Shown here: positions 1 through 64,000 of the stretch, piece after piece
How positions within the stretch are numbered: position 1 is the stretch's first letter
Layout of the letters: every line of letters begins with the position of its first letter
NCBI GenBank assembly: GCA_965219925.1
Contig: OZ244795.1
Location: 1,031,395 to 1,095,394 of the forward strand
DNA length: 64,000 nt
Source of the DNA: Dehalococcoidia bacterium
GTDB taxonomy: Bacteria; Chloroflexota; Dehalococcoidia; Lucifugimonadales; UBA3495
Reading direction: 5' to 3'
The notes under the pieces: generated by a model
The model's database searches: none
What the model was told of the DNA's origin: nothing
Seen by the model: the letters and a program-made list of their open reading frames with translations, nothing else
Program-made: the position numbers and the translations under genes

Positions 1-172
1 TCAGGTCCAGCACTTCGGCCTGCTCCGGTATCAACCGCCGAAACAGCTTGCCCACCGCGTCGATGGCCCCATCGTCGATGTGAACCACCAGCCGCGGCAT
101 CGTGTAAAACTCGGCGTCATTGCTCTCGTCTTCCCGCTGGAAAAACTCCGGTGGGAAACTCCTGGGATCCAT
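1..172 (-). CDS. SAM-dependent methyltransferase, N-terminal part only (gene runs off left edge)
   Basis: ATG at 172-170 on minus strand. Translation MDPRSFPPEFFQREDESNDAEFYTMPRLVVHIDDGAIDAVGKLFRRLIPEQAEVLDL resembles the conserved N-terminus (FY..PR.V.HID ... VLDL) of a class I methyltransferase family. Open-ended, so absent from the ORF track. Confidence 0.45.
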   Translation of the reverse strand, partial: MDPRSFPPEFFQREDESNDAEFYTMPRLVVHIDDGAIDAVGKLFRRLIPEQAEVLDL

Positions 173-316
173 AGCCAAGTTCAACCTCCTGATGAGACCT
201 ATATCGCCGGCCCGCTCCGGGAATAGCAGGCGTTCAAACTCCGCGCGGTTCATGCTCTTCTAACTCCTCTGCCGAGGGGAGATGGTAGGGGTGAGGGAGA
301 GAACCGGGCAACTATC

Positions 317-1336
317 CTACCCCAGCCGATACGCCCGCGCCGCGCAATCGTGGAACATATCCGCCCGCTCGCTGGCCGAAAAGTCCGCCGACATCCGCTT
401 GAAGGCGTTCCACATCACATGATACGAGAACGATTCCTTGTCCACCGGGAAGTTGCTCTCGAACATGCAGCGGCTCGGCCCGAACTGTTCGATGCAGTAA
501 CGCATGATGGGGTCGATTGACGTCGCCACCTCTTCTGAGCCAACCGGTGTCGAGCGTTGATGCCAGTCGAACCCCGTGCGAGCCATCCCTACGCCGCCCA
601 GCTTGAGCACCACGTTGGGAGCCGAGGCTGCCGCCGCGATCCCGGCGCGCCAGTTGGCCATCGTTTCGTCCGGATTGCCGGCATACGGTCCCGTACGCAT
701 CAGCCCGCCCACGTGGTTCAGCACGATGGTCAGGTCTGGAACGGCCCGGGCGAAATCGGCCACCTCGGGCAGTTGCGGATGCAGGCATGACACGTCCAGC
801 GACAGGTTCATTTCGGCCAGCGCCCGGGCGCCGGCCCGGTAGTCGTCACTGGCAAGTTGATTGGGGAACGGATACGCGCCGGGGCTGGCAATCTCCGGAT
901 GCGGGTCCCATCCTACCCCGTGGCGGATGCCGCTGAACCGGTTGGGGCTGGCCGCCCGCAACGCTTCCAGCACCGGGCGCACGTTGCTCCCCAGGTGCAG
1001 GTTGGCATGGCCCACAATCCCGTGTGCCGCGCGGGTGTTGCCGTAGATGCCGCTGGCGCTCTGGGCAGCGATGCCCTGCACGAATTCCACCTCCCCCACC
1101 GGACGCAGCTCGTCCGTTGCCCCGTCCCGGTACATCGACCGCGCCTCCACAAACACCGTGGATACAATATTGTGGCCGCTGCCGGTGTCGGCCATGAGCT
1201 GGTCCAGCATGTAGCGTGGCTCAACCCGGTCGGGTCGCTGATCCCAAAAGTGGTGATGCGGGTCGCAGATGGGCAAATCGGGTTCCAGGGTCGGCTCAAC
1301 CGTTTGAGCCAGCCAGTCGTTGATCGGCGCTGCCAT
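317..1336 (-). CDS. amidohydrolase-2 family metal-dependent hydrolase
   Basis: 339-aa ORF with ICDPHHHFWD metal-binding N-terminal motif and FESNFPVDK block typical of PF04909/COG3618-like hydrolases. Confidence 0.8.
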   Translation of the reverse strand: MAAPINDWLAQTVEPTLEPDLPICDPHHHFWDQRPDRVEPRYMLDQLMADTGSGHNIVSTVFVEARSMYRDGATDELRPVGEVEFVQGIAAQSASGIYGNTRAAHGIVGHANLHLGSNVRPVLEALRAASPNRFSGIRHGVGWDPHPEIASPGAYPFPNQLASDDYRAGARALAEMNLSLDVSCLHPQLPEVADFARAVPDLTIVLNHVGGLMRTGPYAGNPDETMANWRAGIAAAASAPNVVLKLGGVGMARTGFDWHQRSTPVGSEEVATSIDPIMRYCIEQFGPSRCMFESNFPVDKESFSYHVMWNAFKRMSADFSASERADMFHDCAARAYRLG

Positions 1337-1402
1337 GATCGTGCCTCCTTGGTCGAATCCGTTGGGAAGGGCGGTGTATCGGGCGTTAGGACTGTGCGTC
1401 GT

Positions 1403-2452
1403 TTAGATCTCCACGCGGTACACACGGGCGGCGGTGTCATGGAACATGGCAGCGCGCTCCGTGGCCGAGTATCCGCTGGATAGCCGCTTGAAGGCGTTGT
1501 ACATCACATGGTACGAATAGGACACCTTGTCCACCGGGAAGTTGCTCTCGAACATGCAGCGATCCGGCCCGAACTGTTCGATACAGTGGTGCATAAACGG
1601 CGCCATCCCTTCCGCCAGTTCCTCGGAGCCGATGGGGACGGTCCGCTCGTGCCAGTCAAAGCCCGTGCGGGGCATCCCGATACCGCCCAGCTTGATCACC
1701 ACGTTGGGAGCCGACGCAGCGGCGGTGATGCCTTTGCGCCAGGTATCCAGCACTTCTTCCTCATTGTTGGCGTAGGGGCCGGTGCGCAACAGGCCGCCGA
1801 TGTGGTTCAGGATGATGGTCAGGTCGGGTACGGCTTTGGCGAAATCGGCCAGTTCCGGCAGCTGCGGGAAATACATCCAGCCTTCCAGCGTTAGGCCCAT
1901 GCTTGCCAGTACCCTGGCGCCGGCCCTGAAATTGTCGCTGGCCAGCTGACCCTGCTGGTTGTGCGCCGCCGTATTCTCGATCTCCGGATGCGGGTCCCAG
2001 GTAACCGAGTGGCGGATGCCGCGGAACCGGTTGGGGCTGGCTGCCTGCAACGCCTCCAGCGCCGGTTTCACGCCGTCGCCCAGGTTCAAATTCGCATGTC
2101 CCACGATGGATGCTGCCGCCCGACCCGGCCCGTAGAGTCCGTTGGCCGATGCCGCCGCCAATCCCTGCACAAATTCCACCTCGCCCACTGGACGCATTTC
2201 CTCCGGGCCCGTGATGCGATACATCGACCGGGCCTCCACGAACACGGTGGAGCGTACGTTGTGGCCGCTGTTGATATCTTCGGCCAGCTCGTGCAGCAGG
2301 TAGCGCTGGTAGGGAATCCGCTCGGTGCGGTAATCCCAAAAATGGTGGTGCGGGTCGCAAATTGGTATATCCGGCTCCAGCGTTTCTTCCTGCCGGGTGG
2401 CGAGCCAGTCATTGCCTCCGAATGGCATAATCAAGCCTCCTGTGCGTATCAT
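1403..2452 (-). CDS. amidohydrolase-2 family metal-dependent hydrolase (tandem paralog)
   Basis: 349-aa ORF alignable over its full length to the 317..1336 product (ICDPHHHFWD, VFVEARSMYR, RPVGEVEFVQG, FESNFPVDK shared). Start could be the internal MPFGG codon. Confidence 0.8.
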   Translation of the reverse strand: MIRTGGLIMPFGGNDWLATRQEETLEPDIPICDPHHHFWDYRTERIPYQRYLLHELAEDINSGHNVRSTVFVEARSMYRITGPEEMRPVGEVEFVQGLAAASANGLYGPGRAAASIVGHANLNLGDGVKPALEALQAASPNRFRGIRHSVTWDPHPEIENTAAHNQQGQLASDNFRAGARVLASMGLTLEGWMYFPQLPELADFAKAVPDLTIILNHIGGLLRTGPYANNEEEVLDTWRKGITAAASAPNVVIKLGGIGMPRTGFDWHERTVPIGSEELAEGMAPFMHHCIEQFGPDRCMFESNFPVDKVSYSYHVMYNAFKRLSSGYSATERAAMFHDTAARVYRVEI

Positions 2453-2600
2453 AGCGCCAGTCGGCCCCGGTTATGTAACCTGCTCCGCCGGCAGCGCAAT
2501 CATAACATAGGGGACGTGCCAAGAAAGGGGAGTGCAAAGCAGGGTTAATGCAGCGTGACAGGCGTTAATAGCAGATTGATGCCGTTTATTAACCGATCCT

Positions 2601-3881
2601 ATGCTGTTATTATTAGATTCAATCCACTTTATACTAGACAAGAGCAACGAATTGACAGCGAACGTGGCCTCAAATCCACCTGTTGACCCTCGCGTCCTAC
2701 AGCTCGGGAACGTATTCACCCCCGCTGCACCAATCCGGGACACCGATTTATTCTCGGGAAGGCGTAGCCTCATACTCAGGATTGCCGATGCGGTCAACCA
2801 GCGCGGAATGCACTGCATCGTGTTTGGTGAACGGGGCGTAGGGAAAACATCCCTGGCCAACATCCTGCCGGCCGTGCTCGGCCTCACAATGGACGAGGAA
2901 TTGGCAGTTGCCAGCATTAACTGTGACACTTCAGACACCTACACCAGCCTGATACACAAGCTGATGCAAGAGATAATCACTGTTCAAGAATTGCCTCGTC
3001 TGGGATTTGGCAACTATTCTTTTCGCCAGGAACATCCTTTATCTGCCGCTCTCCCCGACCAACCCACGCCGAATGATGTACGTATCCTGATGCAGTCGTT
3101 CTCTTCCAACTGGTTGCTCATCGTGGATGAATTCGACCGGCTTGCTGACCAGAATTCGATCCGACTGGTTTCCGATACCATCAAAACGCTCTCAGACCGC
3201 GGCGTATCTGCCACTATAGTACTGGTCGGGGTCGCCAATAACGTAGATGAACTCCTGAAGGAACACCGTTCGATTGAGCGGTGCCTAACCCAGGTCCTTA
3301 TGCCTAGAATGACTCGTGAAGAACTGACAGACATCGTAGATAGAGGACTGATCCAGGTAAATATGAGCATGGATGATTCGGTGCAATGGTACGTACCGGC
3401 TGTATCGCAGGGCTATCCTCACTACACGCATCTTCTGACCCTACATGCAGCTCGACAGGCTCTGGGCGCTGGACGCGATGTGGTTACCCGAAGAGATATA
3501 GAAGCAGCAATCGAATATGCTCTTACAATGACCGAACGCAGCGTCCAGGACAGCTACTCGTCAGCAGTATACAGCGCGAATCCGTCGGCTTTATATCAGC
3601 AAGTGTTGCTGGCTTGTGCGTTAGCAGAGGTTGGCGAATTTGACCATTTCAACGCACAAGCCGTGCGCGAGCCGTTGTCTCAAATAATGGATCGGCGCTA
3701 TGACATTCCAGCTTTCGCACGACATCTTGATGCGTTTTGTGATGATAGCCGTGGGCCAGCACTGATCCGCGAAGGGCAAAGTCGCCGTTATCAATATCGC
3801 TTCGCCATGCCACTAATGCGCCCATTCGTGCTGCTGAAAGGCATCGCCGACGGCCGTATTTCGGCAGACGTTTTGCGCTAA
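2601..3881 (+). CDS. orphan AAA/ORC-Cdc6-like P-loop ATPase
   Basis: 426-aa ORF with Walker A GERGVGKTS and Walker B LLIVDEFD. The helical C-terminal part resembles a winged-helix tail. The region is visibly AT-richer than its flanks. Exact start uncertain. Confidence 0.6.
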   Translation: MLLLLDSIHFILDKSNELTANVASNPPVDPRVLQLGNVFTPAAPIRDTDLFSGRRSLILRIADAVNQRGMHCIVFGERGVGKTSLANILPAVLGLTMDEELAVASINCDTSDTYTSLIHKLMQEIITVQELPRLGFGNYSFRQEHPLSAALPDQPTPNDVRILMQSFSSNWLLIVDEFDRLADQNSIRLVSDTIKTLSDRGVSATIVLVGVANNVDELLKEHRSIERCLTQVLMPRMTREELTDIVDRGLIQVNMSMDDSVQWYVPAVSQGYPHYTHLLTLHAARQALGAGRDVVTRRDIEAAIEYALTMTERSVQDSYSSAVYSANPSALYQQVLLACALAEVGEFDHFNAQAVREPLSQIMDRRYDIPAFARHLDAFCDDSRGPALIREGQSRRYQYRFAMPLMRPFVLLKGIADGRISADVLR

Positions 3882-3946
3882 CTCGTGCGCTTCCCCGTTG
3901 TCTTTGTTGTCTTTAATGTTTTTTCACAGGGAGATCCCAAACGACC

Positions 3947-5035
3947 ATGACCACACCCGCACCCCGACAGTCCCATCCCTACTACATGTACGACGCGATC
4001 TTGTCGCAACCCGACGCCATCGCATCGGTGTTGGCCAGCCAATCTGCCATCTGCGATGACCTGGGCCCGGCGCTGGCCGCCCGCCGCCGGATCTATCTGG
4101 TCGGCATCGGCACATCCTGGCACGCCGCGCTGGCCGCCCAGCAGATGCTCACCGCCGGCCCCGAAACCTTCGCCGGCAACTCTTTTGAGTTCTGCACCGC
4201 TCCTCCGCGCATAACACCGGACGATGCCGTGATAGTCTTCAGCCACCGGGGAACCAAGCGCTCATCCTACGATGCGCTGGACTATGCCCGGTCCACCGGC
4301 GCATTCACCGTAGCCATCACCTCAACTGCCCCCGGCCCGCGCATACAGGCTGCCCACCGGTTGATTCACACCGTATCCCCCGAGATTTCGTCGGCGTTCA
4401 CCGTCAGCTACACCACCGCCCTCACCGTCATCGCCATGCTCAACCGGGCCATTGCTGCCCAAACCGGCCGCAACGCCAGCGACCCCGCCTACAACCAGGT
4501 GGATGCACTGCCCAACCTCATGTCGCAAGTCCTGGCCGCCGAGGACGATGTCAGGGTAGTTGCGCTGGACAATCAATCGCGCCGCCGTTTCATCTCCGCC
4601 GGCTGGGGAGCCCACCGCGCCAACGCCTACGAGGTCGCCCTCAAAATCAAAGAGACCAGCCGCGCTGACTGCGAGGGCTTCCAGATGGAGCAGTTGCTCC
4701 ACGGCCCCTTCTGCTCCCTTGACTCCGATTGCCTGCTGACCCTCATCGCGCCGCCCGGCGACGACCGTGGCCGCACCCTCAACCTGTCCCTGGCCGCCCG
4801 CGAGCTGGGCGCACCGGTATGGGCGTTGATGGGCGAACCGGACTCGTCGGTGCTTGCCACGGGGGCCCGCATCTTCCCGTTGCCCGCTTGCCCGCCCAAC
4901 CTGATGCCCATCATCAGCGTGGCGCCCCTCCAGCTCTTTACCTATCACCTGGCGTTGGCCCGGGGCAGACACCCCGACCTGTTCCAGCAGGACGACCCCC
5001 TCCAGGCTGCCGCCCGCACTCACTACGACCTCTGA
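3947..5035 (+). CDS. SIS-domain sugar-phosphate isomerase/aminotransferase-like protein (GlmS C-terminal-like / FrlB-AgaS-like)
   Basis: 362 aa. Has the N-terminal YYMYDAILSQPDAI motif and two SIS-like repeats (LVGIGTSWHAA ...). Confidence 0.75.
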   Translation: MTTPAPRQSHPYYMYDAILSQPDAIASVLASQSAICDDLGPALAARRRIYLVGIGTSWHAALAAQQMLTAGPETFAGNSFEFCTAPPRITPDDAVIVFSHRGTKRSSYDALDYARSTGAFTVAITSTAPGPRIQAAHRLIHTVSPEISSAFTVSYTTALTVIAMLNRAIAAQTGRNASDPAYNQVDALPNLMSQVLAAEDDVRVVALDNQSRRRFISAGWGAHRANAYEVALKIKETSRADCEGFQMEQLLHGPFCSLDSDCLLTLIAPPGDDRGRTLNLSLAARELGAPVWALMGEPDSSVLATGARIFPLPACPPNLMPIISVAPLQLFTYHLALARGRHPDLFQQDDPLQAAARTHYDL

Positions 5036-5096
5036 ACCACGCGCAGTTGCCCCGCTGTTCAACTCGACACCCTGGCACCAGCCTCGTAGGCTTGCT

Positions 5097-5132
5097 CCCT
5101 CTCCCCCTGTGGGAGAGGGTTGGGGTGAGGGG
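5097..5132. repeat. family A hairpin repeat
   Basis: CCCTCTCCC-CCTGT-GGGAGAGGGTTGGGGTGAGGGG. Confidence 0.8.
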
Positions 5133-5189
5133 AGATAGCCAGACATTGCGCGATCCAATCACATTCAAACAACCAAGAGGAGCGATCCC

Positions 5190-5564
5190 ATGCCCGACAA
5201 CACCGACGCCCAACGTCTGATCGAAGAAGCCGCCCGAACCCGCGGCTACACCCTGGAAATGCACCGTATCAACGCCCTCGCCGACCCCGAGTGGACGCAG
5301 AAATACGGCGAGTTCATCGAGGCGACCTACACCGGCCAACGGCTGCTGGATCGCAAGACGAAAGAGCTGCTGCAAATCTGCGTGGAGGTTGCGCTGCGCG
5401 CCGACCAGGAGCAGATTCAGGCGCACATGCGTGTGGCGCTCCGCGAAGGAGCCACTCCACGGGAGATACTGGAAGCCATGCAGGCCGTGATCGCGCCCAT
5501 GGGAGCCCTGGCTTTCCGGCGCGGTGTTCAGGCCTGGGCCGCCGAAACCGACTTCCAATACTGA
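5190..5564 (+). CDS. carboxymuconolactone decarboxylase (AhpD-like) family protein
   Basis: 124 aa. KELLQICVEVALRADQEQIQAHMRVALREGATPREILEAMQ is typical of the CMD family. AGGAG RBS upstream. Confidence 0.75.
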   Translation: MPDNTDAQRLIEEAARTRGYTLEMHRINALADPEWTQKYGEFIEATYTGQRLLDRKTKELLQICVEVALRADQEQIQAHMRVALREGATPREILEAMQAVIAPMGALAFRRGVQAWAAETDFQY

Positions 5565-5615
5565 CCCCGACGGCCCTGACCCGGCGCGTACTGACCCAAC
5601 CGGCTCCCCGCGCCT

Positions 5616-6995
5616 TCAGCCACCGCCCGGCATGTTGGGGTGTCCCCACAGCGGATGTCTGAACGTGGGCGCCAGGGCGGGGTTCAACTGGCGTCTCACA
5701 TTGGCCGCGGCCCCGCCGTCGTGGGTGGTTGCCGCGGCCGCCTCGCCCGATTCGTCGGTCGAGGCCCGGCGGTTGCTGCGCGGAGCCTTCCGTCGCGACG
5801 TTAACCGGTTCAGATGCCGCGCCAACTCATCCAGGCTGTGCAGGTTGTGGGCCGGCATGAAATCGTCAATGTAAGGCAACGCCGCCTGCATCCCGCGGGT
5901 CAGTGGTTCGTAGGTCGGCGACCCCAGCAGTGGATTCAGCCAGATCAACCGGTGGCAGCTGCGTTGCAACCGCGCCATCTCCCGCGACAACAGTTCCGGC
6001 TCTCCCCGGTCCCAGCCGTCCGAAATCACCAGCACCACTGCGCCGCCACGCAGCACCCGGCGCGCCCACTGGTAATTGAAACCCTTGATCGCCTCTCCGA
6101 TGCGCGTTCCGCCCGCCCAGTCGGGAACCGCGCGGGCCACATCGGCCACCGCCTGATCGACTCCTCGGTGCGCCAGATGACGGGTCACGCGGGTCAATCG
6201 GGTGGCGAACAAAAACGCCTCCAGCTGCTGCCCACTCACCGCCACCGTGTGAACGAAGTGCAGCAGCATTCTGGTGTACCGCTCCATGGAACCGCTCACG
6301 TCGCAGATCAGAACCAGCGGTCGCGGCTTGGTCTTCCTCCGGCGGTGGGCGATGTCCAGCATTTCGCCGCCGTAGGCCAGACTCCGGCGCATACTCCGCC
6401 GCAGGTCGATATCCGACCCGTCTCCCCACATCAGGCGACGAGTCCGTCGGCTGCCCAAATCCCACGCCAGGTCTGCCATCATCCCCCGGGCTGCCGCCAC
6501 CTCGTTGGCGGTATATTCGGCAAAATCCCGTTGGCGCAGCACTTCACGGGCGCTGAATGATCGCTGCAAGTCCACCACCGGCTGACGGTCTCCCGCGTCG
6601 TCGGGCGGCATGTCCTCGCCGGGCGGGCCATCCGAGGTATCCTCCCGGTGCGGCATCACACGCGGCGTCCGATAGCGCCGTTCCTCCCCCATCGACCGCA
6701 GATCCCTCATGCTGGCGCCGTGAGCCTGTCGTCGCCAGAACACCTGAAATGCCTCATCGAACAGGGGCAAATCACTGCGTCGATGCACCAGCAATGCCCG
6801 CGCCGCCAAACGGAAATCGTTGCGGTTCCCCCCCAGCGGCACAAACTCCGTGGCCCGCACCAGATCCAGAATGTTCGCCGACCCAAAATCCAGCCCCAGC
6901 CGTCGCAGCACCTCGCCGAACATCAGCAGGTTGGTCAGGATAGTGCCGTCGCCGACGTCAGCCGGCGCGGTGTGCATGTTGATGTTGGCAACCAT
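5616..6995 (-). CDS. VWA domain protein, CoxE-like
   Basis: 459 aa. ICDVSGSMERYTRMLLHFVH MIDAS-type motif and overall layout of CoxE/VWA_CoxE proteins. Confidence 0.8.
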   Translation of the reverse strand: MVANINMHTAPADVGDGTILTNLLMFGEVLRRLGLDFGSANILDLVRATEFVPLGGNRNDFRLAARALLVHRRSDLPLFDEAFQVFWRRQAHGASMRDLRSMGEERRYRTPRVMPHREDTSDGPPGEDMPPDDAGDRQPVVDLQRSFSAREVLRQRDFAEYTANEVAAARGMMADLAWDLGSRRTRRLMWGDGSDIDLRRSMRRSLAYGGEMLDIAHRRRKTKPRPLVLICDVSGSMERYTRMLLHFVHTVAVSGQQLEAFLFATRLTRVTRHLAHRGVDQAVADVARAVPDWAGGTRIGEAIKGFNYQWARRVLRGGAVVLVISDGWDRGEPELLSREMARLQRSCHRLIWLNPLLGSPTYEPLTRGMQAALPYIDDFMPAHNLHSLDELARHLNRLTSRRKAPRSNRRASTDESGEAAAATTHDGGAAANVRRQLNPALAPTFRHPLWGHPNMPGGG

Positions 6996-7092
6996 TCTCT
7001 CGGATCACTCCGGTGCGCCGCCAAACGCGTCGATGCGTCGATCAGCCGGCAGATTGACCGGCAGACAGGATGGTATCACACCCCCTCCCGGT

Positions 7093-8427
7093 TTACGCGT
7101 TGGCAACCGCGGCGGGTCGATGACGCAGCGTTACCGCCGCCGGGTCGCGTGGGAACAACAGCGCGGCAATCACCGCCACGCTGGTGCCGGCTGCCACGCT
7201 CAGCGCCCCCGTCATCAGCGAACCCGACAACTCAGCGATGATCCCGGCTGCCAGGGGCCCGGTGGCGAATCCCACCGCGCTGAACGTCAACACCAGCGCC
7301 GTTATCACCGACACCTCCCGTTCGTGGATATCCTTGAAATCGAACTGTAGCACCTCCATCGCCGGCACAAACACCCATACCAGCCCCAACCCGGTCAACT
7401 CGATGGCTACCAACACCTGATTGCCGGCAAGCAGCGCCGCAAACGTGAATCCGGTGTTGAATACGGCGGGAATCAGAATCATCAACCGACGGTCGGTAAT
7501 GCGTTTGAAAATCTGCCCACCCAGCGGCGCTGCCGGAATCAGGGCATAGTAGAGAAACCCGAACAGGACGCTGCCCGATGATATCGCGATGTTACGTTCG
7601 GTTTCCAGGATCAGGGGCAAAAACGTCAAAACGGTAGTCCACGACGCCGCCAGGCAAAGCATCACTATTCCCAGCAGCCAGGCGTGCGGATAGCGCCGGA
7701 GCGCGCCGATGGGCGATACCCCTCCGCCCTGCATCAGCGTGGTGGCAGCGTCCTTAGCCCGTACCCGGTCGTCGGATCCCTCCGTTCCGTCGTTCGCCGA
7801 CCGTACCGATGTCCCGGCTTTGGCCGTGGACGTCAGCGTCGTCCAGATCAAAAAATGCGCCGCCATCAGCCCGCCCTGGATGAAATACGCCAATCGCCAG
7901 CTTCCCAGGGCGACGATAATCAGTGGACTGAAGGTCAACACACCCGCCATCATCGTCGAATGAACCGACAACCCGACTGCCGTTACGATTGAGTAGTCTT
8001 TCGGAGCCACCCAACGTCTCAGCAGCAGCGGGCGCACCGGAGCCAGCGCCGCATAGGTCAGCACGGTGAAGAATCGGGCCAGCAGCAGCGTCCAGAAACC
8101 CACGGCCAGCCCTTGGCAGAACACCATCGGCGTGATCACGGCCAGTGCTCCCATCACGCGCCGGTTCGGGTTCATCCTGATAAAGACCACGCTCAACGGC
8201 ACCAGCGCCACGGCGGACGTAATCCACCACACCCCCTGCAACAACCCGATTTGCAGATAGGACAGGTGCAGGTCCTCGCGCACGAAGGGCAGAAACAACC
8301 CAAAGGCATAGGACGACAGCACCACCGAACTGTGGTGCAACCGGTTCAGCATCATCGCCACCCACCCGCGTGGAGATGTGGTCGCGGCCGCTTCAGCGCT
8401 GGAGGAATTGCCGGGTTGTGTCAACAT
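7093..8427 (-). CDS. MFS transporter
   Basis: 444 aa, about 12 hydrophobic segments, central hydrophilic loop. Confidence 0.8.
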   Translation of the reverse strand: MLTQPGNSSSAEAAATTSPRGWVAMMLNRLHHSSVVLSSYAFGLFLPFVREDLHLSYLQIGLLQGVWWITSAVALVPLSVVFIRMNPNRRVMGALAVITPMVFCQGLAVGFWTLLLARFFTVLTYAALAPVRPLLLRRWVAPKDYSIVTAVGLSVHSTMMAGVLTFSPLIIVALGSWRLAYFIQGGLMAAHFLIWTTLTSTAKAGTSVRSANDGTEGSDDRVRAKDAATTLMQGGGVSPIGALRRYPHAWLLGIVMLCLAASWTTVLTFLPLILETERNIAISSGSVLFGFLYYALIPAAPLGGQIFKRITDRRLMILIPAVFNTGFTFAALLAGNQVLVAIELTGLGLVWVFVPAMEVLQFDFKDIHEREVSVITALVLTFSAVGFATGPLAAGIIAELSGSLMTGALSVAAGTSVAVIAALLFPRDPAAVTLRHRPAAVANA

Positions 8428-8439
8428 CTACCGCACACT

Positions 8440-8639
8440 CACGCGTACCCACTTTGTCAAACCAAACTGGCCCACCGTCATTGCGAGGAGCGCCCATTCC
8501 CACCTGTCATTGCGACCCCGTACTTGATACGGGGGTAGAATCTCGTTGCCGTAGCGATGGTGGTTTGACGACGTGTGTTCAACCTCAACGAGGTTGCCAC
8601 GTCGCTGCGCTCCTCGCAATGACAAAGTGGGTACGCGTG
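8440..8639. repeat. composite palindromic intergenic element (family B/D)
   Basis: Perfect 19-bp outer inverted repeat CACGCGTACCCACTTTGTC (8440-8458) / GACAAAGTGGGTACGCGTG (8621-8639). It encloses GTCATTGCGAGG (8477) ... CCTCGCAATGAC (ending 8623) arms and the conserved core GACGTGTGTT. Confidence 0.85.
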
Positions 8640-8667
8640 CGCTACCGCACTCGGTCAACTGGCCCGG

Positions 8668-9882
8668 CTACCGGTGGCCCGACCGTGGGTGCGCCATCGC
8701 CGCCGCCTGCTCCTCGGTCATGCCGGCGAAGCGCTGCGGACGGTACGGCCCAAGCACGGCATCTGCTGGCACACCCCCGCAAACTTCCTGCGCTGCCAGC
8801 TCGCTCAACGCCGGCGCCAGCGTCACCCCGCTGTGGGTCAACGCGATGTACAGGTTGGCGGGTTCGTCGGCAAACCCGATTACCGGGTACCCGTCCAGCG
8901 GCATGGGACGCCAGCCCACGGGAACCGGAACGGCCTCCGCTCCGGTAAGCCCGGGCAGATAGCGGCACGCCCTGGCCAACAGGTCGTCGGCGTGGGCCTG
9001 GCTGTCGTCTTCGGCCAAACTCTCCTGGTCGCCCTCGCCAATCATCATCCGCCCGTCGGCGCACTGACGCAGGTGGATCTCCCGCCGCCCGTCGCCAAGC
9101 GGCGGAGCGTACACCACGGGCACGTTGTACAGCAGAGGCGGCAACGGATTGGTGCGTATGACCACCCCCGGGCTCTCCGCCTGGGGCACGTTCACACCGG
9201 CCAGTGCGGCCAAAGCCGTCGTGTCGGTCCCGGCAGCCAGCACCACCGCATCCGCCTCCACCCGGCCACGGGTGGTGAGCGCCGACCGGATGGAGCCATC
9301 GGTTTCTCGCTCAAACCCGTCCACGACCGTATCTGAATGGACGCGGCCATCCAGTTGCCCCAGACGGCGCAAGCCGGCGTTGACCACCAGTTGCGGCTCA
9401 ACCTGCCCTTCGTTCTCGCTGTATTCGGCGGCGACGACGGGGCCCACGTCCAGGGACGGCTCCAGCCGTTTTAGCTCCGCAGCGTCGATCAAACGCGTCG
9501 GATAGCCCCAGGATTGCAGTTGCCGCACCCGCGCCACCAGCTGCTCAGCGGCAGTTTCCTCCGATTCCCACGACACCTTGCCGCCCCAGCGCAGGCCAAT
9601 CTCCTCGGCGTCGCCGTGGGGAGCCACCGCCGCGGCGAAACGCGGCCACATCTCCAGCGAACGTCGGTTCAGATTGTGGTAGCCGATGGGTTCCTTGGCC
9701 CCGGCATTGATCCAGGCAAAACTGTGGCTGGACGCGCCGCTGCCCGGCTCGCCACGGTCGACGACGGTAACGCGCACGCCGCGGGCAGCGATGCGCCAGG
9801 CGATTGATGCCCCCAGAATGCCCGCTCCAATTACAACGACGTGGCGGGGGACGTGGCGGGGAGGGATGTTTAGCCGGCTCAT
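8668..9882 (-). CDS. FAD-dependent oxidoreductase (DAO / glycine-D-amino-acid oxidase-like)
   Basis: 404 aa. N-terminal dinucleotide fold VVVIGAGILGASIAWRIAARG. Confidence 0.85.
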   Translation of the reverse strand: MSRLNIPPRHVPRHVVVIGAGILGASIAWRIAARGVRVTVVDRGEPGSGASSHSFAWINAGAKEPIGYHNLNRRSLEMWPRFAAAVAPHGDAEEIGLRWGGKVSWESEETAAEQLVARVRQLQSWGYPTRLIDAAELKRLEPSLDVGPVVAAEYSENEGQVEPQLVVNAGLRRLGQLDGRVHSDTVVDGFERETDGSIRSALTTRGRVEADAVVLAAGTDTTALAALAGVNVPQAESPGVVIRTNPLPPLLYNVPVVYAPPLGDGRREIHLRQCADGRMMIGEGDQESLAEDDSQAHADDLLARACRYLPGLTGAEAVPVPVGWRPMPLDGYPVIGFADEPANLYIALTHSGVTLAPALSELAAQEVCGGVPADAVLGPYRPQRFAGMTEEQAAAMAHPRSGHR

Positions 9883-10397
9883 CTTTGGCCCGACTCCGAA
9901 TCAAGATCCTCGCCCAATGTGGCCAGAAATTGATCCATCTCTTCGTCGGTCAAATCCTCCATATCCGAATCCTGCCCTAAGATCATGTCATCAATCCCGT
10001 CAAGGAGTTCCGCCACAGTTTCGTGATCGTCGCCATCCAAAAGAGCGTTTTTGACAAATGGCAACGCCAATAACAGATGCAACGCGGTTTCGGCGATCCT
10101 GATGGACGCCGGCGCGGCGTCGGGGTCGGAGAGCAGAGCATAAGCTTCAGCCGCCAACTGAGCGTGCTCGTCGCCCGCTTCAGCTCGTTCCAGGATGCTG
10201 TCCACAATCGTCTGGAGAGCGTCTCGCAATTCCGGCGAGGGCTCGCCGCCGATAACCGCTGCCGCCAACAGGGCGCTTTGGTACAAAAACACCAGGTCGG
10301 TGGTGTTATGGCCTGGGTCGGCCATAACACGCTGCGCCAACTCGACTATGTCCGTCGGATCAGCCGAACCATCAAATGTGATGTCGTTGGATACCAT
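9879..10397 (-). CDS. hypothetical acidic protein
   Basis: 172-aa ORF. 4-nt overlap with the downstream FAD oxidoreductase start suggests coupling. No recognisable motif. Confidence 0.5.
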   Translation of the reverse strand: MVSNDITFDGSADPTDIVELAQRVMADPGHNTTDLVFLYQSALLAAAVIGGEPSPELRDALQTIVDSILERAEAGDEHAQLAAEAYALLSDPDAAPASIRIAETALHLLLALPFVKNALLDGDDHETVAELLDGIDDMILGQDSDMEDLTDEEMDQFLATLGEDLDSESGQR

Positions 10398-10452
10398 CCG
10401 AATTTGCTCCTAAAATTGCATCGAGTAGCGCGGCGCGTCTGAGCGTTACCGG

Positions 10453-11511
10453 TCATCCTCTCCGGCCACCCCGACGCGGGCCACGGTTCCGGGAACGTTC
10501 CAGCAGCGTTCGCACCGGCTCGCCCCTCACCGCCTCAATGTCATCCTGGTACTTCAGCATGATGCCCAGCGTATCATCTATGACCTCCGGCTCCAGCTCG
10601 CGCATGTTCAGCGCCATTAGCGCCGAGGTCCAGTCCAGCGTCTCGGAAACACCGGGGATTTTGTACAGCTCGGTATCACGCAGCTCCTGGATGAACGACG
10701 TCACCTGTTGCGCCAATTGGCGCGGCGCATCGGGCAGGCGCGCCGAAACTATCTGCAATTCCTTTTGGTAGTCGGGGTAGTCAACCCAGTAATACAGGCA
10801 CCGGCGTTTCAGCGCGTCGTGCACCTCCCGCGTCCGGTTTGACGTGATGACGACCACCGGCGGGTGAGCCGCCTGGAATGTGCCCAACTCAGGGATGGTG
10901 ATCTGGTAGTCGGCCAGCAGTTCCAGCAGAAATCCCTCAAATTCTTCGTCCGCCCGGTCCAGCTCGTCGATCAGCAGCACCGGCGCCCGGTCGCGTCCCT
11001 GGTCGATGGCTTCCAGCAGGGGCCGCTTGATCAGAAATTGCTGACTGAACAGGTCTATGCCGGCATCGTTGCCATCCCCGTCGCCGCGGCGAGCCTCCAT
11101 CAAACGAATTTCCAGCAGTTGACGGGTGTGGTTCCACTCGTACACGGCGTGGTTTACGTCCAGGCCCTCGTAGCATTGCAGGCGTATCAGGTCGGTTTGC
11201 AACCCCGTTGCCAGCGCCCGGGCGATCTCCGTTTTCCCGACTCCGGCCTCGCCCTCCAGAAACAGCGGTCGTTGCAGTTTCAACGCCAGAAAGATGGCGA
11301 TGGCCAACCCCCGGTCGGTGATGTATGCCTGGTCGCGCAGCAGGTTCTGCACTGCCTCCACGGATTCGGGAGCCGTCGGGCTCGCGTCGGGAACAGTGTG
11401 GTCGGTAGGGGAAATCGTCACTGGGCAACTCCGGGTTTGGGATTCAGGCAACGGAAACCATTGTAGCCCATTTACCCGTTCCTCGCCGTCACGCCAGCCA
11501 ACCCGATACAA
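10453..11511 (-). CDS. MoxR/CoxD-like AAA+ ATPase
   Basis: Walker A GEAGVGKTE, Walker B LLIDELDRADEE, MoxR-type C-terminus. The true start is probably downstream of the ORF-track start (e.g. near VTISPTDH), which would remove the overlap with the next gene. Confidence 0.8.
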   Translation of the reverse strand: MYRVGWRDGEERVNGLQWFPLPESQTRSCPVTISPTDHTVPDASPTAPESVEAVQNLLRDQAYITDRGLAIAIFLALKLQRPLFLEGEAGVGKTEIARALATGLQTDLIRLQCYEGLDVNHAVYEWNHTRQLLEIRLMEARRGDGDGNDAGIDLFSQQFLIKRPLLEAIDQGRDRAPVLLIDELDRADEEFEGFLLELLADYQITIPELGTFQAAHPPVVVITSNRTREVHDALKRRCLYYWVDYPDYQKELQIVSARLPDAPRQLAQQVTSFIQELRDTELYKIPGVSETLDWTSALMALNMRELEPEVIDDTLGIMLKYQDDIEAVRGEPVRTLLERSRNRGPRRGGRRG

Positions 11512-12115
11512 ACCCTCGCACCAACCCGCGCAGCGTATCCCAGTGGTCGCCCAGCGCCGCCCGTTCTGATTCGGTCAGGCAGTCGTAGGTACGCCCGTAC
11601 TCGGCGAAATACCACAGCGGAAACACCCAGAATCCCTCATCGACCCTGGTCGCCCGTTCCGGCAGCGTCTCCACGATTCTGCCGGTTGCGCCGCTCACCT
11701 CCCACGATACAAGGGTCTGCCCCCCGTGGGCGATGGCCAGTCCTTCCACGAACGCGGCATCCCGGTCAGCGTCAGTGTACGGCCCCAGCAGTTCCAGCAA
11801 CCGGCGCTGTCGTTCGGCATCGTTGGCCGCCGGCCCAGCGAACCGGCGCGTGTACCGACTTTCCCAGTTGGCCCCCAGCGCCGGCACCAGCAAGCCGCCG
11901 TCTGACGCGATGGCGGGAATGCCGGCTGCGTTAGACCATTCCTCCGCCTTGCTGCGGGCGATGGCCTCGTGGGTATCGCCTGATTCGTCCGGGTCGGCCC
12001 GCACCCCCAGCTCCGCCGGCGTAACCGCCGGCACGTCCAGCCCTTCCACCAGCCACCGCAGCATCCGCTGCTTGTCGGCGTTGCCGGTGGCCAGGAGGAT
12101 GGTCGGCGTCGACAC
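11489..12115 (-). CDS. Ham1/ITPase-like non-canonical NTP pyrophosphatase family protein
   Basis: 208 aa. N-terminal ILLATGNADKQRM matches the ATGNxxK motif of the Ham1 family. The remainder is divergent. Confidence 0.5.
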   Translation of the reverse strand: MSTPTILLATGNADKQRMLRWLVEGLDVPAVTPAELGVRADPDESGDTHEAIARSKAEEWSNAAGIPAIASDGGLLVPALGANWESRYTRRFAGPAANDAERQRRLLELLGPYTDADRDAAFVEGLAIAHGGQTLVSWEVSGATGRIVETLPERATRVDEGFWVFPLWYFAEYGRTYDCLTESERAALGDHWDTLRGLVRGFVSGWLA

Positions 12116-12122
12116 GTCGGCC

Positions 12123-12524
12123 TTACCTTCCGGCGCGCGAACTGACGTTGACGGGGAGCCTGGCCATTTCGTTGTCGTCGATGGCGACGTGAAAGGCGTG
12201 CGGGCCGTGCTTACGGAACGTTACGCCGTTCACCTCAACGATGATGCGCGCCCGTGAATCCACCACGCCATCGGGGCTGGTGAATGCCACGGTGCGCTGG
12301 ATTGGCGGCATGGCGTCCTGCGCATCCGGATCCAGCAGCCGCACGTCCAGCCGTTTCTGTCCCGCTTCCAGGGTCGAATGACGCAGAATGCAAACCACCA
12401 CAAACCGGGCGTGGGTCATCGGCAGCGCATTGCCGCTCACACTGTTGATCCCTATTCCCAGAGCGTGCAGCTTGCCCCGATCCTCCAGCGCAGAATCGCA
12501 CAGAAAAGACAGTTCGGTGTTCAT
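12123..12524 (-). CDS. hypothetical protein
   Basis: 133-aa ORF in host-like codon usage. No motif recognised. Confidence 0.5.
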   Translation of the reverse strand: MNTELSFLCDSALEDRGKLHALGIGINSVSGNALPMTHARFVVVCILRHSTLEAGQKRLDVRLLDPDAQDAMPPIQRTVAFTSPDGVVDSRARIIVEVNGVTFRKHGPHAFHVAIDDNEMARLPVNVSSRAGR

Positions 12525-12533
12525 CCCAAACGG

Positions 12534-13934
12534 CTAACCGTCGCCGTCGCCCCCAACGTTTCCGAACGCCACGCCCGCTGCCGCTGCTGCCGGCGGCGCC
12601 ACTGACGGGAATACCGCCGAGCGAGCCTCCGGTGGCAACTGGTCCTCCCAGTTGGGTATGAGCTGACGCCTGGTTGTCTCCAGCGTCAATACTACGATTA
12701 CGCCCAGGCTGCTGAAGGCCATGGACAGCGCGAACGCCGGCACATATCCCACGAACTGAATCACCAGACCGGCCACCAGCGTCGAGACAAAATGCCCCAT
12801 CATCGCTCCCGAGATTTGGAACCCATAGATGGTTGCCACCGGCCCGGTGCCAAAGTATTGGCGGTTCACCACCGGATACGCCGACATCTCGCCGCCGAAT
12901 CCAATCCCGAACGCGCACCCGAACAGGTAGAAGGCCCACACATCTTGAGCGAAAAACAGGAGCACCACCGCTCCGGCCTGGATGCTCAGCGCCGTCGCCA
13001 TTATCAGCTTGCCGCCCACCCTTTCGGTAATGATCGGCACCGCAAACCGCCCCATGATGCTGAATACGTTGATCAGCGTCAGAATCACCGCGCCCGTGGT
13101 GAAGTCGATACCCCGCGTTACGGCGTAGTCCACCACGAAAATCAACACTATCCCGTGGCCGGCGCAGCCCATGCCGTGGATCACCGGCAGATTCCAGAAC
13201 GCCCGCGTGTGCTTCATCTGCCGTTGGAAAATTCGCAACCGCAGCTTGGCCATATCAGGATCGAATTTGGCCGGAACCGGATCGTTCTCGGTGGCGCCGT
13301 AGGGTAGCAGGCCCTTATCCGCCGGCTGATTGCGGAAAAACGGCATCAACCCCAGTATCGCTCCCCCTCCAGCCAAACCGATGACAACGAACGTCGCCGT
13401 CCAGCCAAAATTCACCAGCAGCATCGAATAAACCGGAGCCAGCACCGCAGCGCCCACCCCTCCGGCGGCCCACATTATCCCGATCCCCAGGCCCAGCCGC
13501 TTGCGGAACCACGGATTCACCGCCGCCATCAGGGGAACCATTGAGATGGACGAAGTGAGGGCCAGCATCACGCTGTAAACGATGAAGAATTGCCACACCG
13601 ACGTGATGAATCCGATCAACACCATGCTGACGCCGAACAACAACCCGCCCGCGACGATCAACTTGCGGGCCCCCAGCAGATCACCAAACCGTCCGCTGAA
13701 CGGCGATGTCAGCGAACCGACCAGGTAGTACCCCGCCAGCGCAAATCCTATGAACGCCGGCGGCCATCCAAATCGACCGCCTTCTTCCAGCGGCGCCCTC
13801 AATTCCGGCACCATGATGCCGGCCGACATCGAAATCGACTGCCCAAAAATTTGCACCACGGCCAGGATCGCAATGATGACCCAGCCGTAGTGAAATTGAC
13901 CCGTGGGTCGGAGTTTCACGGGTAAAGCAGCCAT
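12534..13934 (-). CDS. MFS transporter
   Basis: 466 aa, multiple TM segments, GRFGDLLGARK-type loop 2-3 motif. Confidence 0.85.
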   Translation of the reverse strand: MAALPVKLRPTGQFHYGWVIIAILAVVQIFGQSISMSAGIMVPELRAPLEEGGRFGWPPAFIGFALAGYYLVGSLTSPFSGRFGDLLGARKLIVAGGLLFGVSMVLIGFITSVWQFFIVYSVMLALTSSISMVPLMAAVNPWFRKRLGLGIGIMWAAGGVGAAVLAPVYSMLLVNFGWTATFVVIGLAGGGAILGLMPFFRNQPADKGLLPYGATENDPVPAKFDPDMAKLRLRIFQRQMKHTRAFWNLPVIHGMGCAGHGIVLIFVVDYAVTRGIDFTTGAVILTLINVFSIMGRFAVPIITERVGGKLIMATALSIQAGAVVLLFFAQDVWAFYLFGCAFGIGFGGEMSAYPVVNRQYFGTGPVATIYGFQISGAMMGHFVSTLVAGLVIQFVGYVPAFALSMAFSSLGVIVVLTLETTRRQLIPNWEDQLPPEARSAVFPSVAPPAAAAAGVAFGNVGGDGDG

Positions 13935-14003
13935 TCGGATAACTTCCTAATTCTTCATCTTATTTCGCAACCTGGAGACGCAGGTGCGCCCCGGATGTCG
14001 CGT

Positions 14004-14321
14004 TCAGTGCAATGGACACGCGGTCAGGAAAGCCTTGCCCCACCAGGTGTCGGAGGCCGTCGTTCCGGCTGCACCGCCCCCGGGGGTTGCAGCCGTGGCC
14101 AGTCGTGGAACAGCATTGGGATCGACCGTCCCCGACGTTGGCGCTGTCTGCCCGTATCCGGAAGTGAACCCGGATGTCGCGGTGGTCAGCACGCTGCCAA
14201 TGCCGGCCTCGGTGCTGGCTGCCACGGCCCATGCGCCAAAAAAGATGATCAACAGCAACGTAACCACCATCGCCCCCACGGACGTGAGCATGGCCGCATT
14301 GCGCCTCGTGAACAATACCAT
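14004..14321 (-). CDS. small membrane-anchored/secreted hypothetical protein
   Basis: Tail of the long minus ORF 14004..15536. Taken from MVLFTRRNAAMLTSVGAMVVTLLLIIFFGAWAVAA (N-terminal hydrophobic anchor) to the stop at 14004. The part upstream of 14321 is IS antisense. Confidence 0.35.
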   Translation of the reverse strand: MVLFTRRNAAMLTSVGAMVVTLLLIIFFGAWAVAASTEAGIGSVLTTATSGFTSGYGQTAPTSGTVDPNAVPRLATAATPGGGAAGTTASDTWWGKAFLTACPLH

Positions 14322-14377
14322 AGCGCGGATATTGTACTCCTCAACGCGCCCCATTGACAGTCTCCCCCGCCCATCCC

Positions 14378-15629
14378 CAGGGCAAACGCATTCTAAATTG
14401 AGGGTGCTGATAGAATCGAGGGACGAAGCAAGGAATAGGTAGCAAGGGATAGGTTCAGGTTGTGAGGGGTAGTGATGATGAGCAGCGGCGAGGGAACCAG
14501 CTTGGTGGAACATTTCAGCAGTTTGGAGGATCCCAGGAGGCCGCAAGGCAGGCGGCACAATCTGCTGGACATCATCACCATGACCATCTGCGGCGTGGTG
14601 GCCGGCGCCGAGGGATGGGACGACGTGGAGTTGTTCGCCCAGTGCAAGGCCGAATGGTTCCGCAGGTTCTTGGAGTTGCCCAATGGCATCCCCTGCTCCG
14701 ACACCTTTGCCCGGGTGTTTGCCCGCATCGACCCGGACCGCTTCCGGGACTGCTTCCGGGCATGGGTGAGCAGCATCCACCGGCTGACCCAGGGACAGGT
14801 GATTGCCGTGGATGGCAAGACTCTGCGCCGCTCCCACGACAGGAGGACGGGCAAGGAGGCGATCCACATGGTCAGCGCCTGGGCCTCGGAAAACTCCCTG
14901 GTGCTGGGTCAGGTACGGACGGATGCCAAATCCAATGAGATCACCGCCATACCGGAGTTGCTCAAGTTGCTGGATGTGTCGGGTTGCATCGTCAGCATTG
15001 ACGCCATGGGCTGCCAGAAGGAGATCGCCCGGACGATTCTGGAGCGTGGCGCCGACTACCTGCTGGCGGTCAAGGGGAACCAGGGCCGGCTGTACGATGA
15101 CCTGAGGGATTTGTTCGAGGGGGCTGAGGAATTGGGTTACGACGGGGTGCCTCACGAGTACGCCACCACCTTGAACAAGGGCCACGGGCGCATCGAGAGA
15201 AGGGAATGCCGGACCATCAGCGACCCGGCCTGCCTGGAGTACCTGAGCACTGCTGGGGACTGGCCCGGCCTGCGGAGCGTCGGGGTGGTGCGGTCGGAAC
15301 GGCGGGAGGGAGAGCGGGTGTCGGTGGAGTGCCGGTACTACATTTCCAGCCTGGAATCGGAGGCCCAGCGGTTCTTGGGGGCGACGCGAAGTCATTGGGG
15401 CATTGAGAACTCGGTCCATTGGGTCTTGGATGTGTCCTTCCGGGAGGACGAAAGCCGGGTGAGGACGGGAAACGCACCGGAAAACATGGCCACAATGCGG
15501 CACGCAGCCCTGAACCTGTTGCGGCAAGACAAGCACTCCAAAATCTCAATCAAAGCCAGGCGAAAGCTGGCCGCATGGGATAACGACTACTTGCTTTCCA
15601 TCCTCTCCAACTAGAATGCGTTTGCCCTG
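14378..15629 (+). mobile_element. ISAs1-family insertion sequence, apparently intact
   Basis: Perfect 18-bp terminal inverted repeats CAGGGCAAACGCATTCTA (14378-14395) / TAGAATGCGTTTGCCCTG (15612-15629). 10-bp direct target duplication CGCCCATCCC (14368-14377 and 15630-15639). Confidence 0.9.
14472..15614 (+). CDS. ISAs1-family (H-repeat/DDE_Tnp_1-associated) transposase
   Basis: 380 aa. The N-terminal LVEHFSSLEDPRRPQGRRHNLLDIITMTICGVVAGAEGWDDVELFA block is the hallmark of ISAs1 transposases. Confidence 0.9.
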   Translation: MMMSSGEGTSLVEHFSSLEDPRRPQGRRHNLLDIITMTICGVVAGAEGWDDVELFAQCKAEWFRRFLELPNGIPCSDTFARVFARIDPDRFRDCFRAWVSSIHRLTQGQVIAVDGKTLRRSHDRRTGKEAIHMVSAWASENSLVLGQVRTDAKSNEITAIPELLKLLDVSGCIVSIDAMGCQKEIARTILERGADYLLAVKGNQGRLYDDLRDLFEGAEELGYDGVPHEYATTLNKGHGRIERRECRTISDPACLEYLSTAGDWPGLRSVGVVRSERREGERVSVECRYYISSLESEAQRFLGATRSHWGIENSVHWVLDVSFREDESRVRTGNAPENMATMRHAALNLLRQDKHSKISIKARRKLAAWDNDYLLSILSN

Positions 15630-15643
15630 CGCCCATCCCGACC

Positions 15644-15797
15644 CCCTCTCCCTCGATGGGAGAGGGTTAGGGTGAAAGCCCCTCCGTCTGTCATTGCGAG
15701 CGTAGCGTGGCAATCTCGTCGCCGTAACAACGGCGGTTCGTCGACGTGTGTTGAGCCTCATCGAGATTGCCACGTCGCTGACGCTCCTCGCAATGAC
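15644..15797. repeat. intergenic repeat cluster: family A hairpin (15644-15677) plus family B element (15690-15797)
   Basis: CCCTCTCCC-TCGAT-GGGAGAGGGTTAGGGTGA hairpin, followed by GTCATTGCGAGCGTAGCGTGGCAATCTCG ... GACGTGTGTT ... CGAGATTGCCACGTCGCTGACGCTCCTCGCAATGAC. Confidence 0.85.
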
Positions 15798-15826
15798 AGG
15801 GGCCAAGGACGTGCCGGCGCGCAACC

Positions 15827-16981
15827 TTACCCGGCCAGGCTTTGCTGAAACACCTGATCCCACGCCAGGGCCCACGGCGGACGCAGATAGCCCAATGCCC
15901 GCACGTCGTCGTACCACACCGACAGCGGCGAATAACGAGTGTAAGCGCTGCCGCCCGTAAGCTTGCACAGCCTCCCCAGGCAGTCGTCCGACAGCCGGGC
16001 CACGCTTTCTTTGGCCAGCAGCAGTTCGCGCCGGCCGGTGTTCGTCTCCAGGCAGCGAATCGCGCCCTCCCAGGCTTGTCCGATCAGCCAGGCCTCCTGT
16101 TCGGCGTGGGCCCACTCCACCTGCTGAAACGCCCGCAGCCCCGGCTCCGATGCCATTCCGTTCTTGATACGAGGACGTACGTAATCCATCGCGGCATCCA
16201 CTACGCCCACAATCACCGACAGAAACGCCGCTGCGCCCAGGCCTCCGTTTGCGCCCATCAATTCGGCCTGATGGTTGGGCCATGCCACCCGCGTCGCCGG
16301 GAATTTCGCAAACTCAAAAGCATGGCTGTTGGTCGATTTCATCCCGTGCCCCCGCCACTCGGCGGTGAGCTTCAGGCCTGTGGAACCGTCCCACGGATGG
16401 TTGCGTACCTCCATGAAAAACAGGTCGGGCGTTGGTTCCCCCGCCGCCAGCGCGCGGGTGGTCATAAAGGACGTCAACCCCGACCCGCTCCCAAAGTGCT
16501 TCATGCCGGAAATCCGGTAGCCGAATTCGCTGATCCCATCCGGTTCGCACACGCTGGATGTGCGGGCCGTATCTCCTCCCGACCCGGGTTCGCTGACGAT
16601 AGTGCCCCACCAGCAACCGCTGTGCACGCTGTCGAATACCTTGTTGCGCTGTTTAATCCATCCCGACGTGTATGGTTCGGGAACCGTGGGCAAACGCCAC
16701 GATGCCAACACCAGATGGTGCATCGCGCTGGCTAGCGTGATGGACGGATCGCCGGTCGCCAGCTTGCGCAGCAGCGAACAGATGGGCCGCGCCGACTGCT
16801 CGATACTCTCCCACGTGCCCCCCAGGTCGGCGGGCACGGCCATCAACGGCACCCCAATCTCGGCGAGGCGAGCGTAATCCGCGGGATCGCCTTTGGTCCG
16901 CTGCTGACGGTCGGCCAGGTCGGCGGCCCATTCCGCCGCCACCACGGGGGCCTGCTCCAGAATGCTAGCGATGGTAGTCAT
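15827..16981 (-). CDS. acyl-CoA dehydrogenase family protein
   Basis: 384 aa. Domain order and motifs (GGTWESIEQSAR..., WWGTIVSEPGSGGD, C-terminal helical domain) resemble the ACAD family. Confidence 0.75.
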   Translation of the reverse strand: MTTIASILEQAPVVAAEWAADLADRQQRTKGDPADYARLAEIGVPLMAVPADLGGTWESIEQSARPICSLLRKLATGDPSITLASAMHHLVLASWRLPTVPEPYTSGWIKQRNKVFDSVHSGCWWGTIVSEPGSGGDTARTSSVCEPDGISEFGYRISGMKHFGSGSGLTSFMTTRALAAGEPTPDLFFMEVRNHPWDGSTGLKLTAEWRGHGMKSTNSHAFEFAKFPATRVAWPNHQAELMGANGGLGAAAFLSVIVGVVDAAMDYVRPRIKNGMASEPGLRAFQQVEWAHAEQEAWLIGQAWEGAIRCLETNTGRRELLLAKESVARLSDDCLGRLCKLTGGSAYTRYSPLSVWYDDVRALGYLRPPWALAWDQVFQQSLAG

Positions 16982-16991
16982 ATCTCAACCT

Positions 16992-17708
16992 CTATGCTTC
17001 CTCGCCACTGTCGGGCAGATTGCCGTAGCGGGCGAATATCAGGCGGTGCACCTCGAACACGAAACCGGGCAACACATCCTCACCCGATAGCGTCTCCGGG
17101 TCGTCCAGAATCTCAATATCATCCGGCCCAGCCCGGCAGATATAAGCGCGCCGCTGGTAAGGGTCGATGTACCAACCCAGCTTTGCTCCACCGTCCATCC
17201 ATTCCTGCATTTTGGCCAGGCCATCCCGCACGTCATCGGTCCGGGAGCGGACTTCGACGACAAAATCGGGCGCGCCCTCTATGGCACTGCGATACTCGTC
17301 AGAAACCAGCTGCGAAAGCAGGGTGTCGTAGCGTTCTTGCGTGATCCACGACGCATCGGGCATATACCGGGCTCCGCTGGGCAACTGGAACATGACTGTC
17401 GGCGGAAAGGTTGCGCCGCCATTTTCCCGTCGCCAGACCCCGACGCCGGTGTTTACTTCCTGCTCATTTGCTCCGGTGTCCCAGCCTGATGGCGGCACAA
17501 TAATTAGCTCTCTTTTTGCCGATATTTCAAAGCCATAGGGTTCGTTGTCGCGGGACAACTGGCACAGCCGTTCCCCCAAATCCGGAGCGTCGAGGGTGAT
17601 GCCCAGCGCGGACAGGTTCAGCCGCAGCCGACCAACCAGCGGCAAAGGGGCCAAAGCGCCGTCTGGCGCCCTTTCGGCAACAGCGTGATCAGGTTTGACC
17701 GTTGTCAT
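16992..17708 (-). CDS. Uma2-family (DUF820) putative restriction-endonuclease-like protein
   Basis: 238 aa with E...PDFVVEV...K PD-(D/E)xK-like core and a WYIDP tail typical of Uma2. Confidence 0.75.
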   Translation of the reverse strand: MTTVKPDHAVAERAPDGALAPLPLVGRLRLNLSALGITLDAPDLGERLCQLSRDNEPYGFEISAKRELIIVPPSGWDTGANEQEVNTGVGVWRRENGGATFPPTVMFQLPSGARYMPDASWITQERYDTLLSQLVSDEYRSAIEGAPDFVVEVRSRTDDVRDGLAKMQEWMDGGAKLGWYIDPYQRRAYICRAGPDDIEILDDPETLSGEDVLPGFVFEVHRLIFARYGNLPDSGEEA

Positions 17709-17741
17709 AACTGCCTCCCGTCCATTCAGCCCGGGCTCTTT

Positions 17742-18950
17742 CTACTCCACCGTAATGTCGTAGCCCACAATGGCGCTGAAGTTCTTGCGCATATTGTTGT
17801 AGCGCGGTTCGTGAGATTGCACATTGCCCACGCTATCCGTCGCCCGGGACATTACCGTGTACTCGCCGGGCGCAGCGTCCCAAACCCACGACCACCGCCG
17901 CCACATGAACCGCTCCGACGGTTCTTCCAGCCAGGCCGGCTGCCATGATTTGCCGCCGTCCACGCTGACCTCAACCTGAATGATGGCTCCGCCGCCGCTC
18001 CAGGCGTAACCGCGCACCACGTGCGGCCCCGCCGCCAGGGTCCTGGTGTCGTCGTTGGGCCGCGTCACCAGCGACTTCACCCCGATGGTGGTTATCAGCT
18101 CCTTGTTGGGGTCGTCGGCAGAATCGGCGTAGTAGTAGAAGTTGTAGTGATACCAGCAGTCCGGCTCGTGATCCATCACCTCCAGCCGCCGCAGCCACTT
18201 CACCGACCAGTTGCCCGACCAGCCCGGAACCAGCAATCGGATGGGAGCGCCGTGCAGGTGTTCCAGCAACTGCCCGTTTTGAGCGTACGCCAGTATCGTG
18301 TCCGGGTGCAGCGCCTTTTGCAGCGGCAGCCCCTTGTCGTAAAAGAATGGTTCGGTCCCCTCTGCGGCAGAGGCTGGCACGCCGTCGTCCCAACCCTCGG
18401 CGCGGATGTGGGTCGCCCGTCCGGTGAGCCCCGCCGCATTCAGCGCTGCGGCCAGCGGCACACCCGTCCACTCGCTGCCGGAAAGTATCATCCGCTCCTG
18501 CGTTCGCGACGGACGGGGGCCTTCGCCCTTGAAGTATTCAAAATAGGTCGCGTCGCTGCCCGAACACTCCATCACGGTGCGCACCGAACGGGAAGGGAAG
18601 CGCCGCAACTCGGCGTAATTCAGGCGCAGCGTATTTTTCACTTCCCCATCCACCGACAACGACCAGTCCGCCGCGGCCACCGGTTCGGGAATCCCGAAGT
18701 GCTGCACCACATAGTGCAGTTCGGTCGGCGTGATTAATCCTTCCAGCTCCATCACCGGCGTACGCACCCGCTCCGTCTTGCCATCGGGTCGCAACAATGT
18801 GATGGGCTCGACTTTCTTATGAGGCCATCCGTACCAATTCTCTCCCTCTGTGCTGCCAGCGCCATCGGAACTGGCGCCATCCATCTGCAGGAAATCGGGC
18901 CGGGCGGCATCGTCTGCTTGCGTTTCCGACGGGTTTTGCGGAGTAGTCAT
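17742..18950 (-). CDS. sulfite-oxidase-like molybdopterin oxidoreductase
   Basis: Oxidoreductase molybdopterin-binding plus Mo-co dimerisation domain pattern (ECSGSD..., HGAPIRLLVPGWSGNWSVKWL). Start placed at the internal MTTPQ codon. Confidence 0.8.
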   Translation of the reverse strand: MTTPQNPSETQADDAARPDFLQMDGASSDGAGSTEGENWYGWPHKKVEPITLLRPDGKTERVRTPVMELEGLITPTELHYVVQHFGIPEPVAAADWSLSVDGEVKNTLRLNYAELRRFPSRSVRTVMECSGSDATYFEYFKGEGPRPSRTQERMILSGSEWTGVPLAAALNAAGLTGRATHIRAEGWDDGVPASAAEGTEPFFYDKGLPLQKALHPDTILAYAQNGQLLEHLHGAPIRLLVPGWSGNWSVKWLRRLEVMDHEPDCWYHYNFYYYADSADDPNKELITTIGVKSLVTRPNDDTRTLAAGPHVVRGYAWSGGGAIIQVEVSVDGGKSWQPAWLEEPSERFMWRRWSWVWDAAPGEYTVMSRATDSVGNVQSHEPRYNNMRKNFSAIVGYDITVE

Positions 18951-19174
18951 GGCGTCATCGCTCCCTGTGAGGTTTGAGCCCGACAATGGCCGGGCGAGAT
19001 ACGCCAGTTTCCCACGCCGGCGCAAAGTGGGCAAGCGGGCCGATCATACGTTATTGCGAACGCAGCCTGGCGATCTCGTTCCGGCAACCGGTAATTACAG
19101 GTTTTACGGCAATGTAGCCGGATATAGTGTCAATGTACAAAATGGACCAAGTTGGAGGTATGTGGTTTGATCAA

Positions 19175-19897
19175 TTACCCCCGCAACGCCCGGAATCCAG
19201 AAATATCGCTGCAAGAATCGGCCCGCTCTGCGGCGGTTCGACCATACCCTCTCCAGTATTCTATAAACTCGGTCTCATATTCAAAAACTCCGCTGCCTTC
19301 TTGAAAATCTGCCAGCGTGCCTCTGATACTCCCAATGTTGGTGGTGTTCCCACTGCCTGCTTTGTCGCTGGCGATACGCCACTTTTCCTGCACAAAAACC
19401 TCGACGTCGGTGAACGGAACCGGTATGTCAGCCAATTCGTCAGTGGAATACACGATATTTGCATCGGAGTTGTTTACGTCGGCGCGGCGGTACACGAAAC
19501 CAATTATCCAGTGCTGATGGTATTCGTCGTAAGGGAACAGAATGTTCTTCGTGGGGTTTCCCAAAAAGCTCGTGTAACCTCCCAATGTATATGAGAAGCG
19601 CCCGTCTTCGTTGTCTTTATAGGTGGTTTTCACATCAATGGCGATTTTACGCTTGTCATCCAGGTTTCGGGCGAGCGTAAAGTCTGGATAATAATTTTGT
19701 TTCGTTGGCTCATACAACAACAAGCCACAATGTCGGGCGTAGGAGATCATTGCGCGCCGCGCTATTATCTCGAAAATGGTACTCAGGACTTTGGTGTCAG
19801 ACCCCAATGGATAAACTCGTCCGAGTCGATCTACGATTCCGCATACGCCGTATCCGTTTTCCAGGTTGGCTAGAAAATTCAGAATGTGTTGTTTCAT
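19175..19897 (-). CDS. type II restriction endonuclease, EcoRV family
   Basis: Blocks YGVCGIVDRLGRVYPLGSDTKVLSTIFE, QNYYPDFTL...KIAIDVKTTY (PD...D-x-K), FSYTLGGYTSF, HWIIGFVY and AGSGNTTNIGSI align with my recollection of R.EcoRV. The ATG overlaps the methylase stop (ATGA). AT-rich island. Confidence 0.85.
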   Translation of the reverse strand: MKQHILNFLANLENGYGVCGIVDRLGRVYPLGSDTKVLSTIFEIIARRAMISYARHCGLLLYEPTKQNYYPDFTLARNLDDKRKIAIDVKTTYKDNEDGRFSYTLGGYTSFLGNPTKNILFPYDEYHQHWIIGFVYRRADVNNSDANIVYSTDELADIPVPFTDVEVFVQEKWRIASDKAGSGNTTNIGSIRGTLADFQEGSGVFEYETEFIEYWRGYGRTAAERADSCSDISGFRALRG

Positions 19898-20736
19898 CCG
19901 ATGACCAGGCCTTCCTCGATTGCGTGCCTCAAGGACTCTGAGGAACCAACGTGATAATAATGAGAAAATGTTGCAATTTCGTACCCATTGAACCAATTGG
20001 ATAACCTGTTATTACTGCGAAATCTATTTTGTACCCACATAGAATACAAGAATCGGCAGGGCAAACGTTTCAGCGTCTGCACCAGTTCAAAGGCTTCCAT
20101 CTCGTCCCATCGGTTGTAATAATCCGTATGTCTCCCCAGATAAGGCGGGTCGGCGTATATGGAATCGCTATCATTTGCGTTGGCTAATACATCGCGCCAA
20201 TCAGATACGATGAACTCCCAGTCTCCGGCACTAATCGATTCGATAGTCCACTGGACCTGATTGCAAATTTTTGTGACGTACGCCGGCCGAAAGCGTTCGG
20301 GTTTACGGCAGAATGGGGTGTTGAACTTGCCTTGTTTGTTGAATCGTATCAAACCGTTGAAACAAGCACGATTAAGGAACAGGAAATCCAAGGGGTCCGC
20401 CGTGTCATTAAAACGGTCACGGATGTAATAATATCGGGCATCCCCTTCCGACAACAAACGTGCCCCCTCATGCTGCAGGTACGTCCGCACACCAGCGGCG
20501 GTAATGCGCTCGCTTTGCAAAGATTTATAGAAATTAATGATGTGGTAGCACGAATCTGAAACCAGCGCTCTGGGCGGTCTTATGTTCAACAACACCGCTC
20601 CTGACCCCAGGAATGGCTCTATCCAACGCCCTTGCCAATCCCAATCGATATGGCTCCCGATGAATGGCACTAACTTAGTTTTTATGCCCTGTATTTTTAT
20701 GGGCGGGGCTTTGGGTTTATTAGCGTAATCGAACAT
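19894..20736 (-). CDS. Dam-like N6-adenine DNA methyltransferase, M.EcoRV family
   Basis: PPIKIQGIKTKLVP, EPFLGSGAV (SAM binding), LDFLFLNRACFNGLIRFN, ADPPYLGRHTDY (motif IV). Confidence 0.85.
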   Translation of the reverse strand: MFDYANKPKAPPIKIQGIKTKLVPFIGSHIDWDWQGRWIEPFLGSGAVLLNIRPPRALVSDSCYHIINFYKSLQSERITAAGVRTYLQHEGARLLSEGDARYYYIRDRFNDTADPLDFLFLNRACFNGLIRFNKQGKFNTPFCRKPERFRPAYVTKICNQVQWTIESISAGDWEFIVSDWRDVLANANDSDSIYADPPYLGRHTDYYNRWDEMEAFELVQTLKRLPCRFLYSMWVQNRFRSNNRLSNWFNGYEIATFSHYYHVGSSESLRHAIEEGLVIG

Positions 20737-20845
20737 TCTCGTTTCTTGTCAGAATCTTTGATCGAATAGAACAGAGTTCCCTTTACGCCAGCATTATTAT
20801 AATGAGGTATGGTGATATGGAACAGTACAGAATGTCACTTTTTCA

Positions 20846-21064
20846 CTCCTCGCAATGAGGCGGCGCTGCTTGCGTGGTTTCACACCGCGCGCTAAAACCC
20901 GCAACAATCTTCCCAGCCCAAATCGTCGTGCCAATCCCGCTCCCTCCCCAATCCTGTTCGTCCAGGTTGGATTCGGCCCCCTCTTCCTCAATGGGAGAGG
21001 GCAGGGTGAGAGTAAAAACCCAGCACCAACCCATCCCCCCGCTCATCCTGAGCTTGTCGAATGG
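20846..21064. repeat. intergenic repeat cluster: B right arm (20846-20858), A (20978-21012), C (21041-21064)
   Basis: CTCCTCGCAATGA; CCCTCTTCC-TCAAT-GGGAGAGGGCAGGGTGAGAG; GCTCATCCTGAGCTTGTCGAATGG. Confidence 0.8.
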
Positions 21065-21127
21065 CCCCCTGTAACGGTGAGGAACGCTGCGGTTGACATC
21101 CCCGGCGTTTCCGGGCATGTTGGCCCC

Positions 21128-22366
21128 ATGCGTGCGTTGCTGGCGGGTACTTCCGGGGTGGACAAGGGCGTTGTCATCGCCAACCTGATCGCCAGGCTGG
21201 CCGCCCACGGCGATATCCCCCGCGACATAGGCGGCGCAATCTCCGACGCCAATCCGCGCCATGTGCTGGTGGCCAACGTCGAAGACATCATGGCCGAGCA
21301 GGGCGACGATCTGGCCAGCGCCCTGTCATCCTTCCGTCCCCGCTACCAACTGGCGGCCTGGCAGGGGGCTGGCCTGCGTATCTCCCAACAGCTGGAGTCA
21401 GCCGACCCTCACCACTGCCTCATTGCCGCCCACCTCACCTACTACACCAGCGGCCGGCAGTTTTCGCTCATCGACGTTCCCACCATCCGCCGCTGGCGAC
21501 CCGACTGCATCATCACGCTGGTGGACGACATGCTGGACATCCACGCCGCAATGCAGCGCCGCGACGCCGACCAGCACACCAACTTCCGCCTCCGTCTTCG
21601 CGAGATCCTCGCCTGGCGCTCCGCCGAAATCGCCATGGCCGATCTCCTTGCCCGCAACCTCTACGAAATGCGGACGATCCCCCACTACGTGGTGGGGGTC
21701 AAGCATCCCTCCGAAATGCTCTACCGGCTCATCTTCCGCCGGCGTCAGTATCCCCTGGTGTATTCCAGCTTTCCCATCACCGCCGTCCGTGATGATCCGG
21801 ACCTGCGGAGCAGGATCGACGACATACGCAACGAGCTGCACCGCCGTTTCATCGTTTTCGACCCCCTGACTCTCGACGAAGGAACGCCCCAGGTGTTCGC
21901 CAGGGCCCAGGCCGCAGTGTCCGACGCAGTCCCCGAGATAACCGTTTGCGAGCACGAAGCGCGCTGGCCGATGGAGATAGCCGGCACGCTCAGCGACGGA
22001 CGCCCTCCTGCTTACCCAATGACCCTCGACCCGCAGGAGGCTCTGGAAGTTTGGGACGATCTGGAGAACCAGATTCGTCATCGCGACCTCACCATGGTTG
22101 AGCAGGCCCAGTGCATCGCCGCCTACCGCATCACTATGGGCGGTCGGCTGTCCACCGGCATGTACTCTGAGTTGATGTATGCCACGCACACCGCCGAGCC
22201 GGCCCGTCCCGTGTTGATGTATGCCGACCCGTCGGATAACGGCCTTGACCATCCCTTCCTGCGCAACTTCAATCACCGTACTTTCCACTCCCTCGACGAC
22301 TGGTACGATGCCGTCAGCCGCATCGGCCCCGCCCCCGACCCCGAAGCCCAGCAACCGCTGTTCTAA
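21128..22366 (+). CDS. hypothetical two-domain protein (degenerate P-loop-like N-terminus; C-terminal nucleoside 2-deoxyribosyltransferase-like pattern)
   Basis: The part of ORF 20855..22366 upstream of 21128 only translates repeat elements. Start placed at MRALLAGTSGVDKG. The C-terminal RDLTMVEQAQCIAAY...STGMYSELMYA...PVLMY resembles the NDT/SLOG-like pattern. No database check was possible. Confidence 0.5.
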   Translation: MRALLAGTSGVDKGVVIANLIARLAAHGDIPRDIGGAISDANPRHVLVANVEDIMAEQGDDLASALSSFRPRYQLAAWQGAGLRISQQLESADPHHCLIAAHLTYYTSGRQFSLIDVPTIRRWRPDCIITLVDDMLDIHAAMQRRDADQHTNFRLRLREILAWRSAEIAMADLLARNLYEMRTIPHYVVGVKHPSEMLYRLIFRRRQYPLVYSSFPITAVRDDPDLRSRIDDIRNELHRRFIVFDPLTLDEGTPQVFARAQAAVSDAVPEITVCEHEARWPMEIAGTLSDGRPPAYPMTLDPQEALEVWDDLENQIRHRDLTMVEQAQCIAAYRITMGGRLSTGMYSELMYATHTAEPARPVLMYADPSDNGLDHPFLRNFNHRTFHSLDDWYDAVSRIGPAPDPEAQQPLF

Positions 22367-22397
22367 TACCATCTCGGAAGCGGAAAACCCCGCCCCC

Positions 22398-22644
22398 GCG
22401 CATCCTGAGCCCGTCGAAAGGCCCCCTCTCCCATCGAAGGGTTGGGGTGAGGGTGAGAATACCCCCTGTCATTCTGTCATTGCGAGCGTAGCGTGGCAAT
22501 CTCGTTGAGGTAGAACACACGTCGGCAAACCACCAGTGCCACGGCGACGAGATTGCCACGCTGCGCTCGCAATGACAGGTCGGGGTGGGTGGGCGCCCTT
22601 CGCAAGGATAGTCGGCTGGTTTGGTTTGACAAAGTGGGTACGCA
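22398..22644. repeat. intergenic repeat cluster: C (22398-22421), A (22424-22457), B inverted (22476-22576), D (22620-22644)
   Basis: GCGCATCCTGAGCCCGTCGAAAGG; CCCTCTCCC...GGGTTGGGGTGAGGGTGAG; GTCATTGCGAGCGTAGCGTGGCAATCTCG...CGAGATTGCCACGCTGCGCTCGCAATGAC; GTTTGGTTTGACAAAGTGGGTACGC. Confidence 0.85.
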
Positions 22645-22661
22645 TGAGGCCGTCGCCCGTG

Positions 22662-22691
22662 TTGACGCCGGCCCCCGATGTTGCGTAAAAT
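22662..22691 (+). promoter_or_regulatory. sigma70-like promoter candidate for the iscA-ygfZ-like operon
   Basis: TTGACG (22662-22667), 18-nt spacer, TAAAAT (22686-22691), about 40 nt upstream of the ATG at 22731. Confidence 0.4.
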
Positions 22692-22730
22692 TGCACCATC
22701 AACAACTTCCCGTCAGGGGGTGACCAATTT

Positions 22731-23087
22731 ATGCCTATTACACAGAACGGCGTCGAGCTCTCCGTTGAGATTTCGGAAAAGGCCGCCGAGAAAATCAAGT
22801 ATTTCGCCGACAAAGAAGGGATCATGGGTAACGTGGGCCTGCGGGTGGCGGTAAAAGGTGGCGGCTGCTCCGGTCTCACCTACGACCTTACCATCACCGA
22901 CCAGGAGCGCGAATCCGACAAAATCGTTGAACAGTACGGTGTCAAGGTCATGGTGGACAAAAAGTCCTACATCTACCTTGTTGGCACCCAGCTCGACTTT
23001 TCCGACGGGCTGAACGGCAAGGGCTTCGTGTTCGAAAATCCCAACGCCAAAAAGGCTTGTGGCTGCGGCACCTCCTTCGCCGTCTAG
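22731..23087 (+). CDS. HesB/IscA-family A-type iron-sulfur cluster carrier
   Basis: 118 aa. GGGCSG ... C-terminal CGCGTSF motif. Confidence 0.9.
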   Translation: MPITQNGVELSVEISEKAAEKIKYFADKEGIMGNVGLRVAVKGGGCSGLTYDLTITDQERESDKIVEQYGVKVMVDKKSYIYLVGTQLDFSDGLNGKGFVFENPNAKKACGCGTSFAV

Positions 23088-23114
23088 TTGCATTGAAATC
23101 GAGGGGGTAAGCGA

Positions 23115-23150
23115 CCCTCACCCCCGGCCCCTCTCCCACCGGGAGAGGGG
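23115..23150. repeat. family A hairpin repeat, inverted orientation
   Basis: CCCTCACCCCCGG-CCCCTCTCCC-ACC-GGGAGAGGGG. Confidence 0.8.
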
Positions 23151-23172
23151 TTTTACGTTTCGGAGGTTGGAG

Positions 23173-24207
23173 ATGACCGCTTTTGCCACTGATTCACACA
23201 CCGCCGCCGAGTTCCAGGCCGCCACCGAGCGGGCCGCCGTGTACCCTGACGACGCTGGCATCCTGCTCCTCACCGGCGAGGACGCCCGCGACCTGCTCAA
23301 CCGCCTCTCCACCAACCTGATCGATCCGGACGCGCCCGCCGGCGAGGTCGTCGTGACCGTGCTCACCAGCGACCGCGGCCGCATCGTCGACCTGGTATGC
23401 GTCATCCACTGCGGAGACCACCAGATCATGCTCACCAGCCCGGGCCAGCAGCAGAACGTCATCGACTTTCTGGACAAGTACACCATCATGGAAGACCTGG
23501 AGGTTGAGGACATCACCGACCAAACCTCCCTGCTGAGGCTGACCGGACCGGACGCCGCCGGCATTTTGGGCCGGGTACCGCACGATGATGCCCTGATAGT
23601 AGAGCCTCCGACCGACCTCGACGATCCGGAACGCCTGCCCACCCGTTACCTGCTATCCGACGACCCTGACGCCGCCGCGCGCATCTCCGCCGCCCTGGAA
23701 TCAGCGGGCGCGGTGAGCATCAGCGCGGAGACCGCCGAGGCCCTGCGCATCGCCCAGCGCCGGCCGGCGTACGGCGCCGAGATGAGCGATACCTACAACC
23801 CGTTGGAGGCCGGCCTGATCGGCGCCATCGACTTCCACAAGGGTTGCTACATCGGCCAGGAGGTTATCGCCCGGCTGGACACCTACGAAAAGGTGCAGAA
23901 ATACCTGGTCGCCCTGCACTTTCAAACCGATCACGACGGTGTTGACAATCTCGCGGAGACGCTGCCCGACTCCCGGTTGGTTGACGCGGATGGAAAGGCT
24001 ATGGGGATCGTTACATCGGCAGCCGTCGTACCCATAGCGGACGGCGCCGGCGTCATCGGCCTCGGTTACGTCCGCACCGCCGCCGCCAAAATAGGCAACG
24101 CGCTCGGCGTCACCACGCCCGACGGCGAGGCCATCAGCGGCCTAACGGCTCACATTACGGCGCAACCCCAGCTGTTCGGCGGTGAGCAACCACCCCTCAG
24201 CGCCTGA
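23173..24207 (+). CDS. YgfZ/GcvT-like folate-binding protein
   Basis: KGCYIGQEVIARLDTYEKVQK signature (K-G-C-Y-x-G-Q-E). GGAGG RBS before the MTAFATD start. The ORF-track N-terminal extension translates a repeat. Confidence 0.75.
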   Translation: MTAFATDSHTAAEFQAATERAAVYPDDAGILLLTGEDARDLLNRLSTNLIDPDAPAGEVVVTVLTSDRGRIVDLVCVIHCGDHQIMLTSPGQQQNVIDFLDKYTIMEDLEVEDITDQTSLLRLTGPDAAGILGRVPHDDALIVEPPTDLDDPERLPTRYLLSDDPDAAARISAALESAGAVSISAETAEALRIAQRRPAYGAEMSDTYNPLEAGLIGAIDFHKGCYIGQEVIARLDTYEKVQKYLVALHFQTDHDGVDNLAETLPDSRLVDADGKAMGIVTSAAVVPIADGAGVIGLGYVRTAAAKIGNALGVTTPDGEAISGLTAHITAQPQLFGGEQPPLSA

Positions 24208-24510
24208 CCTGCACACTGCTCCGCAGCCGGGTCCGCCACCCGCTAATGCACGGCATCCCGCGGACCACATCCTCAGGTAGCTGGCCCGCCCATCCATCAC
24301 GCCAACGCTGATCGACCCCGTACCGGCGCTCCAACGGCACCGTAGACTTCCGACGAGGTCTTTGAGGGGATGCTGTTCGATTCTTGCCAGCAGTCTGACC
24401 TTCGGGTTATCATTGATAAGCTGAAACAAGCCAGAGAAACAGATGATCTAACAGCAGGAATTGCACTAGAGGAGACATGGAGATGGCTCTGCTCGACTGC
24501 GGCGGAAGAC

Positions 24511-24530
24511 AGGCTACACAGGTGTAGCCT
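24511..24530. promoter_or_regulatory. 20-bp near-perfect palindrome abutting a start codon
   Basis: AGGCTACAC-AG-GTGTAGCCT, immediately followed by the ATG at 24531. Confidence 0.4.
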
Positions 24531-25007
24531 ATGAATTGGTCGAGCCTCAGTGAATTGGGTGACTTGGCAAGCCTCGCAGGGGTTGCAGTCGCTTTTGTGG
24601 GCTTGGTTGTGGTGGGATACCAAGCCAGGGGCGCAAAGCGGGCGGCCGAGCAGACGAGGAAGGCGGTAGCCGACGTTCTCACATTTGGGAGCGGCAACCG
24701 GTCTACAACGCTGATCCAAGAGATCAAATACGTTCTCCAAAAAGGCCAATGGGAGGTCGGCTATCATCAGTGCCACACCCTTAGAGCATTGATAGGTGAT
24801 CTCAAAATTACCGGTCCGTCAACGCAGCACATCCAATTGATTGATGAGGCTATGGTTAGTCTGACGGATATCGAGAATGACCTTGACGCCGCAATAAGAA
24901 AGGAGCGGGAGCCCAGAGGCACGGATTGCTTCAACGCGTCTTTGAGTATTATACAGGCCACTCTGGAAGACATTGTGAGCGAGGCCGCGGCGGGCCGAGG
25001 AGGATAG
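24531..25007 (+). CDS. hypothetical membrane-anchored helical protein (cassette gene 1)
   Basis: 158 aa. One N-terminal TM (LASLAGVAVAFVGLVVVGY). AT-richer than the host. Confidence 0.55.
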   Translation: MNWSSLSELGDLASLAGVAVAFVGLVVVGYQARGAKRAAEQTRKAVADVLTFGSGNRSTTLIQEIKYVLQKGQWEVGYHQCHTLRALIGDLKITGPSTQHIQLIDEAMVSLTDIENDLDAAIRKEREPRGTDCFNASLSIIQATLEDIVSEAAAGRGG

Positions 25008-25008
25008 C

Positions 25009-25344
25009 ATGAGTGAGAATCAGCCGGTCCAGTTGGGTGAAATCGTCAGCGCTCTCTTGGTGCGGACACGCGCGGGCAGAGTGGAATGGGTGTGGCATGA
25101 TAATTCGGCGAGCGCCATCGCGACGCTAGAAAACGGTCGCGTTATTCTCAGCAAGGACCGCGATTTCGACACCGAGGTGAGAATCCAAGATGTGGATTCG
25201 ACCAATCTAGAGGACATAAACGTTGGTTACGCCAAATATAGGTATTTGAAGGAGCAAGTAGACCAACTCTACGAGATGGCGCGCCGCTCAGCATTGAAGA
25301 TAGATTCCAAACTAGAGTCCATATTTCGTGAGATCTCCTCCTGA
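25009..25344 (+). CDS. hypothetical protein (cassette gene 2)
   Basis: 111 aa. The ATG lies 1 nt after the gene-1 stop (TAGCATG). AT-richer than the host. Confidence 0.55.
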   Translation: MSENQPVQLGEIVSALLVRTRAGRVEWVWHDNSASAIATLENGRVILSKDRDFDTEVRIQDVDSTNLEDINVGYAKYRYLKEQVDQLYEMARRSALKIDSKLESIFREISS

Positions 25345-25767
25345 CCACCGTCACGGTAGGCATGGCCGAATGAAAAATAGTGAATGAGCCAGGTGGCTCT
25401 CCCGCGTCAGCTATGGTCCTGAGCGACCTATGGCAGGGACTTGGGCAGTCCACGGAGGAACCTCCAGCCTTCTGGGATGGAGGTTCTAGGGGTCTATTCG
25501 GCGTAGGCTGTCGGCTCTTTATATTTGGAACTCCCAGCGAAAAGTTCGCAATTCAGTCCCTTCAGGCCCACCATTTCTACGAATTCAGATGCGTTCGCGC
25601 CGCCGTTACGGTTATCGCTGGCGCTGCCAGCCGTATTTAGAAAGTCCGTACCGAATCGCCAACTGATGGGCGACCGGCTCAGTTGATTGGAGTGCTTTCC
25701 AGACAAGCACGTTGCGCCTGTCAGCTTGTCCGTGCTACCATCCCCGTGTACCTGCTAGGTTCCCCGT

Positions 25768-25844
25768 GGGCGGTTAGCTCAGTTGGTTAGAGTACTTGCT
25801 CGACACGCAAGAGGTCAGTGGTTCGAGTCCACTACCGCCCACCA
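25768..25844 (+). tRNA. tRNA-Val (anticodon GAC), CCA encoded
   Basis: Manual cloverleaf: acceptor GGGCGGT/ACCGCCC, D arm GCTC-AGTTGGTTA-GAGT, anticodon stem CTTGC/GCAAG with loop TCGACAC, variable AGGTC, T arm AGTGG-TTCGAGT-CCACT, then A-CCA. Confidence 0.85.
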
Positions 25845-25845
25845 T
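25800..25845 (+). repeat. attL core (46-bp direct repeat, 3' part of tRNA-Val)
   Basis: Identical to 58326-58371. Confidence 0.9.
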
Positions 25846-25862
25846 TGCCCAAAGTTGCCCTT

Positions 25863-26240
25863 ATGGTATTATCAACCGAACATCCGCTCCGAAAGGCCAT
25901 GGCCCAGGCGCGCGACGCCGGCATGGGAAAGGCGGATCTGATCAGCATGGTGACGGACGTTTACAACGCCCCCCAGGTCAACAACGCCGAGCCCGCGCCG
26001 GCCGCCGAGGTCATCTACGATGAGCTGCCCGACGGGCTGATTGACCTGCCCAGCGCGGCCAAGAAATACGGCTGCACTGTCGGCAGACTTCGGAATTGGG
26101 TTTACCGTGGCAAAATCAACCAGCGCGGAAAACTCAAGGCTTCGGCTCCAGGCGGTGGGCTTTTGCTAGTCAGCCAGTCCGAAGTTGAACGCGCGTTGGC
26201 GGCTCCGCGACCAAAAGGCGGGAGACCTCGTAAAACCTGA
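25863..26240 (+). CDS. HTH DNA-binding protein, excisionase-like
   Basis: AAKKYGCTVGRLRNWVYRGKI resembles the HTH_17/excisionase motif. First gene inside attL. The ORF-track start overlaps the tRNA and was rejected. Confidence 0.55.
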   Translation: MVLSTEHPLRKAMAQARDAGMGKADLISMVTDVYNAPQVNNAEPAPAAEVIYDELPDGLIDLPSAAKKYGCTVGRLRNWVYRGKINQRGKLKASAPGGGLLLVSQSEVERALAAPRPKGGRPRKT

Positions 26241-26248
26241 TGTAACTG

Positions 26249-26277
26249 TTGACATACTGATAAAACTGGCCTACCAT
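26249..26277 (+). promoter_or_regulatory. sigma70-like early promoter candidate
   Basis: TTGACA (26249-26254), 17-nt spacer, TACCAT (26272-26277). Confidence 0.35.
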
Positions 26278-26309
26278 CCCCCCTGAAGTACGAACTCAGG
26301 GGGGTTTTT
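26278..26309 (+). terminator. rho-independent terminator-like hairpin
   Basis: CCCCCCTGA-AGTACGAAC-TCAGGGGGG followed by TTTTT, immediately before the ATG at 26310. Confidence 0.55.
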
Positions 26310-26570
26310 ATGGCCTGCGGCACAGTCATCACCGTCTCCCACGGGGACGAAGAACTCACATTTCATAGCCCTGACCAAGCGAAGACCATCGCCGAAGCGC
26401 TGCTCGACGAGCTCGCTCCTGGCACAGTCGTACGCATTTTCGTGCGGCACGCCGATGGCGGGTCGTGGAGCCAGGACACCCATCTTGAGAACGGGGTAGT
26501 CCACTCCACATTCGATTTCACCAACGCTAATGTGGAAAACCTCATCGAAGCCGCCGGATTGGGGGGCTGA
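26310..26570 (+). CDS. hypothetical phage early protein
   Basis: 86-aa ORF. Confidence 0.5.
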   Translation: MACGTVITVSHGDEELTFHSPDQAKTIAEALLDELAPGTVVRIFVRHADGGSWSQDTHLENGVVHSTFDFTNANVENLIEAAGLGG

Positions 26571-26571
26571 C

Positions 26572-26763
26572 ATGACCACTACGACGAGAGGTGAGGGCTG
26601 CATCGGCATCCAGGCCGCGCCGGTGGACGTGCGCCATCTCCTGGCGCCCTGCCCCGGCAAGGCTAACCACGAATGCTGCGGCTACCGCTTCTGCAACGAG
26701 CACTACCGCCAGCACAAGGCCGGCATCCATCCGGCCAAATGGAAGCACGGGAGGGCGGCATGA
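26572..26763 (+). CDS. small Cys/His-rich phage protein
   Basis: MTTTTRGEGC...CPGKANHECCGYRFCNEHYRQHK. Start 1 nt after the previous stop. Confidence 0.45.
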   Translation: MTTTTRGEGCIGIQAAPVDVRHLLAPCPGKANHECCGYRFCNEHYRQHKAGIHPAKWKHGRAA

Positions 26764-26906
26764 TCTGCGCTCACCTGGGACGTAACGGCCACTGGCATGT
26801 GGTGGTGGCCGGGATGCACGAAGGCCTACCACTTCACCGGGTTTGTGGCGGATGTCGGCTGATCATCTGCTCGAACCATCCCGATTGCGAGCCTGAGGGC
26901 GAATGA
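26760..26906 (+). CDS. small Cys-rich phage protein
   Basis: MICAHLGRNGHWH...CGGCRLIICSNHPDC. ATGA overlap with the previous gene. Confidence 0.4.
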   Translation: MICAHLGRNGHWHVVVAGMHEGLPLHRVCGGCRLIICSNHPDCEPEGE

Positions 26907-27070
26907 TGAGCACCAAGCAAGTCCCCAAGGTGTTGGGCAAGAACGCCCGGTATGGCGACCCCTGCCGCGGCTGTAAAGAGTGGACCTACGCCCAGACCCG
27001 TCGCCAATGGCAGCGAGCCATCAAACAACCCTGCCCCCATTGCGGCATGCCACAGTGGTGCACGGAATGA
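26903..27070 (+). CDS. small zinc-ribbon-like phage protein (55 aa, below ORF-track cutoff)
   Basis: MMSTKQVPKVLGKNARYGDPCRGCKEWTY...PCPHCGMPQWCTE (CxxC...CxxC). ATGA overlap at both ends. Confidence 0.4.
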   Translation: MMSTKQVPKVLGKNARYGDPCRGCKEWTYAQTRRQWQRAIKQPCPHCGMPQWCTE

Positions 27071-27318
27071 TGGCCCGGCTCGAAATCAACGCCAAGGTGA
27101 AGAAGGTGACCGAAAAGATCACCCGCGTGGGGGACAACGGCGAAGTCGACGCCGTCTGCGAAATCACCTTCACGATGTCGCTGAGCCGGCGGGACTACCT
27201 CCGGCTGGCCAGGGCCGAGTTGAGGGGTGATGATCTGCTGCTTGCTCTGGACGTCGCCAACTTCCAGATGAGCCTGGACGACATGTGGGAAAAGGGTTCC
27301 ACCCAGGAGGGGACGTGA
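27067..27318 (+). CDS. hypothetical phage protein
   Basis: 83 aa starting at MMARLEINAK. Confidence 0.5.
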   Translation: MMARLEINAKVKKVTEKITRVGDNGEVDAVCEITFTMSLSRRDYLRLARAELRGDDLLLALDVANFQMSLDDMWEKGSTQEGT

Positions 27319-27542
27319 TTTACCTGAAGTGCGACCCTCCTTGCGGGCCAGACCCCTGCACCAGGCGCGGCGGCAAGATCAGGTGCCGCCTGGACCACCA
27401 TCTGGAGACGGAATTACTGGAGCTGGGCTGGAAGCCGGAATATCTGTTGGATCAACACGGCAACATATTCACGCGATGGCATCCGCCGGTGGGCGTTGTC
27501 CGACTCCGGCCGGACTTGGGCCCGCCGATGCTGGACGTATGA
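27315..27542 (+). CDS. hypothetical phage protein
   Basis: GTG start preceded by AGGAGGGGAC. GTGA overlap with the previous stop. Confidence 0.4.
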   Translation: MIYLKCDPPCGPDPCTRRGGKIRCRLDHHLETELLELGWKPEYLLDQHGNIFTRWHPPVGVVRLRPDLGPPMLDV

Positions 27543-29293
27543 AGGCAATGAACCACGCTGACCCCCTCCACGGCTGGCTCGACCGTATCCACCAGGGCGA
27601 CGCGCTGGAGGTGATGAGCCAAATGCCTGACGAGTGCGTCAACGTGGTGGTGACGTCGCCGCCCTACAACCTGCTCAATTCCAGCGGGAACGGGATGCGG
27701 AACAACCAGCAGGGGAAATGGCGCGGCCCCCGGGCCAAGGCGTTGTCCCAGGGCTACCCGGAGCATTCCGACGATATTCCCCGCAGCGAATACATCGACT
27801 GGCAGCGCCAGTGCCTAGAGGAGATGCTGCGCATCCTCACCAACGACGGCGCCATCTTCTACATCCACCGGGGGCGTATGCAAAAGGGCGTGGAGGAAAG
27901 CCCCCGCGACATCCTCAATGGTCTGTTCCTTCGACAGGAGATCATCTGGGCCAAGCCCGGCGGCATCAACCACACGCCCTATGCGATGACGCCGACTCAC
28001 GAGAGCGTCTTTCTGATCGTCAAAGACCCGTCAAGCGCCGGCTACCGACGACGCGAGGGCAGCGTGGACTACGGCTCTGTTTGGGCGATCAGCCGCGATA
28101 CGAAGGCTGATCACCCTTGCCCATTCCCGGTCGAACTGGCCCGACGCTGTATCCAGATGGTCACCGGGCCAGTGGCGCTGGACCCGTTCGTCGGCAGCGG
28201 CACCACCGCGGTTGCCGCCGTCCAGGAGGGCCGCGACTATATCGGCATCGACCTGAACGCCAAATACTGCAAATCCGCCCGGAAGAGGGTGCAGCTGGCC
28301 CGCCTGGACGACGATCTGAACCCGAATGCGGATAGCGACGAAGAGGGCTGGAAGGACTTCCAGGCCCACGGATTTGATACTCAATGGGATGCTTCGCAAG
28401 GTTCGCAAGGTTCGCAATCGGATGCTTCGCAAGGTTCGCAATCGGATGCTTCGCAAGGTTCGCAATCGGATGCTTCGCAAGGTTGGATGCGAGTAGCAGT
28501 CCGCTGGGATCACATCGACAGAGCCGTCTATGACCGCATAGCCGAAACGCAAAAGGCGACGAAACTCCAGGCCGTTCCCCTCAACCAACAAGAAATAGCA
28601 AATGAGTTGGATTGCAGCCCGCGCACCGTCAATAACGCTATTTCCAAACTCAAAAAAGAGGGTGCGCTCACTGTAAAATACCAGCGAGGGCCTAGCCTTT
28701 ACTCCGTATCATCAGAGATACCGCGGTGGCCTGTTCGCATCTCGGGGGGCCTTGGCACCCTCCCGCAAGGTTCGCAATCGGATGCTTCGCAAGGTTCGCA
28801 ATCGGATGCTTCGCAAGGTTCGCAATCGGATGCTTCGCATACCCGGGTCCGGGACCGGGAACCGGGGTTAATTAACCAAGTTAATCTCCGTGAGATTAAC
28901 CCGGTTCCCGGTCCCGGAGTCCCGGCGCGCGCGCGAGAAGACGCCGGCGCACGCCACGTTGCGCCGGACGCCGCGGTCTGCCCTTTGCACACGCAGGTCC
29001 ACCTCCAGGTTGTGACCACCTACCGTCCGCTGGTGGCCATCATGCAGGCCACCGGCGACGAGATCCGCTATTGCTACGGATCCAACGGCAGGTGCAGCTG
29101 GGTGCACTCCCGCGAACTCGGCATGGTGGTTGCCGCCGGCGGTCGCCGCCTCGATGCCCTGGGCATCGAGGCGGCTTACTACGACCTCCGATCTGACGCC
29201 CAGCCTGCCGCCGGTAGCAACAAGGACACCAGCCGCACCGGCTACCTGGACAGCTACCGCCGCCGCCACGGGAGGCTCCCGTGGGAAGGATAA
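27539..29293 (+). CDS. beta-class DNA methyltransferase (SPPY, N4-C-like) fused to repeat-flanked winged-HTH and C-terminal domain
   Basis: Motif IV VVTSPPYNL precedes motif I LDPFVGSGTTAVAA (PF01555-like order). Then a DASQGSQS repeat, QQEIANELDCSPRTVNNAISKLKKEGAL HTH, a second DASQGSQS repeat, and a C-terminal ~150 aa. Confidence 0.8.
   Translation: MKAMNHADPLHGWLDRIHQGDALEVMSQMPDECVNVVVTSPPYNLLNSSGNGMRNNQQGKWRGPRAKALSQGYPEHSDDIPRSEYIDWQRQCLEEMLRILTNDGAIFYIHRGRMQKGVEESPRDILNGLFLRQEIIWAKPGGINHTPYAMTPTHESVFLIVKDPSSAGYRRREGSVDYGSVWAISRDTKADHPCPFPVELARRCIQMVTGPVALDPFVGSGTTAVAAVQEGRDYIGIDLNAKYCKSARKRVQLARLDDDLNPNADSDEEGWKDFQAHGFDTQWDASQGSQGSQSDASQGSQSDASQGSQSDASQGWMRVAVRWDHIDRAVYDRIAETQKATKLQAVPLNQQEIANELDCSPRTVNNAISKLKKEGALTVKYQRGPSLYSVSSEIPRWPVRISGGLGTLPQGSQSDASQGSQSDASQGSQSDASHTRVRDREPGLINQVNLREINPVPGPGVPARAREDAGARHVAPDAAVCPLHTQVHLQVVTTYRPLVAIMQATGDEIRYCYGSNGRCSWVHSRELGMVVAAGGRRLDALGIEAAYYDLRSDAQPAAGSNKDTSRTGYLDSYRRRHGRLPWEG
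28388..28484 (+). repeat. 24-bp tandem repeat array 1 (iteron-like)
   Basis: GATGCTTCGCAAGGTTCGCAATCG, about 3.7 copies, with an extra GGTTCGCAA in the first unit. The complete units (28421-28444, 28445-28468) are identical and the other copies carry no substitutions. Confidence 0.9.
28764..28839 (+). repeat. 24-bp tandem repeat array 2 (iteron-like)
   Basis: Same unit as array 1, about 3 copies, with no substitutions relative to array 1. Confidence 0.9.
28842..28925. repeat. large dyad symmetry with AT-rich core
   Basis: CCGGGACCGGGAACCGGGGTTAAT (28849-28872) / ATTAACCCGGTTCCCGGTCCCGG (28895-28917) around TTAATTAACCAAGTTAATCT. Confidence 0.85.
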
Positions 29294-29477
29294 GCATTTT
29301 GAGCCGGATACTCCAAAATAGCGGCTACCAAAGCGACAGTTTGTATTTCGCTTTCTATTTTCCGCCCGGCAAACCGCAGCGGATAATGCCCTTTCTGACC
29401 CTGTACCTGCCAGCCGACATTGCCGCGGCCGAACGCACAAGAAGACAACGGCTGGTTGTGAACAACCCGCAAGAAAG

Positions 29478-29750
29478 GTGAGAACCATGACCGACGTGAG
29501 AACCGAAACCCACTGCCCGGCCTGCGCCCAGCCGATCTACTGGGAGATGCCCGCGGAAGAGCTGGCCCGGATCAGTTCGCACCTGCGCTGCGACCCGGAC
29601 CGTTACGGCTACGTCGTGGAGTACCGGTGCGCCTGGTGCCAGGCGACGCTGGAACTCACCCTGACGCGCGGCGCCGCGGGCCTGCTGTCGGGCACGTTGG
29701 CCCTGCCGTATGCGGGCCCGGCGCTGCAAGGGGGAATGGGATGTCGGTAA
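29478..29750 (+). CDS. zinc-ribbon-like hypothetical phage protein
   Basis: CPACAQPIYW ... YRCAWCQATL. Confidence 0.5.
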   Translation: MRTMTDVRTETHCPACAQPIYWEMPAEELARISSHLRCDPDRYGYVVEYRCAWCQATLELTLTRGAAGLLSGTLALPYAGPALQGGMGCR

Positions 29751-29826
29751 AAACTGCCCAAAACGTCACAATACCGGTGATAGCACATCACCGGGGCTGG
29801 CCCCTGGTAACAGGGAGGCAAAACAC

Positions 29827-30405
29827 ATGCCACACGGCAGACCACACCGGGAACTCACCGAGGAGGAAAAGCTATACATTTGCGCCCACTACGCGGGAAG
29901 CCGCCGCAGCCTGCAGATGCTGTGCCGGCGCTTCGACGCATCGAACCGAACGGTCCAGCAGGCCCTCGAGGAGGGGGGAAGAATCAAACGCGGGCGCTCC
30001 CGCCTGTGGAAGCCCCAGGACGAGGAACGGATGATGGACCTGCTGCTGGAGCACAGCCTCGAGGAAACCGCGCGCCTCCTGGATCGCACGCCGGGCGCCG
30101 TGACCACCCGCCGCGCCAAGGTCAACGGGCAGCTCCGCCGCCAGAAAGGTTTGTACACGGTGGCTGAGACGGCGGAGCGCCTGGGAGTGTCGGACGATTG
30201 GGTGCGGCACGAGATGACCCGCCGCCACGGGATCCTGAGGCCGCAGGGACGCCGCCACCGCTACGCGATGGAGCAGGCCGACCTGATCTCGGCCCGCACC
30301 ATCTACCGGGCCCTGAAGGAAAGGATGCGGGACATCCCGGGACGCAGCTTGACGGGACTGATTGAGATAATCGAACGGTGCTGCCGGGACGACCGCGAGG
30401 CCTGA
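29827..30405 (+). CDS. putative DNA-binding regulator with multiple HTH-like segments
   Basis: GGGAGG RBS. RRFDASNRTVQQALEEGG and YTVAETAERLGVSDDWVRHEM are HTH-like. Confidence 0.45.
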   Translation: MPHGRPHRELTEEEKLYICAHYAGSRRSLQMLCRRFDASNRTVQQALEEGGRIKRGRSRLWKPQDEERMMDLLLEHSLEETARLLDRTPGAVTTRRAKVNGQLRRQKGLYTVAETAERLGVSDDWVRHEMTRRHGILRPQGRRHRYAMEQADLISARTIYRALKERMRDIPGRSLTGLIEIIERCCRDDREA

Positions 30406-30483
30406 ATCGTATGGGATCTGCACCTATCGTCCAGACCGCTTTGTGCGGCCCGCCGACACGCATTTTGGACCCGTCCGAGAGCA

Positions 30484-30497
30484 GTTTTGAGTAGGGA
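30484..30497 (+). promoter_or_regulatory. 14-mer GTTTTGAGTAGGGA upstream of recombinase gene 2
   Basis: Identical 14-mer at 56945-56958, upstream of the other recombinase gene. Confidence 0.4.
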
Positions 30498-30594
30498 ATG
30501 GGCGCCATGACGTCATGTTGTAGGTATGGGATCGCCGTAGTGGCGGGCCTTAAACACCAACATTTCGATATCACTTTCATGAGAGGTATCGACC

Positions 30595-31497
30595 ATGACG
30601 CCCATCACCCAGCTGGCATTGGACGTGGCGATGAAGAAGTTCATCGCGGTGCGGCTCGCCGTGGGCGTGAGGGCGCCGGGCATCGCGCAATACCACTGGG
30701 CATTCAACAAGATACGCGCTTGCGAGTACCGGCTGCCCACCACCCTGGACGTGCTGCTGCCGGCCCTGATGGAGGGCAACCTGAGCCGGGAATCGCGGCG
30801 GTCCCTGGTGAAGTGTTGGCGGGCCTTCTTCCGCTTCGTGGAGGAGGAGTACGGCCTGCCGTCGCCGATCCGGAGACTGCCGTCCCTGCCCGGGGCGACG
30901 CCGTTGCCGCGGGTGCTGACAGCCCGGGAAATAACTGCGCTGGTGGGCTCCTGCCGGTTCCAGCGGAACCTGCTGGCGATCCTGACGCTACTGGACACCG
31001 GGGTCCGGATCGGCGAGTTGCACAGCATGAGGAAGGGGGACATCGACGGGACCGCGCTCACCGTGCGGGGCAAGACCGACACCAGGGTGACCGTCATATC
31101 GCCGGAGATCGCCGAAGCCCTGGAGGGAATCGGGGACGACACCCACTACTGGGTCGGGCAGCGGGGCCCGCTCACCGTGTCCGGACTGCAGCAGGTCGTC
31201 AAGCGGGCGTTCCGGGCGGCGGGCATCGCCGCGGGCAAGCAGAAGAATGGCCCCCACACGCTCCGCCATACCTTCGCAACCCAGTACCTGCGCGGCGGGG
31301 GCGGGATCTTCCAGCTGAAGGAGCTCATGGGACACGCCAGCCTGCGGTCGACGATGATCTACGTGCACCTGGCGGCCCGGGACCTGGACGCCGACCACCT
31401 GATCCACTCCCCGGCGCGGACGCTGGGTCTGATCGACGACCTGGTCAGGTCGGAGCCGCTGCCGGAGTTCTACCGGCCGACCAGGAAAGCAGCCTGA
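30595..31497 (+). CDS. tyrosine recombinase (phage integrase family), internal copy
   Basis: 300 aa. LLDTGVRIGEL (Arg I), HTLRHTFAT (H-x-x-R), LMGHASLRSTMIYVH (catalytic Tyr). Confidence 0.85.
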   Translation: MTPITQLALDVAMKKFIAVRLAVGVRAPGIAQYHWAFNKIRACEYRLPTTLDVLLPALMEGNLSRESRRSLVKCWRAFFRFVEEEYGLPSPIRRLPSLPGATPLPRVLTAREITALVGSCRFQRNLLAILTLLDTGVRIGELHSMRKGDIDGTALTVRGKTDTRVTVISPEIAEALEGIGDDTHYWVGQRGPLTVSGLQQVVKRAFRAAGIAAGKQKNGPHTLRHTFATQYLRGGGGIFQLKELMGHASLRSTMIYVHLAARDLDADHLIHSPARTLGLIDDLVRSEPLPEFYRPTRKAA

Positions 31498-31513
31498 TGG
31501 CACAGGAGGACGC

Positions 31514-31777
31514 ATGACCACCATCCACACCACCCGTGGGCGAGCAACCGGAACGTGCATGCACTGCGGCGCCGAGCAACCCGACCATGAGCTGGCGATC
31601 TACCATTCACGGGAGGACCTCAGCTGGTGGTGCACCTGCGAGGACTGCCACGCCAAGGCCCGGGTCCTGGTCCAGTGGTGGCAGCTGATCAGACTGTCCG
31701 AGCTCAGGACCGGGACCGCCTTCCCCTGGTGGTGGAAGCACCGCGGTGTCCGACTAATCTATACGACAAAGGAGTGA
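31514..31777 (+). CDS. hypothetical Cys-containing phage protein
   Basis: 87 aa. AGGAGG RBS. Confidence 0.45.
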   Translation: MTTIHTTRGRATGTCMHCGAEQPDHELAIYHSREDLSWWCTCEDCHAKARVLVQWWQLIRLSELRTGTAFPWWWKHRGVRLIYTTKE

Positions 31778-31788
31778 GTGATTTTGCC

Positions 31789-33576
31789 ATGAAAACCAGA
31801 GAACGGATCGACCTGGCGTCGATCGACGACAACCCCTGGCAGCCGCGGGTGGACATGGACCCGGACGGGGTCGCAGAGATGGCTGACAGCATCCACCAAC
31901 TGGGGTTGCTGCAGGCGCCCCTGGGACGTCGGCACCCCGAGGTGAGCGGGCGGATCCAGCTGGCGTTCGGCCACCGCCGGGTTGCGGGCTGCCGGCTGCT
32001 CCACCAGCAGGGCCGCGGCGAACCCCACGTCGAGATGGACGTGGCCGAAATCAGCGACGAGGGCATGGTCGTCCTGGCCCTGACCGAAAATGAACTACGC
32101 AAGCAGCTGAGCCAGATTGAAGTGGTGCGGGCCCACTACCGGGCGGTCAATGAGACCCAGCTGACCGTCCAGGCGCTGGCCGACCAGCTGGGGATCGACC
32201 GTTCCACGTTGAGCAACAACTTGCGGGTCCTGGACCTGCCCGACTTTGTGCTGGAACACGTGGAGAGCGGCGACCTCAAGATGTACGCGGCCAGGGAGTT
32301 CCTTGTGCTGCAGAATGCCGACCACGCCCACATTGAGGATATGCAGGACGTGGTCCAAGGGATCGTTAGCACGCACGGGCGAAAGGGTGCTCCGGACTGG
32401 AGCCGCCGCCACGTCCGGCGGTTAATTGCAAACAGAGTGTCCTACAACGAAGGGGACTTCCGGCCCCTGGGACCGCGGCCCATACACCATCACAGTGGCG
32501 CTTCCCGTGAGGCAACCTTCGACACCGCCACCTTTGCCCAGCAACTGCCCGACACGCTGCATACGATCCCGGCCGCCAACTCCCTGGACGAACATTACGA
32601 ATTGCAATGTGACTCATCACGGGTCTGGACCTGCGCGGTGAGGGAATGGCGCCGGCGGCAGACCAGAGCCACGAGGGAGGCCACCAAGGAATCCGCGGCC
32701 ACCGGCGGGAACTCTGCCGCGGCGCCACCTAAGAGCGCCAGCCGGGACAAGCATTTTGAGGTGGTGATGGCCAAGGACCCGGTCTTCAAGCAGGTGGCCG
32801 CTGCCCGTGAAAAGAAGGGTCCGAGTCGGCCGGTCAACGACGACGAACGGGCGCAGCTCGGCACCAGGGCGGACCTGCGGGACGTGAGTGGCAACACCGC
32901 CTTCTGGAAGATTCTGGAAAAGGGGAATCTGGATGGCCGTCAGAATAAATACGCCTGGAGTCGGGAAGGAGGAGGGCCGGTACCGCCGTGGTTCCCCGAC
33001 CTGGACGAGTGCATGCGGTGCACCATTGGAGCTGCGTATGCGAAGTCCCGCGACGGCTACACCCTGCGCGATGTCACGCTGGTCTGCATGAACCGGGAGC
33101 ACTACCAGCAGAAACTGAACCTGGGAGAGGCCGCCTACCGGGGCACATTGCAGTCGCAAGAGGAGGAGATTGACCGCCAGGACGCCAAGTCGGTCAAACA
33201 CCTGATGCGGCAGCTGGAACCCCTGACCGACGACGCCTGCCTGGTGCTGGCTGCCTCGCTGGTCGCCGCCAACCCCGCGCTGGCCTGGACCAATCCGCTG
33301 GGGTTCTACGACGAGGACTGGAGCCACGAGTCAGGGCTGGGCGAAATGGTGAGCGACCTGCTGGGCTCGGAATCCCTGGTTCCCACCTGGAACGGTCGGG
33401 AAGGGTACGGCCCGGTCATCAACGCCGACTCCATCTCAGCCCTGTCGGGGGATGGCGCCCGTAAGTTGACCGCCGCCCTGATGACCCATCACCTGCGGCT
33501 GGCGGGCAAGTTCGACACCGTTTCCCAGGGAAACGGCCACCTGACGGAGCCGGCGACTGTGGGGGCAGGAGAATAA
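31789..33576 (+). CDS. ParB N-terminal-domain (ParB/Srx) protein with HTH and long C-terminal extension
   Basis: IDDNPWQPR, LLQAPLGR, AFGHRRVAGCR (GxxRxxA-like), then VQALADQLGIDRSTLSNNLRVL HTH, then about 400 aa of unknown function. Confidence 0.75.
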   Translation: MKTRERIDLASIDDNPWQPRVDMDPDGVAEMADSIHQLGLLQAPLGRRHPEVSGRIQLAFGHRRVAGCRLLHQQGRGEPHVEMDVAEISDEGMVVLALTENELRKQLSQIEVVRAHYRAVNETQLTVQALADQLGIDRSTLSNNLRVLDLPDFVLEHVESGDLKMYAAREFLVLQNADHAHIEDMQDVVQGIVSTHGRKGAPDWSRRHVRRLIANRVSYNEGDFRPLGPRPIHHHSGASREATFDTATFAQQLPDTLHTIPAANSLDEHYELQCDSSRVWTCAVREWRRRQTRATREATKESAATGGNSAAAPPKSASRDKHFEVVMAKDPVFKQVAAAREKKGPSRPVNDDERAQLGTRADLRDVSGNTAFWKILEKGNLDGRQNKYAWSREGGGPVPPWFPDLDECMRCTIGAAYAKSRDGYTLRDVTLVCMNREHYQQKLNLGEAAYRGTLQSQEEEIDRQDAKSVKHLMRQLEPLTDDACLVLAASLVAANPALAWTNPLGFYDEDWSHESGLGEMVSDLLGSESLVPTWNGREGYGPVINADSISALSGDGARKLTAALMTHHLRLAGKFDTVSQGNGHLTEPATVGAGE

Positions 33577-33578
33577 CC

Positions 33579-33917
33579 ATGGCAAGCAAACTTGAAGCGG
33601 ATCTGATGGCGGCCGGTTATACGCCGGAGCCACTACACTGCGATGACGTGGCCATCTGGACGGGCTGGCGCGCGCCGGAGGATGATCGGCTGGGAGCGGA
33701 AACAACGCCGTCCACCTACGAACGCTATTACGACCTCATCACCGACGCCATGTACGCTCAGATGGACGATTCGCCCTGGGATCGGGAGCACCATCCCTGT
33801 CGGGGAAGCGTGGGGGGCCGTTGCCCCGTCCTGTCGTCCTGGGTGACCGAGTACCGCGCCGTGCTCGATTGCTGGCACAGCATGTCTGAGGCGCCACCCG
33901 CTCCGGAGGGCCGCTGA
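33579..33917 (+). CDS. hypothetical phage protein
   Basis: 112-aa ORF. Confidence 0.5.
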   Translation: MASKLEADLMAAGYTPEPLHCDDVAIWTGWRAPEDDRLGAETTPSTYERYYDLITDAMYAQMDDSPWDREHHPCRGSVGGRCPVLSSWVTEYRAVLDCWHSMSEAPPAPEGR

Positions 33918-34264
33918 TGAACGCTAACGGCGTTATTTGCCACCGGTGTCTGGCTTCGCCGGGGCAGTTGTGCACGGAGGTATCTCTGCACGGGACCCAG
34001 CAGTTGAAGCAGGTCCACCCTGAGCGGGAAAACCTGGCCAGGCTGGGCCCTTGCACTCATTGTGGGGCAGCTGTCGGCGAACCCTGTTTCCACAAGAAGA
34101 AAGGGATTTTGCTATATGAGCACTGGTCGCGGATGGAATGCCTCGCCGTCCGATGCGATTGGTGCCGAGCCTTGCCAGGAAACCTGTGTCTCGATGCGGC
34201 AGGGAAGGTTCGCGGTCCCCACAAATGCCGAGTAGATGCTGGGAAAGCCGCCGGAGCCCGCTGA
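33917..34264 (+). CDS. Cys-rich hypothetical phage protein
   Basis: 115 aa. Three repeats of a C...C...HxxR-like module. ATGA coupling. Confidence 0.45.
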   Translation: MNANGVICHRCLASPGQLCTEVSLHGTQQLKQVHPERENLARLGPCTHCGAAVGEPCFHKKKGILLYEHWSRMECLAVRCDWCRALPGNLCLDAAGKVRGPHKCRVDAGKAAGAR

Positions 34265-34512
34265 TGGCTTCCACCGCCGCTATCGACAAACTACGCCGCC
34301 GCGTCGTCGACCGACAGGACGGTCTATGCCTGCGCTGCGGGCAACCACTGGGCGATGACGCGCACGTGGCGACGATCCGGCCGATCGGCAAGGGCGGCAC
34401 GGTCGACGCCGGCAACCTGGTGGCCACGCACTGGCTCTGCAGCATCGAGCCGGACCTGGCGCATACCAGCCGGGTGCCTGATTGCAGTTGCTGGTTTTGC
34501 ATTGCACCATAG
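34264..34512 (+). CDS. HNH-like (degenerate) small nuclease-fold protein
   Basis: CLRCGQPLGDDAHVATIRPIGKGGTVDAGNLVATHWLC resembles C-x-x-C ... H ... N ... H. TGATG coupling. Confidence 0.4.
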   Translation: MASTAAIDKLRRRVVDRQDGLCLRCGQPLGDDAHVATIRPIGKGGTVDAGNLVATHWLCSIEPDLAHTSRVPDCSCWFCIAP

Positions 34513-34612
34513 ATTGGGGCGGAGCAGGACGCGGAGGTGAACCCATGTTGAAAGTGCGGCGAGGGGTGTACCATCGTGTTCGGCGGCGACGGGACCGTAG
34601 AGGTCCTCTACG

Positions 34613-34632
34613 GGTTCCGTTTGAATTTGCGG
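34613..34632. repeat. left arm of perfect 20-bp inverted repeat
   Basis: GGTTCCGTTTGAATTTGCGG, the exact reverse complement of 34834-34853. Confidence 0.9.
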
Positions 34633-34663
34633 GGCAGGAAAGTAAAGACGGAGGAAACAGCAA

Positions 34664-34819
34664 ATGAAAGCCCAAATCACCATTGATTTAGTAGAAGGCT
34701 GGTTTGATGACCCCACGGCTATCACCATAGAGGAGGTGCAAGAGATGGTGATGGATGACCCCAAAGGAATTCTGGAAGATGCCGATTGGGCAATCGTAGC
34801 AGACGAGGAAACTGAATAA
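34664..34819 (+). CDS. 51-aa highly acidic protein (below ORF-track cutoff)
   Basis: GACGGAGGAAACAGCAA RBS region before the ATG. MKAQITIDLVEGWFDDPTAITIEEVQEMVMDDPKGILEDADWAIVADEETE. AT-rich segment. Confidence 0.45.
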   Translation: MKAQITIDLVEGWFDDPTAITIEEVQEMVMDDPKGILEDADWAIVADEETE

Positions 34820-34833
34820 ATCTCCCTACTGCA

Positions 34834-34853
34834 CCGCAAATTCAAACGGAACC
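34834..34853. repeat. right arm of perfect 20-bp inverted repeat
   Basis: CCGCAAATTCAAACGGAACC. Confidence 0.9.
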
Positions 34854-34907
34854 CCTCTGCGACTGCAATTTGTATGTGGAATGCGTCTGCAAGGTTGAAA
34901 CGGAGGA

Positions 34908-35387
34908 ATGACAATGCTGGAACAGAATGATCTGCGTGGCGCGCGGTGCTACCGCGTTTGGGACCGGGAACTGGCGGAGGCGTTCGACGGCCCACCGCTA
35001 CGGGCTGTTGAGGAGGATCGCGCCGTCCAGCTGTGGCTGCAGCGCCAGGGGTGGCGCCTGCAATTCGACCCCACGGACATCGTGGTCAACGACTTCATGG
35101 TGGTCCACCCCGAGGTTAATGGCGACATGGTTACGAGGGTGTTCGTCGAGAGCGCCGAGGAATGGGACCGCATTGATCACGACGGTTTCCGCGCCGGAGC
35201 GCCGGACGAGTTCGATGCGCTGCACTTCATGCGCAAGCGCCGCGGCGGCGATGGCGTTCACGTCGCGGTAGTGGTGGTCAACCGGGACACCGGAGCGGCG
35301 TACGTGGAGATATTCACCCCGCAGCAGTTGAACGACGCAGCCCGGGCCGAGCCGACAACGGCTGGGCGTAGGCGCAGCAGCAGGTGA
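34908..35387 (+). CDS. hypothetical phage protein
   Basis: 159-aa ORF. GGAGGAATGACA before the ATG. Confidence 0.5.
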   Translation: MTMLEQNDLRGARCYRVWDRELAEAFDGPPLRAVEEDRAVQLWLQRQGWRLQFDPTDIVVNDFMVVHPEVNGDMVTRVFVESAEEWDRIDHDGFRAGAPDEFDALHFMRKRRGGDGVHVAVVVVNRDTGAAYVEIFTPQQLNDAARAEPTTAGRRRSSR

Positions 35388-35402
35388 GGTGTAGCGAGCG
35401 CG

Positions 35403-36062
35403 TCATAGCAACCTGCCTGCCTCAGTTTCCGCTGGAACTTGGTCCCCCCACGCATCGAACCCCTCAATCCGTCTGCGAGCGAACATATCTAGCCGGGGAG
35501 AAGGCGTAACCCTTCTCAGTAGGGCGTATAGGCCGTCAGGTTTCGTGCAATTGGCAATCTGCCGGCCCCAAGCACCAGGCGCGGCATTGGGGTTGCGGGG
35601 CGCATCCCAAAGGTTCGCCGTCCGAAAATCCTTTGTGTCTAAGAATTTAGGCCGACCCTGCCGCCCGACGATGATCGGCTCCATGTTGTAAATCGGGTAG
35701 CCTACTGGCTTTGGCCCATGCGGTTTGACCCAGGCCATCATGCACATGTATTCCAATCGCCACGAATCCAGCAGGTCAAACGCCGGACGCACAAAACGAT
35801 TGATCACCCATAAGAACACCAGCGCGTCCGGTTCCAGCAGGGACGGAATATCAAGGGCTTGCAATCCGGCCAAGCTCATCAACGGGTAATCGAAATCCTG
35901 GTGGGCCGCTTTTTTATGGCACCAATGGCCCGTGCCGCTGGTGCCACCCCGACAGCAACCAGCGGCAGGCCCCTCCACCCAGGTTGATTTCGGGAAGCCC
36001 GCAGACTTCCAGGGCGGGTCGATCACGACGGTAGCGTATTTTGCATCTGGCAACGGTATCAT
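35403..36062 (-). CDS. MT-A70-family N6-adenine DNA methyltransferase
   Basis: VVIDPPWKS (DPPW motif IV), LVFLWV, YMCMMAWVKP blocks typical of MT-A70/IME4-like phage methylases. Confidence 0.8.
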   Translation of the reverse strand: MIPLPDAKYATVVIDPPWKSAGFPKSTWVEGPAAGCCRGGTSGTGHWCHKKAAHQDFDYPLMSLAGLQALDIPSLLEPDALVFLWVINRFVRPAFDLLDSWRLEYMCMMAWVKPHGPKPVGYPIYNMEPIIVGRQGRPKFLDTKDFRTANLWDAPRNPNAAPGAWGRQIANCTKPDGLYALLRRVTPSPRLDMFARRRIEGFDAWGDQVPAETEAGRLL

Positions 36063-36126
36063 GTGCAGTTATCTTGGTAATGCCCATTGCTTGCACGTCG
36101 CCGACAGGTCATAGCAGCCGGATTTG

Positions 36127-37320
36127 TCAAATGATCACCTCGCAGCGTCGATCGACGGAGTACTGCCCGGTGAGCTCACCCACCAACCCGTCGGTCTGGG
36201 GCTCCACGAACGCCACCTCGGGCCCGTTTTCGCCCACCACGACGAAGGCATTGAAGGCGTGCACGTCGCCGGCGACGACGGCGCAGCAGTTGTAGCCGTG
36301 GTCGCGAATCAGGTTGGAGCGCAGGGTGAGCGCGAAGTCGTCGCAGTCGTAGTTGCGGCCGCCGCTGTCCCGGATGTACTGCCGCTGGTCAACGGGATTG
36401 GCGGCCAGGTACCGCGCCATCGCCTCGCGGCTGATGGCAACGATGCGCGAGTCCATGGTGGTGCCGCTGAACAGCCGGACATCCCGCCCCAGGGCGGACT
36501 CCAGCGCCGGCATCACCTCGTGGGGCTCGTAGGCGTGGGCGCCGTCGTGGACGCTCCACTGCACCTGCGCTTCCTCGTCGTCGCTGTCGTGCACTTCCCG
36601 TGGCTGTGGCGCCGGCATGGGCGGTGTGACCGGGTCCGGAACCGGCGGCCCTTCCTGCGTGTCCAGGAAGTAGTTCCGCAGGAGGTAGAGCTGCGAACGC
36701 ATTATGCAGCGACGCGTCGGGCTGTAGGAGCCCTCCTGCGACTCCTCGACGATCTCGGGGTTGGTGGTCTCGACGACGTCGAGGAAGTCCTCTACCTCTG
36801 GATAGAACTGGCGCCAGAAGGCGACGATGTTGACGTTGTTGCGGCGACACCAGTAGCGGATCACCACGTGCTGGTTGGGGTCGAACTCGTCGACCTGCCA
36901 GGCGTAGGACATGCGCTCCGGCGCCTTCATCCAGCCATGCCGCAAGCCCATCCAGTCAGACGGCACCATTTCCGCGGTGATGTCGCGAAGCTTGCGCTCG
37001 GTGACGTAGTCATCGTAGGAGCGCCCGTCGCCCCGGTTGCACGCCACCGCCAGCTGCTGGCCCTGCCACGTCATGTCGGCGGTGGGACCGCCCATCGAGG
37101 ACCCGCCGCCGCCGCTGCCGTCGACGGAGATGCCGAACACTATGATGGGCAGGGGCGTGCGCTTCACCGGCGGCCAATCCGGACAGTCGACGGGGAATAC
37201 ATCGAGGCCGGCCTTCTTGACTCGTTTCACGTATTCGGCGACCTCGCGGTCCTGGTGGATGCAGCGCTGGTGCGCCTCGTCCCTGAGCAGGATATGGTGT
37301 GTGGCGTCGTAAGCGGTCAT
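36127..37320 (-). CDS. hypothetical phage protein with C-terminal papain-like Cys-His pattern
   Basis: 397 aa. C-terminal NYDCDDFALTLRSNL ... DVHAFNAFVVV ... VEPQTD resembles transglutaminase-like/CHAP-type cysteine peptidase folds (inference only). Confidence 0.55.
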   Translation of the reverse strand: MTAYDATHHILLRDEAHQRCIHQDREVAEYVKRVKKAGLDVFPVDCPDWPPVKRTPLPIIVFGISVDGSGGGGSSMGGPTADMTWQGQQLAVACNRGDGRSYDDYVTERKLRDITAEMVPSDWMGLRHGWMKAPERMSYAWQVDEFDPNQHVVIRYWCRRNNVNIVAFWRQFYPEVEDFLDVVETTNPEIVEESQEGSYSPTRRCIMRSQLYLLRNYFLDTQEGPPVPDPVTPPMPAPQPREVHDSDDEEAQVQWSVHDGAHAYEPHEVMPALESALGRDVRLFSGTTMDSRIVAISREAMARYLAANPVDQRQYIRDSGGRNYDCDDFALTLRSNLIRDHGYNCCAVVAGDVHAFNAFVVVGENGPEVAFVEPQTDGLVGELTGQYSVDRRCEVII

Positions 37321-37365
37321 GATCTAACCTCCAATGCTGTGTTTCGTTGCTTGCGCATCAGCGCC

Positions 37366-38436
37366 TTATTCCTCGATGCCGGACACCACGCCGGCCCGTT
37401 CCGGCGACATGTTGGCTTGGATCAGCGTGCCGTAGGCCCGCGCCCGGGCGGCGATGTCCGCCGCTGCCAGCCGTCGGAAGGTGAAACGGACGTCGAACTC
37501 GAACTTCTCGCTCAGTTCGGCGGCCAGCAGATTGGCCAGCGGCAGGATCCCGCCGGTGAGCAGCTGCCGGTAGGCCTCTCGCAGCGCGCCGCCGTCGCCG
37601 GCGTAGAGCGCCGGGGGCACTCCCAGGTCGCCCATCACGGCCAGGGCGGCGGAGTCGCGCAGCACGATGTTGGATGGCGGAATGTTGGGCCCGAAGCGCT
37701 TCACATCCCAGTCTCCGGCCGGCGCCGCCAGTCTGCCCTGGCCGAATCCCCGCGACGTGGTCTCCGTGATCGCGATGTTGCCGGCGATTTTGCCCAGGTC
37801 ATCGCGGATCTTCTGCACCCGCTTGGTGGGCGTGGCGTCGGGCACCGGCAGCAGATAGCCCACCCGGGCGTTTGCCTCCTGCTGCAGCCGCCGCTCCATG
37901 TTCGCCAGCTGGCCGGCCGTGAATCCCGCGTTGACCAGCGGAGACACTCCGTGCCAGGGTTTGGCAAACGTGGCGCCGATGCGGTAGTGGACCACGCCGG
38001 CGCCGCCGATGTCGCGCACTTCGATCATCCCGTCCGGTGAGTCCAGGTTCACCTGATAACGCCAGCTGGACGGGCGTGTCCCGCCGGTCATCTCGTAACG
38101 CGCCGCCGGCGTGAGTTCTATTTCGGCCACCTGCGTCAGGTCGATGGCCAGCACGGCGTTGCCGTGGAGCAGGACCTGCCTGGCGACCATCGCCAGCAAC
38201 CCCGGACTGACCGCGGGCACCGCGGGATGCACGTCGGCCAGCGCGAAGCCGCGGCTGAGAACGCCCACCGCGAACTCGGCGGCGGCGGTCTTGGCGACTT
38301 CCGCGTTGCCACCACCCGCGAGCTGATTGGTCAGCGTGTCGAGCACGTCCTCGGTAACATTGCCGCTGCTACCGCCGGCGTCGGTGGTGACGGTCTCGAC
38401 GGCTCGGGTCTCCCAGGGCCAGCGTAGTGTGATCAT
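37366..38436 (-). CDS. phage portal protein (HK97-family-like)
   Basis: 356 aa. Sits next to TerL/HNH. Conserved-looking blocks WHGVSPL, GVPPALY, LREAYRQLL, C-terminal ERAGV. Confidence 0.75.
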   Translation of the reverse strand: MITLRWPWETRAVETVTTDAGGSSGNVTEDVLDTLTNQLAGGGNAEVAKTAAAEFAVGVLSRGFALADVHPAVPAVSPGLLAMVARQVLLHGNAVLAIDLTQVAEIELTPAARYEMTGGTRPSSWRYQVNLDSPDGMIEVRDIGGAGVVHYRIGATFAKPWHGVSPLVNAGFTAGQLANMERRLQQEANARVGYLLPVPDATPTKRVQKIRDDLGKIAGNIAITETTSRGFGQGRLAAPAGDWDVKRFGPNIPPSNIVLRDSAALAVMGDLGVPPALYAGDGGALREAYRQLLTGGILPLANLLAAELSEKFEFDVRFTFRRLAAADIAARARAYGTLIQANMSPERAGVVSGIEE

Positions 38437-38440
38437 AGTC

Positions 38441-38713
38441 TCACCCTTCCCGTTCGGTCTCGGCTACGCGCTGCCGCCATTCCATTTCGCCGGGCGTCTG
38501 CTTCCTGGCGTGCGCCTCCAGGTGGCAGCCGCGGCACAGCGTCGTCAGGTTGAGCAGCTCGTTGCCCCCGCCTTCGTGCAGCGGCTTGACGTGGTGGCAC
38601 TCAAACAGGCCGGCCTTGTGGCATTTCGTGCAGCGGTAGCCGTCACGCTCGAAGACCAGGAGGCGCAGCTCGGCCCACAGCCGGTTGCCGGTTTCACGGT
38701 GATGCCGGCTCAT
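38441..38713 (-). CDS. HNH endonuclease
   Basis: RDGYRCTKCHK...ECHHVKPLHEGGGNELLNLTTLCRGCH. Confidence 0.85.
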   Translation of the reverse strand: MSRHHRETGNRLWAELRLLVFERDGYRCTKCHKAGLFECHHVKPLHEGGGNELLNLTTLCRGCHLEAHARKQTPGEMEWRQRVAETEREG

Positions 38714-38714
38714 C

Positions 38715-40352
38715 TCAGACCGTCGTCAGACCGAAGCCGGTCTCACCGTCATCATCATCATCATCGTCAACTTCGTCGAAGTGGCGCCGGAGGCGCTCGC
38801 CCATGGCCACCGCGAGTACCGCAGCGCTCAGCGGGTCGATGCGGCCGCGCCGACGACGTTTGTCCAGCTTGAGGTTGCCCGCGGCGTCGTACTCCAGCTG
38901 GGACTCCAGGATCGCCGACTCCAGGAGCAGGTTGCTGGGGGCTTGTATCCGCTCGCCGTACACCGCGCGCTGGAAGGCCACCACGTCCTCGTTGCCGTCA
39001 CGAAACCCCTGCCCTCGCCATTCCAGGTAGCCGGTCCAGTTTTCCGGATCCAGCGAGTCGAGCACGTCCTCAACGCTGGCCTGTTTGTAGCGGTCGGCGG
39101 CGATCCCCTCGATGGCGGAACCGGCCAGCCGGTCGAACAGGTCCTCCATGAAGGGCAGTACCGGCGTTTCCCGCCAGCCCTCATAGACGGTGAGCTCGCC
39201 GCGGCGCGCCTGGGCGACGTACCGGGCGCCGACTCCGTCCGCCTGGCCGCGGGCCTCCAGCGTAGGGGTCCCGCCGACGCCGGCCCAGACGTCCAGGCGC
39301 TTGGTCAGCGGGTAATAGGCCGCCGCGCCGGTGAAGCTCTTGGCGCCGCCGAGGTCAAGCCCGACAAAGCACGGCCCTTCCGCCGCCGGCAGCTCGTCGA
39401 CCACGCATTTTCGCCAGTCTGCCACGTCCACGATAACCTCCTGATCCGGTTGCCCAACTGAGTTGAGTTCCATGGTCCGGAAGTGGACCATGTCCTGCGG
39501 GCTGGCCAGGGCCTTGGCCAGAGAATCCCGCATGTAATTCAGGCTCTTGATCCCGCTGGCCAGGCCGGGGTTGGCCCGGTGCCACTCGGCGGTGTCGGAT
39601 GGGTCCGCGTCCTGCTCGCACGAGTACTCCTGCCAGACGACCTGAGGCGTATCACGCCTGGCCCGCACCTCGGTGAACATCGGGCTGTGGCCACGAATCG
39701 AAATCATGAGCATCCGGCCGTCGCGGGCGGACATGCTGGAGTAGCAGGCGTTCCACAGCGGCCGCTTTTCCTCGCCCAGCAGGCCGGCCTCGTCGATGAT
39801 CAGCTCGTCGCAGCCCACGGCGTGGCCGGTGCTCTTGTCGGCGGCCAGGAAGTCGACCACCGCCTCGTGGTTGCCCTCGATGTGCCCCGGCGTGGGGGTC
39901 CGGTACATCTTGACGCCCTTGAGTCTCGACACCTTGGCGATGTGGTCCATCGCCTTCCACAGCTCGGACGCCAGGAGTCCGGTGACGCTGACCACAATGC
40001 CGCGGAAGTACGGCCGGTTCAGCGGCCCCACCATCCGGCCCAGTTCCCAGGCGGCGATGACGCCGGTCTTGCCGTTCTTGCGGGCCACGCTCAGCGCCGC
40101 TTCCCGCACTCCGGGCGCCATGGCCTCCACCAGCCAGTCGTACTGCCAGTCGTGGATGCGAAAAGGCTGACCGGCCAGGGGCCCCTCGGCGATGACCAGC
40201 GTTGACTCGGCCCACATCCGGAACTCGGCGACGGCTTCCACTGCGTCGGCTGCGCTGTGCGCCTCCGCGGGGGCTGTAGACTCCTTGATGAGCTCGAGGT
40301 CGGCCGCGCGGCGGCGATCATATTCTTGGCGGTCTCTAGGGTTGATTGGCAT
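38715..40352 (-). CDS. phage terminase large subunit
   Basis: 545 aa. GQPFRIHDWQYDWL, Walker A-like ARKNGKTG, Walker B ELIIDEAG, C-terminal nuclease-like half. Confidence 0.85.
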   Translation of the reverse strand: MPINPRDRQEYDRRRAADLELIKESTAPAEAHSAADAVEAVAEFRMWAESTLVIAEGPLAGQPFRIHDWQYDWLVEAMAPGVREAALSVARKNGKTGVIAAWELGRMVGPLNRPYFRGIVVSVTGLLASELWKAMDHIAKVSRLKGVKMYRTPTPGHIEGNHEAVVDFLAADKSTGHAVGCDELIIDEAGLLGEEKRPLWNACYSSMSARDGRMLMISIRGHSPMFTEVRARRDTPQVVWQEYSCEQDADPSDTAEWHRANPGLASGIKSLNYMRDSLAKALASPQDMVHFRTMELNSVGQPDQEVIVDVADWRKCVVDELPAAEGPCFVGLDLGGAKSFTGAAAYYPLTKRLDVWAGVGGTPTLEARGQADGVGARYVAQARRGELTVYEGWRETPVLPFMEDLFDRLAGSAIEGIAADRYKQASVEDVLDSLDPENWTGYLEWRGQGFRDGNEDVVAFQRAVYGERIQAPSNLLLESAILESQLEYDAAGNLKLDKRRRRGRIDPLSAAVLAVAMGERLRRHFDEVDDDDDDDGETGFGLTTV

Positions 40353-40526
40353 ATATACACTTAGTGTTGAGATAAAGACTTCTGACAGGCGGATTTTAGT
40401 TATGAGTTACCTCGCACGCGCGAGCGGTACTCCCCCTCCGGCCCCCACGCCGTCGCGTTGATTCTTGCTCAGGGTTCCCTTAGGCACCTACGTCAGTTGG
40501 CCGACCCGTTCGCGCGCCGCCAGTTG

Positions 40527-41702
40527 TCACAGCGAGTACACGTAGACCCGATCTGTGATCTCATCCAAGACGTAGATGTCGATGCCGTCGCTGCTGATGC
40601 CATTTGGGCCGCTGTTGGCCGGGGCCAGCGCCCAGTTGGATAACGCCGCCCCTCCTGACGAGTACACGTAGACCCGATCTGCCCCGCCATCCACGACGTA
40701 GATGTCGGTGCCGTCGCTGCTGATGCCATTTGCGGCGCTGTTGCCCGAGGCCAGCGCCCAATTGGATAACGCCGCCCCTCCTGACGAGTATACGTAGACC
40801 CGATCTGCCCCGCGATCCACGACGTAGATGTCGGTGCCGTCGCTGCTGATGCCAAATGGGGCGCTGTTGCCCGAGGCCAGCGCCCAATTGGATAACGCCG
40901 CCCCTCCTGACGAGTATACGTAGACCCGATCTGCCCCGCGATCCACGACGTAGATGTCGGTGCCGTCGCTGCTGATGCCAAATGGGGCGCTGTTGCCCGA
41001 GGCCAGCGCCCAATTGGATAACGCCGCCCCTCCTGACGAGTACACGTAGACCCGATCTGCCCCGCCATCCACGACGTAGATGTCGGTGCCGTCGCTGCTG
41101 ATGCCAAATGGGGCGCTGTTGGCCGGGGCCAGCGCCCAGTCTCTCAGCAGCTCATATTTCAAAACAGTGCGGAGCCGTCGCCATGCTCCGCCCGATTTCT
41201 GGGCAACGTAATTGGCGTCGGTGCGCGACCAAACATCGCCGTCCGAGCCATCGGCGGCAACTGGGTTGCGGTTCCCGGTGCGGAAGTTGCCGATAATCAG
41301 GCCCTGAGTGAAATTTACCCGTTCCGCCTGGGCTATCGTCAACAGAAAGCCGCCGCTCACCAGCAAATCACGCCCCAGCTTCTTTTCCCCGTAAATGGTG
41401 GCGTCGCCGGTGCTGTTTGCGCCAAGCAGGATGCTGCTCGCAAGCGAAGGATCTCCGGCCCAAACTGCCAGCGTTCGGAAGTCGTCATATGCCTGGGCAT
41501 CGTTGGTATCGATGCTGGCGAACTGAATTTCGTTGCCGGTCAGCATATAGGCAATCGTCAGTTCTCTGACGACCGTGCCAATATCGGTAATCCCAACCAG
41601 GTTGCCCAGCAAGGCATCGCTGCCCAGCTCCATATGCGTCGGGTCGAAATGGCCCGAGAATAACGCGGCCGATCCCGCGTTGGTCAATGCAAGTATAGGC
41701 AT
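40527..41702 (-). CDS. tail fiber / receptor-binding protein with C-terminal beta-propeller-type (NHL-like) repeats
   Basis: 391 aa from the MPILALT start (1-nt overlap with the upstream stop). The C-terminal half is 5 tandem 42-aa units WALASGNSAPFGISSDGTDIYVVDRGADRVYVYSSGGAALSN. Confidence 0.65.
   Translation of the reverse strand: MPILALTNAGSAALFSGHFDPTHMELGSDALLGNLVGITDIGTVVRELTIAYMLTGNEIQFASIDTNDAQAYDDFRTLAVWAGDPSLASSILLGANSTGDATIYGEKKLGRDLLVSGGFLLTIAQAERVNFTQGLIIGNFRTGNRNPVAADGSDGDVWSRTDANYVAQKSGGAWRRLRTVLKYELLRDWALAPANSAPFGISSDGTDIYVVDGGADRVYVYSSGGAALSNWALASGNSAPFGISSDGTDIYVVDRGADRVYVYSSGGAALSNWALASGNSAPFGISSDGTDIYVVDRGADRVYVYSSGGAALSNWALASGNSAANGISSDGTDIYVVDGGADRVYVYSSGGAALSNWALAPANSGPNGISSDGIDIYVLDEITDRVYVYSL
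40540..41145. repeat. 126-bp tandem repeat, about 4.8 copies, inside the RBP gene
   Basis: Units 40615-40740, 40741-40866, 40867-40992, 40993-41118. Units 2 and 3 are identical at every base. Confidence 0.9.
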
Positions 41703-42808
41703 TAGGTCGCCACCTCCGTGATTTTGAATCCGCCGTAGGCATAGACCGGCGGGAACCGGACGCCGACGATGTTCCCCTTTACCACCATCCCCACCCGCAC
41801 CCGGGCAATGGTCTTGTGCCAGCTCCACTCCAGAGAAGCGATGTAACCCGACCGGCGCTCACCCTCCAAGTCAACGGCGATAACGGCCCCCAACCGCAAC
41901 CGTCGCGCCCGCTCGTACACAAAGGGCCGGTTCACCGTCAGGGTGAACGTCAGGTAGGTCAACCCGAATTCATAGGCATCGAAAATCCGTTCGGCCAATG
42001 CCGCCCGATTGCCGGATCGCAGGCCGCCCAGGACTTTGAATGACGAGGGCAATGTCCTAACCTGGGATGACGATGACGTGCTCGACGCGTACTCGGTTCC
42101 CTGCAGGGCCACGGCATTGACTAGACTCTGGTCGTTGAATGACAGGTCGTAACTGTCTTTCAGGTCGGAGGCGTCGAAAACATGGGAGCCGGAAATGGTG
42201 CCAATATCACGGATCACCTGCAGCCCGCCGTTGCGCAACGGCAACATCCGCGCCGGCGGACCCGCCGTGTTCAGAATGGCTTCCATCGCCGTCAATGCTT
42301 TGGCGGACACCTCCCAATTGGAAAGGGTTTCGCTGAAATCCGCTGCCGCTATCTGACGAAACTTCGCATCGGTCGGCCAAGCAGCCGCTGTCAGCACATC
42401 CCCCAGCGCCGCGGCATAGGAGTGATTGGATACCGACGCAACGGCAACCGTTTGCCGCAGCCGGTCAAATGTGCCCAACGCCGGAACGTCTACCACGGTT
42501 CGCCCCCAATTGGGAGTGTCATAATCCGGCGACGTCGTGATGCCGCGGAACCAGTCGTAAGTGCCTTGGTCCTGCTTCACTCGCACAATCACCAGCTGGC
42601 CTGCCTGATACGGCCGACTGTCCGCGCCGACGATATATCGAGCGGTGAAGCGGCTGGGCTCGGACCGCTGGAACGGGCGTGCCTCGTCCTGCCCCTCCCG
42701 AATGTCGACGGACTGCAGCAACCCCGTGGCCGCGGCGGGCACCGTGTCGGTGAAGTAGTCGCCTCCGGCCGGGGCGCCGATGTATATCTCTGGATAGAAG
42801 TCCGGCAT
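41702..42808 (-). CDS. phage tail protein (distal-tail/Dit-like by position)
   Basis: 368 aa, immediately downstream of the tape measure with a 1-nt overlap. Confidence 0.55.
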   Translation of the reverse strand: MPDFYPEIYIGAPAGGDYFTDTVPAAATGLLQSVDIREGQDEARPFQRSEPSRFTARYIVGADSRPYQAGQLVIVRVKQDQGTYDWFRGITTSPDYDTPNWGRTVVDVPALGTFDRLRQTVAVASVSNHSYAAALGDVLTAAAWPTDAKFRQIAAADFSETLSNWEVSAKALTAMEAILNTAGPPARMLPLRNGGLQVIRDIGTISGSHVFDASDLKDSYDLSFNDQSLVNAVALQGTEYASSTSSSSQVRTLPSSFKVLGGLRSGNRAALAERIFDAYEFGLTYLTFTLTVNRPFVYERARRLRLGAVIAVDLEGERRSGYIASLEWSWHKTIARVRVGMVVKGNIVGVRFPPVYAYGGFKITEVAT

Positions 42809-45354
42809 CAGTCAATCCGCTCGGAGCGCTGGGCTTCGGCGTTGCCCCGAACCACAATCTCTTCCATCGTGCGACGACCCACCTGCAGCTGCACCACAAT
42901 CGGCCGGCCAATGTCTTCCCCGCCGCCTTTCACGCCGCCGCGCCGCAGCGAATCCAGCAGCCCGGGCGGCAGTGGGAATATCCCCTCGTCGGTCCGGTTC
43001 TCGCCCACGCGAATCATCCGGCCGAGGGGACTGCGGACACCGCGGACCAGCGATCCGTGCTGCGAGCCGGGGATGGTGTCGTGGCCCAGAGCTTGGTCAA
43101 CCGCGTCCTGGAAAGTGTCTCCCGCCGGCTGGGTTAGCTCTTCATTGTAGTAAGCATTGCCAGAGTCATCGAGATAAAGGTCCTGTGAATTCCCCGACGT
43201 GCTTTCGTGCGTAGAAATTGTGCCATCATCGTTGAAAGTAACCCCGGCAGTTCTGACACTGCCGTCGTCTTGTATGTCGCCGCCCCCGCTGAAGGTGCCG
43301 CGCACGTCGCTGTGCTTCGTGATCACTTCGACCACTTTGGGCGTCTCGATCTTCTCCAGCTCCGCGTTGATGCCGGCGCTCAGCACGCCGTACTCGGCGA
43401 TCAATGCTGCCGCGTGCGCCTGCAGCGCGGCCAGCTCCGCCCCCTGCGCCGTCTTGATCTTCTCGCCAACAGCGTCGATCTCGGCCTGGGCAGCGTTCAG
43501 CCTATCCTGCAGGCTGGCTGCATAAGCGGTATCCCGCTGCGTTTTGAGGTCGGCCAACTGGGCTATTAGAGCCGTTTTCTCATTGCTGTCTGCGGTCTCA
43601 ATCTGAGTGGCGATGGTCGCGATGTGAGTATCGAGCGCGGCCACCAAGTCAGCACGGTGCGCCACATCCGCCGCCGCTTGGGCGATCTTGGCATCCGCAT
43701 CGGCCTGGGCCAGCTCTCTGATGGATCGATTCTGCTCGGTCTCCATCTTGAGGTTATGCGCTAAGAGCAAGGCGAGATCGTCGATGCCGAACTCCTCGGC
43801 TTCCCGTATCAGATCCGCGTACTGTTTTGCGGTCAGCTTCTTGATGCGGCCCTGGGCGAGCTTGTACTGGACTTCGGTAACACCGAATGACTTCAGCAAA
43901 GCGGCGTGCGAGTCATCGCGGAATTTCTTGTTGGCGTCCTTCCGGTCCTGCAGGGCCTTGGCTTCGGCTTCGGCAATCTCGTCGCGGATCGCCTTATCCG
44001 CGGCCATCTGGTCGCGGGCCGCTTGGAGCCGCCTCTCTCCCTCCGCTTCCAGATCCCGGGTCAGTTGCTGCTCGGCCTTCAGCACCTCAAAAGCAGCGGA
44101 CCTGGCGGCCTTCGCCACTTCGTCCGCCATGGCTTTGGCGGCGACCGCTGTGGTTTCGGCAGCGCCCACCACCGATGTGGCCATATCGTCCATCGACGTC
44201 GCCAGGCCATCGGCTGCCTCCTCAGCGATCTTCACGTTATCCGCAAAATCCAGCATGTCGATCTTGCTGACGCCCGGAAGTTTGGCGATGGTGGCGTTGT
44301 AAATCCGGATGATCCCGTTCATCACGGTCTGGGCAATGTGCTGCACCGTCTGCCAGGCTCCGGCGAAGTCGCCGGTCAGCACCTGCGATACGAACTTCAG
44401 GACGTCGGCCACCACAACCAGGACGGTCTTGATGTTCCCGCCGAAGATGCTGGCGAACGTCTTTAGGATGGGTATGAGAATCGGCCCCATCACCCGCGCA
44501 ATGTCCTTGATCGGCGGAAGCAAATCGTCGTTGAAGAACTTAACGACGTTGGTGAGGATCGGAATCAGCGCCGATCCGATGGAGGTGGCCACCCCCTTGA
44601 AACTGTCCTTCAGTTTCGTGACCTGTTCAGTGAAAAGCTTCGCATCGGCGAGCTGATCTTCAGTCAGGAAATCCCCCGTCTTCTCGACAGTTTCGAGCAG
44701 CGCGGCAAACTCGCCATTCGTCATGTTGACGATACCGGCCAGTTTCTCACTGCTACCGCCAAAGATTTCCTCGGCGGCGACGGCTCGGTTGGCCACGTTG
44801 GGGATCTTCTGAATCTCGGCGACGACGGCGCGCCAGGCCGCCTCCGGCTCCATCTTCTGAAGTTCCTCGGCCGACAGCCCCAGGGCGTCCAGCGCCTCCT
44901 TGGCACGGCCCCCGCCGGTGAGGGCGAGTTCGCCCAACTGCAGCTGCAGCTCCTGGGCCGTGTCGGTAACACCCTCCAGGCCATCTTCGGAACCGGCGCG
45001 GTTGGCCGCCTCCGCCAGTTTCTGCAGTGCCTCGCCGCCGATCCGGCTGCGCTCGATCATCGGGCGCAGTTCTTTCTCCGCCCTGACAACCCCGGTGACC
45101 ATCTTCGTCAGGCCACCGACCACGAGGCCGATGCCTGCGGCCGCCAACCCCGCGGGGCTGGCCAACGATGCCAATGCGCCACCGAACACGGGCACCTTGC
45201 CGGCCGCGCCCTGAATCTTCTGCTGGACTCGCCCGAACGCCCCGCCGATGCCCTTGGTGGTTTTGTCGGCTTGCCCTTTGGCGTCGGCCAGCCCCTTTTT
45301 GAATTTCTCGCCGGCCACGCGCAATGTGAGCGTTGCCGACCCTAAATCCGGCAT
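42808..45354 (-). CDS. tail tape measure protein
   Basis: 848 aa. Long Ala/Glu/Lys-rich helical protein with hydrophobic glycine-zipper segments, preceded by a chaperone pair. Confidence 0.85.
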   Translation of the reverse strand: MPDLGSATLTLRVAGEKFKKGLADAKGQADKTTKGIGGAFGRVQQKIQGAAGKVPVFGGALASLASPAGLAAAGIGLVVGGLTKMVTGVVRAEKELRPMIERSRIGGEALQKLAEAANRAGSEDGLEGVTDTAQELQLQLGELALTGGGRAKEALDALGLSAEELQKMEPEAAWRAVVAEIQKIPNVANRAVAAEEIFGGSSEKLAGIVNMTNGEFAALLETVEKTGDFLTEDQLADAKLFTEQVTKLKDSFKGVATSIGSALIPILTNVVKFFNDDLLPPIKDIARVMGPILIPILKTFASIFGGNIKTVLVVVADVLKFVSQVLTGDFAGAWQTVQHIAQTVMNGIIRIYNATIAKLPGVSKIDMLDFADNVKIAEEAADGLATSMDDMATSVVGAAETTAVAAKAMADEVAKAARSAAFEVLKAEQQLTRDLEAEGERRLQAARDQMAADKAIRDEIAEAEAKALQDRKDANKKFRDDSHAALLKSFGVTEVQYKLAQGRIKKLTAKQYADLIREAEEFGIDDLALLLAHNLKMETEQNRSIRELAQADADAKIAQAAADVAHRADLVAALDTHIATIATQIETADSNEKTALIAQLADLKTQRDTAYAASLQDRLNAAQAEIDAVGEKIKTAQGAELAALQAHAAALIAEYGVLSAGINAELEKIETPKVVEVITKHSDVRGTFSGGGDIQDDGSVRTAGVTFNDDGTISTHESTSGNSQDLYLDDSGNAYYNEELTQPAGDTFQDAVDQALGHDTIPGSQHGSLVRGVRSPLGRMIRVGENRTDEGIFPLPPGLLDSLRRGGVKGGGEDIGRPIVVQLQVGRRTMEEIVVRGNAEAQRSERID

Positions 45355-45356
45355 CG

Positions 45357-45794
45357 CTACACCACCTGCACGTTCATGCCGGCCGCCGCGAATTCACGGG
45401 CCAGCTCTTCCAGCGTCGGCATGTCATCATCCTCGGCATTCCCCGACAGGCGCGCGGCGGCCTCCTCCCAGTCGGCGATCAGGTTGCTGGCGTCGGTGTC
45501 TCGCATGCGCCCCATGGCCAGCCGCGTTACCGCGGTCTGCTCCAGGGCTCGGTGAGCGTCCAATGCCCCCAACAGGTCAATCCCCCGCTGGAATACGGTG
45601 ATTGGGTGCTCGTACAGCCACGTCCACATGCCGCCGCCGAAGTGTTCCGCCAGGAGTGCGGCTAACCTCCCAAAGTCGATCTCATCCAACGGCGTAGGCG
45701 TTTCATCCGGCTCGGCTTCGGGCTTGAACGGCTCATCATCGCGCTGCCGCTCAAGCCCAACACAAAAGACTCCCGGGCCTCCCACGCCTCCCAA
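45357..45794 (-). CDS. tail assembly chaperone, -1 frame extension (T-like part)
   Basis: Overlaps 45662..46036 in the -1 frame and ends 2 nt before the tape measure start. Confidence 0.5.
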   Translation of the reverse strand: MGGVGGPGVFCVGLERQRDDEPFKPEAEPDETPTPLDEIDFGRLAALLAEHFGGGMWTWLYEHPITVFQRGIDLLGALDAHRALEQTAVTRLAMGRMRDTDASNLIADWEEAAARLSGNAEDDDMPTLEELAREFAAAGMNVQVV

Positions 45795-46036
45795 AGCGTC
45801 ATCGACCGCACCAGTTCTTCCGACAGGGCATCAAAGAAGATCTGCGGCATCAGGGCTACGCACGCGATGGCCTGCTCCGACTCCGTGGTCGCCTCCGCCA
45901 GCGCCTGGTCGTCGCGGTTGAGTTCCAACCACTGAATGAGGGTGAAGTCCACCGGGCTCTTCAGCCGGTAGCGCAACCCCCGCAGCTTGTACCGCGCCCG
46001 GGTGGGCGCCAGCTGTTCCATGCGCAACGCTTCCAT
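45662..46036 (-). CDS. tail assembly chaperone (G-like)
   Basis: 124 aa between the major tail and tape measure genes. Confidence 0.6.
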   Translation of the reverse strand: MEALRMEQLAPTRARYKLRGLRYRLKSPVDFTLIQWLELNRDDQALAEATTESEQAIACVALMPQIFFDALSEELVRSMTLWEAWEARESFVLGLSGSAMMSRSSPKPSRMKRLRRWMRSTLGG

Positions 46037-46048
46037 TTCTCGCCTGCC

Positions 46049-46651
46049 CTAAATGGTGGGGCCGGTGGTCATGCGGATCAGGTTGGAGAAGCCGACGGTC
46101 TCGCTCTTGTAGGCCTGGAATTCCACCGGCACCATCGCGGTCTGCTTGGCGCCGACGATGGTTTCGAAGTCGCTCTTTTCGGCGCACCGCGGGAAGTAGA
46201 TTTCCGTCCGAAAGCCCGGGCGGTGCAAATTGTTGCGGCCGTCGTAGGGAGATGCGTCGACCTGGCAGATCAGCGCGTACTTGGCCACCTCAATGCCGCT
46301 GTCCATGGACATGCTGCTGTACGCGACCTGGGCAGCTGTGGCGGCTGTGGCGGCGATCGCATTGTTGTTGAATATTTTCCGCAGCGTCTCGAGGCTGATG
46401 TCCTTCACGCGGCCGGACACCGTCTTGATGTCGCTGGTTCGCCAGACGTCCACCGGCTCCAGTTCGTTCAGCGCTTCCTCATCCTCGAGGGCCTGGGAGC
46501 GCATGATTCTCACGCCGTCATTGTCGAAGAACGACTCTGCGAATAGTTCCCAAGGCGCCGCGGGCGTCAGGTTGGGCGCCGCCGTCACCGGGGTTTCCGC
46601 GTCCGCCAACCACCAATGCACCCGGCCTCTGAGTCTCCTGTTGTAGGGCAT
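46049..46651 (-). CDS. major tail protein (by position)
   Basis: 200 aa, upstream of the chaperone pair. Confidence 0.5.
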   Translation of the reverse strand: MPYNRRLRGRVHWWLADAETPVTAAPNLTPAAPWELFAESFFDNDGVRIMRSQALEDEEALNELEPVDVWRTSDIKTVSGRVKDISLETLRKIFNNNAIAATAATAAQVAYSSMSMDSGIEVAKYALICQVDASPYDGRNNLHRPGFRTEIYFPRCAEKSDFETIVGAKQTAMVPVEFQAYKSETVGFSNLIRMTTGPTI

Positions 46652-46688
46652 GCCTACACCTCCTTTCCCTTGCCGTCCTTTGGGCGGC

Positions 46689-47147
46689 CTAATCGCCTTC
46701 GGCGTAAATCAGGTAATAGCTGCGAAACACTCCCGGCAACTTGAGGTCCCGCTCCAATATGTCCAGTGGGCCGCCCGCGCTGAATAGGCTGGGCAGCGTG
46801 AGGTCGTCCGGGGGCACCGGGTGATCCGGATGTCCGCCTTGATACAGCTCGTAGGCCTCCCGATGCTCCTGGCTGCGGCGCCGGATGTGCCGGTGGATCC
46901 GGTTGCTGATCCGGTTCGCGTCCGCCTCGGTGGCGGCGAACACCGTTACGTCAAGGCGCCGCTCCGCCTCGGGGTCCTGGGCGTCCGGCTCGGAACCCCC
47001 GATGCTCCGCAGGAATGCGAAGGGCGTTGGCTCGTTGCCGTCGAACGCGCCGATGGATATTTTCTGCAACTGGAGTTCCGACGGCAGGCCCGCTGTCGCC
47101 TCCTCTACGATTTCCTTCAGGTCCGGCATGGGATCGTACTCGTCCAT
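46689..47147 (-). CDS. tail terminator / tail completion protein (by position)
   Basis: 152-aa ORF. Confidence 0.45.
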   Translation of the reverse strand: MDEYDPMPDLKEIVEEATAGLPSELQLQKISIGAFDGNEPTPFAFLRSIGGSEPDAQDPEAERRLDVTVFAATEADANRISNRIHRHIRRRSQEHREAYELYQGGHPDHPVPPDDLTLPSLFSAGGPLDILERDLKLPGVFRSYYLIYAEGD

Positions 47148-47539
47148 CAGTCGAACCCTATTCGCCGCGTTGACTTGGCTCCCTTGCGACTGGTTTTGAT
47201 TGTCTTGGCCTTCCCGCCGACCCGTTCCGCCAGCTTTCCAAACGCGCGGTCCCCGGCCCGCCGGATGAACCCCGCCTTGGTGGGATGCCGCACTTCCACG
47301 GCGGCGGCGTAAAACACCGCCCGGTCGACTCCAAATCGGCCCACGATGTCATCGCCGACCCGTTTTGCCGGTTCGTTGTGGAAGCCGGCGGCCAGGTTGC
47401 CGCGGTCCACCGGCGCGTCCGCTCGGGCGATCAGCGCGGCGTCGGCGGTGGTTTCATCCAACGCCTCGGCGCCCTCGTCCATCAGCAGCTCGAAAACCTG
47501 GTCGCCGAGCCACACCAGCTGCATGTCGGATTCAGGCAT
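47147..47539 (-). CDS. HK97 gp10-like tail-component family protein
   Basis: ARADAPVDRGNLAAGF ... AVFYAAAVEVRHPTKAGFIRRA pattern. Start placed at MPESD. Confidence 0.55.
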   Translation of the reverse strand: MPESDMQLVWLGDQVFELLMDEGAEALDETTADAALIARADAPVDRGNLAAGFHNEPAKRVGDDIVGRFGVDRAVFYAAAVEVRHPTKAGFIRRAGDRAFGKLAERVGGKAKTIKTSRKGAKSTRRIGFD

Positions 47540-47735
47540 GGGGCTGCAACCCCGTTTCCTGGGAAACGGTCTCGTCAATGGCCGTCTCGCCGCCCTGGGG
47601 CAGCGCGCCGGTTTCGACAACCGCCACCTCGATCCCCCGCTCCGGAGGGGCCGGGCCTTGGTGCCTACAAGGCCCCATCAGGTTGCCCTGGAAGCAATGG
47701 TCTCCGTACAAGGGGCAGTTGTATTGAGTGCTCAT
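47532..47735 (-). CDS. small Cys-containing hypothetical phage protein
   Basis: 67 aa from MSTQYNCPLYG. ATGA overlap with the head-closure stop. Confidence 0.35.
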   Translation of the reverse strand: MSTQYNCPLYGDHCFQGNLMGPCRHQGPAPPERGIEVAVVETGALPQGGETAIDETVSQETGLQPHA

Positions 47736-48079
47736 GAGATCCTCTCGCAAAGCAGCGCCAGGTGGCGCATTCGGCGCTCCATGGGGGCGCGACCGATGAC
47801 GCACCTGCGCTGCCCTTCGTCGTCGATGATGTTCAGCTGGCCGGCCACCACGTCCACGTCCGCTCGCCACCGGATGACGAATACGGCCGTGTTGACGTTC
47901 AGCCGGGCGTCGTTGTCCCAGTCCAGCTGGTCCCGCGGCGCCGCGTCCATCCGTTTTGCCCACACCTTCACCGGCGTGGGGTCGCCCGGCTGATCATGCC
48001 CGTAGGCGTCCTCGACCGAAGGGCCGGGAACCATCAGGGTGATCAGCCGGTCCAGGACCGGCGCGGCGCCGCGCGGCAT
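47732..48079 (-). CDS. head closure / head-tail adaptor protein
   Basis: 115 aa. VKVWAKRMDA...FVIRWRADVD...IIDDEGQRRCVIG pattern of SPP1 gp16/HK97 head-tail joining family. Confidence 0.6.
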   Translation of the reverse strand: MPRGAAPVLDRLITLMVPGPSVEDAYGHDQPGDPTPVKVWAKRMDAAPRDQLDWDNDARLNVNTAVFVIRWRADVDVVAGQLNIIDDEGQRRCVIGRAPMERRMRHLALLCERIS

Positions 48080-48085
48080 GGCCTG

Positions 48086-48586
48086 CTATTCCTCGTCGGC
48101 TTCGACGACGGCTTCAACGGTGACTTCAACGGTGACTTCCGTCTCCTCGTGGTCATCGTCGTCGTCGGAAGCGTCCTGGCCCTTGTCCGCCGCCTCCGGC
48201 TCGTGGTCATCCTCGCCGTCGTCGGGCACGTCCGCGGCGGGCGACGCATCGCCTTCACCGGGCTCCTGGCCCTCCGAAGGCTGATCGCCCATCAGAAACC
48301 CGAACTCGGCGGCGAACTCGCGGGCCGACACCTCGGAAGCCGCGATCCGGCTCTCCAGGCTGGAGCAGTGGCTCACCACCCGGTCATAGTCGGCAATCGC
48401 CTGGTTGTAGGCCACTTCCTTGCCGGCAGCTTCGGCAACCAGTTGCTGGGCCGCCGACAGGTCGCTGGCCATGGTGGTGTTGGCCGTCTTGTACCCGTCC
48501 CGCTCCGCCGTCAGGGAAGCGATCTTGTTGTCCCGTTCCTTGATTCCGCCGCGCGCGGCCGCCAGAACATCTTGAATGATTGACAT
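48086..48586 (-). CDS. coiled-coil protein with strongly acidic C-terminal tail
   Basis: 166 aa. Confidence 0.5.
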   Translation of the reverse strand: MSIIQDVLAAARGGIKERDNKIASLTAERDGYKTANTTMASDLSAAQQLVAEAAGKEVAYNQAIADYDRVVSHCSSLESRIAASEVSAREFAAEFGFLMGDQPSEGQEPGEGDASPAADVPDDGEDDHEPEAADKGQDASDDDDDHEETEVTVEVTVEAVVEADEE

Positions 48587-48667
48587 GGTCTCTCCTGCGG
48601 GCTCTCGCCCAGGTTGTGTTTTGGTGTCCCTATCCGGCGTCAGGGCGCCGGCGCCCGTTGGTATTGC

Positions 48668-49015
48668 CTACGCCCGGGGAGCCGGACTCTCCGGCATCTG
48701 GACGGAACCCTCCTGGCTCTTGTCCGACAGGGCAATCATGACGATGGCCTCATGGACGTCGGCCGGCACGGTCTTGGGTGGCGGATCCGGGTCCGGCTCC
48801 GCGATCTTGCCCATGACGTTGCCGATGCTGGCCACCGCCAGGGTTGCCAGGCCGATGCAGGTGGCGAAGATCATGCCGACCATGACCCCGTCGAAAAACT
48901 CGGTGTTCGTGCCGGTCAGCACGTCCATCCAGCGGAACAGTGCGTACAACACCGCGCCGACAATGCCGGTCAACATGGCCGCCATCGAGACTACGTTGAT
49001 GCGAAACTTGCTCAT
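48668..49015 (-). CDS. small multi-TM membrane protein (holin-like)
   Basis: From MSKFRINVV (AGGAG upstream). 3 hydrophobic segments. Confidence 0.45.
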   Translation of the reverse strand: MSKFRINVVSMAAMLTGIVGAVLYALFRWMDVLTGTNTEFFDGVMVGMIFATCIGLATLAVASIGNVMGKIAEPDPDPPPKTVPADVHEAIVMIALSDKSQEGSVQMPESPAPRA

Positions 49016-49066
49016 GATTGTTGCTTGCTCCTGGCGTCGGGCCAAGTTGTGTTTTGGTGTCCCGCT

Positions 49067-49435
49067 CTAGGGCACCCGCAGCACGGCCACCGTGACGTTG
49101 CTGACATCGTCGATGGCGAAGCGCAGGGTGTCCCCGTAGATGTGCCTGGGAAAGTCCCGTATGAAACGCTCCGCATTGGCCGGCACCAGGTGGGTCCGTT
49201 CGCTCACCGCAGCGCCGTCCACCAGGACGTCCCGGCCGATTTCGATGTTCGCCGCCGTGGCGCCGCTCTTCACGTGCAGGAACGTCTTCTCGTCGTTCTG
49301 CACCAGGAACTGGTCGCCGGCCGCCAGCGTGCCATCGGTCAAACGCTGCGCCGCCGGCGTGGGACCCGAGTCCGTGAAGTAGGTCGCGTTCAGCGCCCGC
49401 GTCATATTCTGCGTGGGGAGAGTTTTTTCAGCCAT
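49067..49435 (-). CDS. hypothetical phage protein
   Basis: 122-aa ORF. Confidence 0.5.
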   Translation of the reverse strand: MAEKTLPTQNMTRALNATYFTDSGPTPAAQRLTDGTLAAGDQFLVQNDEKTFLHVKSGATAANIEIGRDVLVDGAAVSERTHLVPANAERFIRDFPRHIYGDTLRFAIDDVSNVTVAVLRVP

Positions 49436-49482
49436 GGTTCACCTCCGGTCGGTTCTTCGCTGGGCCAGCCGCTCCAGCATCG

Positions 49483-49818
49483 TCAGTCGCTCCCGTGGGC
49501 GCGTTCTTTCCGGTCCAGCAGTCCCTCGATGCGCCCCAGCCGGTCCTTGATCGCATTCACGGCCTCGACCATGGTGGCGATGCTGGCGTACACCTGGGCG
49601 GAGTCCTCAATGTGGCGGGTGAGTTCGGCCCGCCGCTCGTTGATGCGCTGGTGCAGGCTCTCAATGTCCTTGGCGTAGTCCAGGCGCAGCTGCTTGATGG
49701 CCTCGGCGTTGGCGGCCACCCGGTGCTTCAGCACCGCCCAGGTGCCGGCAATCCCGGCGCCGGCGGCCAGCAGAAAGACCAGGACCATGACGACGGCCTG
49801 GACGTACCCCTCAATCAT
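49483..49818 (-). CDS. membrane-anchored coiled-coil phage protein
   Basis: 111 aa. N-terminal TM VMVLVFLLAAGAGIAGTWAVL, then heptad-like helix. Confidence 0.5.
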   Translation of the reverse strand: MIEGYVQAVVMVLVFLLAAGAGIAGTWAVLKHRVAANAEAIKQLRLDYAKDIESLHQRINERRAELTRHIEDSAQVYASIATMVEAVNAIKDRLGRIEGLLDRKERAHGSD

Positions 49819-49945
49819 GATCGCGTCCCTCCGGCGGCTGGCGGGTCCCGCCGTAGCGGTGTCCGCACATCACACAATGCAGCGTGCCCCGTTCGACGAT
49901 GCCGACGAAGCACCGGCCTCCGCAGCGCTGGCAGTAAATGGCCAT
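49811..49945 (-). CDS. 44-aa zinc-ribbon protein (below ORF-track cutoff)
   Basis: MAIYCQRCGGRCFVGIVERGTLHCVMCGHRYGG. The stop overlaps the next ATG. Confidence 0.35.
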   Translation of the reverse strand: MAIYCQRCGGRCFVGIVERGTLHCVMCGHRYGGTRQPPEGRDHD

Positions 49946-49957
49946 GGAAGGACCTCA

Positions 49958-50227
49958 TCAGGACCGGGGCGGCCAGAACCAGGTGCCGCGGCGGCCGCCC
50001 TCTGATTGGGCCACCGAGCCGCACCACATGGTGTCGCCGTTATTGAAGGTGAGGACGCCGTTGACCCATTTAACCGGGTCGGCGGGGTCCACGTCGGTAA
50101 TCTGCATCGCGACCAGGTCGCCGGGCCACGGTTCGTTGAACGTCCGATGGTTGGGGCGGCTGCGATAGGAATCGCAGTCCTTGCCGGACATCCGGTAGTG
50201 AACGATCTTGCCGATGGTTGGAATCAT
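49958..50227 (-). CDS. hypothetical phage protein
   Basis: 89-aa ORF. Confidence 0.5.
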   Translation of the reverse strand: MIPTIGKIVHYRMSGKDCDSYRSRPNHRTFNEPWPGDLVAMQITDVDPADPVKWVNGVLTFNNGDTMWCGSVAQSEGGRRGTWFWPPRS

Positions 50228-50296
50228 GGTGTGCCTCTCGGTGAGTTTGGGAAGTGGCCCTTAGGTTTCAGATGCGACCGGCGTCGATCCAGTCTT

Positions 50297-50509
50297 TTAT
50301 GCTTCCAGGTCCGGCAGGGGCACGGCCGGCGGGCGCTCACTGACCCGGGCAGTGGCCCGGCTCAAATCCACGTCCAGCAGAACACCGCCGCACGTGCACG
50401 GGGTCGGCCCCAGCCGCGTCACGGTCGCTCCTTCGACGACCGGCACGTCGGTCTCCGGCCCATTCGTCACCACTGCGCAATCGTCGGCGTGCGCCACTGT
50501 CACCACCAT
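50297..50509 (-). CDS. hypothetical phage protein
   Basis: 70-aa ORF. Confidence 0.4.
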   Translation of the reverse strand: MVVTVAHADDCAVVTNGPETDVPVVEGATVTRLGPTPCTCGGVLLDVDLSRATARVSERPPAVPLPDLEA

Positions 50510-50518
50510 GCTCGTCTC

Positions 50519-51391
50519 CTAGTACCGGAACTGTATCCAGAAGTTGCCGGTGCCGCCGAAAAAGGGGAGGTCTGACGGCTCTTCGAACCGGTACGTCGCC
50601 CAGGTTGTGCCGTCATATACCACGCTGGGCTGGACAGTCATGTTCCCGTATCCGGTATAAATGTTGGGGGGTTGCGTTGGTTCTTGCCCAACTGGCACTG
50701 CGGCCCACAAATACGCGTTAGGCGGCAGAGGCGCCGGATAGTCGGGAACGAGAATAAAATTGCTGTACGACAGCACCGTGCCCGGAGACCCCAGGTCAGC
50801 GGCGTCGATGGTGTCGTCAGCCGACCAGCCGCCCAACTTTGGGACCACCGGACGCGTCGCCCCCTCGGTGTCAACGATCCAGTTCTTGCCCAGCCGTGCG
50901 GCGGCAATCGTTGTTTTTGATGGCCAGTAGTACCCGTCCACGCCGCCAACCGTGAGCGGCGTCGGATTCCCGAACTCGGCGCGCGCGTTGCCCTTCACGT
51001 CGGCCTCACGTATGACGGTGACCTCCAGCTCCGTGGCCGGCTGCCAGAAGGCGATGTACCGGTCGAGGGCGCCGCCGCCCACTGGCACGATGTCGGTCTG
51101 CGACGACAGGCCGGAGTTGAAGTCCGCAACGGAGAGGACGGCGTTGGCGCTGACCGCCGACCGGCGGGTGTAGATCTTCGGCTGTATGCCGCCCCGGAAT
51201 CGCTTCGCTTCGATGGCGCCGGCATCGTCGAGCAGGTGCAGCACCAGGTCGTCGCCGTTGATCGCGCCGCCGTCTTCGACCAGCGGCAGGATCATGTCGA
51301 CGGGCAGGATGATGCCGCCCAACTCCATCAGCTTGCCGTCCTGGTTCAGGATCAGGAAGCGCCCGCTCCAGGGTATCTGTTCCTGCGTCAC
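50519..51391 (-). CDS. hypothetical phage structural protein
   Basis: GTG start overlapping the previous stop (GTGA). 290 aa. The C-terminal ...WIQFRY resembles the end of the preceding gene product (...VIQLRYNP). Confidence 0.45.
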   Translation of the reverse strand: MTQEQIPWSGRFLILNQDGKLMELGGIILPVDMILPLVEDGGAINGDDLVLHLLDDAGAIEAKRFRGGIQPKIYTRRSAVSANAVLSVADFNSGLSSQTDIVPVGGGALDRYIAFWQPATELEVTVIREADVKGNARAEFGNPTPLTVGGVDGYYWPSKTTIAAARLGKNWIVDTEGATRPVVPKLGGWSADDTIDAADLGSPGTVLSYSNFILVPDYPAPLPPNAYLWAAVPVGQEPTQPPNIYTGYGNMTVQPSVVYDGTTWATYRFEEPSDLPFFGGTGNFWIQFRY

Positions 51392-52092
51392 GGGTTGTAC
51401 CTCAACTGGATCACGATGCCCTCCGCGTTCTCGCCCAGCAGCGACGCGCTGATGCCGACCAGGTGGTCGACCAGGTTGGCTTCCACGACGCCGGCCTGTT
51501 GGGTGTAAACGCCGATCAGGTTGGTGGGGTTGCCCGCGTAGTAGAGCGCGTCCGGATACCCCGCGGCCGCTTCGACCGCGAACCACACGTAGCCCGGGCC
51601 ACCGTCCGGAATCGTGAGGTCATCGCCGGAGTACTGCTGGCCGTTGGCCACCTCCCCAGGAGTGACCGTCGTGTCGATGCTCCAGCCGATGTAGCGGTAA
51701 TGGGTGCCTGGGTGCGGCGTGTAGGCCGGCGTGAGCGGCGACTCCGGCGTCTCCGGAGCTGTGGTGTCATCGGCGTCCACCGCCCCATCCGCGGCGTAAG
51801 CCCCGCCCTCGTGCCACCAGGCCAGCAGCGACATAGCGCCGCTGTTCCGCATGGCGTCGGGGTGCACGCCGGCGCCGGCGTGCGGCGCATCGTACAGGTA
51901 GCCCACGAAGCGCACCGCGGCCTCGTCCTTGACGCTGTCGGGCGCGTCGGGCGCGTAAAGGTTGATCAGCTCGTCGGCCACCGAACGCAGCCCCTCGACG
52001 ATGCCCAGCTCGGGCTCGGCGGGCGGCGTGGTCGGGTCGGCGCTGACCCTGATCTTGGCGGCCAGGGCAGCGGTGGTGATCTGCAGCGCCAT
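51388..52092 (-). CDS. head-tail connector (gp6-like N-terminal domain) with C-terminal extension
   Basis: From MALQITTAALAAKIRV. DEAAVRFVGYLYD ... NSGAMSLLAWW is the gp6-like pattern. Confidence 0.55.
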   Translation of the reverse strand: MALQITTAALAAKIRVSADPTTPPAEPELGIVEGLRSVADELINLYAPDAPDSVKDEAAVRFVGYLYDAPHAGAGVHPDAMRNSGAMSLLAWWHEGGAYAADGAVDADDTTAPETPESPLTPAYTPHPGTHYRYIGWSIDTTVTPGEVANGQQYSGDDLTIPDGGPGYVWFAVEAAAGYPDALYYAGNPTNLIGVYTQQAGVVEANLVDHLVGISASLLGENAEGIVIQLRYNP

Positions 52093-52093
52093 G

Positions 52094-52396
52094 CTACTTC
52101 GCCTTGGCCTTGGCCTTGGCCTTGGCCTTGGTTTGTTTCTGCGCCGGCGCCGGCGCAAAGAGCCGGTTGAAGTCGTCCGGCGTCATCGGCATCAGCTCGC
52201 CGCCCGGGTACCGCACCAGCCAGTCGCCCTGGCGCAGCCGCAGTTCGCCGATGGCCAGCAGCCGACCGCCGGTGCTGGAGAGCGCGCGGCCGTCGTAGGC
52301 GGCGGCCAGCTCGTCCAGGTTGCCGGCATCCACCCGCACGGCCTTCGCCGGCAGGGGACGGCGTTCGTAGTCGTTCATCATCTGGTCCGCGCTCAT
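52094..52396 (-). CDS. hypothetical phage protein with (Ala-Lys)n tail
   Basis: From MSADQMMNDY. The C-terminal KAKAKAKAKAKAK is encoded by (GCCTTG)5 at 52101-52130. Confidence 0.45.
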   Translation of the reverse strand: MSADQMMNDYERRPLPAKAVRVDAGNLDELAAAYDGRALSSTGGRLLAIGELRLRQGDWLVRYPGGELMPMTPDDFNRLFAPAPAQKQTKAKAKAKAKAK

Positions 52397-52560
52397 ATCG
52401 TCCTCAGCACGTGGCGGCGGAACCAGCCGCGGCAGAAGAGCCGGACCGGATTCAGCAGCCAGCGACGCTCCTTGTAGCTGTCGCAGCCCAGGCGGGCGCA
52501 CTTCGCCGTGGAGCGGTGCCAGGGCTTGACGCCCAGCAGATAGAGCAGTCGGTGGTACAT
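52393..52560 (-). CDS. small basic hypothetical protein
   Basis: MYHRLLYLLGVKPWHR.... TGATG and ATGA coupling on both sides. Confidence 0.3.
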   Translation of the reverse strand: MYHRLLYLLGVKPWHRSTAKCARLGCDSYKERRWLLNPVRLFCRGWFRRHVLRTI

Positions 52561-52724
52561 CAGCGCTCCCTCTCGATGCGGTATTCCCGCGTGGTGTGAA
52601 CGGGGTGCCGCCGGCGGCAGTCGCCGCACTGGCCAGCGGGCGGCGTCCCGGTTTCGGCCGCCTTCCGACAGCCGCACCGGCAACCGCACCGGTATTCGCG
52701 ATAGGTCAGTCCGCCGCGGCTCAT
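52560..52724 (-). CDS. small Cys-rich basic protein
   Basis: MSRGGLTYREYRCGCRCGCRKAAETG...CGDCRRR. Confidence 0.3.
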   Translation of the reverse strand: MSRGGLTYREYRCGCRCGCRKAAETGTPPAGQCGDCRRRHPVHTTREYRIERER

Positions 52725-52726
52725 CC

Positions 52727-54085
52727 CTACCCCACCAGCCACCGGCGCGCGCGGGAATCGGGGTCCGGCTGCGCCACCACCCGCTCGCCGTCGAACGCGG
52801 ACCTGGTCCGCAGCCGCATCTCGCACAACCGGGCGGTCTGCACCACGATCCGCTTGCCGCCGTTCGGCAGATCCTCGGTGGTCGTCACGCTACCGGCGTT
52901 CGCCCAACCGGCCGTCACCCCGCGCACCAGGCCGGCGTTCAGCTTGGAGAGGAAGTTCTCGGCGTAGGTGGTGTTCGGCAGTTTGCGCCCCACGAACTCC
53001 AGGGCTTCGTCCGTATCCCGGAGCCGGAGGTTGCCCGCGATGGTGGAAGCCAGCACGTCGTCATAGGAATTTCCGGCCAGCAGCATGATCTCGCCGGCCA
53101 GGCTGTCGGTCAGCGAGCCGGGCAGGAACCGCACGTACTCGCCCCGGGCCATGCTCACCACGCCGTCCACGCCGTAGGGCAGGCTGCCCGCCACCCGGGT
53201 GCCGTCGACCTGGCGCAGCTCGGTCGCCTCGGGCGGGAACTCGACGAAGTTGATCTCGGCGTTGTCCTCGTCGTAGCTGCAGCCGTCCGCTTCGGCAGCC
53301 GTGACCAGATCGCCGACCGGCACGTCCAGCAGCTCGGCCAGCCCGCTCAGGCGCGGCATTGGCGGGCAGTTGATGACGCCGCTCAGGATGCCGCCGATGG
53401 TCGACGCCGTAATCCCCGCGGCCTCTCCCAGCTGCGCGTTGGTCAGTTCCTGTTCGTCCCGCAACCGCCGCAGGAGGTTGCCCAGCTGCTCGCCCCGCTG
53501 CCCGGCGTGGCCGCCGGCGCCGCAACCGGCGCAGCGCGCCTCGGGCTGCCAGAGACGGTGTTCAAGCTGCTGGTAGGCGGGCACCTGCTCCGCGTAGCGC
53601 AGGTAGTCGCTCCAGTTGCGGATCTGCAGCCCGCTGTCCGGATAGGCCGGCCGGTCCACGACCCCCCAGCCGTAGAGCCTGGCCTGCATCACCTCGCGCA
53701 CCTGGTTGACGACGCGTTCCGCCAGGACGCGGAACTCCAGCGACAGCCCGCGCAGCAGTCCGATCCGCACCTCGGTGTCGGTGGTTCGGCCCCAGATGGT
53801 TTCGGGCAGCACGACCTGGCCCCGCAGGTCCACCTCGGAGTCGGCCACCGAGAGGCCGGAGCCGGTGCGCGCCAGGGGCTGATCTCGGTTGTGCATCCGG
53901 TTCGCCATCAGGTCGAGGGCGGCCAGGTCGGCGCCGAACGCGCCCGGCATGATCCGCTCCCGGCCCCAGGGGAACACGGCCTCGTCGCCGTAGCGCACCA
54001 CGACGCCGTCGACGGTGCCCAGGGCGCCGTCCGCGGCGCGGTGTTCCAGCTCGCCGTAGCGGTATTCGGAGATGTGCTCAGGCAT
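52727..54085 (-). CDS. HK97-family (S78) prohead protease, duplicated domain with internal XRE-type HTH
   Basis: The N-terminal domain has VVVRYGDEAVF..ERIMPGAFG, MHNRDQPLAR (His), GLSLEFRV (Ser) and VVDRPAYPDS. The middle has LGNLLRRLRDEQELTNAQLGEAAGITASTIGGILSG. The C-terminal part repeats the protease layout with the catalytic positions replaced. Confidence 0.75.
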   Translation of the reverse strand: MPEHISEYRYGELEHRAADGALGTVDGVVVRYGDEAVFPWGRERIMPGAFGADLAALDLMANRMHNRDQPLARTGSGLSVADSEVDLRGQVVLPETIWGRTTDTEVRIGLLRGLSLEFRVLAERVVNQVREVMQARLYGWGVVDRPAYPDSGLQIRNWSDYLRYAEQVPAYQQLEHRLWQPEARCAGCGAGGHAGQRGEQLGNLLRRLRDEQELTNAQLGEAAGITASTIGGILSGVINCPPMPRLSGLAELLDVPVGDLVTAAEADGCSYDEDNAEINFVEFPPEATELRQVDGTRVAGSLPYGVDGVVSMARGEYVRFLPGSLTDSLAGEIMLLAGNSYDDVLASTIAGNLRLRDTDEALEFVGRKLPNTTYAENFLSKLNAGLVRGVTAGWANAGSVTTTEDLPNGGKRIVVQTARLCEMRLRTRSAFDGERVVAQPDPDSRARRWLVG

Positions 54086-54097
54086 CGCGAACGCCCC

Positions 54098-55336
54098 CTA
54101 CGCCAGTTGGAACGCGGTTTGCTTATGGGTGTCCTGGTCCGTGAGCTTCACGTTGGTGAACATTGCCGCGGTCAGGCCAACCTTGCCCTCGCGCCGGCCG
54201 GTGTAGATGTCCCTGATCAGGGACATCCCGCGCCAGACCGGGGCCATCAGACGGGGCGGCATGCCGGAGCCTATCCGATAGGCGACGGCGTTCTGGTCGT
54301 CGGCGGACGCCGCCGGTACGTGGCTCGAAGCGCGGAACCGGTCGGCCGGCAGCATGGTGAAGCCGATGCCGATGTTGGCGATGGTCAGGGGCAGCGCGTG
54401 TTGATAGGTCTCGGTGCCCACCAGGAGCCTGACCTGAGTCCAGTCGTAGGCGTGGATGCCGTCCACCTGGCCAGAGAAGGCGGACAGGTACGTGATCAGG
54501 GTTGCCTCAGCCGTCGGCGCAGTCGGGTCGGTCAGCGCGGCCAGCAGGTCCACCACGACCTTCTTGTCGAAGGCGGTCTGCAGCACGCCGCGAATGTCGG
54601 TCTGCAGGGCCGGCTCCAGGCCCGCCACCCGGAAGGCGCTCTCCTGCCCCCACTCGTAGGAGGCGGTGAGACGCTGCGGGTCGGCGGTGACGATGGTGAT
54701 CGTCGCGGCCTCGGCCGCCTTTTCCACGCCTTCGCCGGGCCCGGTGGCGACGGCGCCGGCGGTGATCATCGGGTACGAGTGCTGACCGGGGGGCACCGTG
54801 GGCATGCGGGCGCCCAGGTACACCGAATCCGAGCGTGCAAACACCCGGCTGCCGATGGTGTCCTGCATGACGTTGGTGCCGGTGGCGGCCACGGTGTCAA
54901 CCCGCGCTTCCAACCGCTCATCGCGGTTCAGCAGGAACTCCATGGGCACGCTGCCGGGCTCCATCACGTCGCCGAAGATGTGTTCGCGGTACTCCTTCGA
55001 CGCGCCCTCGAGTTCGCGTTCGGAGGCGGCGGCCGCCACGTAGTCGCCGAGGCTGGCCCGCTGGCCCAGGTCCCGCAGCTCCCGCTGCTCCTGCGTCCAG
55101 CCCCTGGTATCGACCTGGTTGGCCACGTTGGCCTGCCCCTGGCGGTCTTCCTCGGCCTGTTCCTCCGCGTAGCGGGCGTCGATGGCCTGCAACTCGGTGA
55201 GCATGGCGCGGCGTTCATTCACCGCCGTCTCATACCCGTCCTCGTCGCCCCGCATTTCGATCAGGGCAAGCTGTTGGGCGTCGACCCGCTGCTGCAGCGC
55301 ACAGCGCTCACGCCAGGTGTTTTGGCTCTTCAGCAC
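54098..55336 (-). CDS. HK97-type major capsid protein with N-terminal coiled-coil delta-like domain
   Basis: 412 aa. GTG start after GGAGGAA. Capsid-like blocks RLTASYEWGQESAFRVAGLE ... MFTNVKL. Confidence 0.8.
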   Translation of the reverse strand: MLKSQNTWRERCALQQRVDAQQLALIEMRGDEDGYETAVNERRAMLTELQAIDARYAEEQAEEDRQGQANVANQVDTRGWTQEQRELRDLGQRASLGDYVAAAASERELEGASKEYREHIFGDVMEPGSVPMEFLLNRDERLEARVDTVAATGTNVMQDTIGSRVFARSDSVYLGARMPTVPPGQHSYPMITAGAVATGPGEGVEKAAEAATITIVTADPQRLTASYEWGQESAFRVAGLEPALQTDIRGVLQTAFDKKVVVDLLAALTDPTAPTAEATLITYLSAFSGQVDGIHAYDWTQVRLLVGTETYQHALPLTIANIGIGFTMLPADRFRASSHVPAASADDQNAVAYRIGSGMPPRLMAPVWRGMSLIRDIYTGRREGKVGLTAAMFTNVKLTDQDTHKQTAFQLA

Positions 55337-55447
55337 GGTTCCTCCGCGCTCCCGCCGGGCACACGAGCACTCTCAGGTCGCGCGGTGCGGGCAGGCAGCT
55401 GTTCACTTGTGTCGGGCAATTTTCGTTCCATTGCCTCCGACCCAAAC

Positions 55448-55490
55448 GAAAAGCCTCTGACCGCACAATCGCTCGGGTCAGAGGCTTTTG
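55448..55490 (-). terminator. bidirectional rho-independent terminator-like hairpin
   Basis: AAAAGCCTCTGACC-13 nt-GGTCAGAGGCTTTT, 14-bp stem, T-run on the minus strand. Confidence 0.6.
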
Positions 55491-55530
55491 CGTTGAACAG
55501 CGGATGGTGGCTGTTCAGCCAGACTGGGTC

Positions 55531-55568
55531 ACAAAAATCCGGCTAGACCGTTGTGATCCAGCCGGATT
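55531..55568 (-). terminator. rho-independent terminator-like hairpin
   Basis: AATCCGGCT-15 nt-AGCCGGATT followed by TTTTT on the minus strand, downstream of the 55616..55831 gene. Confidence 0.55.
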
Positions 55569-55615
55569 GCAATTTCAGATTATCACATTTTGTCGGAGTG
55601 TCAACGCACCGGCCG

Positions 55616-55831
55616 TCACCGCGGCCCTACGATCCCCGAGAGGCTATTCTTAAGAACGCGCTGCAACCGCTGCATCGGCGACAGCGCCAGCGAGACCTCA
55701 TGCTCCCACGGCGGATGCCCGTCCATTGCCCAGATGGTCAGCACCACCCGGGTGGCGTCGGACCCCGCGGGATGGCGTGTGCAATCCATGGCATATCCGG
55801 CGGGGATGCTTATTTTGAGTGCTTCGCCCAT
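55616..55831 (-). CDS. 71-aa hypothetical protein
   Basis: From MGEALKISIPAGYAMDC. AAGGGAG RBS. Second gene of a two-gene unit ending at tandem terminators. Confidence 0.4.
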   Translation of the reverse strand: MGEALKISIPAGYAMDCTRHPAGSDATRVVLTIWAMDGHPPWEHEVSLALSPMQRLQRVLKNSLSGIVGPR

Positions 55832-55842
55832 TGGCGGCTCCC

Positions 55843-56067
55843 TTATTGGTGAGACGCTTCCAATGCTGCACGAATAGAGGCCTGCAATGAATCCTCCAGC
55901 CCAGCCACCCGGAAGGCGCTCTCCTGTCCCCATACGTAGGAGGCGGTGAGACGCGGCGGGCGCCGGAGCTCAACGCCGCAGATCCAACACTCCAGACCGA
56001 GTGCATCAGCCGGTATGTCGGAATACCCGATGTATCCGCAAGGGCAGCGGTTAGGGTTAGTGGGCAT
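55843..56067 (-). CDS. 74-aa protein: N-terminal zinc-ribbon-like motif fused to a capsid-gene-derived segment
   Basis: AAGGAGG RBS 7 nt before the ATG. CPCGY...CWIC, then RLTASYVWGQESAFRVAGLEDSLQASIRAAL, homologous to MCP residues RLTASYEWGQESAFRVAGLEPALQTDIRGVL. Confidence 0.5.
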   Translation of the reverse strand: MPTNPNRCPCGYIGYSDIPADALGLECWICGVELRRPPRLTASYVWGQESAFRVAGLEDSLQASIRAALEASHQ

Positions 56068-56083
56068 TTGGTAGCCTCCTTTG

Positions 56084-56115
56084 CAATGGGGCCACGGCCT
56101 TGCGGCCGTGGATAG
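56084..56115 (-). promoter_or_regulatory. 32-bp hairpin repeat copy 1 (GNRA-type loop on minus strand)
   Basis: CAATGGGGCCACGGCC-TTGC-GGCCGTGGATAG. The minus-strand stem is CCACGGCC-GCAA-GGCCGTGG. Abuts the RBS of the 55843..56067 gene. Confidence 0.5.
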
Positions 56116-56155
56116 CGGCGTAATGGTGGCCAGGGCAAAGGCGTCTGAGATTCTT

Positions 56156-56187
56156 CAATGGGGCCACGGCCTTGCGGCCGTGGATAG
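56156..56187 (-). promoter_or_regulatory. 32-bp hairpin repeat copy 2
   Basis: Identical to 56084-56115, 72 bp away. Confidence 0.5.
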
Positions 56188-56297
56188 GGCGTAAACGTCC
56201 TGGGCACGCAGCTTGAAGTCTACTCTTCAAATGAGTTTCAGGGCAAACCATTCCTGTCCGGAGGCGATTCGCGAAAACATCCCTTGCCCCTTGACCA

Positions 56298-56741
56298 TCA
56301 TCTCAGGGTCAGATTGCAGTCCGTGGCGATGGCCCGAAGGCCGACGTCAGACAGGGGATATGAACCGAGCATCAAGTTCAGGTTTTGCACATGATTATGG
56401 ATATCGCTCTCACTAGTTTGCTCGTTATACGAACGGGCTTGCACCGACTGGAGCATTGAGCAGTCCCAGGTGATGACGCCCGGCTGAACGTGCAGTTGGG
56501 ACAACTGGTCGACCCGGCCGGCCAGCGTGGTCAGTTGGGTTTCGGTACTGACTACCCTTTGGGTGAGTTGCTCGAGAGGCGTGGGCGTCGCCGCGGGCGT
56601 CCCATCTTGCGCCGACGAAGCCGCTGGCCACAGCGCGACGGTGGCGACAGCCACGGTCACGGCGATGCCGGCAACGCCGGCGATTGCAACGCCCTTCCAT
56701 CGGCGCCACCAAGGGGTACGTTGGGTTGATTGTTCAGACAA
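56298..56741 (-). CDS. membrane-anchored hypothetical prophage protein
   Basis: TTG start after GGAGGAAG. TM GVAIAGVAGIAVTVAVATVALW, then coiled segment and Cys pair. Confidence 0.4.
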   Translation of the reverse strand: MSEQSTQRTPWWRRWKGVAIAGVAGIAVTVAVATVALWPAASSAQDGTPAATPTPLEQLTQRVVSTETQLTTLAGRVDQLSQLHVQPGVITWDCSMLQSVQARSYNEQTSESDIHNHVQNLNLMLGSYPLSDVGLRAIATDCNLTLR

Positions 56742-56944
56742 TGTAACTTCCTCCGCGCAAAGTGTTGAGTTTCGCTGTCTAGGCCCGCTTCCCGTGAAAC
56801 CACCCAGGCCCCTTTCAACCCCGCAAATCGCGTCTCCGAGGCTCATTTGCGGCCTGACGGCGGCGATCCGCCCGGATCGGGCAGGTTTCAAAAACTTTGG
56901 GCCGTCACAAAAAGTCGTCTTATAAAAGGCATGGGTTTTCGGGC

Positions 56945-56958
56945 GTTTTGAGTAGGGA
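56945..56958 (+). promoter_or_regulatory. 14-mer GTTTTGAGTAGGGA upstream of the Xer-like integrase gene
   Basis: Identical to 30484-30497. Confidence 0.4.
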
Positions 56959-57082
56959 TTGAGATTACATAATTACCATTATGGAAACCAACCCCTGTCG
57001 TTTCACTGTTATCGCCAGCCTCGTGGCCCGCGAAAAAATGGTAGCATTTGCGCCACGATACCACACCCGTCAAGCGTAATTT

Positions 57083-58015
57083 ATGACCGATCCCAGTCTC
57101 ATCGAACGTTACCGCTTCTACCTGGCCAATGCCCGACGCTTGGCGGATAACACCGTCCAGGCCTACGCCGGCGACGTGGGCCGGTTCCTGGCCTGGATGG
57201 AAGCCACCGGCGCCGCCGTGGACGACATGGGGCCCCTGCTCCTGGGAAACTACGTCTATCACCTCAGCAAGGCAGGCAAACGACGCTCCACTCTCAAGCG
57301 CAACGTCGCCGCGGTCCGCAGTTTCTACTACTTCTTGGCGTCGGTCGACGGTCGGTTCCGGAAGTCGCCGGTGCCTGATGCCCGCGATTACCCGATGAAC
57401 ATGGAGGATCGGAAACCCCGGTGGATCGGCCCAGCCGAAGCCACGCGCCTGATGGACGCCGCCGATGACGCCACCCCGTGCGGCCTTCGCGATCGCGCCC
57501 TCCTGGAGATGATGTACGCGTCCGGCGTGCGGTTGGCCGAAGCCCACGGCATGGACCTCGCCCACGTTGCCCGGTTGAACAGCAAAGTCCTGGTGCACGG
57601 CAAGGGCGGCAAGAAACGGGAAGTGCTCTACGGCGCCGACGCGGACCGCGCCCTGCGCCGCTACCTCGCGCATGGCCGACCGGCGCTCCTGGTCGATCCC
57701 AGGCAACCGGCGCTCTGGCTCAACCGCTACGGCGGCCGGCTGTCCCGCCAGTCGATCACCGCCGTCGTTAGGTGTTACGCCGATAAGGCCGGCCTGAGCT
57801 CCCGCGTCCACCCCCACGTCATTCGCCATTCTTTCGCCACGGCCATGCTCGAGGGCGGCGCGGACCTCAGGGTTATCCAGCATCTGATGGGGCACAGCAG
57901 CGTGGCCACCACACAGATCTACGCCCACGTCACCAAGAAAGAGGCGCGGCAGGCCTACCTGGAACATCACCCGATGGCCAGACCACCGGCGCCCAGGCTG
58001 GTAATCAGGGCCTGA
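57083..58015 (+). CDS. XerC/XerD-like tyrosine recombinase, probable prophage integrase
   Basis: 310 aa. N-terminal SAM-like core-binding domain (NTVQAYAGDVGRFLAWM), RDRALLEMMYASGVRLAE, HVIRHSFAT, LMGHSSVATTQIYAHV. 312 bp from attR. Confidence 0.85.
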   Translation: MTDPSLIERYRFYLANARRLADNTVQAYAGDVGRFLAWMEATGAAVDDMGPLLLGNYVYHLSKAGKRRSTLKRNVAAVRSFYYFLASVDGRFRKSPVPDARDYPMNMEDRKPRWIGPAEATRLMDAADDATPCGLRDRALLEMMYASGVRLAEAHGMDLAHVARLNSKVLVHGKGGKKREVLYGADADRALRRYLAHGRPALLVDPRQPALWLNRYGGRLSRQSITAVVRCYADKAGLSSRVHPHVIRHSFATAMLEGGADLRVIQHLMGHSSVATTQIYAHVTKKEARQAYLEHHPMARPPAPRLVIRA

Positions 58016-58026
58016 ACGGCATCCAC

Positions 58027-58239
58027 CGAACTGTCGCCGGTTCGTGCTCAAATAAGCACGGATCCTATTACAACCCCCTAAGGGCCCTTCGCCAGCCAAC
58101 GGGGTGTCGCTTAAACGCCCGATTCAGGGCGTTTTGAGTTGCAGCGAACTGTCGCCCTCGTCGAAACCGCGGACGCTATTGAGACTGTGCGGGGCCCGTG
58201 CTCAGACCGCCGCAAAATCGGTGCCAACGAAGTGTCGCC
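58027..58239 (+). promoter_or_regulatory. three direct copies of CGAA(C/G)TGTCGCC (possible arm-type recombinase sites)
   Basis: 58027-58038, 58145-58156 and 58228-58239, between the int stop and attR. Confidence 0.35.
58113..58140 (+). terminator. terminator-like hairpin after int
   Basis: AAACGCCC-GATTCA-GGGCGTTT followed by TGAGTT. Confidence 0.45.
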
Positions 58240-58325
58240 GTTTCCCGAACGAATATAGTACCCGTCCCCCTTTATCGCGGCGTCTCAATAGGGGTTTTGG
58301 GGCCGTGCCGGCAGTGAACCCAATA

Positions 58326-58371
58326 TCGACACGCAAGAGGTCAGTGGTTCGAGTCCACTACCGCCCACCAT
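58326..58371 (+). repeat. attR core: displaced 3' fragment of tRNA-Val (not a functional tRNA)
   Basis: 46 bp identical to 25800-25845. No 5' half upstream. Confidence 0.9.
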
Positions 58372-58736
58372 CGACCATAGTCCAGGTCGACGCCCCCGGG
58401 AGAATCCGGGCCACCTGCCCCAATGCCCGCCGCAGAGCCCCGGCACCGCTCCGGCGGAAATTGCCGCCCCTAATCGTCACCGCGCCTGTGCCAACGGGCT
58501 GATCCCGTCCGGTCGTTTGGTGCGCCCGTCCGGCCCGCCAGGGTCCGACCTACCGCGACCATCCGGCTCAACGCGGAGCATTGTTCAAGCCCTGAATCCG
58601 CACCCCAATGGCACAACCCCCCGACAGGTTGACGTGGCTCCGTAGATTTGAGTATTCTTGCGCCTACAGGAATATCCATTTTCGATACCGTTCCGGGCGC
58701 CACAAGGTCGGGAACTTGTTACAATGAGGGAGATTT

Positions 58737-59147
58737 ATGGTAAAGCAGGGTGTGGTAGCCGACGATCTTACGAAACCCTTTTTTGATGCCGCCAACGAAG
58801 AGCGACTATGCCTCCAGAACTGTAGCGCCTGCGGCCGGCTGCAGCACCCGCCCGCTCCGGTTTGCGCCCAATGCCGCTCCGCCGACAACCTGGAGTGGAA
58901 AGAAGTGAACGGGCGCGGCACCATCTATAACTACGGAGTAGTTTACGACTGCCCGGTTGGATCGCTCAAAGAGGACCTGCCTTTCAACCTCGCCGTAGTC
59001 ATGCTGGAAGAAGACCCCGGCATCCAGTTCTACTCCCACCTTCCTGGAACGCCGGTGGACGACGTACCCGTCGGTGCCACTGTTCAGGTGGTGTTCGAGG
59101 CAACCGCAAACGGCCAGAAAGTACCCGAGTGGCAAGTCATTGGCTAA
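58737..59147 (+). CDS. Zn-ribbon/OB-fold DUF35-family protein
   Basis: CSACGRLQHPPAPVCAQCRS followed by an OB-fold-like C-terminus. Partner of a thiolase-like gene. Confidence 0.75.
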   Translation: MVKQGVVADDLTKPFFDAANEERLCLQNCSACGRLQHPPAPVCAQCRSADNLEWKEVNGRGTIYNYGVVYDCPVGSLKEDLPFNLAVVMLEEDPGIQFYSHLPGTPVDDVPVGATVQVVFEATANGQKVPEWQVIG

Positions 59148-59195
59148 CCACCACGATATTTGCACACGCTAAGCCTTCGCAACTAGGAGTTAACC

Positions 59196-60527
59196 ATGAC
59201 CACACAGATGGCTCCAGAATCCATGTACCGGTCCAGAGAGGGCATGGGAATTTGGGAACACCGCGGCAAGGTCGCGGCCGTCGGTATCGGCCACTCTCCC
59301 ACCGCACGCCGCTGGGACGGACGCCCCGAAACTTCGGTGGGCGCCAACAGCATCCTCGCCCTTCGCAAGGCCATCGACGACGCCGGCGTCTCTCCCGACC
59401 AGGTCGACGGCCTCGTTCTGGTCCCGGTTACCACCACCGGCGCACATTGGCCGTCGGACACTCCCGTACCAATGGATGTGGTAAACGCCTTCAATCCCAC
59501 CGACGACCCGTTGGACGGTATCGGCCAACTCAGCGCCGAGTGGATCCTCAAAAACATGCCCGAGCTCACCAACGTCAAGTTCACCATGTACGCGCCGGGC
59601 TGCATGTCCGCCGCCTGCGTGGTTGCCGCTCAGGCCGTTGGCGATGGCCTCACCAGCACCTGCCTGGTGCTCAAAGGCTGGCATAACCTGGAAGGCCGCT
59701 ATAACCACGGCGGCATCAGCGCCGCCGCCGAGGTTCCCGGATCCTTCGCTATCAGCCCGGGCCGCACGCTTTGGGGCGCCCCCGGATGTTACGGCACCGC
59801 GTTGCAGTTCGCCGAGTACTGCCGTAAATACGGCAAGCACCACGACATGATGGCTCCATTCATGCAGAACTCCCGGCGCAACGGCCTGCTGTTCCCCGAG
59901 GGATACTGGGCACAGCACCGTCCCGAGCAACTGCTCCCCGAAGACTACCTGGCCTCGCGCTGGATCGCCAAGCCGGCCAACCTCTTCGATAACGACATCC
60001 CGATCATGACGTCCGCGGCCTACCTCTTCACCACCGCCGACCGGGCCCAGGACATGCAGCAAAAGCCGGTTTACATCCTCAACCATGCCTCCAGCCGCGG
60101 CGCCCCCCGAAGTCTCACCCCCACGCTGGAAGAGATACAGGCCGAAACTGGCAGCACCGGACGGAAGATCTATGAGGGCGCCGGCATCACCGCTGACAAC
60201 CTCTCCTTTGAGAACATGTACGACGGTTTCGCCCAGTTCCACCAGTTCCATATCGAGGGTCTGGGCTACCGGGGCATGAAGTTTGGGGACGCCCTGGACT
60301 TCTACCAGACCGACATCAGCATCGAAGGGCCAAACCCCATCCTCCCCAGTGGCGGCAACATTGGCAGCGGCCGCAGCCGTTTCTGGATGCACACCGATTG
60401 CATCCAGCAGATTCAGGGCCGCGCCGGCGCCCGCGCGCTCACCGGCGTAAAGCCCGAGATTGGCGTCTCCGGCGGCCCCATGCCCATGGGCGGCAACTAT
60501 ACCGTGTGGAGCGTTTCCCCTGACTAG
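59196..60527 (+). CDS. thiolase-like / SCP-x-type lipid-transfer protein
   Basis: 443 aa. Thiolase-fold layout. Typical pairing with a DUF35 gene. Confidence 0.65.
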   Translation: MTTQMAPESMYRSREGMGIWEHRGKVAAVGIGHSPTARRWDGRPETSVGANSILALRKAIDDAGVSPDQVDGLVLVPVTTTGAHWPSDTPVPMDVVNAFNPTDDPLDGIGQLSAEWILKNMPELTNVKFTMYAPGCMSAACVVAAQAVGDGLTSTCLVLKGWHNLEGRYNHGGISAAAEVPGSFAISPGRTLWGAPGCYGTALQFAEYCRKYGKHHDMMAPFMQNSRRNGLLFPEGYWAQHRPEQLLPEDYLASRWIAKPANLFDNDIPIMTSAAYLFTTADRAQDMQQKPVYILNHASSRGAPRSLTPTLEEIQAETGSTGRKIYEGAGITADNLSFENMYDGFAQFHQFHIEGLGYRGMKFGDALDFYQTDISIEGPNPILPSGGNIGSGRSRFWMHTDCIQQIQGRAGARALTGVKPEIGVSGGPMPMGGNYTVWSVSPD

Positions 60528-60666
60528 ACCCGACACTTCTCCACACCCCAGCATCAAACTGAATTTAGATGAGAGCCCGGGCCGGCCATCCTGGTCACCG
60601 GGCCTCATTCGGGAAACGGCGCCCAACCCTGGCGTACACACCATCAACTTCAAGTGAGGAATCAAT

Positions 60667-61044
60667 TTGGCGATACTGATCAGTTTTGACATCGACGGCA
60701 CTCTGGAGGTGGGAGACCCGCCGGGCGTTTTGACCATGGATATGGTCAGAATGGTTCAGGAAAAGGGATTCCTTATTGGCAGTTGCTCCGACCGGCCAAT
60801 GAGCGGCCAGCAGGCTATCTGGGACCAGCACAACATCCCCGTACATTTCGTCGTCCCAAAACACCGGCTCCCGGAAGTGAAAGCGAAATTCGAAGCGGAC
60901 GTTTACTACCACATCGGCGACCGGGAAGACCTGGACAAAAAGTACGCGCTGGAAGCGGGATTCGAGTTCCTGTGGCCCGACGAAGCCGCCGAAATGCCGT
61001 GGTTCCTCTCCGATACCGGCCCCGGAGACCCTTCCCCAGTCTAA
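60667..61044 (+). CDS. HAD-superfamily hydrolase-like protein
   Basis: ISFDIDGTL motif I. TTG start in the ORF track. Confidence 0.55.
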   Translation: MAILISFDIDGTLEVGDPPGVLTMDMVRMVQEKGFLIGSCSDRPMSGQQAIWDQHNIPVHFVVPKHRLPEVKAKFEADVYYHIGDREDLDKKYALEAGFEFLWPDEAAEMPWFLSDTGPGDPSPV

Positions 61045-61063
61045 TCCTCCCGCCCCCCTCCCC

Positions 61064-61285
61064 GCTCGTCCTGAGCCGGTCGAAGGACCCCCTGTCATTG
61101 CGAGGACCTTCCGCTCATCCCGAGCTTGTCGAGGGACGTGGCAATCCCGTCCGAACCCCCTCTCCCTTGATGGGAGAGGGTTGGGTGAGGGTGAACCCCC
61201 CGCCTCCCCGCTCATGGTGAGCCTGTCGAAGCATCATCGCGCCACCGCATCGAGATTGCCACGTCGCTGCGCTCCTCGCAATGAC
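61064..61285. repeat. intergenic repeat cluster: C (61064-61087), B-left fragment (61094-61105), C (61113-61136), A (61158-61194), C (61210-61233), B right half (61248-61285)
   Basis: Same three families as at 20846-21064 and 22398-22644. Confidence 0.85.
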
Positions 61286-61375
61286 AAGCCTCCACCCACC
61301 GCACTGTTTACATCCGATTCCAGTCAACGGTCGTACACGGTTTGTACGAATATGACCGCCGGATGAGGACGCACA

Positions 61376-64000
61376 GTGAAAACTAAAATCGGAGCATCCC
61401 TGGTTTTTGTCGGTATCGCCATCCTGGTTGCCGTCGCGGCATACCTCACCCAGCTCGCCCCATCCGCTCCGGGCGATAGCGATCCCGACACCGTCGTCTA
61501 TTCCGGACGGCTGGACAGCTACCTGGCGGTAGCCCCGGCCATTTTGCGCGCCGGTCAGACCGAAAACATCTCCGTCTCCCTGTTTGATGGCGCGGAGCCG
61601 GCTCAGGGCGACGTCCAGCTGGCGCTGATGCAGGATGGCGTCGCCGTGGCCCAAACCACCGAATTTGTCCAGGGCGTCGCTTCGGTTCCTTTGACCGTAC
61701 CCGCATTGCCCGCCGGCGGTTACGACCTCCACATCGTCAGCAGCGGTGACAACGGAACACAGTTTGAGGACACCTCCAGCGTGTCCGTGCAGAACCCGAC
61801 CATACTGTTCCTACAGACCGACAAGCCAATCTATCGCCCCGGTCAACAGATTCACCTGCGCGTCCTCCGGCTGGACCCCGATCTCAAACCCGCGCCGGGT
61901 CCGGTAACCGTCGAGATTCAGGATGCAAAGGGCAACAAGGTGTACCGGCAGGAAACCGATGCCGATGAATTCGGCATGGCCACCGCCGACCTGCCCTTGT
62001 CCACCGAACCCAACCTCGGCGTCTGGACTATCACCGCGTCATCGGGCGAGCAGATCACCCAGCAGGACGTGCGCGTCGAACAATACGTCCTGCCCAAATA
62101 CGAAATCACCCTCGATCTTCCTCGGTCATGGGTGCTGGCCAGCGATCCCGTCGTCGGTACTGTTTCTGCCGAATACAGCTTCGGCAAGCCGGTGCGCGGC
62201 GAGGTCGAAATCATCGCCTACCGATATGTGGGCGTATGGGAACAGTACGCCGTCTTCACCGATGACATTGACGGCTCCGTTTCCTTTGAACTCCCCCCGG
62301 TCCAATACGTGGCCGGCGTCCCCGCCGCTGGCGGTCAGGGCAATCTGCAGCTCGACATCACCGTGCGCGAGCCATCCACCGGCTACCTGGAACGCACCAC
62401 CGAGCTCCTCACCGTCGCTGAAACACCGGTGAACCTACAGTGGATACCGGAAAGCGGAGCGTTCAAACCCGGCCTGCCCTTCTCCCTGCTCATCGTCGCG
62501 GAAACCCCCGATAATCGCCCCGTCGACTCGGACGTGAATGTAACCCTGCAATTTTTCGACCGAAATTTGAACCGCATCACCGAGGAATCCTTCGACGTAA
62601 CTGCATCGGACGGCAAGGCCCTTGTCGAGATAGAGCCGCCCGATGACGCGGTCACCCTCACCATTGCCGCATCATCACCCAATGCCTACGCCGCCATCAC
62701 CCTCCCGGCCAGCTATTCGCCGACCGGCAACTTCATCCATGTGGAGCAAACCGGCGACGCCCGGCTCGATGTCGGCCAGCAGGCCAGCTTCTTCGTTCAC
62801 TCCACCGGCGAAGCCCGAAACTTCTACTACGAGGTCGTGTCCCGCGGTCGCGTGGTCTTTTCCGATGTTTCTCAGTCTCCCGACATATCCATTGCCCTCA
62901 CACCGGACATGTCTCCGTCTTCCCGGCTGCTGGTGTACCAGATTCTCCCCGACAACGAGGTGGCCGCCGATTTCATACCCTTCTCCGTATCAGCCAGCTA
63001 CCCCATGCCCGTCGAGGTCGGTTTCAGCGCCGCCGAAGCCCGCCCCGGCGATCCGGTGGATATTCAGCTGAACACCCAGGGCCCGGCCAAAGTGGGCCTG
63101 GTCGTCGTTGACCGCTCCGTCTTCATCCTCGCCGAAAACCGCCTCAACTTGCAGCAGGTATTCGCGGAACTTGAACGTCTATACCTGCAACCCCGCGTCG
63201 AGGCGCACTACGGCGACTGGCCCGGCGATGCCAAAACCAGGGGTTCATCCGAGGCTTTCACCGAGGCCGGCCTGGTGGTAATGACCGACAAAAATGTTCC
63301 CGATGGCATCGACTACGAGCGCCGGGAAATCTGGTGGATTCGCTGGCTGTTCGGCTCTCTGGTCGGCATGGGCGGCATGTTTGCTGTCGGAAGCATCGGC
63401 GCCGGCGTGATGGAGTTCCGGCGCGGCGGACGCAAAATCAGGTATGCGCTATTCGGACTCGCGCTGCTGCTCGGTGTCGGCCTCATGGTTGGCTGCGGCG
63501 GGTATGCGCTCGAAGATGCTGCACCGCAGTCAACCATGACGGCGGCAAGCGCCGCCCCATCGGCCTCGGCCGCCGCCGCTTCACCCGGTGACGACCTCGC
63601 CGACGTCCAGCGCGTGCGCCAGTACTTCCCCGAAACGTGGCTGTGGACCGACGTTATGACCGACGCATCCGGCCAGGCCACTCTGCCGGTGGAAGCCCCC
63701 GACAGCATCACCACCTGGATACTCCGCGCCGTCGCCATGTCCCCCGAACACGGCCTGGGTGTGGCCGAAACCGAGCTCACGGTGTTCCAGCCCTTCTTCC
63801 TTCAGGTTGACCTGCCCTACTCCGCCATCCGTGGCGAGGAATTTCCCGTCAAGGTCGCCCTCTATAACTACCTGGAAACCCCGCAGGACTTCTTCGTCGA
63901 ACTCGACGAATCGGAAGATTATGAACTGCTGGGTGAACGTAACCAGGTGGTTACCGTCGCGCCCAACCAGGTCGGCGGCATCGAATTCGACATCCGCCTG
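61376..64000 (+). CDS. alpha-2-macroglobulin / complement-C3-like family protein (partial, runs off right edge)
   Basis: GTG start, open for 875 codons to the window end, so absent from the ORF track. N-terminal TM anchor. Family hallmarks TDKPIYRPGQ, VEQYVLPKYE, YFPETWLW, DSITTW, VFQPFF, LPYSAIRGEEF. Confidence 0.8.
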   Translation, partial: MKTKIGASLVFVGIAILVAVAAYLTQLAPSAPGDSDPDTVVYSGRLDSYLAVAPAILRAGQTENISVSLFDGAEPAQGDVQLALMQDGVAVAQTTEFVQGVASVPLTVPALPAGGYDLHIVSSGDNGTQFEDTSSVSVQNPTILFLQTDKPIYRPGQQIHLRVLRLDPDLKPAPGPVTVEIQDAKGNKVYRQETDADEFGMATADLPLSTEPNLGVWTITASSGEQITQQDVRVEQYVLPKYEITLDLPRSWVLASDPVVGTVSAEYSFGKPVRGEVEIIAYRYVGVWEQYAVFTDDIDGSVSFELPPVQYVAGVPAAGGQGNLQLDITVREPSTGYLERTTELLTVAETPVNLQWIPESGAFKPGLPFSLLIVAETPDNRPVDSDVNVTLQFFDRNLNRITEESFDVTASDGKALVEIEPPDDAVTLTIAASSPNAYAAITLPASYSPTGNFIHVEQTGDARLDVGQQASFFVHSTGEARNFYYEVVSRGRVVFSDVSQSPDISIALTPDMSPSSRLLVYQILPDNEVAADFIPFSVSASYPMPVEVGFSAAEARPGDPVDIQLNTQGPAKVGLVVVDRSVFILAENRLNLQQVFAELERLYLQPRVEAHYGDWPGDAKTRGSSEAFTEAGLVVMTDKNVPDGIDYERREIWWIRWLFGSLVGMGGMFAVGSIGAGVMEFRRGGRKIRYALFGLALLLGVGLMVGCGGYALEDAAPQSTMTAASAAPSASAAAASPGDDLADVQRVRQYFPETWLWTDVMTDASGQATLPVEAPDSITTWILRAVAMSPEHGLGVAETELTVFQPFFLQVDLPYSAIRGEEFPVKVALYNYLETPQDFFVELDESEDYELLGERNQVVTVAPNQVGGIEFDIRL

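Follow-up and report, generated by a model that had tools for sequence, protein, structure and literature searches.

A probable replication origin inside the gene of a methyltransferase-fused putative initiator in a Dehalococcoidia prophage

Introduction

In bacteriophage lambda, the replication origin lies in the middle of the initiator gene O, where direct iterons of about 19 bp with internal dyad symmetry stand beside an AT-rich tract, and the gene is part of an early operon, after cI/cro-type regulators. The N-terminal part of the O protein binds DNA and its C-terminal part recruits the helicase loader. In the lambdoid phages, among them Stx phages, translation of the iterons yields the linker between the domains, and a gene with additional iterons encodes an O protein with additional residues (PMC7466680). 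The origin oriL of the Bacillus phage SPP1 sits in gene 38, with AB-box iterons bound by G38P and an adjoining AT-rich DNA unwinding element; G38P lacks an AAA+ domain and passes the task on to a helicase loader whose gene lies downstream (PMC5737612). Iteron plasmids (RepE of F, pi of R6K, RepA of pPS10; RepA_N of pSK41) combine monomeric winged-helix initiators with head-to-tail repeats and an AT-rich unwinding element; their repeats are usually intergenic, 17–22 bp long and helix-phased, and their Rep proteins have a WH1-WH2 tandem. To our knowledge, no beta-class N4-cytosine methyltransferase is fused to an origin-binding initiator.

Here we analyze a gene in a 64,000-nt stretch of a Dehalococcoidia bacterium contig (the window), in which an initiator-like protein is fused to such a methyltransferase and the gene itself carries two repeat arrays and an AT-rich dyad. 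We conclude that positions 28388–28918 are most likely the theta-type origin of a 32.6-kb prophage, located inside the gene of its own initiator, and we put the probability of this reading at roughly 70%. In the literature searched, no description was found of an initiator fused to a methyltransferase, of a phage initiator with DnaA_N or of such intragenic iteron arrays, and tblastn found no relative in annotated phage and plasmid collections; the view of the earlier note that the fusion is not a described arrangement thus agrees with what was found.

The locus shares with lambda the position in the middle of the putative initiator gene, the direct iterons beside an AT-rich tract and, in two related loci (L001 and L004), an early operon in which the gene follows a cI-like (S24) and cro-like pair. 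Unlike in lambda, the repeats are asymmetric 9-nt cores, head-to-tail and spaced 9–15 bp, the codons of the DNA-binding domain have an array on either side, inverted arms of CCGG repeats clamp the AT-rich element, and the putative initiator carries a fused N4-cytosine-type methyltransferase at its N-terminus and a CHCC zinc domain at its C-terminus. No Pfam Phage_rep_O match was obtained, and the matches to O-like PHROG families are weak. The SPP1 initiator with its downstream loader compares with another related locus, L013, where the homolog is accompanied by a DnaA_N/IstB-like loader. G38P differs in its domain set from the family described here, which has the methyltransferase, the CHCC zinc domain and DnaA_N; there was no Pfam match to G38P families, and PHROG DnaD-like loader matches over the HTH are weak. 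In contrast to the iteron plasmids, the cores are intragenic and the protein has a single winged helix, with no Rep_3 or RepA_N Pfam match; the pSK41-type Rep N-domains 5kbj, 4pql and 4pt7 appear among the Foldseek matches (E about 1e-2) amid many regulators. DnaA domain I (PF11638) is matched by homologs and by the L013 loader, not by the window protein. For the methyltransferase, N4CMT of Adineta vaga, M.PvuII and the CcrM-like fold are the points of reference, with a full-length domain match to N4CMT and the same SPPY motif (PMC10406627).

Results

The prophage and the fusion gene

The features referred to below are as follows.

25800–25845, + strand: attL, the 3' part of tRNA-Val (25768–25844), with an exact repeat at 58326–58371
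26249–26277, + strand: sigma-70-like promoter TTGACA-17-TACCAT, a consensus match only
27539–29293, + strand: fusion gene, 584 aa, a continuous ORF (ORF listing)
27638–28282, + strand: beta-class N6/N4 DNA methyltransferase domain, aa 34–248 (Pfam PF01555, phrog_67)
28388–28484, + strand: iteron array 1, eight cores G(C/G)TTCGCAA starting at 28391, 28400, 28409, 28424, 28433, 28448, 28457 and 28472, translated DASQGSQ(G/S)
28481–28762, + strand: winged helix-turn-helix (wHTH), aa 315–408, recognition helix SPRTVNNAISKLK (Pfam, AF2, Foldseek, PHROG)
28764–28839, + strand: iteron array 2, six cores starting at 28769, 28784, 28793, 28808, 28817 and 28832, the last copy being GCTTCGCAT; orientation and reading frame as in array 1
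28848–28918, no strand: dyad with arms of CCGGGA(A)-type units, translated RDREPGLINQVNLREINPVPGPG
28979–29218, + strand: C-terminal CHCC putative zinc domain, Cys481, His484, Cys512 and Cys519 (alignment, AF2)
29240–29290, + strand: C-terminal tail motif GYLDSYRRRHGRLPWEG, also in the L013 DnaA_N + IstB-like helicase loader
58326–58371, + strand: attR, a 46-bp copy of the tRNA-Val 3' end

The att repeats delimit the 32.6-kb prophage that contains the fusion gene. The promoter lies in an AT-rich gap ahead of an early operon that runs rightward through the gene, whose probable start is the ATG at 27539, overlapping the stop codon of the upstream gene. Among 25 selected prophage ORFs, a subset of the total, Pfam and PHROG scans gave no match to a helicase, a primase or a polymerase, and this lack of alternatives favors an origin here. 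The window has no evident gene for a helicase loader and the window protein is without DnaA_N, and both observations count against an origin. So does the lack of DnaA boxes near the element; these are at chance level, with none near the arrays.

The protein is 100% identical to the database protein P0001. Its domains are, in order, the methyltransferase, the array-1 linker, the wHTH, the array-2 linker, a PG-rich segment encoded by the dyad, the CHCC zinc domain and the C-terminal tail motif. The methyltransferase matches PF01555 (N6_N4_Mtase) at E = 3e-35 and 122.6 bits against a cut-off of 26.7, and phrog_67 at 1e-63; its best solved relative in a PDB search is the cytosine-N4 methyltransferase N4CMT (8S9N/8S9M, E = 1e-31). 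Motif IV, encoded at 27656–27667, is SPPY, which is typical of N4-cytosine enzymes (PMC10406627). In the zinc domain the C, H, C, C and W columns are invariant in alignment A2, the domain is kept in all subfamilies, and the core of its AF2 model has a pLDDT of about 90; Foldseek found no structural relative in PDB or BFVD (best E about 1). The tail motif is a candidate docking peptide.

Iteron arrays and dyad in the window

Direct reading of the sequence, TRF and a repeat search all confirmed that two 24-bp arrays bracket the wHTH codons, as the earlier note had it. TRF gave a 24-bp period at 28402–28484 (3.5 copies, 100% matches, score 166) and at 28764–28839 (3.2 copies, 100% matches, score 152), and the two arrays share 76 nt at 100% identity. 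The repeating element is the 9-mer G(C/G)TTCGCAA at spacings alternating between 9 and 15 bp. The gene has 14 cores in total (28391–28840, within the ORF 27539–29293). TTCGCAA occurs 22 times in the window, 13 of them within the arrays, and the other 9 compare with 8.5 expected by chance; TRF found no second iteron-like array in the prophage. Spacings of 9 and 15 bp are off the helical repeat, whereas classical iterons are phased at roughly 11 or 22 bp, and this also counts against an origin.

The copies had been said to be without base substitution, which is correct for substitutions, but the array-1 unit that opens at 28388 contains 9 extra bp, TTCGCAAGG, so that one 9-bp indel has to be added. 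Perfect identity had further been taken as a sign of selection or conversion at the DNA level. By itself it proves nothing, because recent slippage gives the same result; the selection was borne out by the comparison between loci described below. Copies as uniform as these suggest that slippage or gene conversion took place recently, and their number may be partly neutral.

The dyad proposed to follow array 2 directly was found with perfect 19-nt inverted arms (28848–28866 and 28900–28918) around a 33-nt spacer; with one bulge allowed, the arms reach about 24 nt. The spacer (28867–28899) starts 27 nt after the last array-2 core and is 70% AT in a prophage of 64% GC, which places it in the top 0.1% of the 33-nt windows of the prophage; we regard it as a putative DNA unwinding element. 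As single-stranded DNA, the dyad region folds at -38.5 kcal/mol (z = -7.3). A reading as an RNA element was dropped, as an Rfam scan of 25–36 kb gave only the tRNA.

Homologous loci keep the DNA core and not the peptide

The family is rare, with 42 representatives in 1.84 billion protein clusters, and the true relatives all come from the protein database and ENA assemblies; the ENA samples ERZ25766727, ERZ25072076 and ERZ25067264 include contigs of free phage. A scan of viral contigs gave no match, and scans of genome and JGI metagenome contigs gave only false positives, namely a hydrogenase locus (L009) and cmk/ispH loci (L014–L016). In the window and 11 homologous loci, the cores lie inside the coding sequence of the putative initiator, and these 12 independent loci have a common layout of array(s), wHTH, array and a GC-rich dyad with an AT-rich center, often with further cores after it. 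A CCGG-rich dyad with an AT-rich center is kept in all subfamilies; in 9 of the 12 loci no inverted repeat elsewhere in the gene scores better, and in these nine the spacers are 50–76% AT. A comparison of the window with L001 showed no strict hairpin covariation of the arms, which resemble a series of CCGGGA units more than they do a conserved stem.

The repeat peptide varies between loci (DASQGSQS, REDTQ, PEGSQ, PDDSP), and eight subfamily-A loci have in common the 9-nt core G-N-T-(T/A)-CGC-(A/C)-A. L007 has its core in all three reading frames (frame 0, n = 15; frame 1, S-F-A-T, n = 5; frame 2, M-V-R-N, n = 1), and L005 has one copy in frame 1. Within the arrays, the codons TCG, CAA, GGT, GAT and CCA are used at about 100%, as against 16, 23, 10, 21 and 9% outside. 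The cores are nearly all on one strand, with 0–2 reverse-strand copies per gene and zero in 8 of the 12 loci. Because L007 reads its core in three frames, rare codons are used throughout and the peptide differs between loci, this comparison of sequences demonstrates that selection acts on the array DNA and not on the encoded peptide. The earlier note had asked whether the 24-mers are conserved as DNA, and had regarded a kept linker with drifting nucleotides and no dyad as evidence against its view. The homologs show the opposite, with the DNA core and dyad kept and the peptide not; the selected unit is, however, the 9-nt core, and the 24-mer is specific to the window.

These data also bear on the possibility that the repeats are merely low-complexity linkers expanded by slippage, with DNA regularities that are by-products without a function in cis. 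The perfectly identical copies are what recent slippage would leave, and the arrays do translate into hydrophilic linkers rich in Ser, Gln, Asp, Pro and Gly between folded domains. However, linkers of this kind would not account for a conserved 9-nt core under a peptide that is not conserved, for a core in three reading frames, or for its rare-codon spelling (TCG for Ser, CAA for Gln) in seven independent loci, when codons in the neighboring wHTH block are identical at only 47% of the positions with an identical amino acid. In addition, the dyad persists as an inverted repeat across all subfamilies, and the core is no general mutational hotspot motif, being confined to the gene, with copies outside it at chance level. 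We therefore find the linker explanation barely credible.

The core changes with the recognition helix

Subfamilies with another recognition helix carry another core: GA(T/C)GTTACATC in L008, GGCC(CG/AC)ATG in L010, GTCCCGATG in L011 and TGTCGT(C/G)ACA in L012. L010 and L011 have related helices and also related cores, and within subfamily A the helix S-L-R pairs with ACGCAA and x-S-R-A-I with CGCCA. Across the 12 loci, the comparison showed that core and recognition helix change in step, as would befit the wHTH as the putative iteron-binding domain.

The element might instead be a packaging (pac/cos) site read by the terminase, or a site-specific recombination site read by one or more tyrosine recombinases, and pac sites can indeed lie within genes. 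A tyrosine recombinase gene is present 1.3 kb downstream in the window, one to two are near the gene in L005, L006 and L007, and the wHTH has a weak match to a small-terminase PHROG (E = 0.004). However, the cores change with the wHTH encoded between them and not with the integrase or terminase, and the terminase genes are 7–10 kb away, so packaging or recombination appears very improbable. The version in which the direct repeats are accessory arm-type sites and the dyad is the core site deserves as little credence, since the 46-bp tRNA-Val repeat that bounds the prophage already explains attP and the dyad spacers of 33–59 nt are far above the 6–8 bp of tyrosine-recombinase core spacers.

Links to replication

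The middle domain is predicted by AF2 to be a single winged helix of H-H-H-beta-beta topology (pLDDT 70), and Pfam gives wHTH-type matches (HTH_Crp_2 and HTH_11) over aa 345–385; the wHTH of the homolog P0006 matches HTH_36. Against PHROG, the middle domain matches families of O-like initiators, DnaD-like loaders and replication initiation proteins (E 1e-4 to 1e-3); 7 of the 16 families matched are replication families and 1 is a repressor. The matches to the O-like families 391 and 678 are weak (E 1e-4 to 5e-3) and cover about 35 HTH residues. Foldseek with the wHTH model retrieved winged-helix proteins that include the plasmid Rep initiators 5kbj and 4pt7; these matches are generic and do not separate initiators from MarR/GntR/ArsR-type regulators. 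A profile search of PDB gave one weak match, a regulator. The suggestion that this domain resembles Rep/O-type winged helices was thus upheld for the fold and for the phage matches, which are mostly to replication-initiator families; the similarity is weak, and this weakness counts against an origin.

A second link comes from relatives. A PF11638 (DnaA_N) segment is present in P0003, P0006, P0007, P0020, P0044, P0047, P0053, P0059, P0062 and others, and absent by Pfam from the window protein. The scores lie near the Pfam cut-off of 24.6 bits (22.8–26.8, above it in 5 of the 8 homologs with a match; 22.2–22.5 in a second scan, of four homologs). A profile of the segment matches only DnaA domain-I structures in PDB (4TPS, 3e-5; 2E0G, 1e-4; 8BTG, 4e-4). 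The segment stands before the zinc domain in some relatives and after it in others, and because of this variable position we regard it as a shuffled module. In L013, a homolog without methyltransferase overlaps the start of a gene for a DnaA_N + IstB_IS21 AAA+ protein (30.9 and 37.6 bits), and the motif GYLDSYRRRxGRLPWE is common to this loader and the C-terminus of the window protein. DnaA domain I binds the DnaB helicase.

The arrays could instead be wHTH binding sites without a replicative function, either a centromere-like partition site used with a ParB-like protein (or ParA) or operators that regulate or silence their own operon. In the window, a gene with ParB_N and HTH_ParB is found 2.3 kb downstream of the fusion gene; in L001 and L007 such a gene comes immediately after the fusion gene, and L003 and L008 have ParA/CbiA genes upstream. 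These neighbors favor a partition site and count against an origin. The wHTH fold is also common to many repressors, and plasmid iterons often double as operators. We nevertheless consider partition or operator sites unlikely. The window prophage is integrated, with its 46-bp att repeat at a tRNA, five relatives (L006, L007 and L010–L012, with host-type genes on one or both sides) probably are as well, and integrated prophages need no partition. The repeats also change with the wHTH encoded between them. A partition site or operator would have no use for the conserved AT-rich dyad, for fusions to DnaA domain I or for a DnaC/IstB-like loader gene that overlaps the homolog, and the PHROG families, with one repressor against seven for replication, point the same way.

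The methyltransferase is an accessory domain

The presence of an SPPY methyltransferase in the fusion was confirmed by Pfam and the PDB match, but the methyltransferase turned out to be only accessory. Near-identical modules without it exist, still with arrays and CCGG arms, which argues against an essential role at the origin; by this comparison it is an exchangeable accessory domain. It probably shields phage DNA from restriction, being expressed and positioned together with the putative initiator.

A role in control of the origin can also be imagined, in which the wHTH-tethered enzyme would methylate CpG-containing cores (TTCGCAA) and CCGG arms and so switch origin binding or firing epigenetically; we think this rather doubtful. 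It would be a phage-encoded counterpart of Dam/SeqA control at oriC, an analogy that we offer with equal reserve, and, no less speculatively, iteron copy number would also set the length of the tether between the methyltransferase, DNA-binding and helicase-recruiting domains. CpG or CCGG is present in every core type and every dyad arm, and N4CMT, the closest solved enzyme, methylates CpG with a loose flanking preference (PMC10406627). The CCGG arms as a target of the fused enzyme are weakened by the L013 homolog, which has no methyltransferase and keeps CCGG-rich arms.

Discussion

The lambda O/ori logic that had been proposed for this gene was supported by the intragenic cores and adjoining AT-rich tract in 12 loci and by the DnaA domain I or loader in relatives. 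If 28388–28918 is the prophage origin, the wHTH (aa 315–408) would bind the direct 9-nt cores as monomers, at 14 copies in two arrays, and the nucleoprotein complex would destabilize the adjoining 33-nt AT-rich spacer between the GC-rich CCGGG-repeat arms. The CHCC zinc domain and the GYLDSYRRRHGRLPWE tail would then bring in the host helicase or its loader, a task that in relatives may fall to the DnaA domain-I module, fused to the initiator or carried by a neighboring DnaC/IstB-like loader. Since the arrays are coding DNA, they would also be translated, into hydrophilic low-complexity linkers, and frame and spacer bases would be free to change while the linker stays tolerable, which would explain a varying peptide over a persistent DNA core. 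Every step of this scheme, from binding and unwinding to the recruitment of a helicase and the firing of the origin, is one that we infer from sequence and comparison.

If this reading is true, the locus would add to the known phage replication initiators, with their origins, a new family from GC-rich lineages that are uncultured. It would provide a predicted origin for these phages together with a predicted specificity code that relates recognition helix to 9-mer core, and it would name DnaA domain I, the CHCC zinc domain and the GRLPWE tail peptide as candidate helicase-recruitment modules. The arrays are an unusually clear natural case of overlapping codes, in which a DNA signal survives frame changes while the peptide drifts. 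With sites flanking the codons of their own binding domain, specificity and sites would form one cassette that recombination cannot separate, and through the N4-cytosine methyltransferase fusion, phage DNA methylation and replication initiation are possibly coupled physically. Such arrays could predict origins in metagenomic phages, and the module could serve as a compact origin-plus-initiator cassette for hosts without genetic tools.

Prophage and fusion gene

The most economical reading of ORF 27539-29293 is that it holds an intragenic iteron origin together with the cognate initiator, and on sequence evidence we give this reading a probability of roughly 70%. The ORF belongs to an early operon that runs rightward, on the plus strand, in an integrated prophage (32.6 kb, 64% GC), the minus strand of which carries the portal, large terminase and prohead protease genes. 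The prophage is bounded by an exact direct repeat of a tRNA gene end:

25768-25844, tRNA-Val gene
25800-25845 and 58326-58371, attL and attR, exact 46-bp direct repeat of the tRNA-Val 3' end

The ORF encodes a protein of 584 aa. Residues 34-248 match N6_N4_Mtase (Pfam, 3e-35) with SPPY as motif IV, and the best solved relative of this domain (1e-31) is N4CMT, an N4-cytosine methyltransferase (PMC10406627). Residues 345-385 match several winged-helix families in Pfam. The C-terminal 120 residues match no family, a Foldseek search of the PDB and BFVD returned no structural relative of the C-terminal CHCC domain, and a Pfam scan found no DnaA_N (DnaA domain I) in the protein. The peptide GYLDSYRRRHGRLPWEG at its C-terminus (29240-29290) recurs at the C-terminal end of several relatives. 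Pfam and PHROG scans of 25 selected prophage ORFs detected no other replication gene, and TRF found no other iteron-like array in it.

Several other features of the window were recorded. The tyrosine recombinase gene (30595-31497) is not beside the attachment site but about 4.8 kb away from attL, midway in the early operon. An MT-A70 family gene (35403-36062, minus strand; E = 1e-14) gives the prophage a second DNA methyltransferase. ORF 52727-54085 (minus strand) joins a prohead serine protease domain (Peptidase_S78) to a Cro/C1-type HTH, which is either an unusual pairing or an artefact of the mechanical ORF call joining two genes. Within ORF 40527-41828 (minus strand), which has weak lactonase/beta-propeller matches, a 126-bp unit repeated in tandem 4.8 times (95% matches; 40533-41138) probably encodes protein-level repeats of a tail or fibre-like protein. 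The host part, outside the prophage, has low-GC islands at 19000-21000 (0.49) and 3000-4000 (0.52), compared with about 0.63.

Arrays and dyad in the window

At both 28402-28484 and 28764-28839, TRF reported a period of 24 bp with 100% matches, confirming that both arrays are free of substitutions, and a stretch of 76 nt is identical between them. The 24-bp period of the earlier note is thus present, but it is not the real unit: array 1 starts at 28388 in a first unit with 9 extra bp, which identifies the 9-mer G(C/G)TTCGCAA as the repeated core, with spacing that alternates between 9 and 15 bp. Array 1 has eight copies and array 2 six, each of them on the coding strand. The 450 bp spanned by the arrays hold 13 of the 22 TTCGCAA heptamers of the 64-kb window, and the remaining nine equal the chance expectation. 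The perfect identity of copies shows recent slippage or conversion, so array copy number may be partly neutral. The core spacing is out of step with the helical repeat, which is a weakness of the origin reading.

The AT-rich dyad proposed to follow array 2 was also found, as a perfect 19-nt inverted repeat (28848-28866 / 28900-28918) eight bases after the array. Its 33-nt spacer is 70% AT, in the top 0.1% of prophage windows, and the predicted single-strand fold has z = -7.3.

Conservation of DNA rather than peptide in relatives

Searched with the entire protein, the database yielded homologs that share its full-length layout and are 43-57% identical to it. Within each, one repeat unit flanks the winged helix on both sides, the repeat peptide differs from homolog to homolog (REDTQ, PEGSQ, PDDSP, DDSPS, DGSQGSH), and all homologs read have a PGPG...N...PGPG segment at the position of the window dyad. 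For comparison of the DNA, the loci of 11 relatives were fetched, giving 12 with the window.

The eight subfamily-A loci have in common the core G-N-T-(T/A)-CGC-(A/C)-A. In locus L007, the 9-mer is read in the main frame as G-S-Q or A-S-Q (15 copies), in frame +1 as S-F-A-T (five copies) and in frame +2 as M-V-R-N (one copy); L005 also has one core copy in frame +1. Across seven independent loci, the codons TCG, CAA, GGT, GAT and CCA are used at close to 100% in the arrays, and outside them make up only 16, 23, 10, 21 and 9% of their codon families. In the adjacent winged-helix block (64% aa identity), only 47% of same-residue positions have the identical codon, so synonymous sites have diverged there and the core has not. 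Because of the frame shifts, the codon choice and the nearby synonymous divergence, the comparison shows that DNA, not peptide, is the object of selection in the arrays; the earlier note had argued for selection or conversion at the DNA level. The same three observations contradict a role of the repeats as a protein linker only. The earlier note had named as refuting a linker peptide kept in homologs over drifting nucleotides, with no dyad; the reverse was found, with a variable peptide and a conserved core and dyad. The expectation that the 24-mer is conserved as DNA while its flanks drift held for the drift, but the unit kept is the 9-nt core.

The element directly behind the last core ahead of the dyad scores as the best inverted repeat of the entire gene in 9 of the 12 loci, with GC-rich arms of CCGG-type units and a spacer of 29-59 nt (50-76% AT); the other three have weaker versions at the same place. 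Several loci have two to four more cores beyond the dyad, and in L005 the arms run into an inverted core copy. A packaging or recombination site fits these elements poorly, since the dyad spacers are too long, attP is already accounted for and the terminase is distant.

The recognition helix differs between subfamilies, and the core differs with it:

L008, GA(T/C)GTTACATC
L010, GGCC(CG/AC)ATG
L011, GTCCCGATG
L012, TGTCGT(C/G)ACA

L010 resembles L011 in both helix and core, and within subfamily A a helix starting S-L-R pairs with ACGCAA and x-S-R-A-I with CGCCA. The sample is small, but a helix that reads the core would be expected to give such pairing. Hardly any cores occur on the opposite strand or in the remainder of each locus.

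Two related database proteins, P0125 and P0128, have an array-wHTH-array-wHTH block, a winged-helix duplication as expected from recombination between arrays. In these and in P0127 and P0143, which are short and wholly or largely out-of-frame calls, repeat DNA is read out of frame (e.g. YPALG for DTPHS), reflecting either real frameshifts or errors of low-coverage long-read assemblies.

Links to replication

The earlier note had asked whether the middle domain resembles Rep/O-type winged helices. The model has the classic H-H-H-wing arrangement; Foldseek could not separate initiators from regulators. Matches of the wHTH in phage families, however, are mostly O-like initiators, DnaD-like loaders and replication initiation proteins, although it resembles initiators only weakly. 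A segment scoring near the Pfam DnaA_N cut-off is present in most of the remoter homologs (22.2-26.8 bits, cut-off 24.6), exceeding it in 5 of 12 tested; as a profile, it matched nothing but DnaA domain-I structures in the whole PDB. The segment stands before or after the zinc domain, depending on the homolog, and is thus a shuffled module.

P0131, P0153 and P0140 are versions without the methyltransferase, and over the array-to-C-terminus module P0131 and the methyltransferase-bearing P0126 are 86% identical. In L013, the P0131 gene contains arrays of GATTCGCA cores, the dyad and then further cores, and its end overlaps the start of a DnaA_N + IstB/DnaC-like AAA+ gene (2036-3022), an initiator-then-loader order like that of lambda O-P and SPP1 38-39. 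The motif GYLDSYRRRYGRLPWE ends the window protein and is present inside this loader; the peptide GYLDSYRRRHGRLPWEG, which also occurs inside the loader, looks like a short docking motif common to initiator and loader, still putative. In L001 and L004, a cI-like (S24)/cro-like pair is found upstream of the gene.

For the same protein-DNA pair, a function in partition or as an operator would suit the ParB-like and ParA-like genes nearby, but we consider it improbable: it leaves the AT-rich dyad, DnaA domain I and the helicase loader unexplained, and the window prophage is integrated, as several relatives probably are.

The Phage_zn_bind_8 zinc-finger domain turns up repeatedly in these phages, fused to the initiator N-terminus in P0005, P0007, P0011, P0126, P0131 and P0153 and elsewhere in small proteins encoded close to the initiator gene; it might serve the module as a second DNA-binding part, e.g. 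for the CCGG arms.

L003 8154-8489, upstream
L004 9518-9799, upstream
L005 5445-5651, downstream

Precedents and novelty

The lambda origin, made of iterons and an AT-rich tract, is set in the central part of gene O, whose product grows longer with added iterons (PMC7466680); SPP1 gene 38 contains oriL, which has AB boxes and an unwinding element (PMC5737612). The logic of an origin inside the initiator gene is alike, but the window protein falls outside the sequence families of lambda O and SPP1 gene 38. The family is rare, with only 42 representatives at E <= 1e-3 among 1.84 billion clusters. Annotated phage and plasmid collections gave no match, and literature searches yielded no description of the family or of any methyltransferase-initiator fusion, an arrangement that the earlier note did not recognise as described. 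As a candidate origin-initiator gene, it is new in that the arrays bracket the codons of their own putative binding domain, the AT-rich element is clamped by CCGG-repeat arms translated as PGPG, the C-terminal CHCC domain lacks a structural relative, and the N-terminus carries a fused, exchangeable methyltransferase of N4-cytosine type.

What the first reader, a model, noticed from the sequence alone, without database searches (positions are those of the whole stretch)
34613..34853. AT-rich mini-cassette flanked by a perfect 20-bp inverted repeat and encoding a 51-aa hyper-acidic protein
GGTTCCGTTTGAATTTGCGG (34613-34632) is the exact reverse complement of 34834-34853. The 201 bp between the arms are clearly AT-richer than the surrounding prophage. 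They contain one well-signalled ORF (34664-34819) that is too short for the supplied track. About one third of its residues are Asp/Glu (MKAQITIDLVEGWFDDPTAITIEEVQEMVMDDPKGILEDADWAIVADEETE). I see three readings. (a) It is an invertible segment (inverton) flipped by one of the two tyrosine recombinases. (b) It is a MITE-like moron carrying a DNA-mimic or anti-defence-type acidic protein. (c) It is a long-range RNA stem that occludes the ORF. None of these is explained by standard annotation.
Basis: seen in the sequence. Interest (0 to 1): 0.65.

Follow-up and report, generated by a model that had tools for sequence, protein, structure and literature searches.

The report
Tiny gene-carrying transposon in a prophage
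The 241-bp AT-rich segment is a miniature transposon that has no transposase of its own, jumped into a small prophage gene, and carries a 51-residue acidic phage protein of unknown function; this is a known kind of element, but the family is undescribed.

Summary
Window 34613-34853 is bounded by a perfect 20-nt inverted repeat (26 nt with one mismatch). It has 47.7% GC inside a 64% GC prophage and holds a 51-aa acidic ORF with a GGAGG ribosome-binding site.

It is a non-autonomous transposable element, a very small "mobile insertion cassette". Three findings show this.
- The arms are flanked by an 8-bp direct repeat, CCTCTACG / CCTCTGCG.
- Four related phages (L103, L104, L105, L108) read straight through the site with one copy of (A/C)CTCTGCG. 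There the site lies inside an intact 50-51-aa Cys-rich gene, which the element split in the window.
- A 91%-identical unit sits in an unrelated 528-kb contig (L002) inside a 780-bp element. That element has the same arms, a perfect 8-bp duplication (CAAGTTCG) and two extra captured ORFs. A decayed copy lies in a 30% GC replicon (L005).

The ORF belongs to a tiny family of small acidic phage proteins. More distant members sit in ordinary operons without repeats. Its function is unknown, and an anti-defence role is untested.

No cognate transposase was found. The arm tips resemble IS6-family ends only in part. The inverton and RNA-stem readings are not supported.

It is a new member of a known kind, of moderate interest.

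The parts
34605..34612 (+). Left copy of the 8-bp target-site duplication (CCTCTACG; one G>A change relative to the target CCTCTGCG)
   Evidence: Sequence. Empty-site alignment A3 and L108 show a single CCTCTGCG in related phages.
34613..34637 (+). Left terminal inverted repeat. The core is 34613-34632, GGTTCCGTTTGAATTTGCGG; pairing with the right arm continues to 34637 with one mismatch.
   Evidence: The same arm is in L002 (9950-9969), and in L005 with 2 changes.
34650..34654 (+). Shine-Dalgarno sequence GGAGG, 9 nt upstream of the ATG
   Evidence: Sequence. It is conserved in the L002 and L005 copies.
34664..34819 (+). Passenger ORF: a 51-aa acidic protein (16 Asp/Glu, 2 Lys/Arg) of a small family of phage proteins
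   Evidence: Among distant homologues dS is saturated while dN is only 0.15-0.42, which indicates purifying selection. The AF2 model is beta-alpha-alpha-beta with pLDDT 73.8.
34829..34853 (-). Right terminal inverted repeat (core 34834-34853)
34854..34861 (+). Right copy of the 8-bp target-site duplication (CCTCTGCG)
34552..34612 (+). 5' fragment of the interrupted small Cys-rich gene (...KCGEGCTIVFGGDGTVEVLY). In this lineage it already has no ATG start; a stop lies at 34549-34551.
   Evidence: The gene is intact in L103, L104, L105 and L108.
34854..34911 (+). 3' fragment of the interrupted Cys-rich gene (...LCDCNLYVECVCKVETEE*). Its stop codon overlaps the ATG of the downstream 159-aa gene.

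Best explanation
Window 34613-34853 is a 241-bp non-autonomous transposable element with terminal inverted repeats. It is best described as a miniature mobile insertion cassette, that is, a MITE-sized element carrying one passenger gene.

Inferred mechanism: a DDE-type transposase encoded elsewhere binds the ~20-nt ends (GGTTCCGTTTGnnTTTGCGG). It joins them to a target cut with an 8-bp stagger, and repair duplicates the 8 bp.

Shown: in the window lineage the element landed in CCTCTGCG inside a 50-aa Cys-rich gene of the prophage's early region and split that gene.

The passenger is a 51-aa acidic protein with its own ribosome-binding site and no detectable promoter. It is probably expressed by read-through from the surrounding co-oriented operon (inferred). 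It comes from a small family of phage proteins that normally sit in ordinary operons.

My best guess for the protein, at low confidence (~0.2), is that it binds and blocks a basic or nucleic-acid-binding partner, as small acidic phage inhibitors do.

The arms will also form a 22-26-bp duplex in any transcript that crosses the element, a possible RNase III substrate. I regard this as a by-product.
For: - **Ends and duplication.** The element has a perfect 20-nt repeat, 26 nt with one mismatch. An 8-bp direct repeat lies directly outside it and matches at 7 of 8 positions. The chance of that at a fixed junction is 3.8e-4.
- **Empty sites.** Phages with 84-93% identical neighbouring genes (L103, L104, L105, L108) run uninterrupted through ...GAGGT(A/C)CTCTGCGACTGCAATTT... 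with one copy of the 8-mer. The window and L004 carry 249 extra bp, which is 241 plus 8.
- **Second independent insertion.** In L002 the left arm (9950) and an outer right arm (10710-10729, 2 mismatches) are flanked by a perfect CAAGTTCG / CAAGTTCG. The chance is 1.5e-5. The two duplications differ in sequence, which rules out a fixed attachment site. The separately assembled contig L003 shows the same arm layout.
- **Sharp homology boundaries.** Similarity between the window and L002 (91.3% over the unit) starts and stops at the arms, and the flanks are unrelated.
- **Third context.** L005 is a 29.5% GC replicon. It holds the left arm, 5' UTR and ORF at 88% identity, but the ATG and the right arm are lost.
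- **No transposase.** The only sizeable ORF in the element encodes a 51-aa acidic protein.
- **The passenger is a real gene.** Six homologues exist, and L009 and L010 lack flanking repeats. Among distant homologues dS is saturated while dN is only 0.15-0.42, so the family is under purifying selection.
Against: - No autonomous element with these ends and no further copies were found. I searched GTDB representative genomes, IMG/VR, JGI metagenomes, GenBank phages and PLSDB plasmids.
- All copies come from a few ENA/Logan assemblies, apparently of one project, and I could not scan those assemblies in full.
- The left duplication copy has one mismatch.
- Between element-borne copies dN/dS is 0.24-0.72 on very few changes. 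The passenger may therefore be under relaxed selection there. The L005 copy has lost its start codon.
- Nothing here shows transcription, translation or any activity of the protein.
Confidence: 0.9

Rival explanations
1. Invertible segment (inverton): a tyrosine or serine recombinase flips 34633-34833 between the two arms and switches the small ORF on or off relative to the operon.
For: A long perfect inverted repeat flanks a short segment. Tyrosine recombinase genes lie at 30595-31497 and 57083-58015.
Against: The segment is absent, with a single copy of the duplicated 8-mer, in four related phages. The same unit with different 8-bp duplications sits in unrelated replicons. There is no promoter-like site inside or around it. 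The orientation is the same in the window and in the independent contig L004. The recombinases are 3 kb and 22 kb away, and both look like ordinary integrase or Xer-type genes.
Confidence: 0.03
2. The inverted repeat is selected as a long-range RNA duplex. It would be an RNase III processing site or stabiliser that excises or regulates a mini-mRNA for the 51-aa ORF, rather than a pair of transposon ends.
For: - The arms pair in the predicted MFE and centroid structures. The fold is -88 kcal/mol, z = -3.5.
- The L002 unit keeps most of the pairing, including a U.G wobble.
- One double change keeps complementarity: window CAG/CTG, L002 CAA/TTG.
Against: - The SD and AUG lie in the loop, so nothing is occluded.
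- Distant homologues of the ORF have no such repeats, so the gene does not need the stem.
- The target duplications and empty sites are not explained by an RNA element.
- The outer right arm of L002 shares only the 20-nt core. That fits a protein-binding end better than a co-evolving helix.
- The single double change is equally expected for two ends recognised by one transposase.
- No Rfam family matches.
Confidence: 0.05
3. A moron cassette moved by homologous or illegitimate recombination between phages. The inverted repeat would be a relic, for example of a palindromic junction, with no transposition involved.
For: Phage accessory regions are mosaic. The window lineage shares a replaced 5' flank with L106. 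The composition is foreign to each host replicon.
Against: Two independent insertions have exact element boundaries at the arm tips. Each has its own 8-bp direct duplication of target sequence. This is the signature of staggered-cut transposition, not of recombination.
Confidence: 0.02

Closest known systems
Mobile insertion cassettes (MIC231 of the Bacillus cereus group; Chen et al. 1999, as summarised in PMC6199540)
   Same: Two IS-type inverted repeats flank one or more passenger coding sequences. No transposase gene is present, and mobilisation in trans is presumed. L002 shows passenger content varying between copies (1 ORF against 3).
   Different: Described MICs are about 0.7-3 kb, and the window copy is 241 bp. 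The ends are unrelated to IS231/IS4. The cognate IS is unknown. The host replicon is a prophage.
IS6/IS26-family insertion sequences and their two known MITEs (227 and 336 bp; PMC7986276)
   Same: They share an 8-bp target duplication, short perfect 15-20-bp ends, a GG tip and a MITE of similar size. The first 9 nt of the L005 arm (GGTTCTGTT) equal the IS1216/IS257-type end ggttctgttgcaaagtt.
   Different: The conserved 'caaa' motif is replaced by GAAT/GGTT. The window and L002 copies have CCGTT instead of the fully conserved TGT. No IS6 transposase partner was found. Other families with 8-bp duplications and GG tips (ISL3, IS1595, ISH6, IS256, IS1; recalled from memory, not tested) remain possible.
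MITEs in prokaryotic viruses (vMITEs; PMC11602168)
   Same: It is a small non-autonomous TIR element sitting in a phage genome. MITEs shared between replicons can link viruses to hosts.
   Different: MITEs are defined there as non-coding and are mostly intergenic. Their GC tracks the host genome. This element codes for a conserved protein, interrupts a gene, and occurs at 88-91% identity in replicons of 30%, 61% and 64% GC.
Mycobacteriophage mobile elements MPME1/MPME2 (PMC3029335)
   Same: They are ultra-small phage-borne mobile elements with inverted repeats and one small ORF. They were recognised by comparing near-identical phages with and without the insertion.
   Different: MPMEs are 439 bp and add an unexplained 6-bp sequence at IR-L rather than a target duplication. 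There is no sequence similarity.

Membership tests
Non-autonomous TIR transposon (MITE / mobile insertion cassette) | Terminal inverted repeats at both ends | tested here: met
   Perfect over 20 nt, 26 nt with 1 mismatch. The same arms are in L002, L003 and L004, and the left arm is in L005.
Non-autonomous TIR transposon (MITE / mobile insertion cassette) | Direct target-site duplication of fixed length whose sequence differs between insertions | tested here: met
   Window CCTCTACG / CCTCTGCG (7 of 8). L002 CAAGTTCG / CAAGTTCG (8 of 8).
Non-autonomous TIR transposon (MITE / mobile insertion cassette) | Empty (pre-insertion) site in related genomes | tested here: met
   L103, L104, L105 (alignment A3) and L108 have one copy of the 8-mer and no element.
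Non-autonomous TIR transposon (MITE / mobile insertion cassette) | No transposase gene inside | tested here: met
   The element is 241 bp. Its only sizeable ORF encodes a 51-aa acidic protein with no family match.
Non-autonomous TIR transposon (MITE / mobile insertion cassette) | Copies in unrelated genomic contexts | tested here: met
   Three contexts: the window/L004 prophage, the L002/L003 528-kb contig and the L005-L007 424-kb AT-rich contig.
Non-autonomous TIR transposon (MITE / mobile insertion cassette) | Passenger coding sequence between the ends (this separates a MIC from a strict non-coding MITE) | tested here: met
   The ORF is conserved in six homologues under purifying selection. 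The L002 copy carries two more ORFs.
Non-autonomous TIR transposon (MITE / mobile insertion cassette) | A cognate autonomous IS with matching ends that supplies the transposase | tested here: inconclusive
   None was found in the window, the fetched loci, GTDB genomes, IMG/VR, JGI metagenomes, GenBank phages or PLSDB. The source assemblies could not be scanned whole.
IS6/IS26 family derivative | 8-bp direct target repeats | tested here: met
   family trait from PMC7986276.
IS6/IS26 family derivative | Short (15-20 bp) ends with a GG tip | tested here: met
   The conserved core is 20 nt and starts with GG.
IS6/IS26 family derivative | Internal cTGTt motif (TGT fully conserved) | tested here: inconclusive
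   The L005 copy has CTGTT. The window and L002 copies have CCGTT.
IS6/IS26 family derivative | Internal 'caaa' motif | tested here: not met
   The arms read ...GTTTGAATTT / ...GTTTGGTTTT.
IS6/IS26 family derivative | Mobilised by an IS6-type DDE transposase | not testable with these tools
   No partner was located, and proving it needs an experiment.
Inverton (phase-variable invertible segment) | Both orientations present in a population | not testable with these tools
   No reads are available. The two independent assemblies (window, L004) have the same orientation.
Inverton (phase-variable invertible segment) | Promoter or other orientation-dependent signal inside, with a dedicated invertase next to it | tested here: not met
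   No promoter-like site lies in 33500-36200. The nearest recombinase gene is 3 kb away.
Mycobacteriophage mobile elements (MPME) | An element of about 439 bp with an extra 6-bp insertion at IR-L instead of a target duplication | tested here: not met
   This element is 241 bp with an 8-bp duplication. MPME traits are from PMC3029335.

The most novel reading that the evidence does not exclude
The 51-aa acidic protein is a phage counter-defence or host-takeover inhibitor that has been packaged as a transposable mini-cassette. The transposon would spread it between phages, megaplasmids and a very AT-rich giant replicon that share a host or community. The cassette can also grow by capturing neighbouring small genes, as in the 780-bp L002 form. 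That would make TIR mini-cassettes a vehicle for exchanging phage accessory genes. It would also make shared cassettes a marker linking otherwise unassignable replicons to one host.
Probability: 0.12. Interest if true: 0.7.

Novelty: new member of a known kind. Interest (0 to 1): 0.4.

Why it matters
Transposable elements are rare in phage genomes, and MITEs are usually treated as non-coding. This is a clean case with both filled and empty sites. A 241-bp element moves a complete, conserved small phage gene, disrupts another small gene on arrival, and in a sister copy has grown to carry three genes.

It shows one concrete route, transposition rather than recombination, by which "morons" can enter phage genomes.

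It also ties a 64% GC prophage, a 61% GC 528-kb circular contig and a 30% GC 424-kb circular contig to one mobile-element pool. That link may indicate a shared host.

It does not reveal a new mechanism.

Tried and rejected
- **Exact and degenerate arm searches.**
  - GTDB genomes gave one single-arm hit inside a coding region of a Phototrophicaceae MAG.
  - IMG/VR gave 0 exact and 3 degenerate single hits.
  - JGI metagenomes gave 89 single hits.
  - A script found no inverted partner within 5 mismatches in any of them.
  - The best extensions lie inside coding sequence: L080 in an M23-peptidase-like ORF and L096 in a repetitive ORF.
  - All are consistent with chance, by my own rough estimate of tens of chance hits for a 35-bit pattern.
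- **blastn of the element.** GenBank phages gave nothing. PLSDB gave one 24-nt hit inside an intact gamma-glutamyltransferase gene, which I take as chance.
- **Protein function.**
  - Pfam, PHROGs and PADLOC gave nothing for the window protein. Homologue P0008 gave only two marginal hits.
  - The PDB sequence profile gave nothing.
  - The AF2 model gave no Foldseek match with E < 1 in PDB or BFVD.
  - Two large proteins hit in the representative search (P0006, P0007) are a low-complexity protein and a HEAT-repeat protein. I rejected both as spurious.
- **Known RNA families.** None at gathering scores or at E <= 1.
- **Upstream similarity.** I first suspected that homology between the window and L002 continued upstream of the left arm (GG...L.FG). 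The empty-site reconstructions show that the two flanks belong to unrelated genes.
- **IS family assignment.** The IS6 lead was checked against the family review and is only partly met. A remembered ISL3-type end could not be verified in the paper library.
- **Origin of the two extra L002 passengers.** They have no relatives in any sequence held.

Full report
**1. The observation**

The 20-mer GGTTCCGTTTGAATTTGCGG lies at 34613-34632, and its exact reverse complement at 34834-34853. None of 100 dinucleotide shuffles of the window gave two matches. The repeat finder extends the arms to 26 nt with one mismatch, 34612-34637 / 34829-34854.

The element has 47.7% GC, and the surrounding prophage region has 64.4%. 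The ORF at 34664-34819 is present. GGAGG at 34650-34654 lies 9 nt before its ATG. The product has 16 Asp/Glu and 2 Lys/Arg in 51 residues.

**2.

An 8-bp direct repeat lies immediately outside the arms: CCTCTACG (34605-34612) and CCTCTGCG (34854-34861), matching at 7 of 8 positions. The chance of at least 7 of 8 at a fixed junction is 3.8e-4.

**3. The same unit in other contexts**

The protein has very few relatives. There are six clusters among billions of proteins. Fetching their contigs gave three kinds of context.

- **L004.** This 16.9-kb contig from another sample is the same phage, and its element is 100% identical.
- **L002/L003.** L002 is a 528-kb contig with 61% GC. Similarity to the window (91.3% over the unit) starts exactly at the left arm and ends at the right arm, and the flanks are unrelated.
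  - A mismatch-tolerant search then showed that L002 has three arms. These are the left arm (9950-9969), a degraded inner right arm (10171-10190, 3 changes) and an outer right arm (10710-10729, 2 changes).
  - The left arm and the outer right arm are flanked by a perfect 8-bp direct repeat, CAAGTTCG, at 9942-9949 and 10730-10737.
  - The L002 element is therefore 780 bp. It holds the 241-bp unit plus 519 bp of 58% GC DNA with two further small Cys-rich ORFs.
  - Removing the element and one repeat copy restores a host ORF ending ...RARMLKFGTATDG*.
  - L003, a separately assembled Logan contig, shows the same arm layout.
- **L005-L007.** L005 is a 424-kb circular contig with 29.5% GC. It holds the left arm, the 5' UTR and the ORF at 88% identity to the window. 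Its ATG has become GCG, and similarity stops just after the stop codon with no right arm. This is a decaying copy.

The more distant homologues (L009, L010; 50-53% identity) are ordinary small genes packed into operons, with no flanking repeat.

**4. Empty sites**

Homologues of the downstream 159-aa protein led to related phages. L103, L104 and L105 have neighbouring genes 92-93% identical to the window's, and L108 is 84% identical. All four read ...GACCG(C/T)AGAGGT(A/C)CTCTGCGACTGCAATTTGTATG... without interruption and with one copy of the 8-mer. The window and L004 have 249 extra bases, which is 241 plus 8 (alignment A3).

In those phages the site lies inside an intact 50-51-aa Cys-rich gene, MTEVNNECRCGCGDDCEECRTIVFGGDGT.EVLCDCNLY.EC.C.VETEE. 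The element therefore split this gene in the window. The two fragments are 34552-34612 and 34854-34911.

In the window/L106 lineage the 5' part of the gene had already been replaced and has no ATG. The left duplication copy carries one G>A change relative to the target.

**5. Interpretation**

The evidence is:
- terminal inverted repeats;
- 8-bp duplications that differ in sequence between two independent insertions;
- exact empty sites;
- no internal transposase;
- copies in unrelated replicons.

Together these define a non-autonomous transposon. [quoted passage not shown] It does not fit a strict non-coding MITE (PMC11602168). The window copy, at 241 bp, is well below the 0.7-3 kb quoted for such cassettes. 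The 780-bp L002 copy falls within that range and shows how the family gains passengers.

The steps from trans-acting transposase, through an 8-bp staggered cut, to repair are inferred from established transposon biology. Only their footprints are shown here.

**6. Which IS family?**

The IS6 family makes 8-bp duplications and has 15-20-bp ends with a GG tip plus cTGTt and caaa motifs. It also has two known MITEs of 227 and 336 bp (PMC7986276). The IS1216-type end is ggttctgttgcaaagtt (PMC2920175).

The L005 arm starts GGTTCTGTT, identical over 9 nt. The window and L002 arms have CCGTT, and 'caaa' is absent in all copies. Membership is therefore not established. Other families with GG tips and 8-bp duplications, recalled from memory, remain open. 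No partner IS was found in any collection I could search.

**7. The passenger protein**

Among distant homologues synonymous sites are saturated while dN is only 0.15-0.42, so the family is under purifying selection. Between element-borne copies dN/dS is 0.24-0.72, based on few changes.

All members are acidic, with 14-17 Asp/Glu and 2-3 Lys/Arg. F14, D15, D16, P17, T21, E23, E24, Q26, E27, D32, L37, A40, W42 and I44 are invariant. AlphaFold2 gives a beta-alpha-alpha-beta model with mean pLDDT 73.8.

Nothing above marginal significance matched in Pfam, PHROGs, PADLOC, PDB sequences, PDB folds or BFVD folds. An inhibitor or DNA-mimic role is a guess from charge and genomic setting only.

No promoter-like site lies nearby. 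In all three contexts the ORF points the same way as the surrounding genes. Read-through expression is therefore the likely mode (inferred).

**8. Rival readings**

- **Inverton.** It is contradicted by the empty sites and duplications, by the lack of a promoter, and by the same orientation in two assemblies.
- **Occluding RNA stem.** The arms do pair in silico (-88 kcal/mol, z = -3.5), but the SD and AUG are in the loop, and distant homologues manage without arms. One double change keeps complementarity (window CAG/CTG, L002 CAA/TTG). That fits either a helix or two ends read by one transposase. Cleavage of the duplex by RNase III is a plausible side effect.
- **Known RNA family.** None matches.

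**9. Context**

The element lies in the early or accessory region of a prophage. In order, the region holds:
- tRNA-Val at 25768;
- N6/N4 methyltransferase at 27329-29293;
- tyrosine integrase at 30595-31497;
- ParB-like protein at 31627-33576;
- zinc-finger protein at 33917-34264;
- HNH-like ORF ending at 34512;
- the element;
- the 159-aa gene;
- MT-A70 methyltransferase at 35403-36062, on the minus strand;
- portal and large terminase beyond that.

**10. Novelty and score**

MITEs in phages, mobile insertion cassettes and ultra-small phage mobile elements (MPMEs; PMC3029335) are all known. What is new is this family: its very small coding form, the visible capture of extra genes, and its presence at 88-91% identity in replicons of 30%, 61% and 64% GC. 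The published survey reports that MITE GC tracks host GC, so that spread is unusual.

I rate it a new member of a known kind, interest 0.4.

Noticed in passing
window 34552-34612 and 34854-34911; intact copies at L103:2846-2998, L105:2846-2998, L108:2352-2507: This is a conserved 50-51-aa protein with about 10 Cys residues (MTEVNNECRCGCGDDCEECRTIVFGGDGT.EVLCDCNLY.EC.C.VETEE). Its stop overlaps the start of the 159-aa gene, and it has no Pfam or PHROG match. The window lineage and L106 have lost its 5' part, and L106 also has a 24-nt internal deletion.
   Followed up: partly
L002:9950-10729: This 780-bp version of the element has a degraded internal right arm. It carries two extra passengers: a CxxC...CxxC zinc-ribbon-like ORF (10177/10201-10440) and a Cys-rich ORF of about 74 aa (10443-10667). 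Neither has relatives in any sequence held or in PHROGs or PADLOC.
   Followed up: partly
L005 (ENA ERZ25072670 ctg256099_221x_c, 424 kb circular) and L002 (ctg256258_31x_c, 528 kb circular): These are two large circular contigs from one sample, with almost no Pfam-annotated genes in the stretches fetched. One has 29.5% GC at 221x coverage and a TnpB-like fragment. The other has 61% GC and a Cas3-like gene. What they are (giant phage, megaplasmid or something else), and whether they share a host with the window genome, is open.
   Followed up: no
window 34595-34613: A perfect 8-bp hairpin, CCGTAGAG-GTC-CTCTACGG, abuts the left arm. It is perfect only because of the G>A change in the left duplication copy. 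In the empty sites the corresponding stem is weaker.
   Followed up: partly
L107:3001-3024 (Ketogulonicigenium robustum plasmid NZ_CP019938.1), L080:1898-1919, L001:962-981: Exact matches of 20-24 nt to the arm lie inside unrelated coding sequence: a gamma-glutamyltransferase gene, an M23-peptidase-like ORF and an ORF of a Phototrophicaceae MAG. Each is a single arm with no partner. I take them as chance, although a 24-nt match at E = 0.06 is borderline.
   Followed up: partly
window 52727-54085 (- strand): One 452-aa ORF matches a Caudovirus prohead serine protease (residues 13-155) and also a Cro/C1-type HTH domain (200-260). This is either an unusual fusion or two genes merged by the mechanical ORF call.
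   Followed up: no
L023, L031, L045-L047, L053, L054, L056, L073, L078, L079, L082, L087, L088, L090, L091 and others: Many marine metagenome contigs share GCCCAGAA(C/G)AGGTTCTGTTTGATTTTGCGCAT. On the opposite strand this is the start of a conserved gene (MRKIKQNLFWA...). It explains a good part of the degenerate-pattern hits and is unrelated to the element.
   Followed up: no
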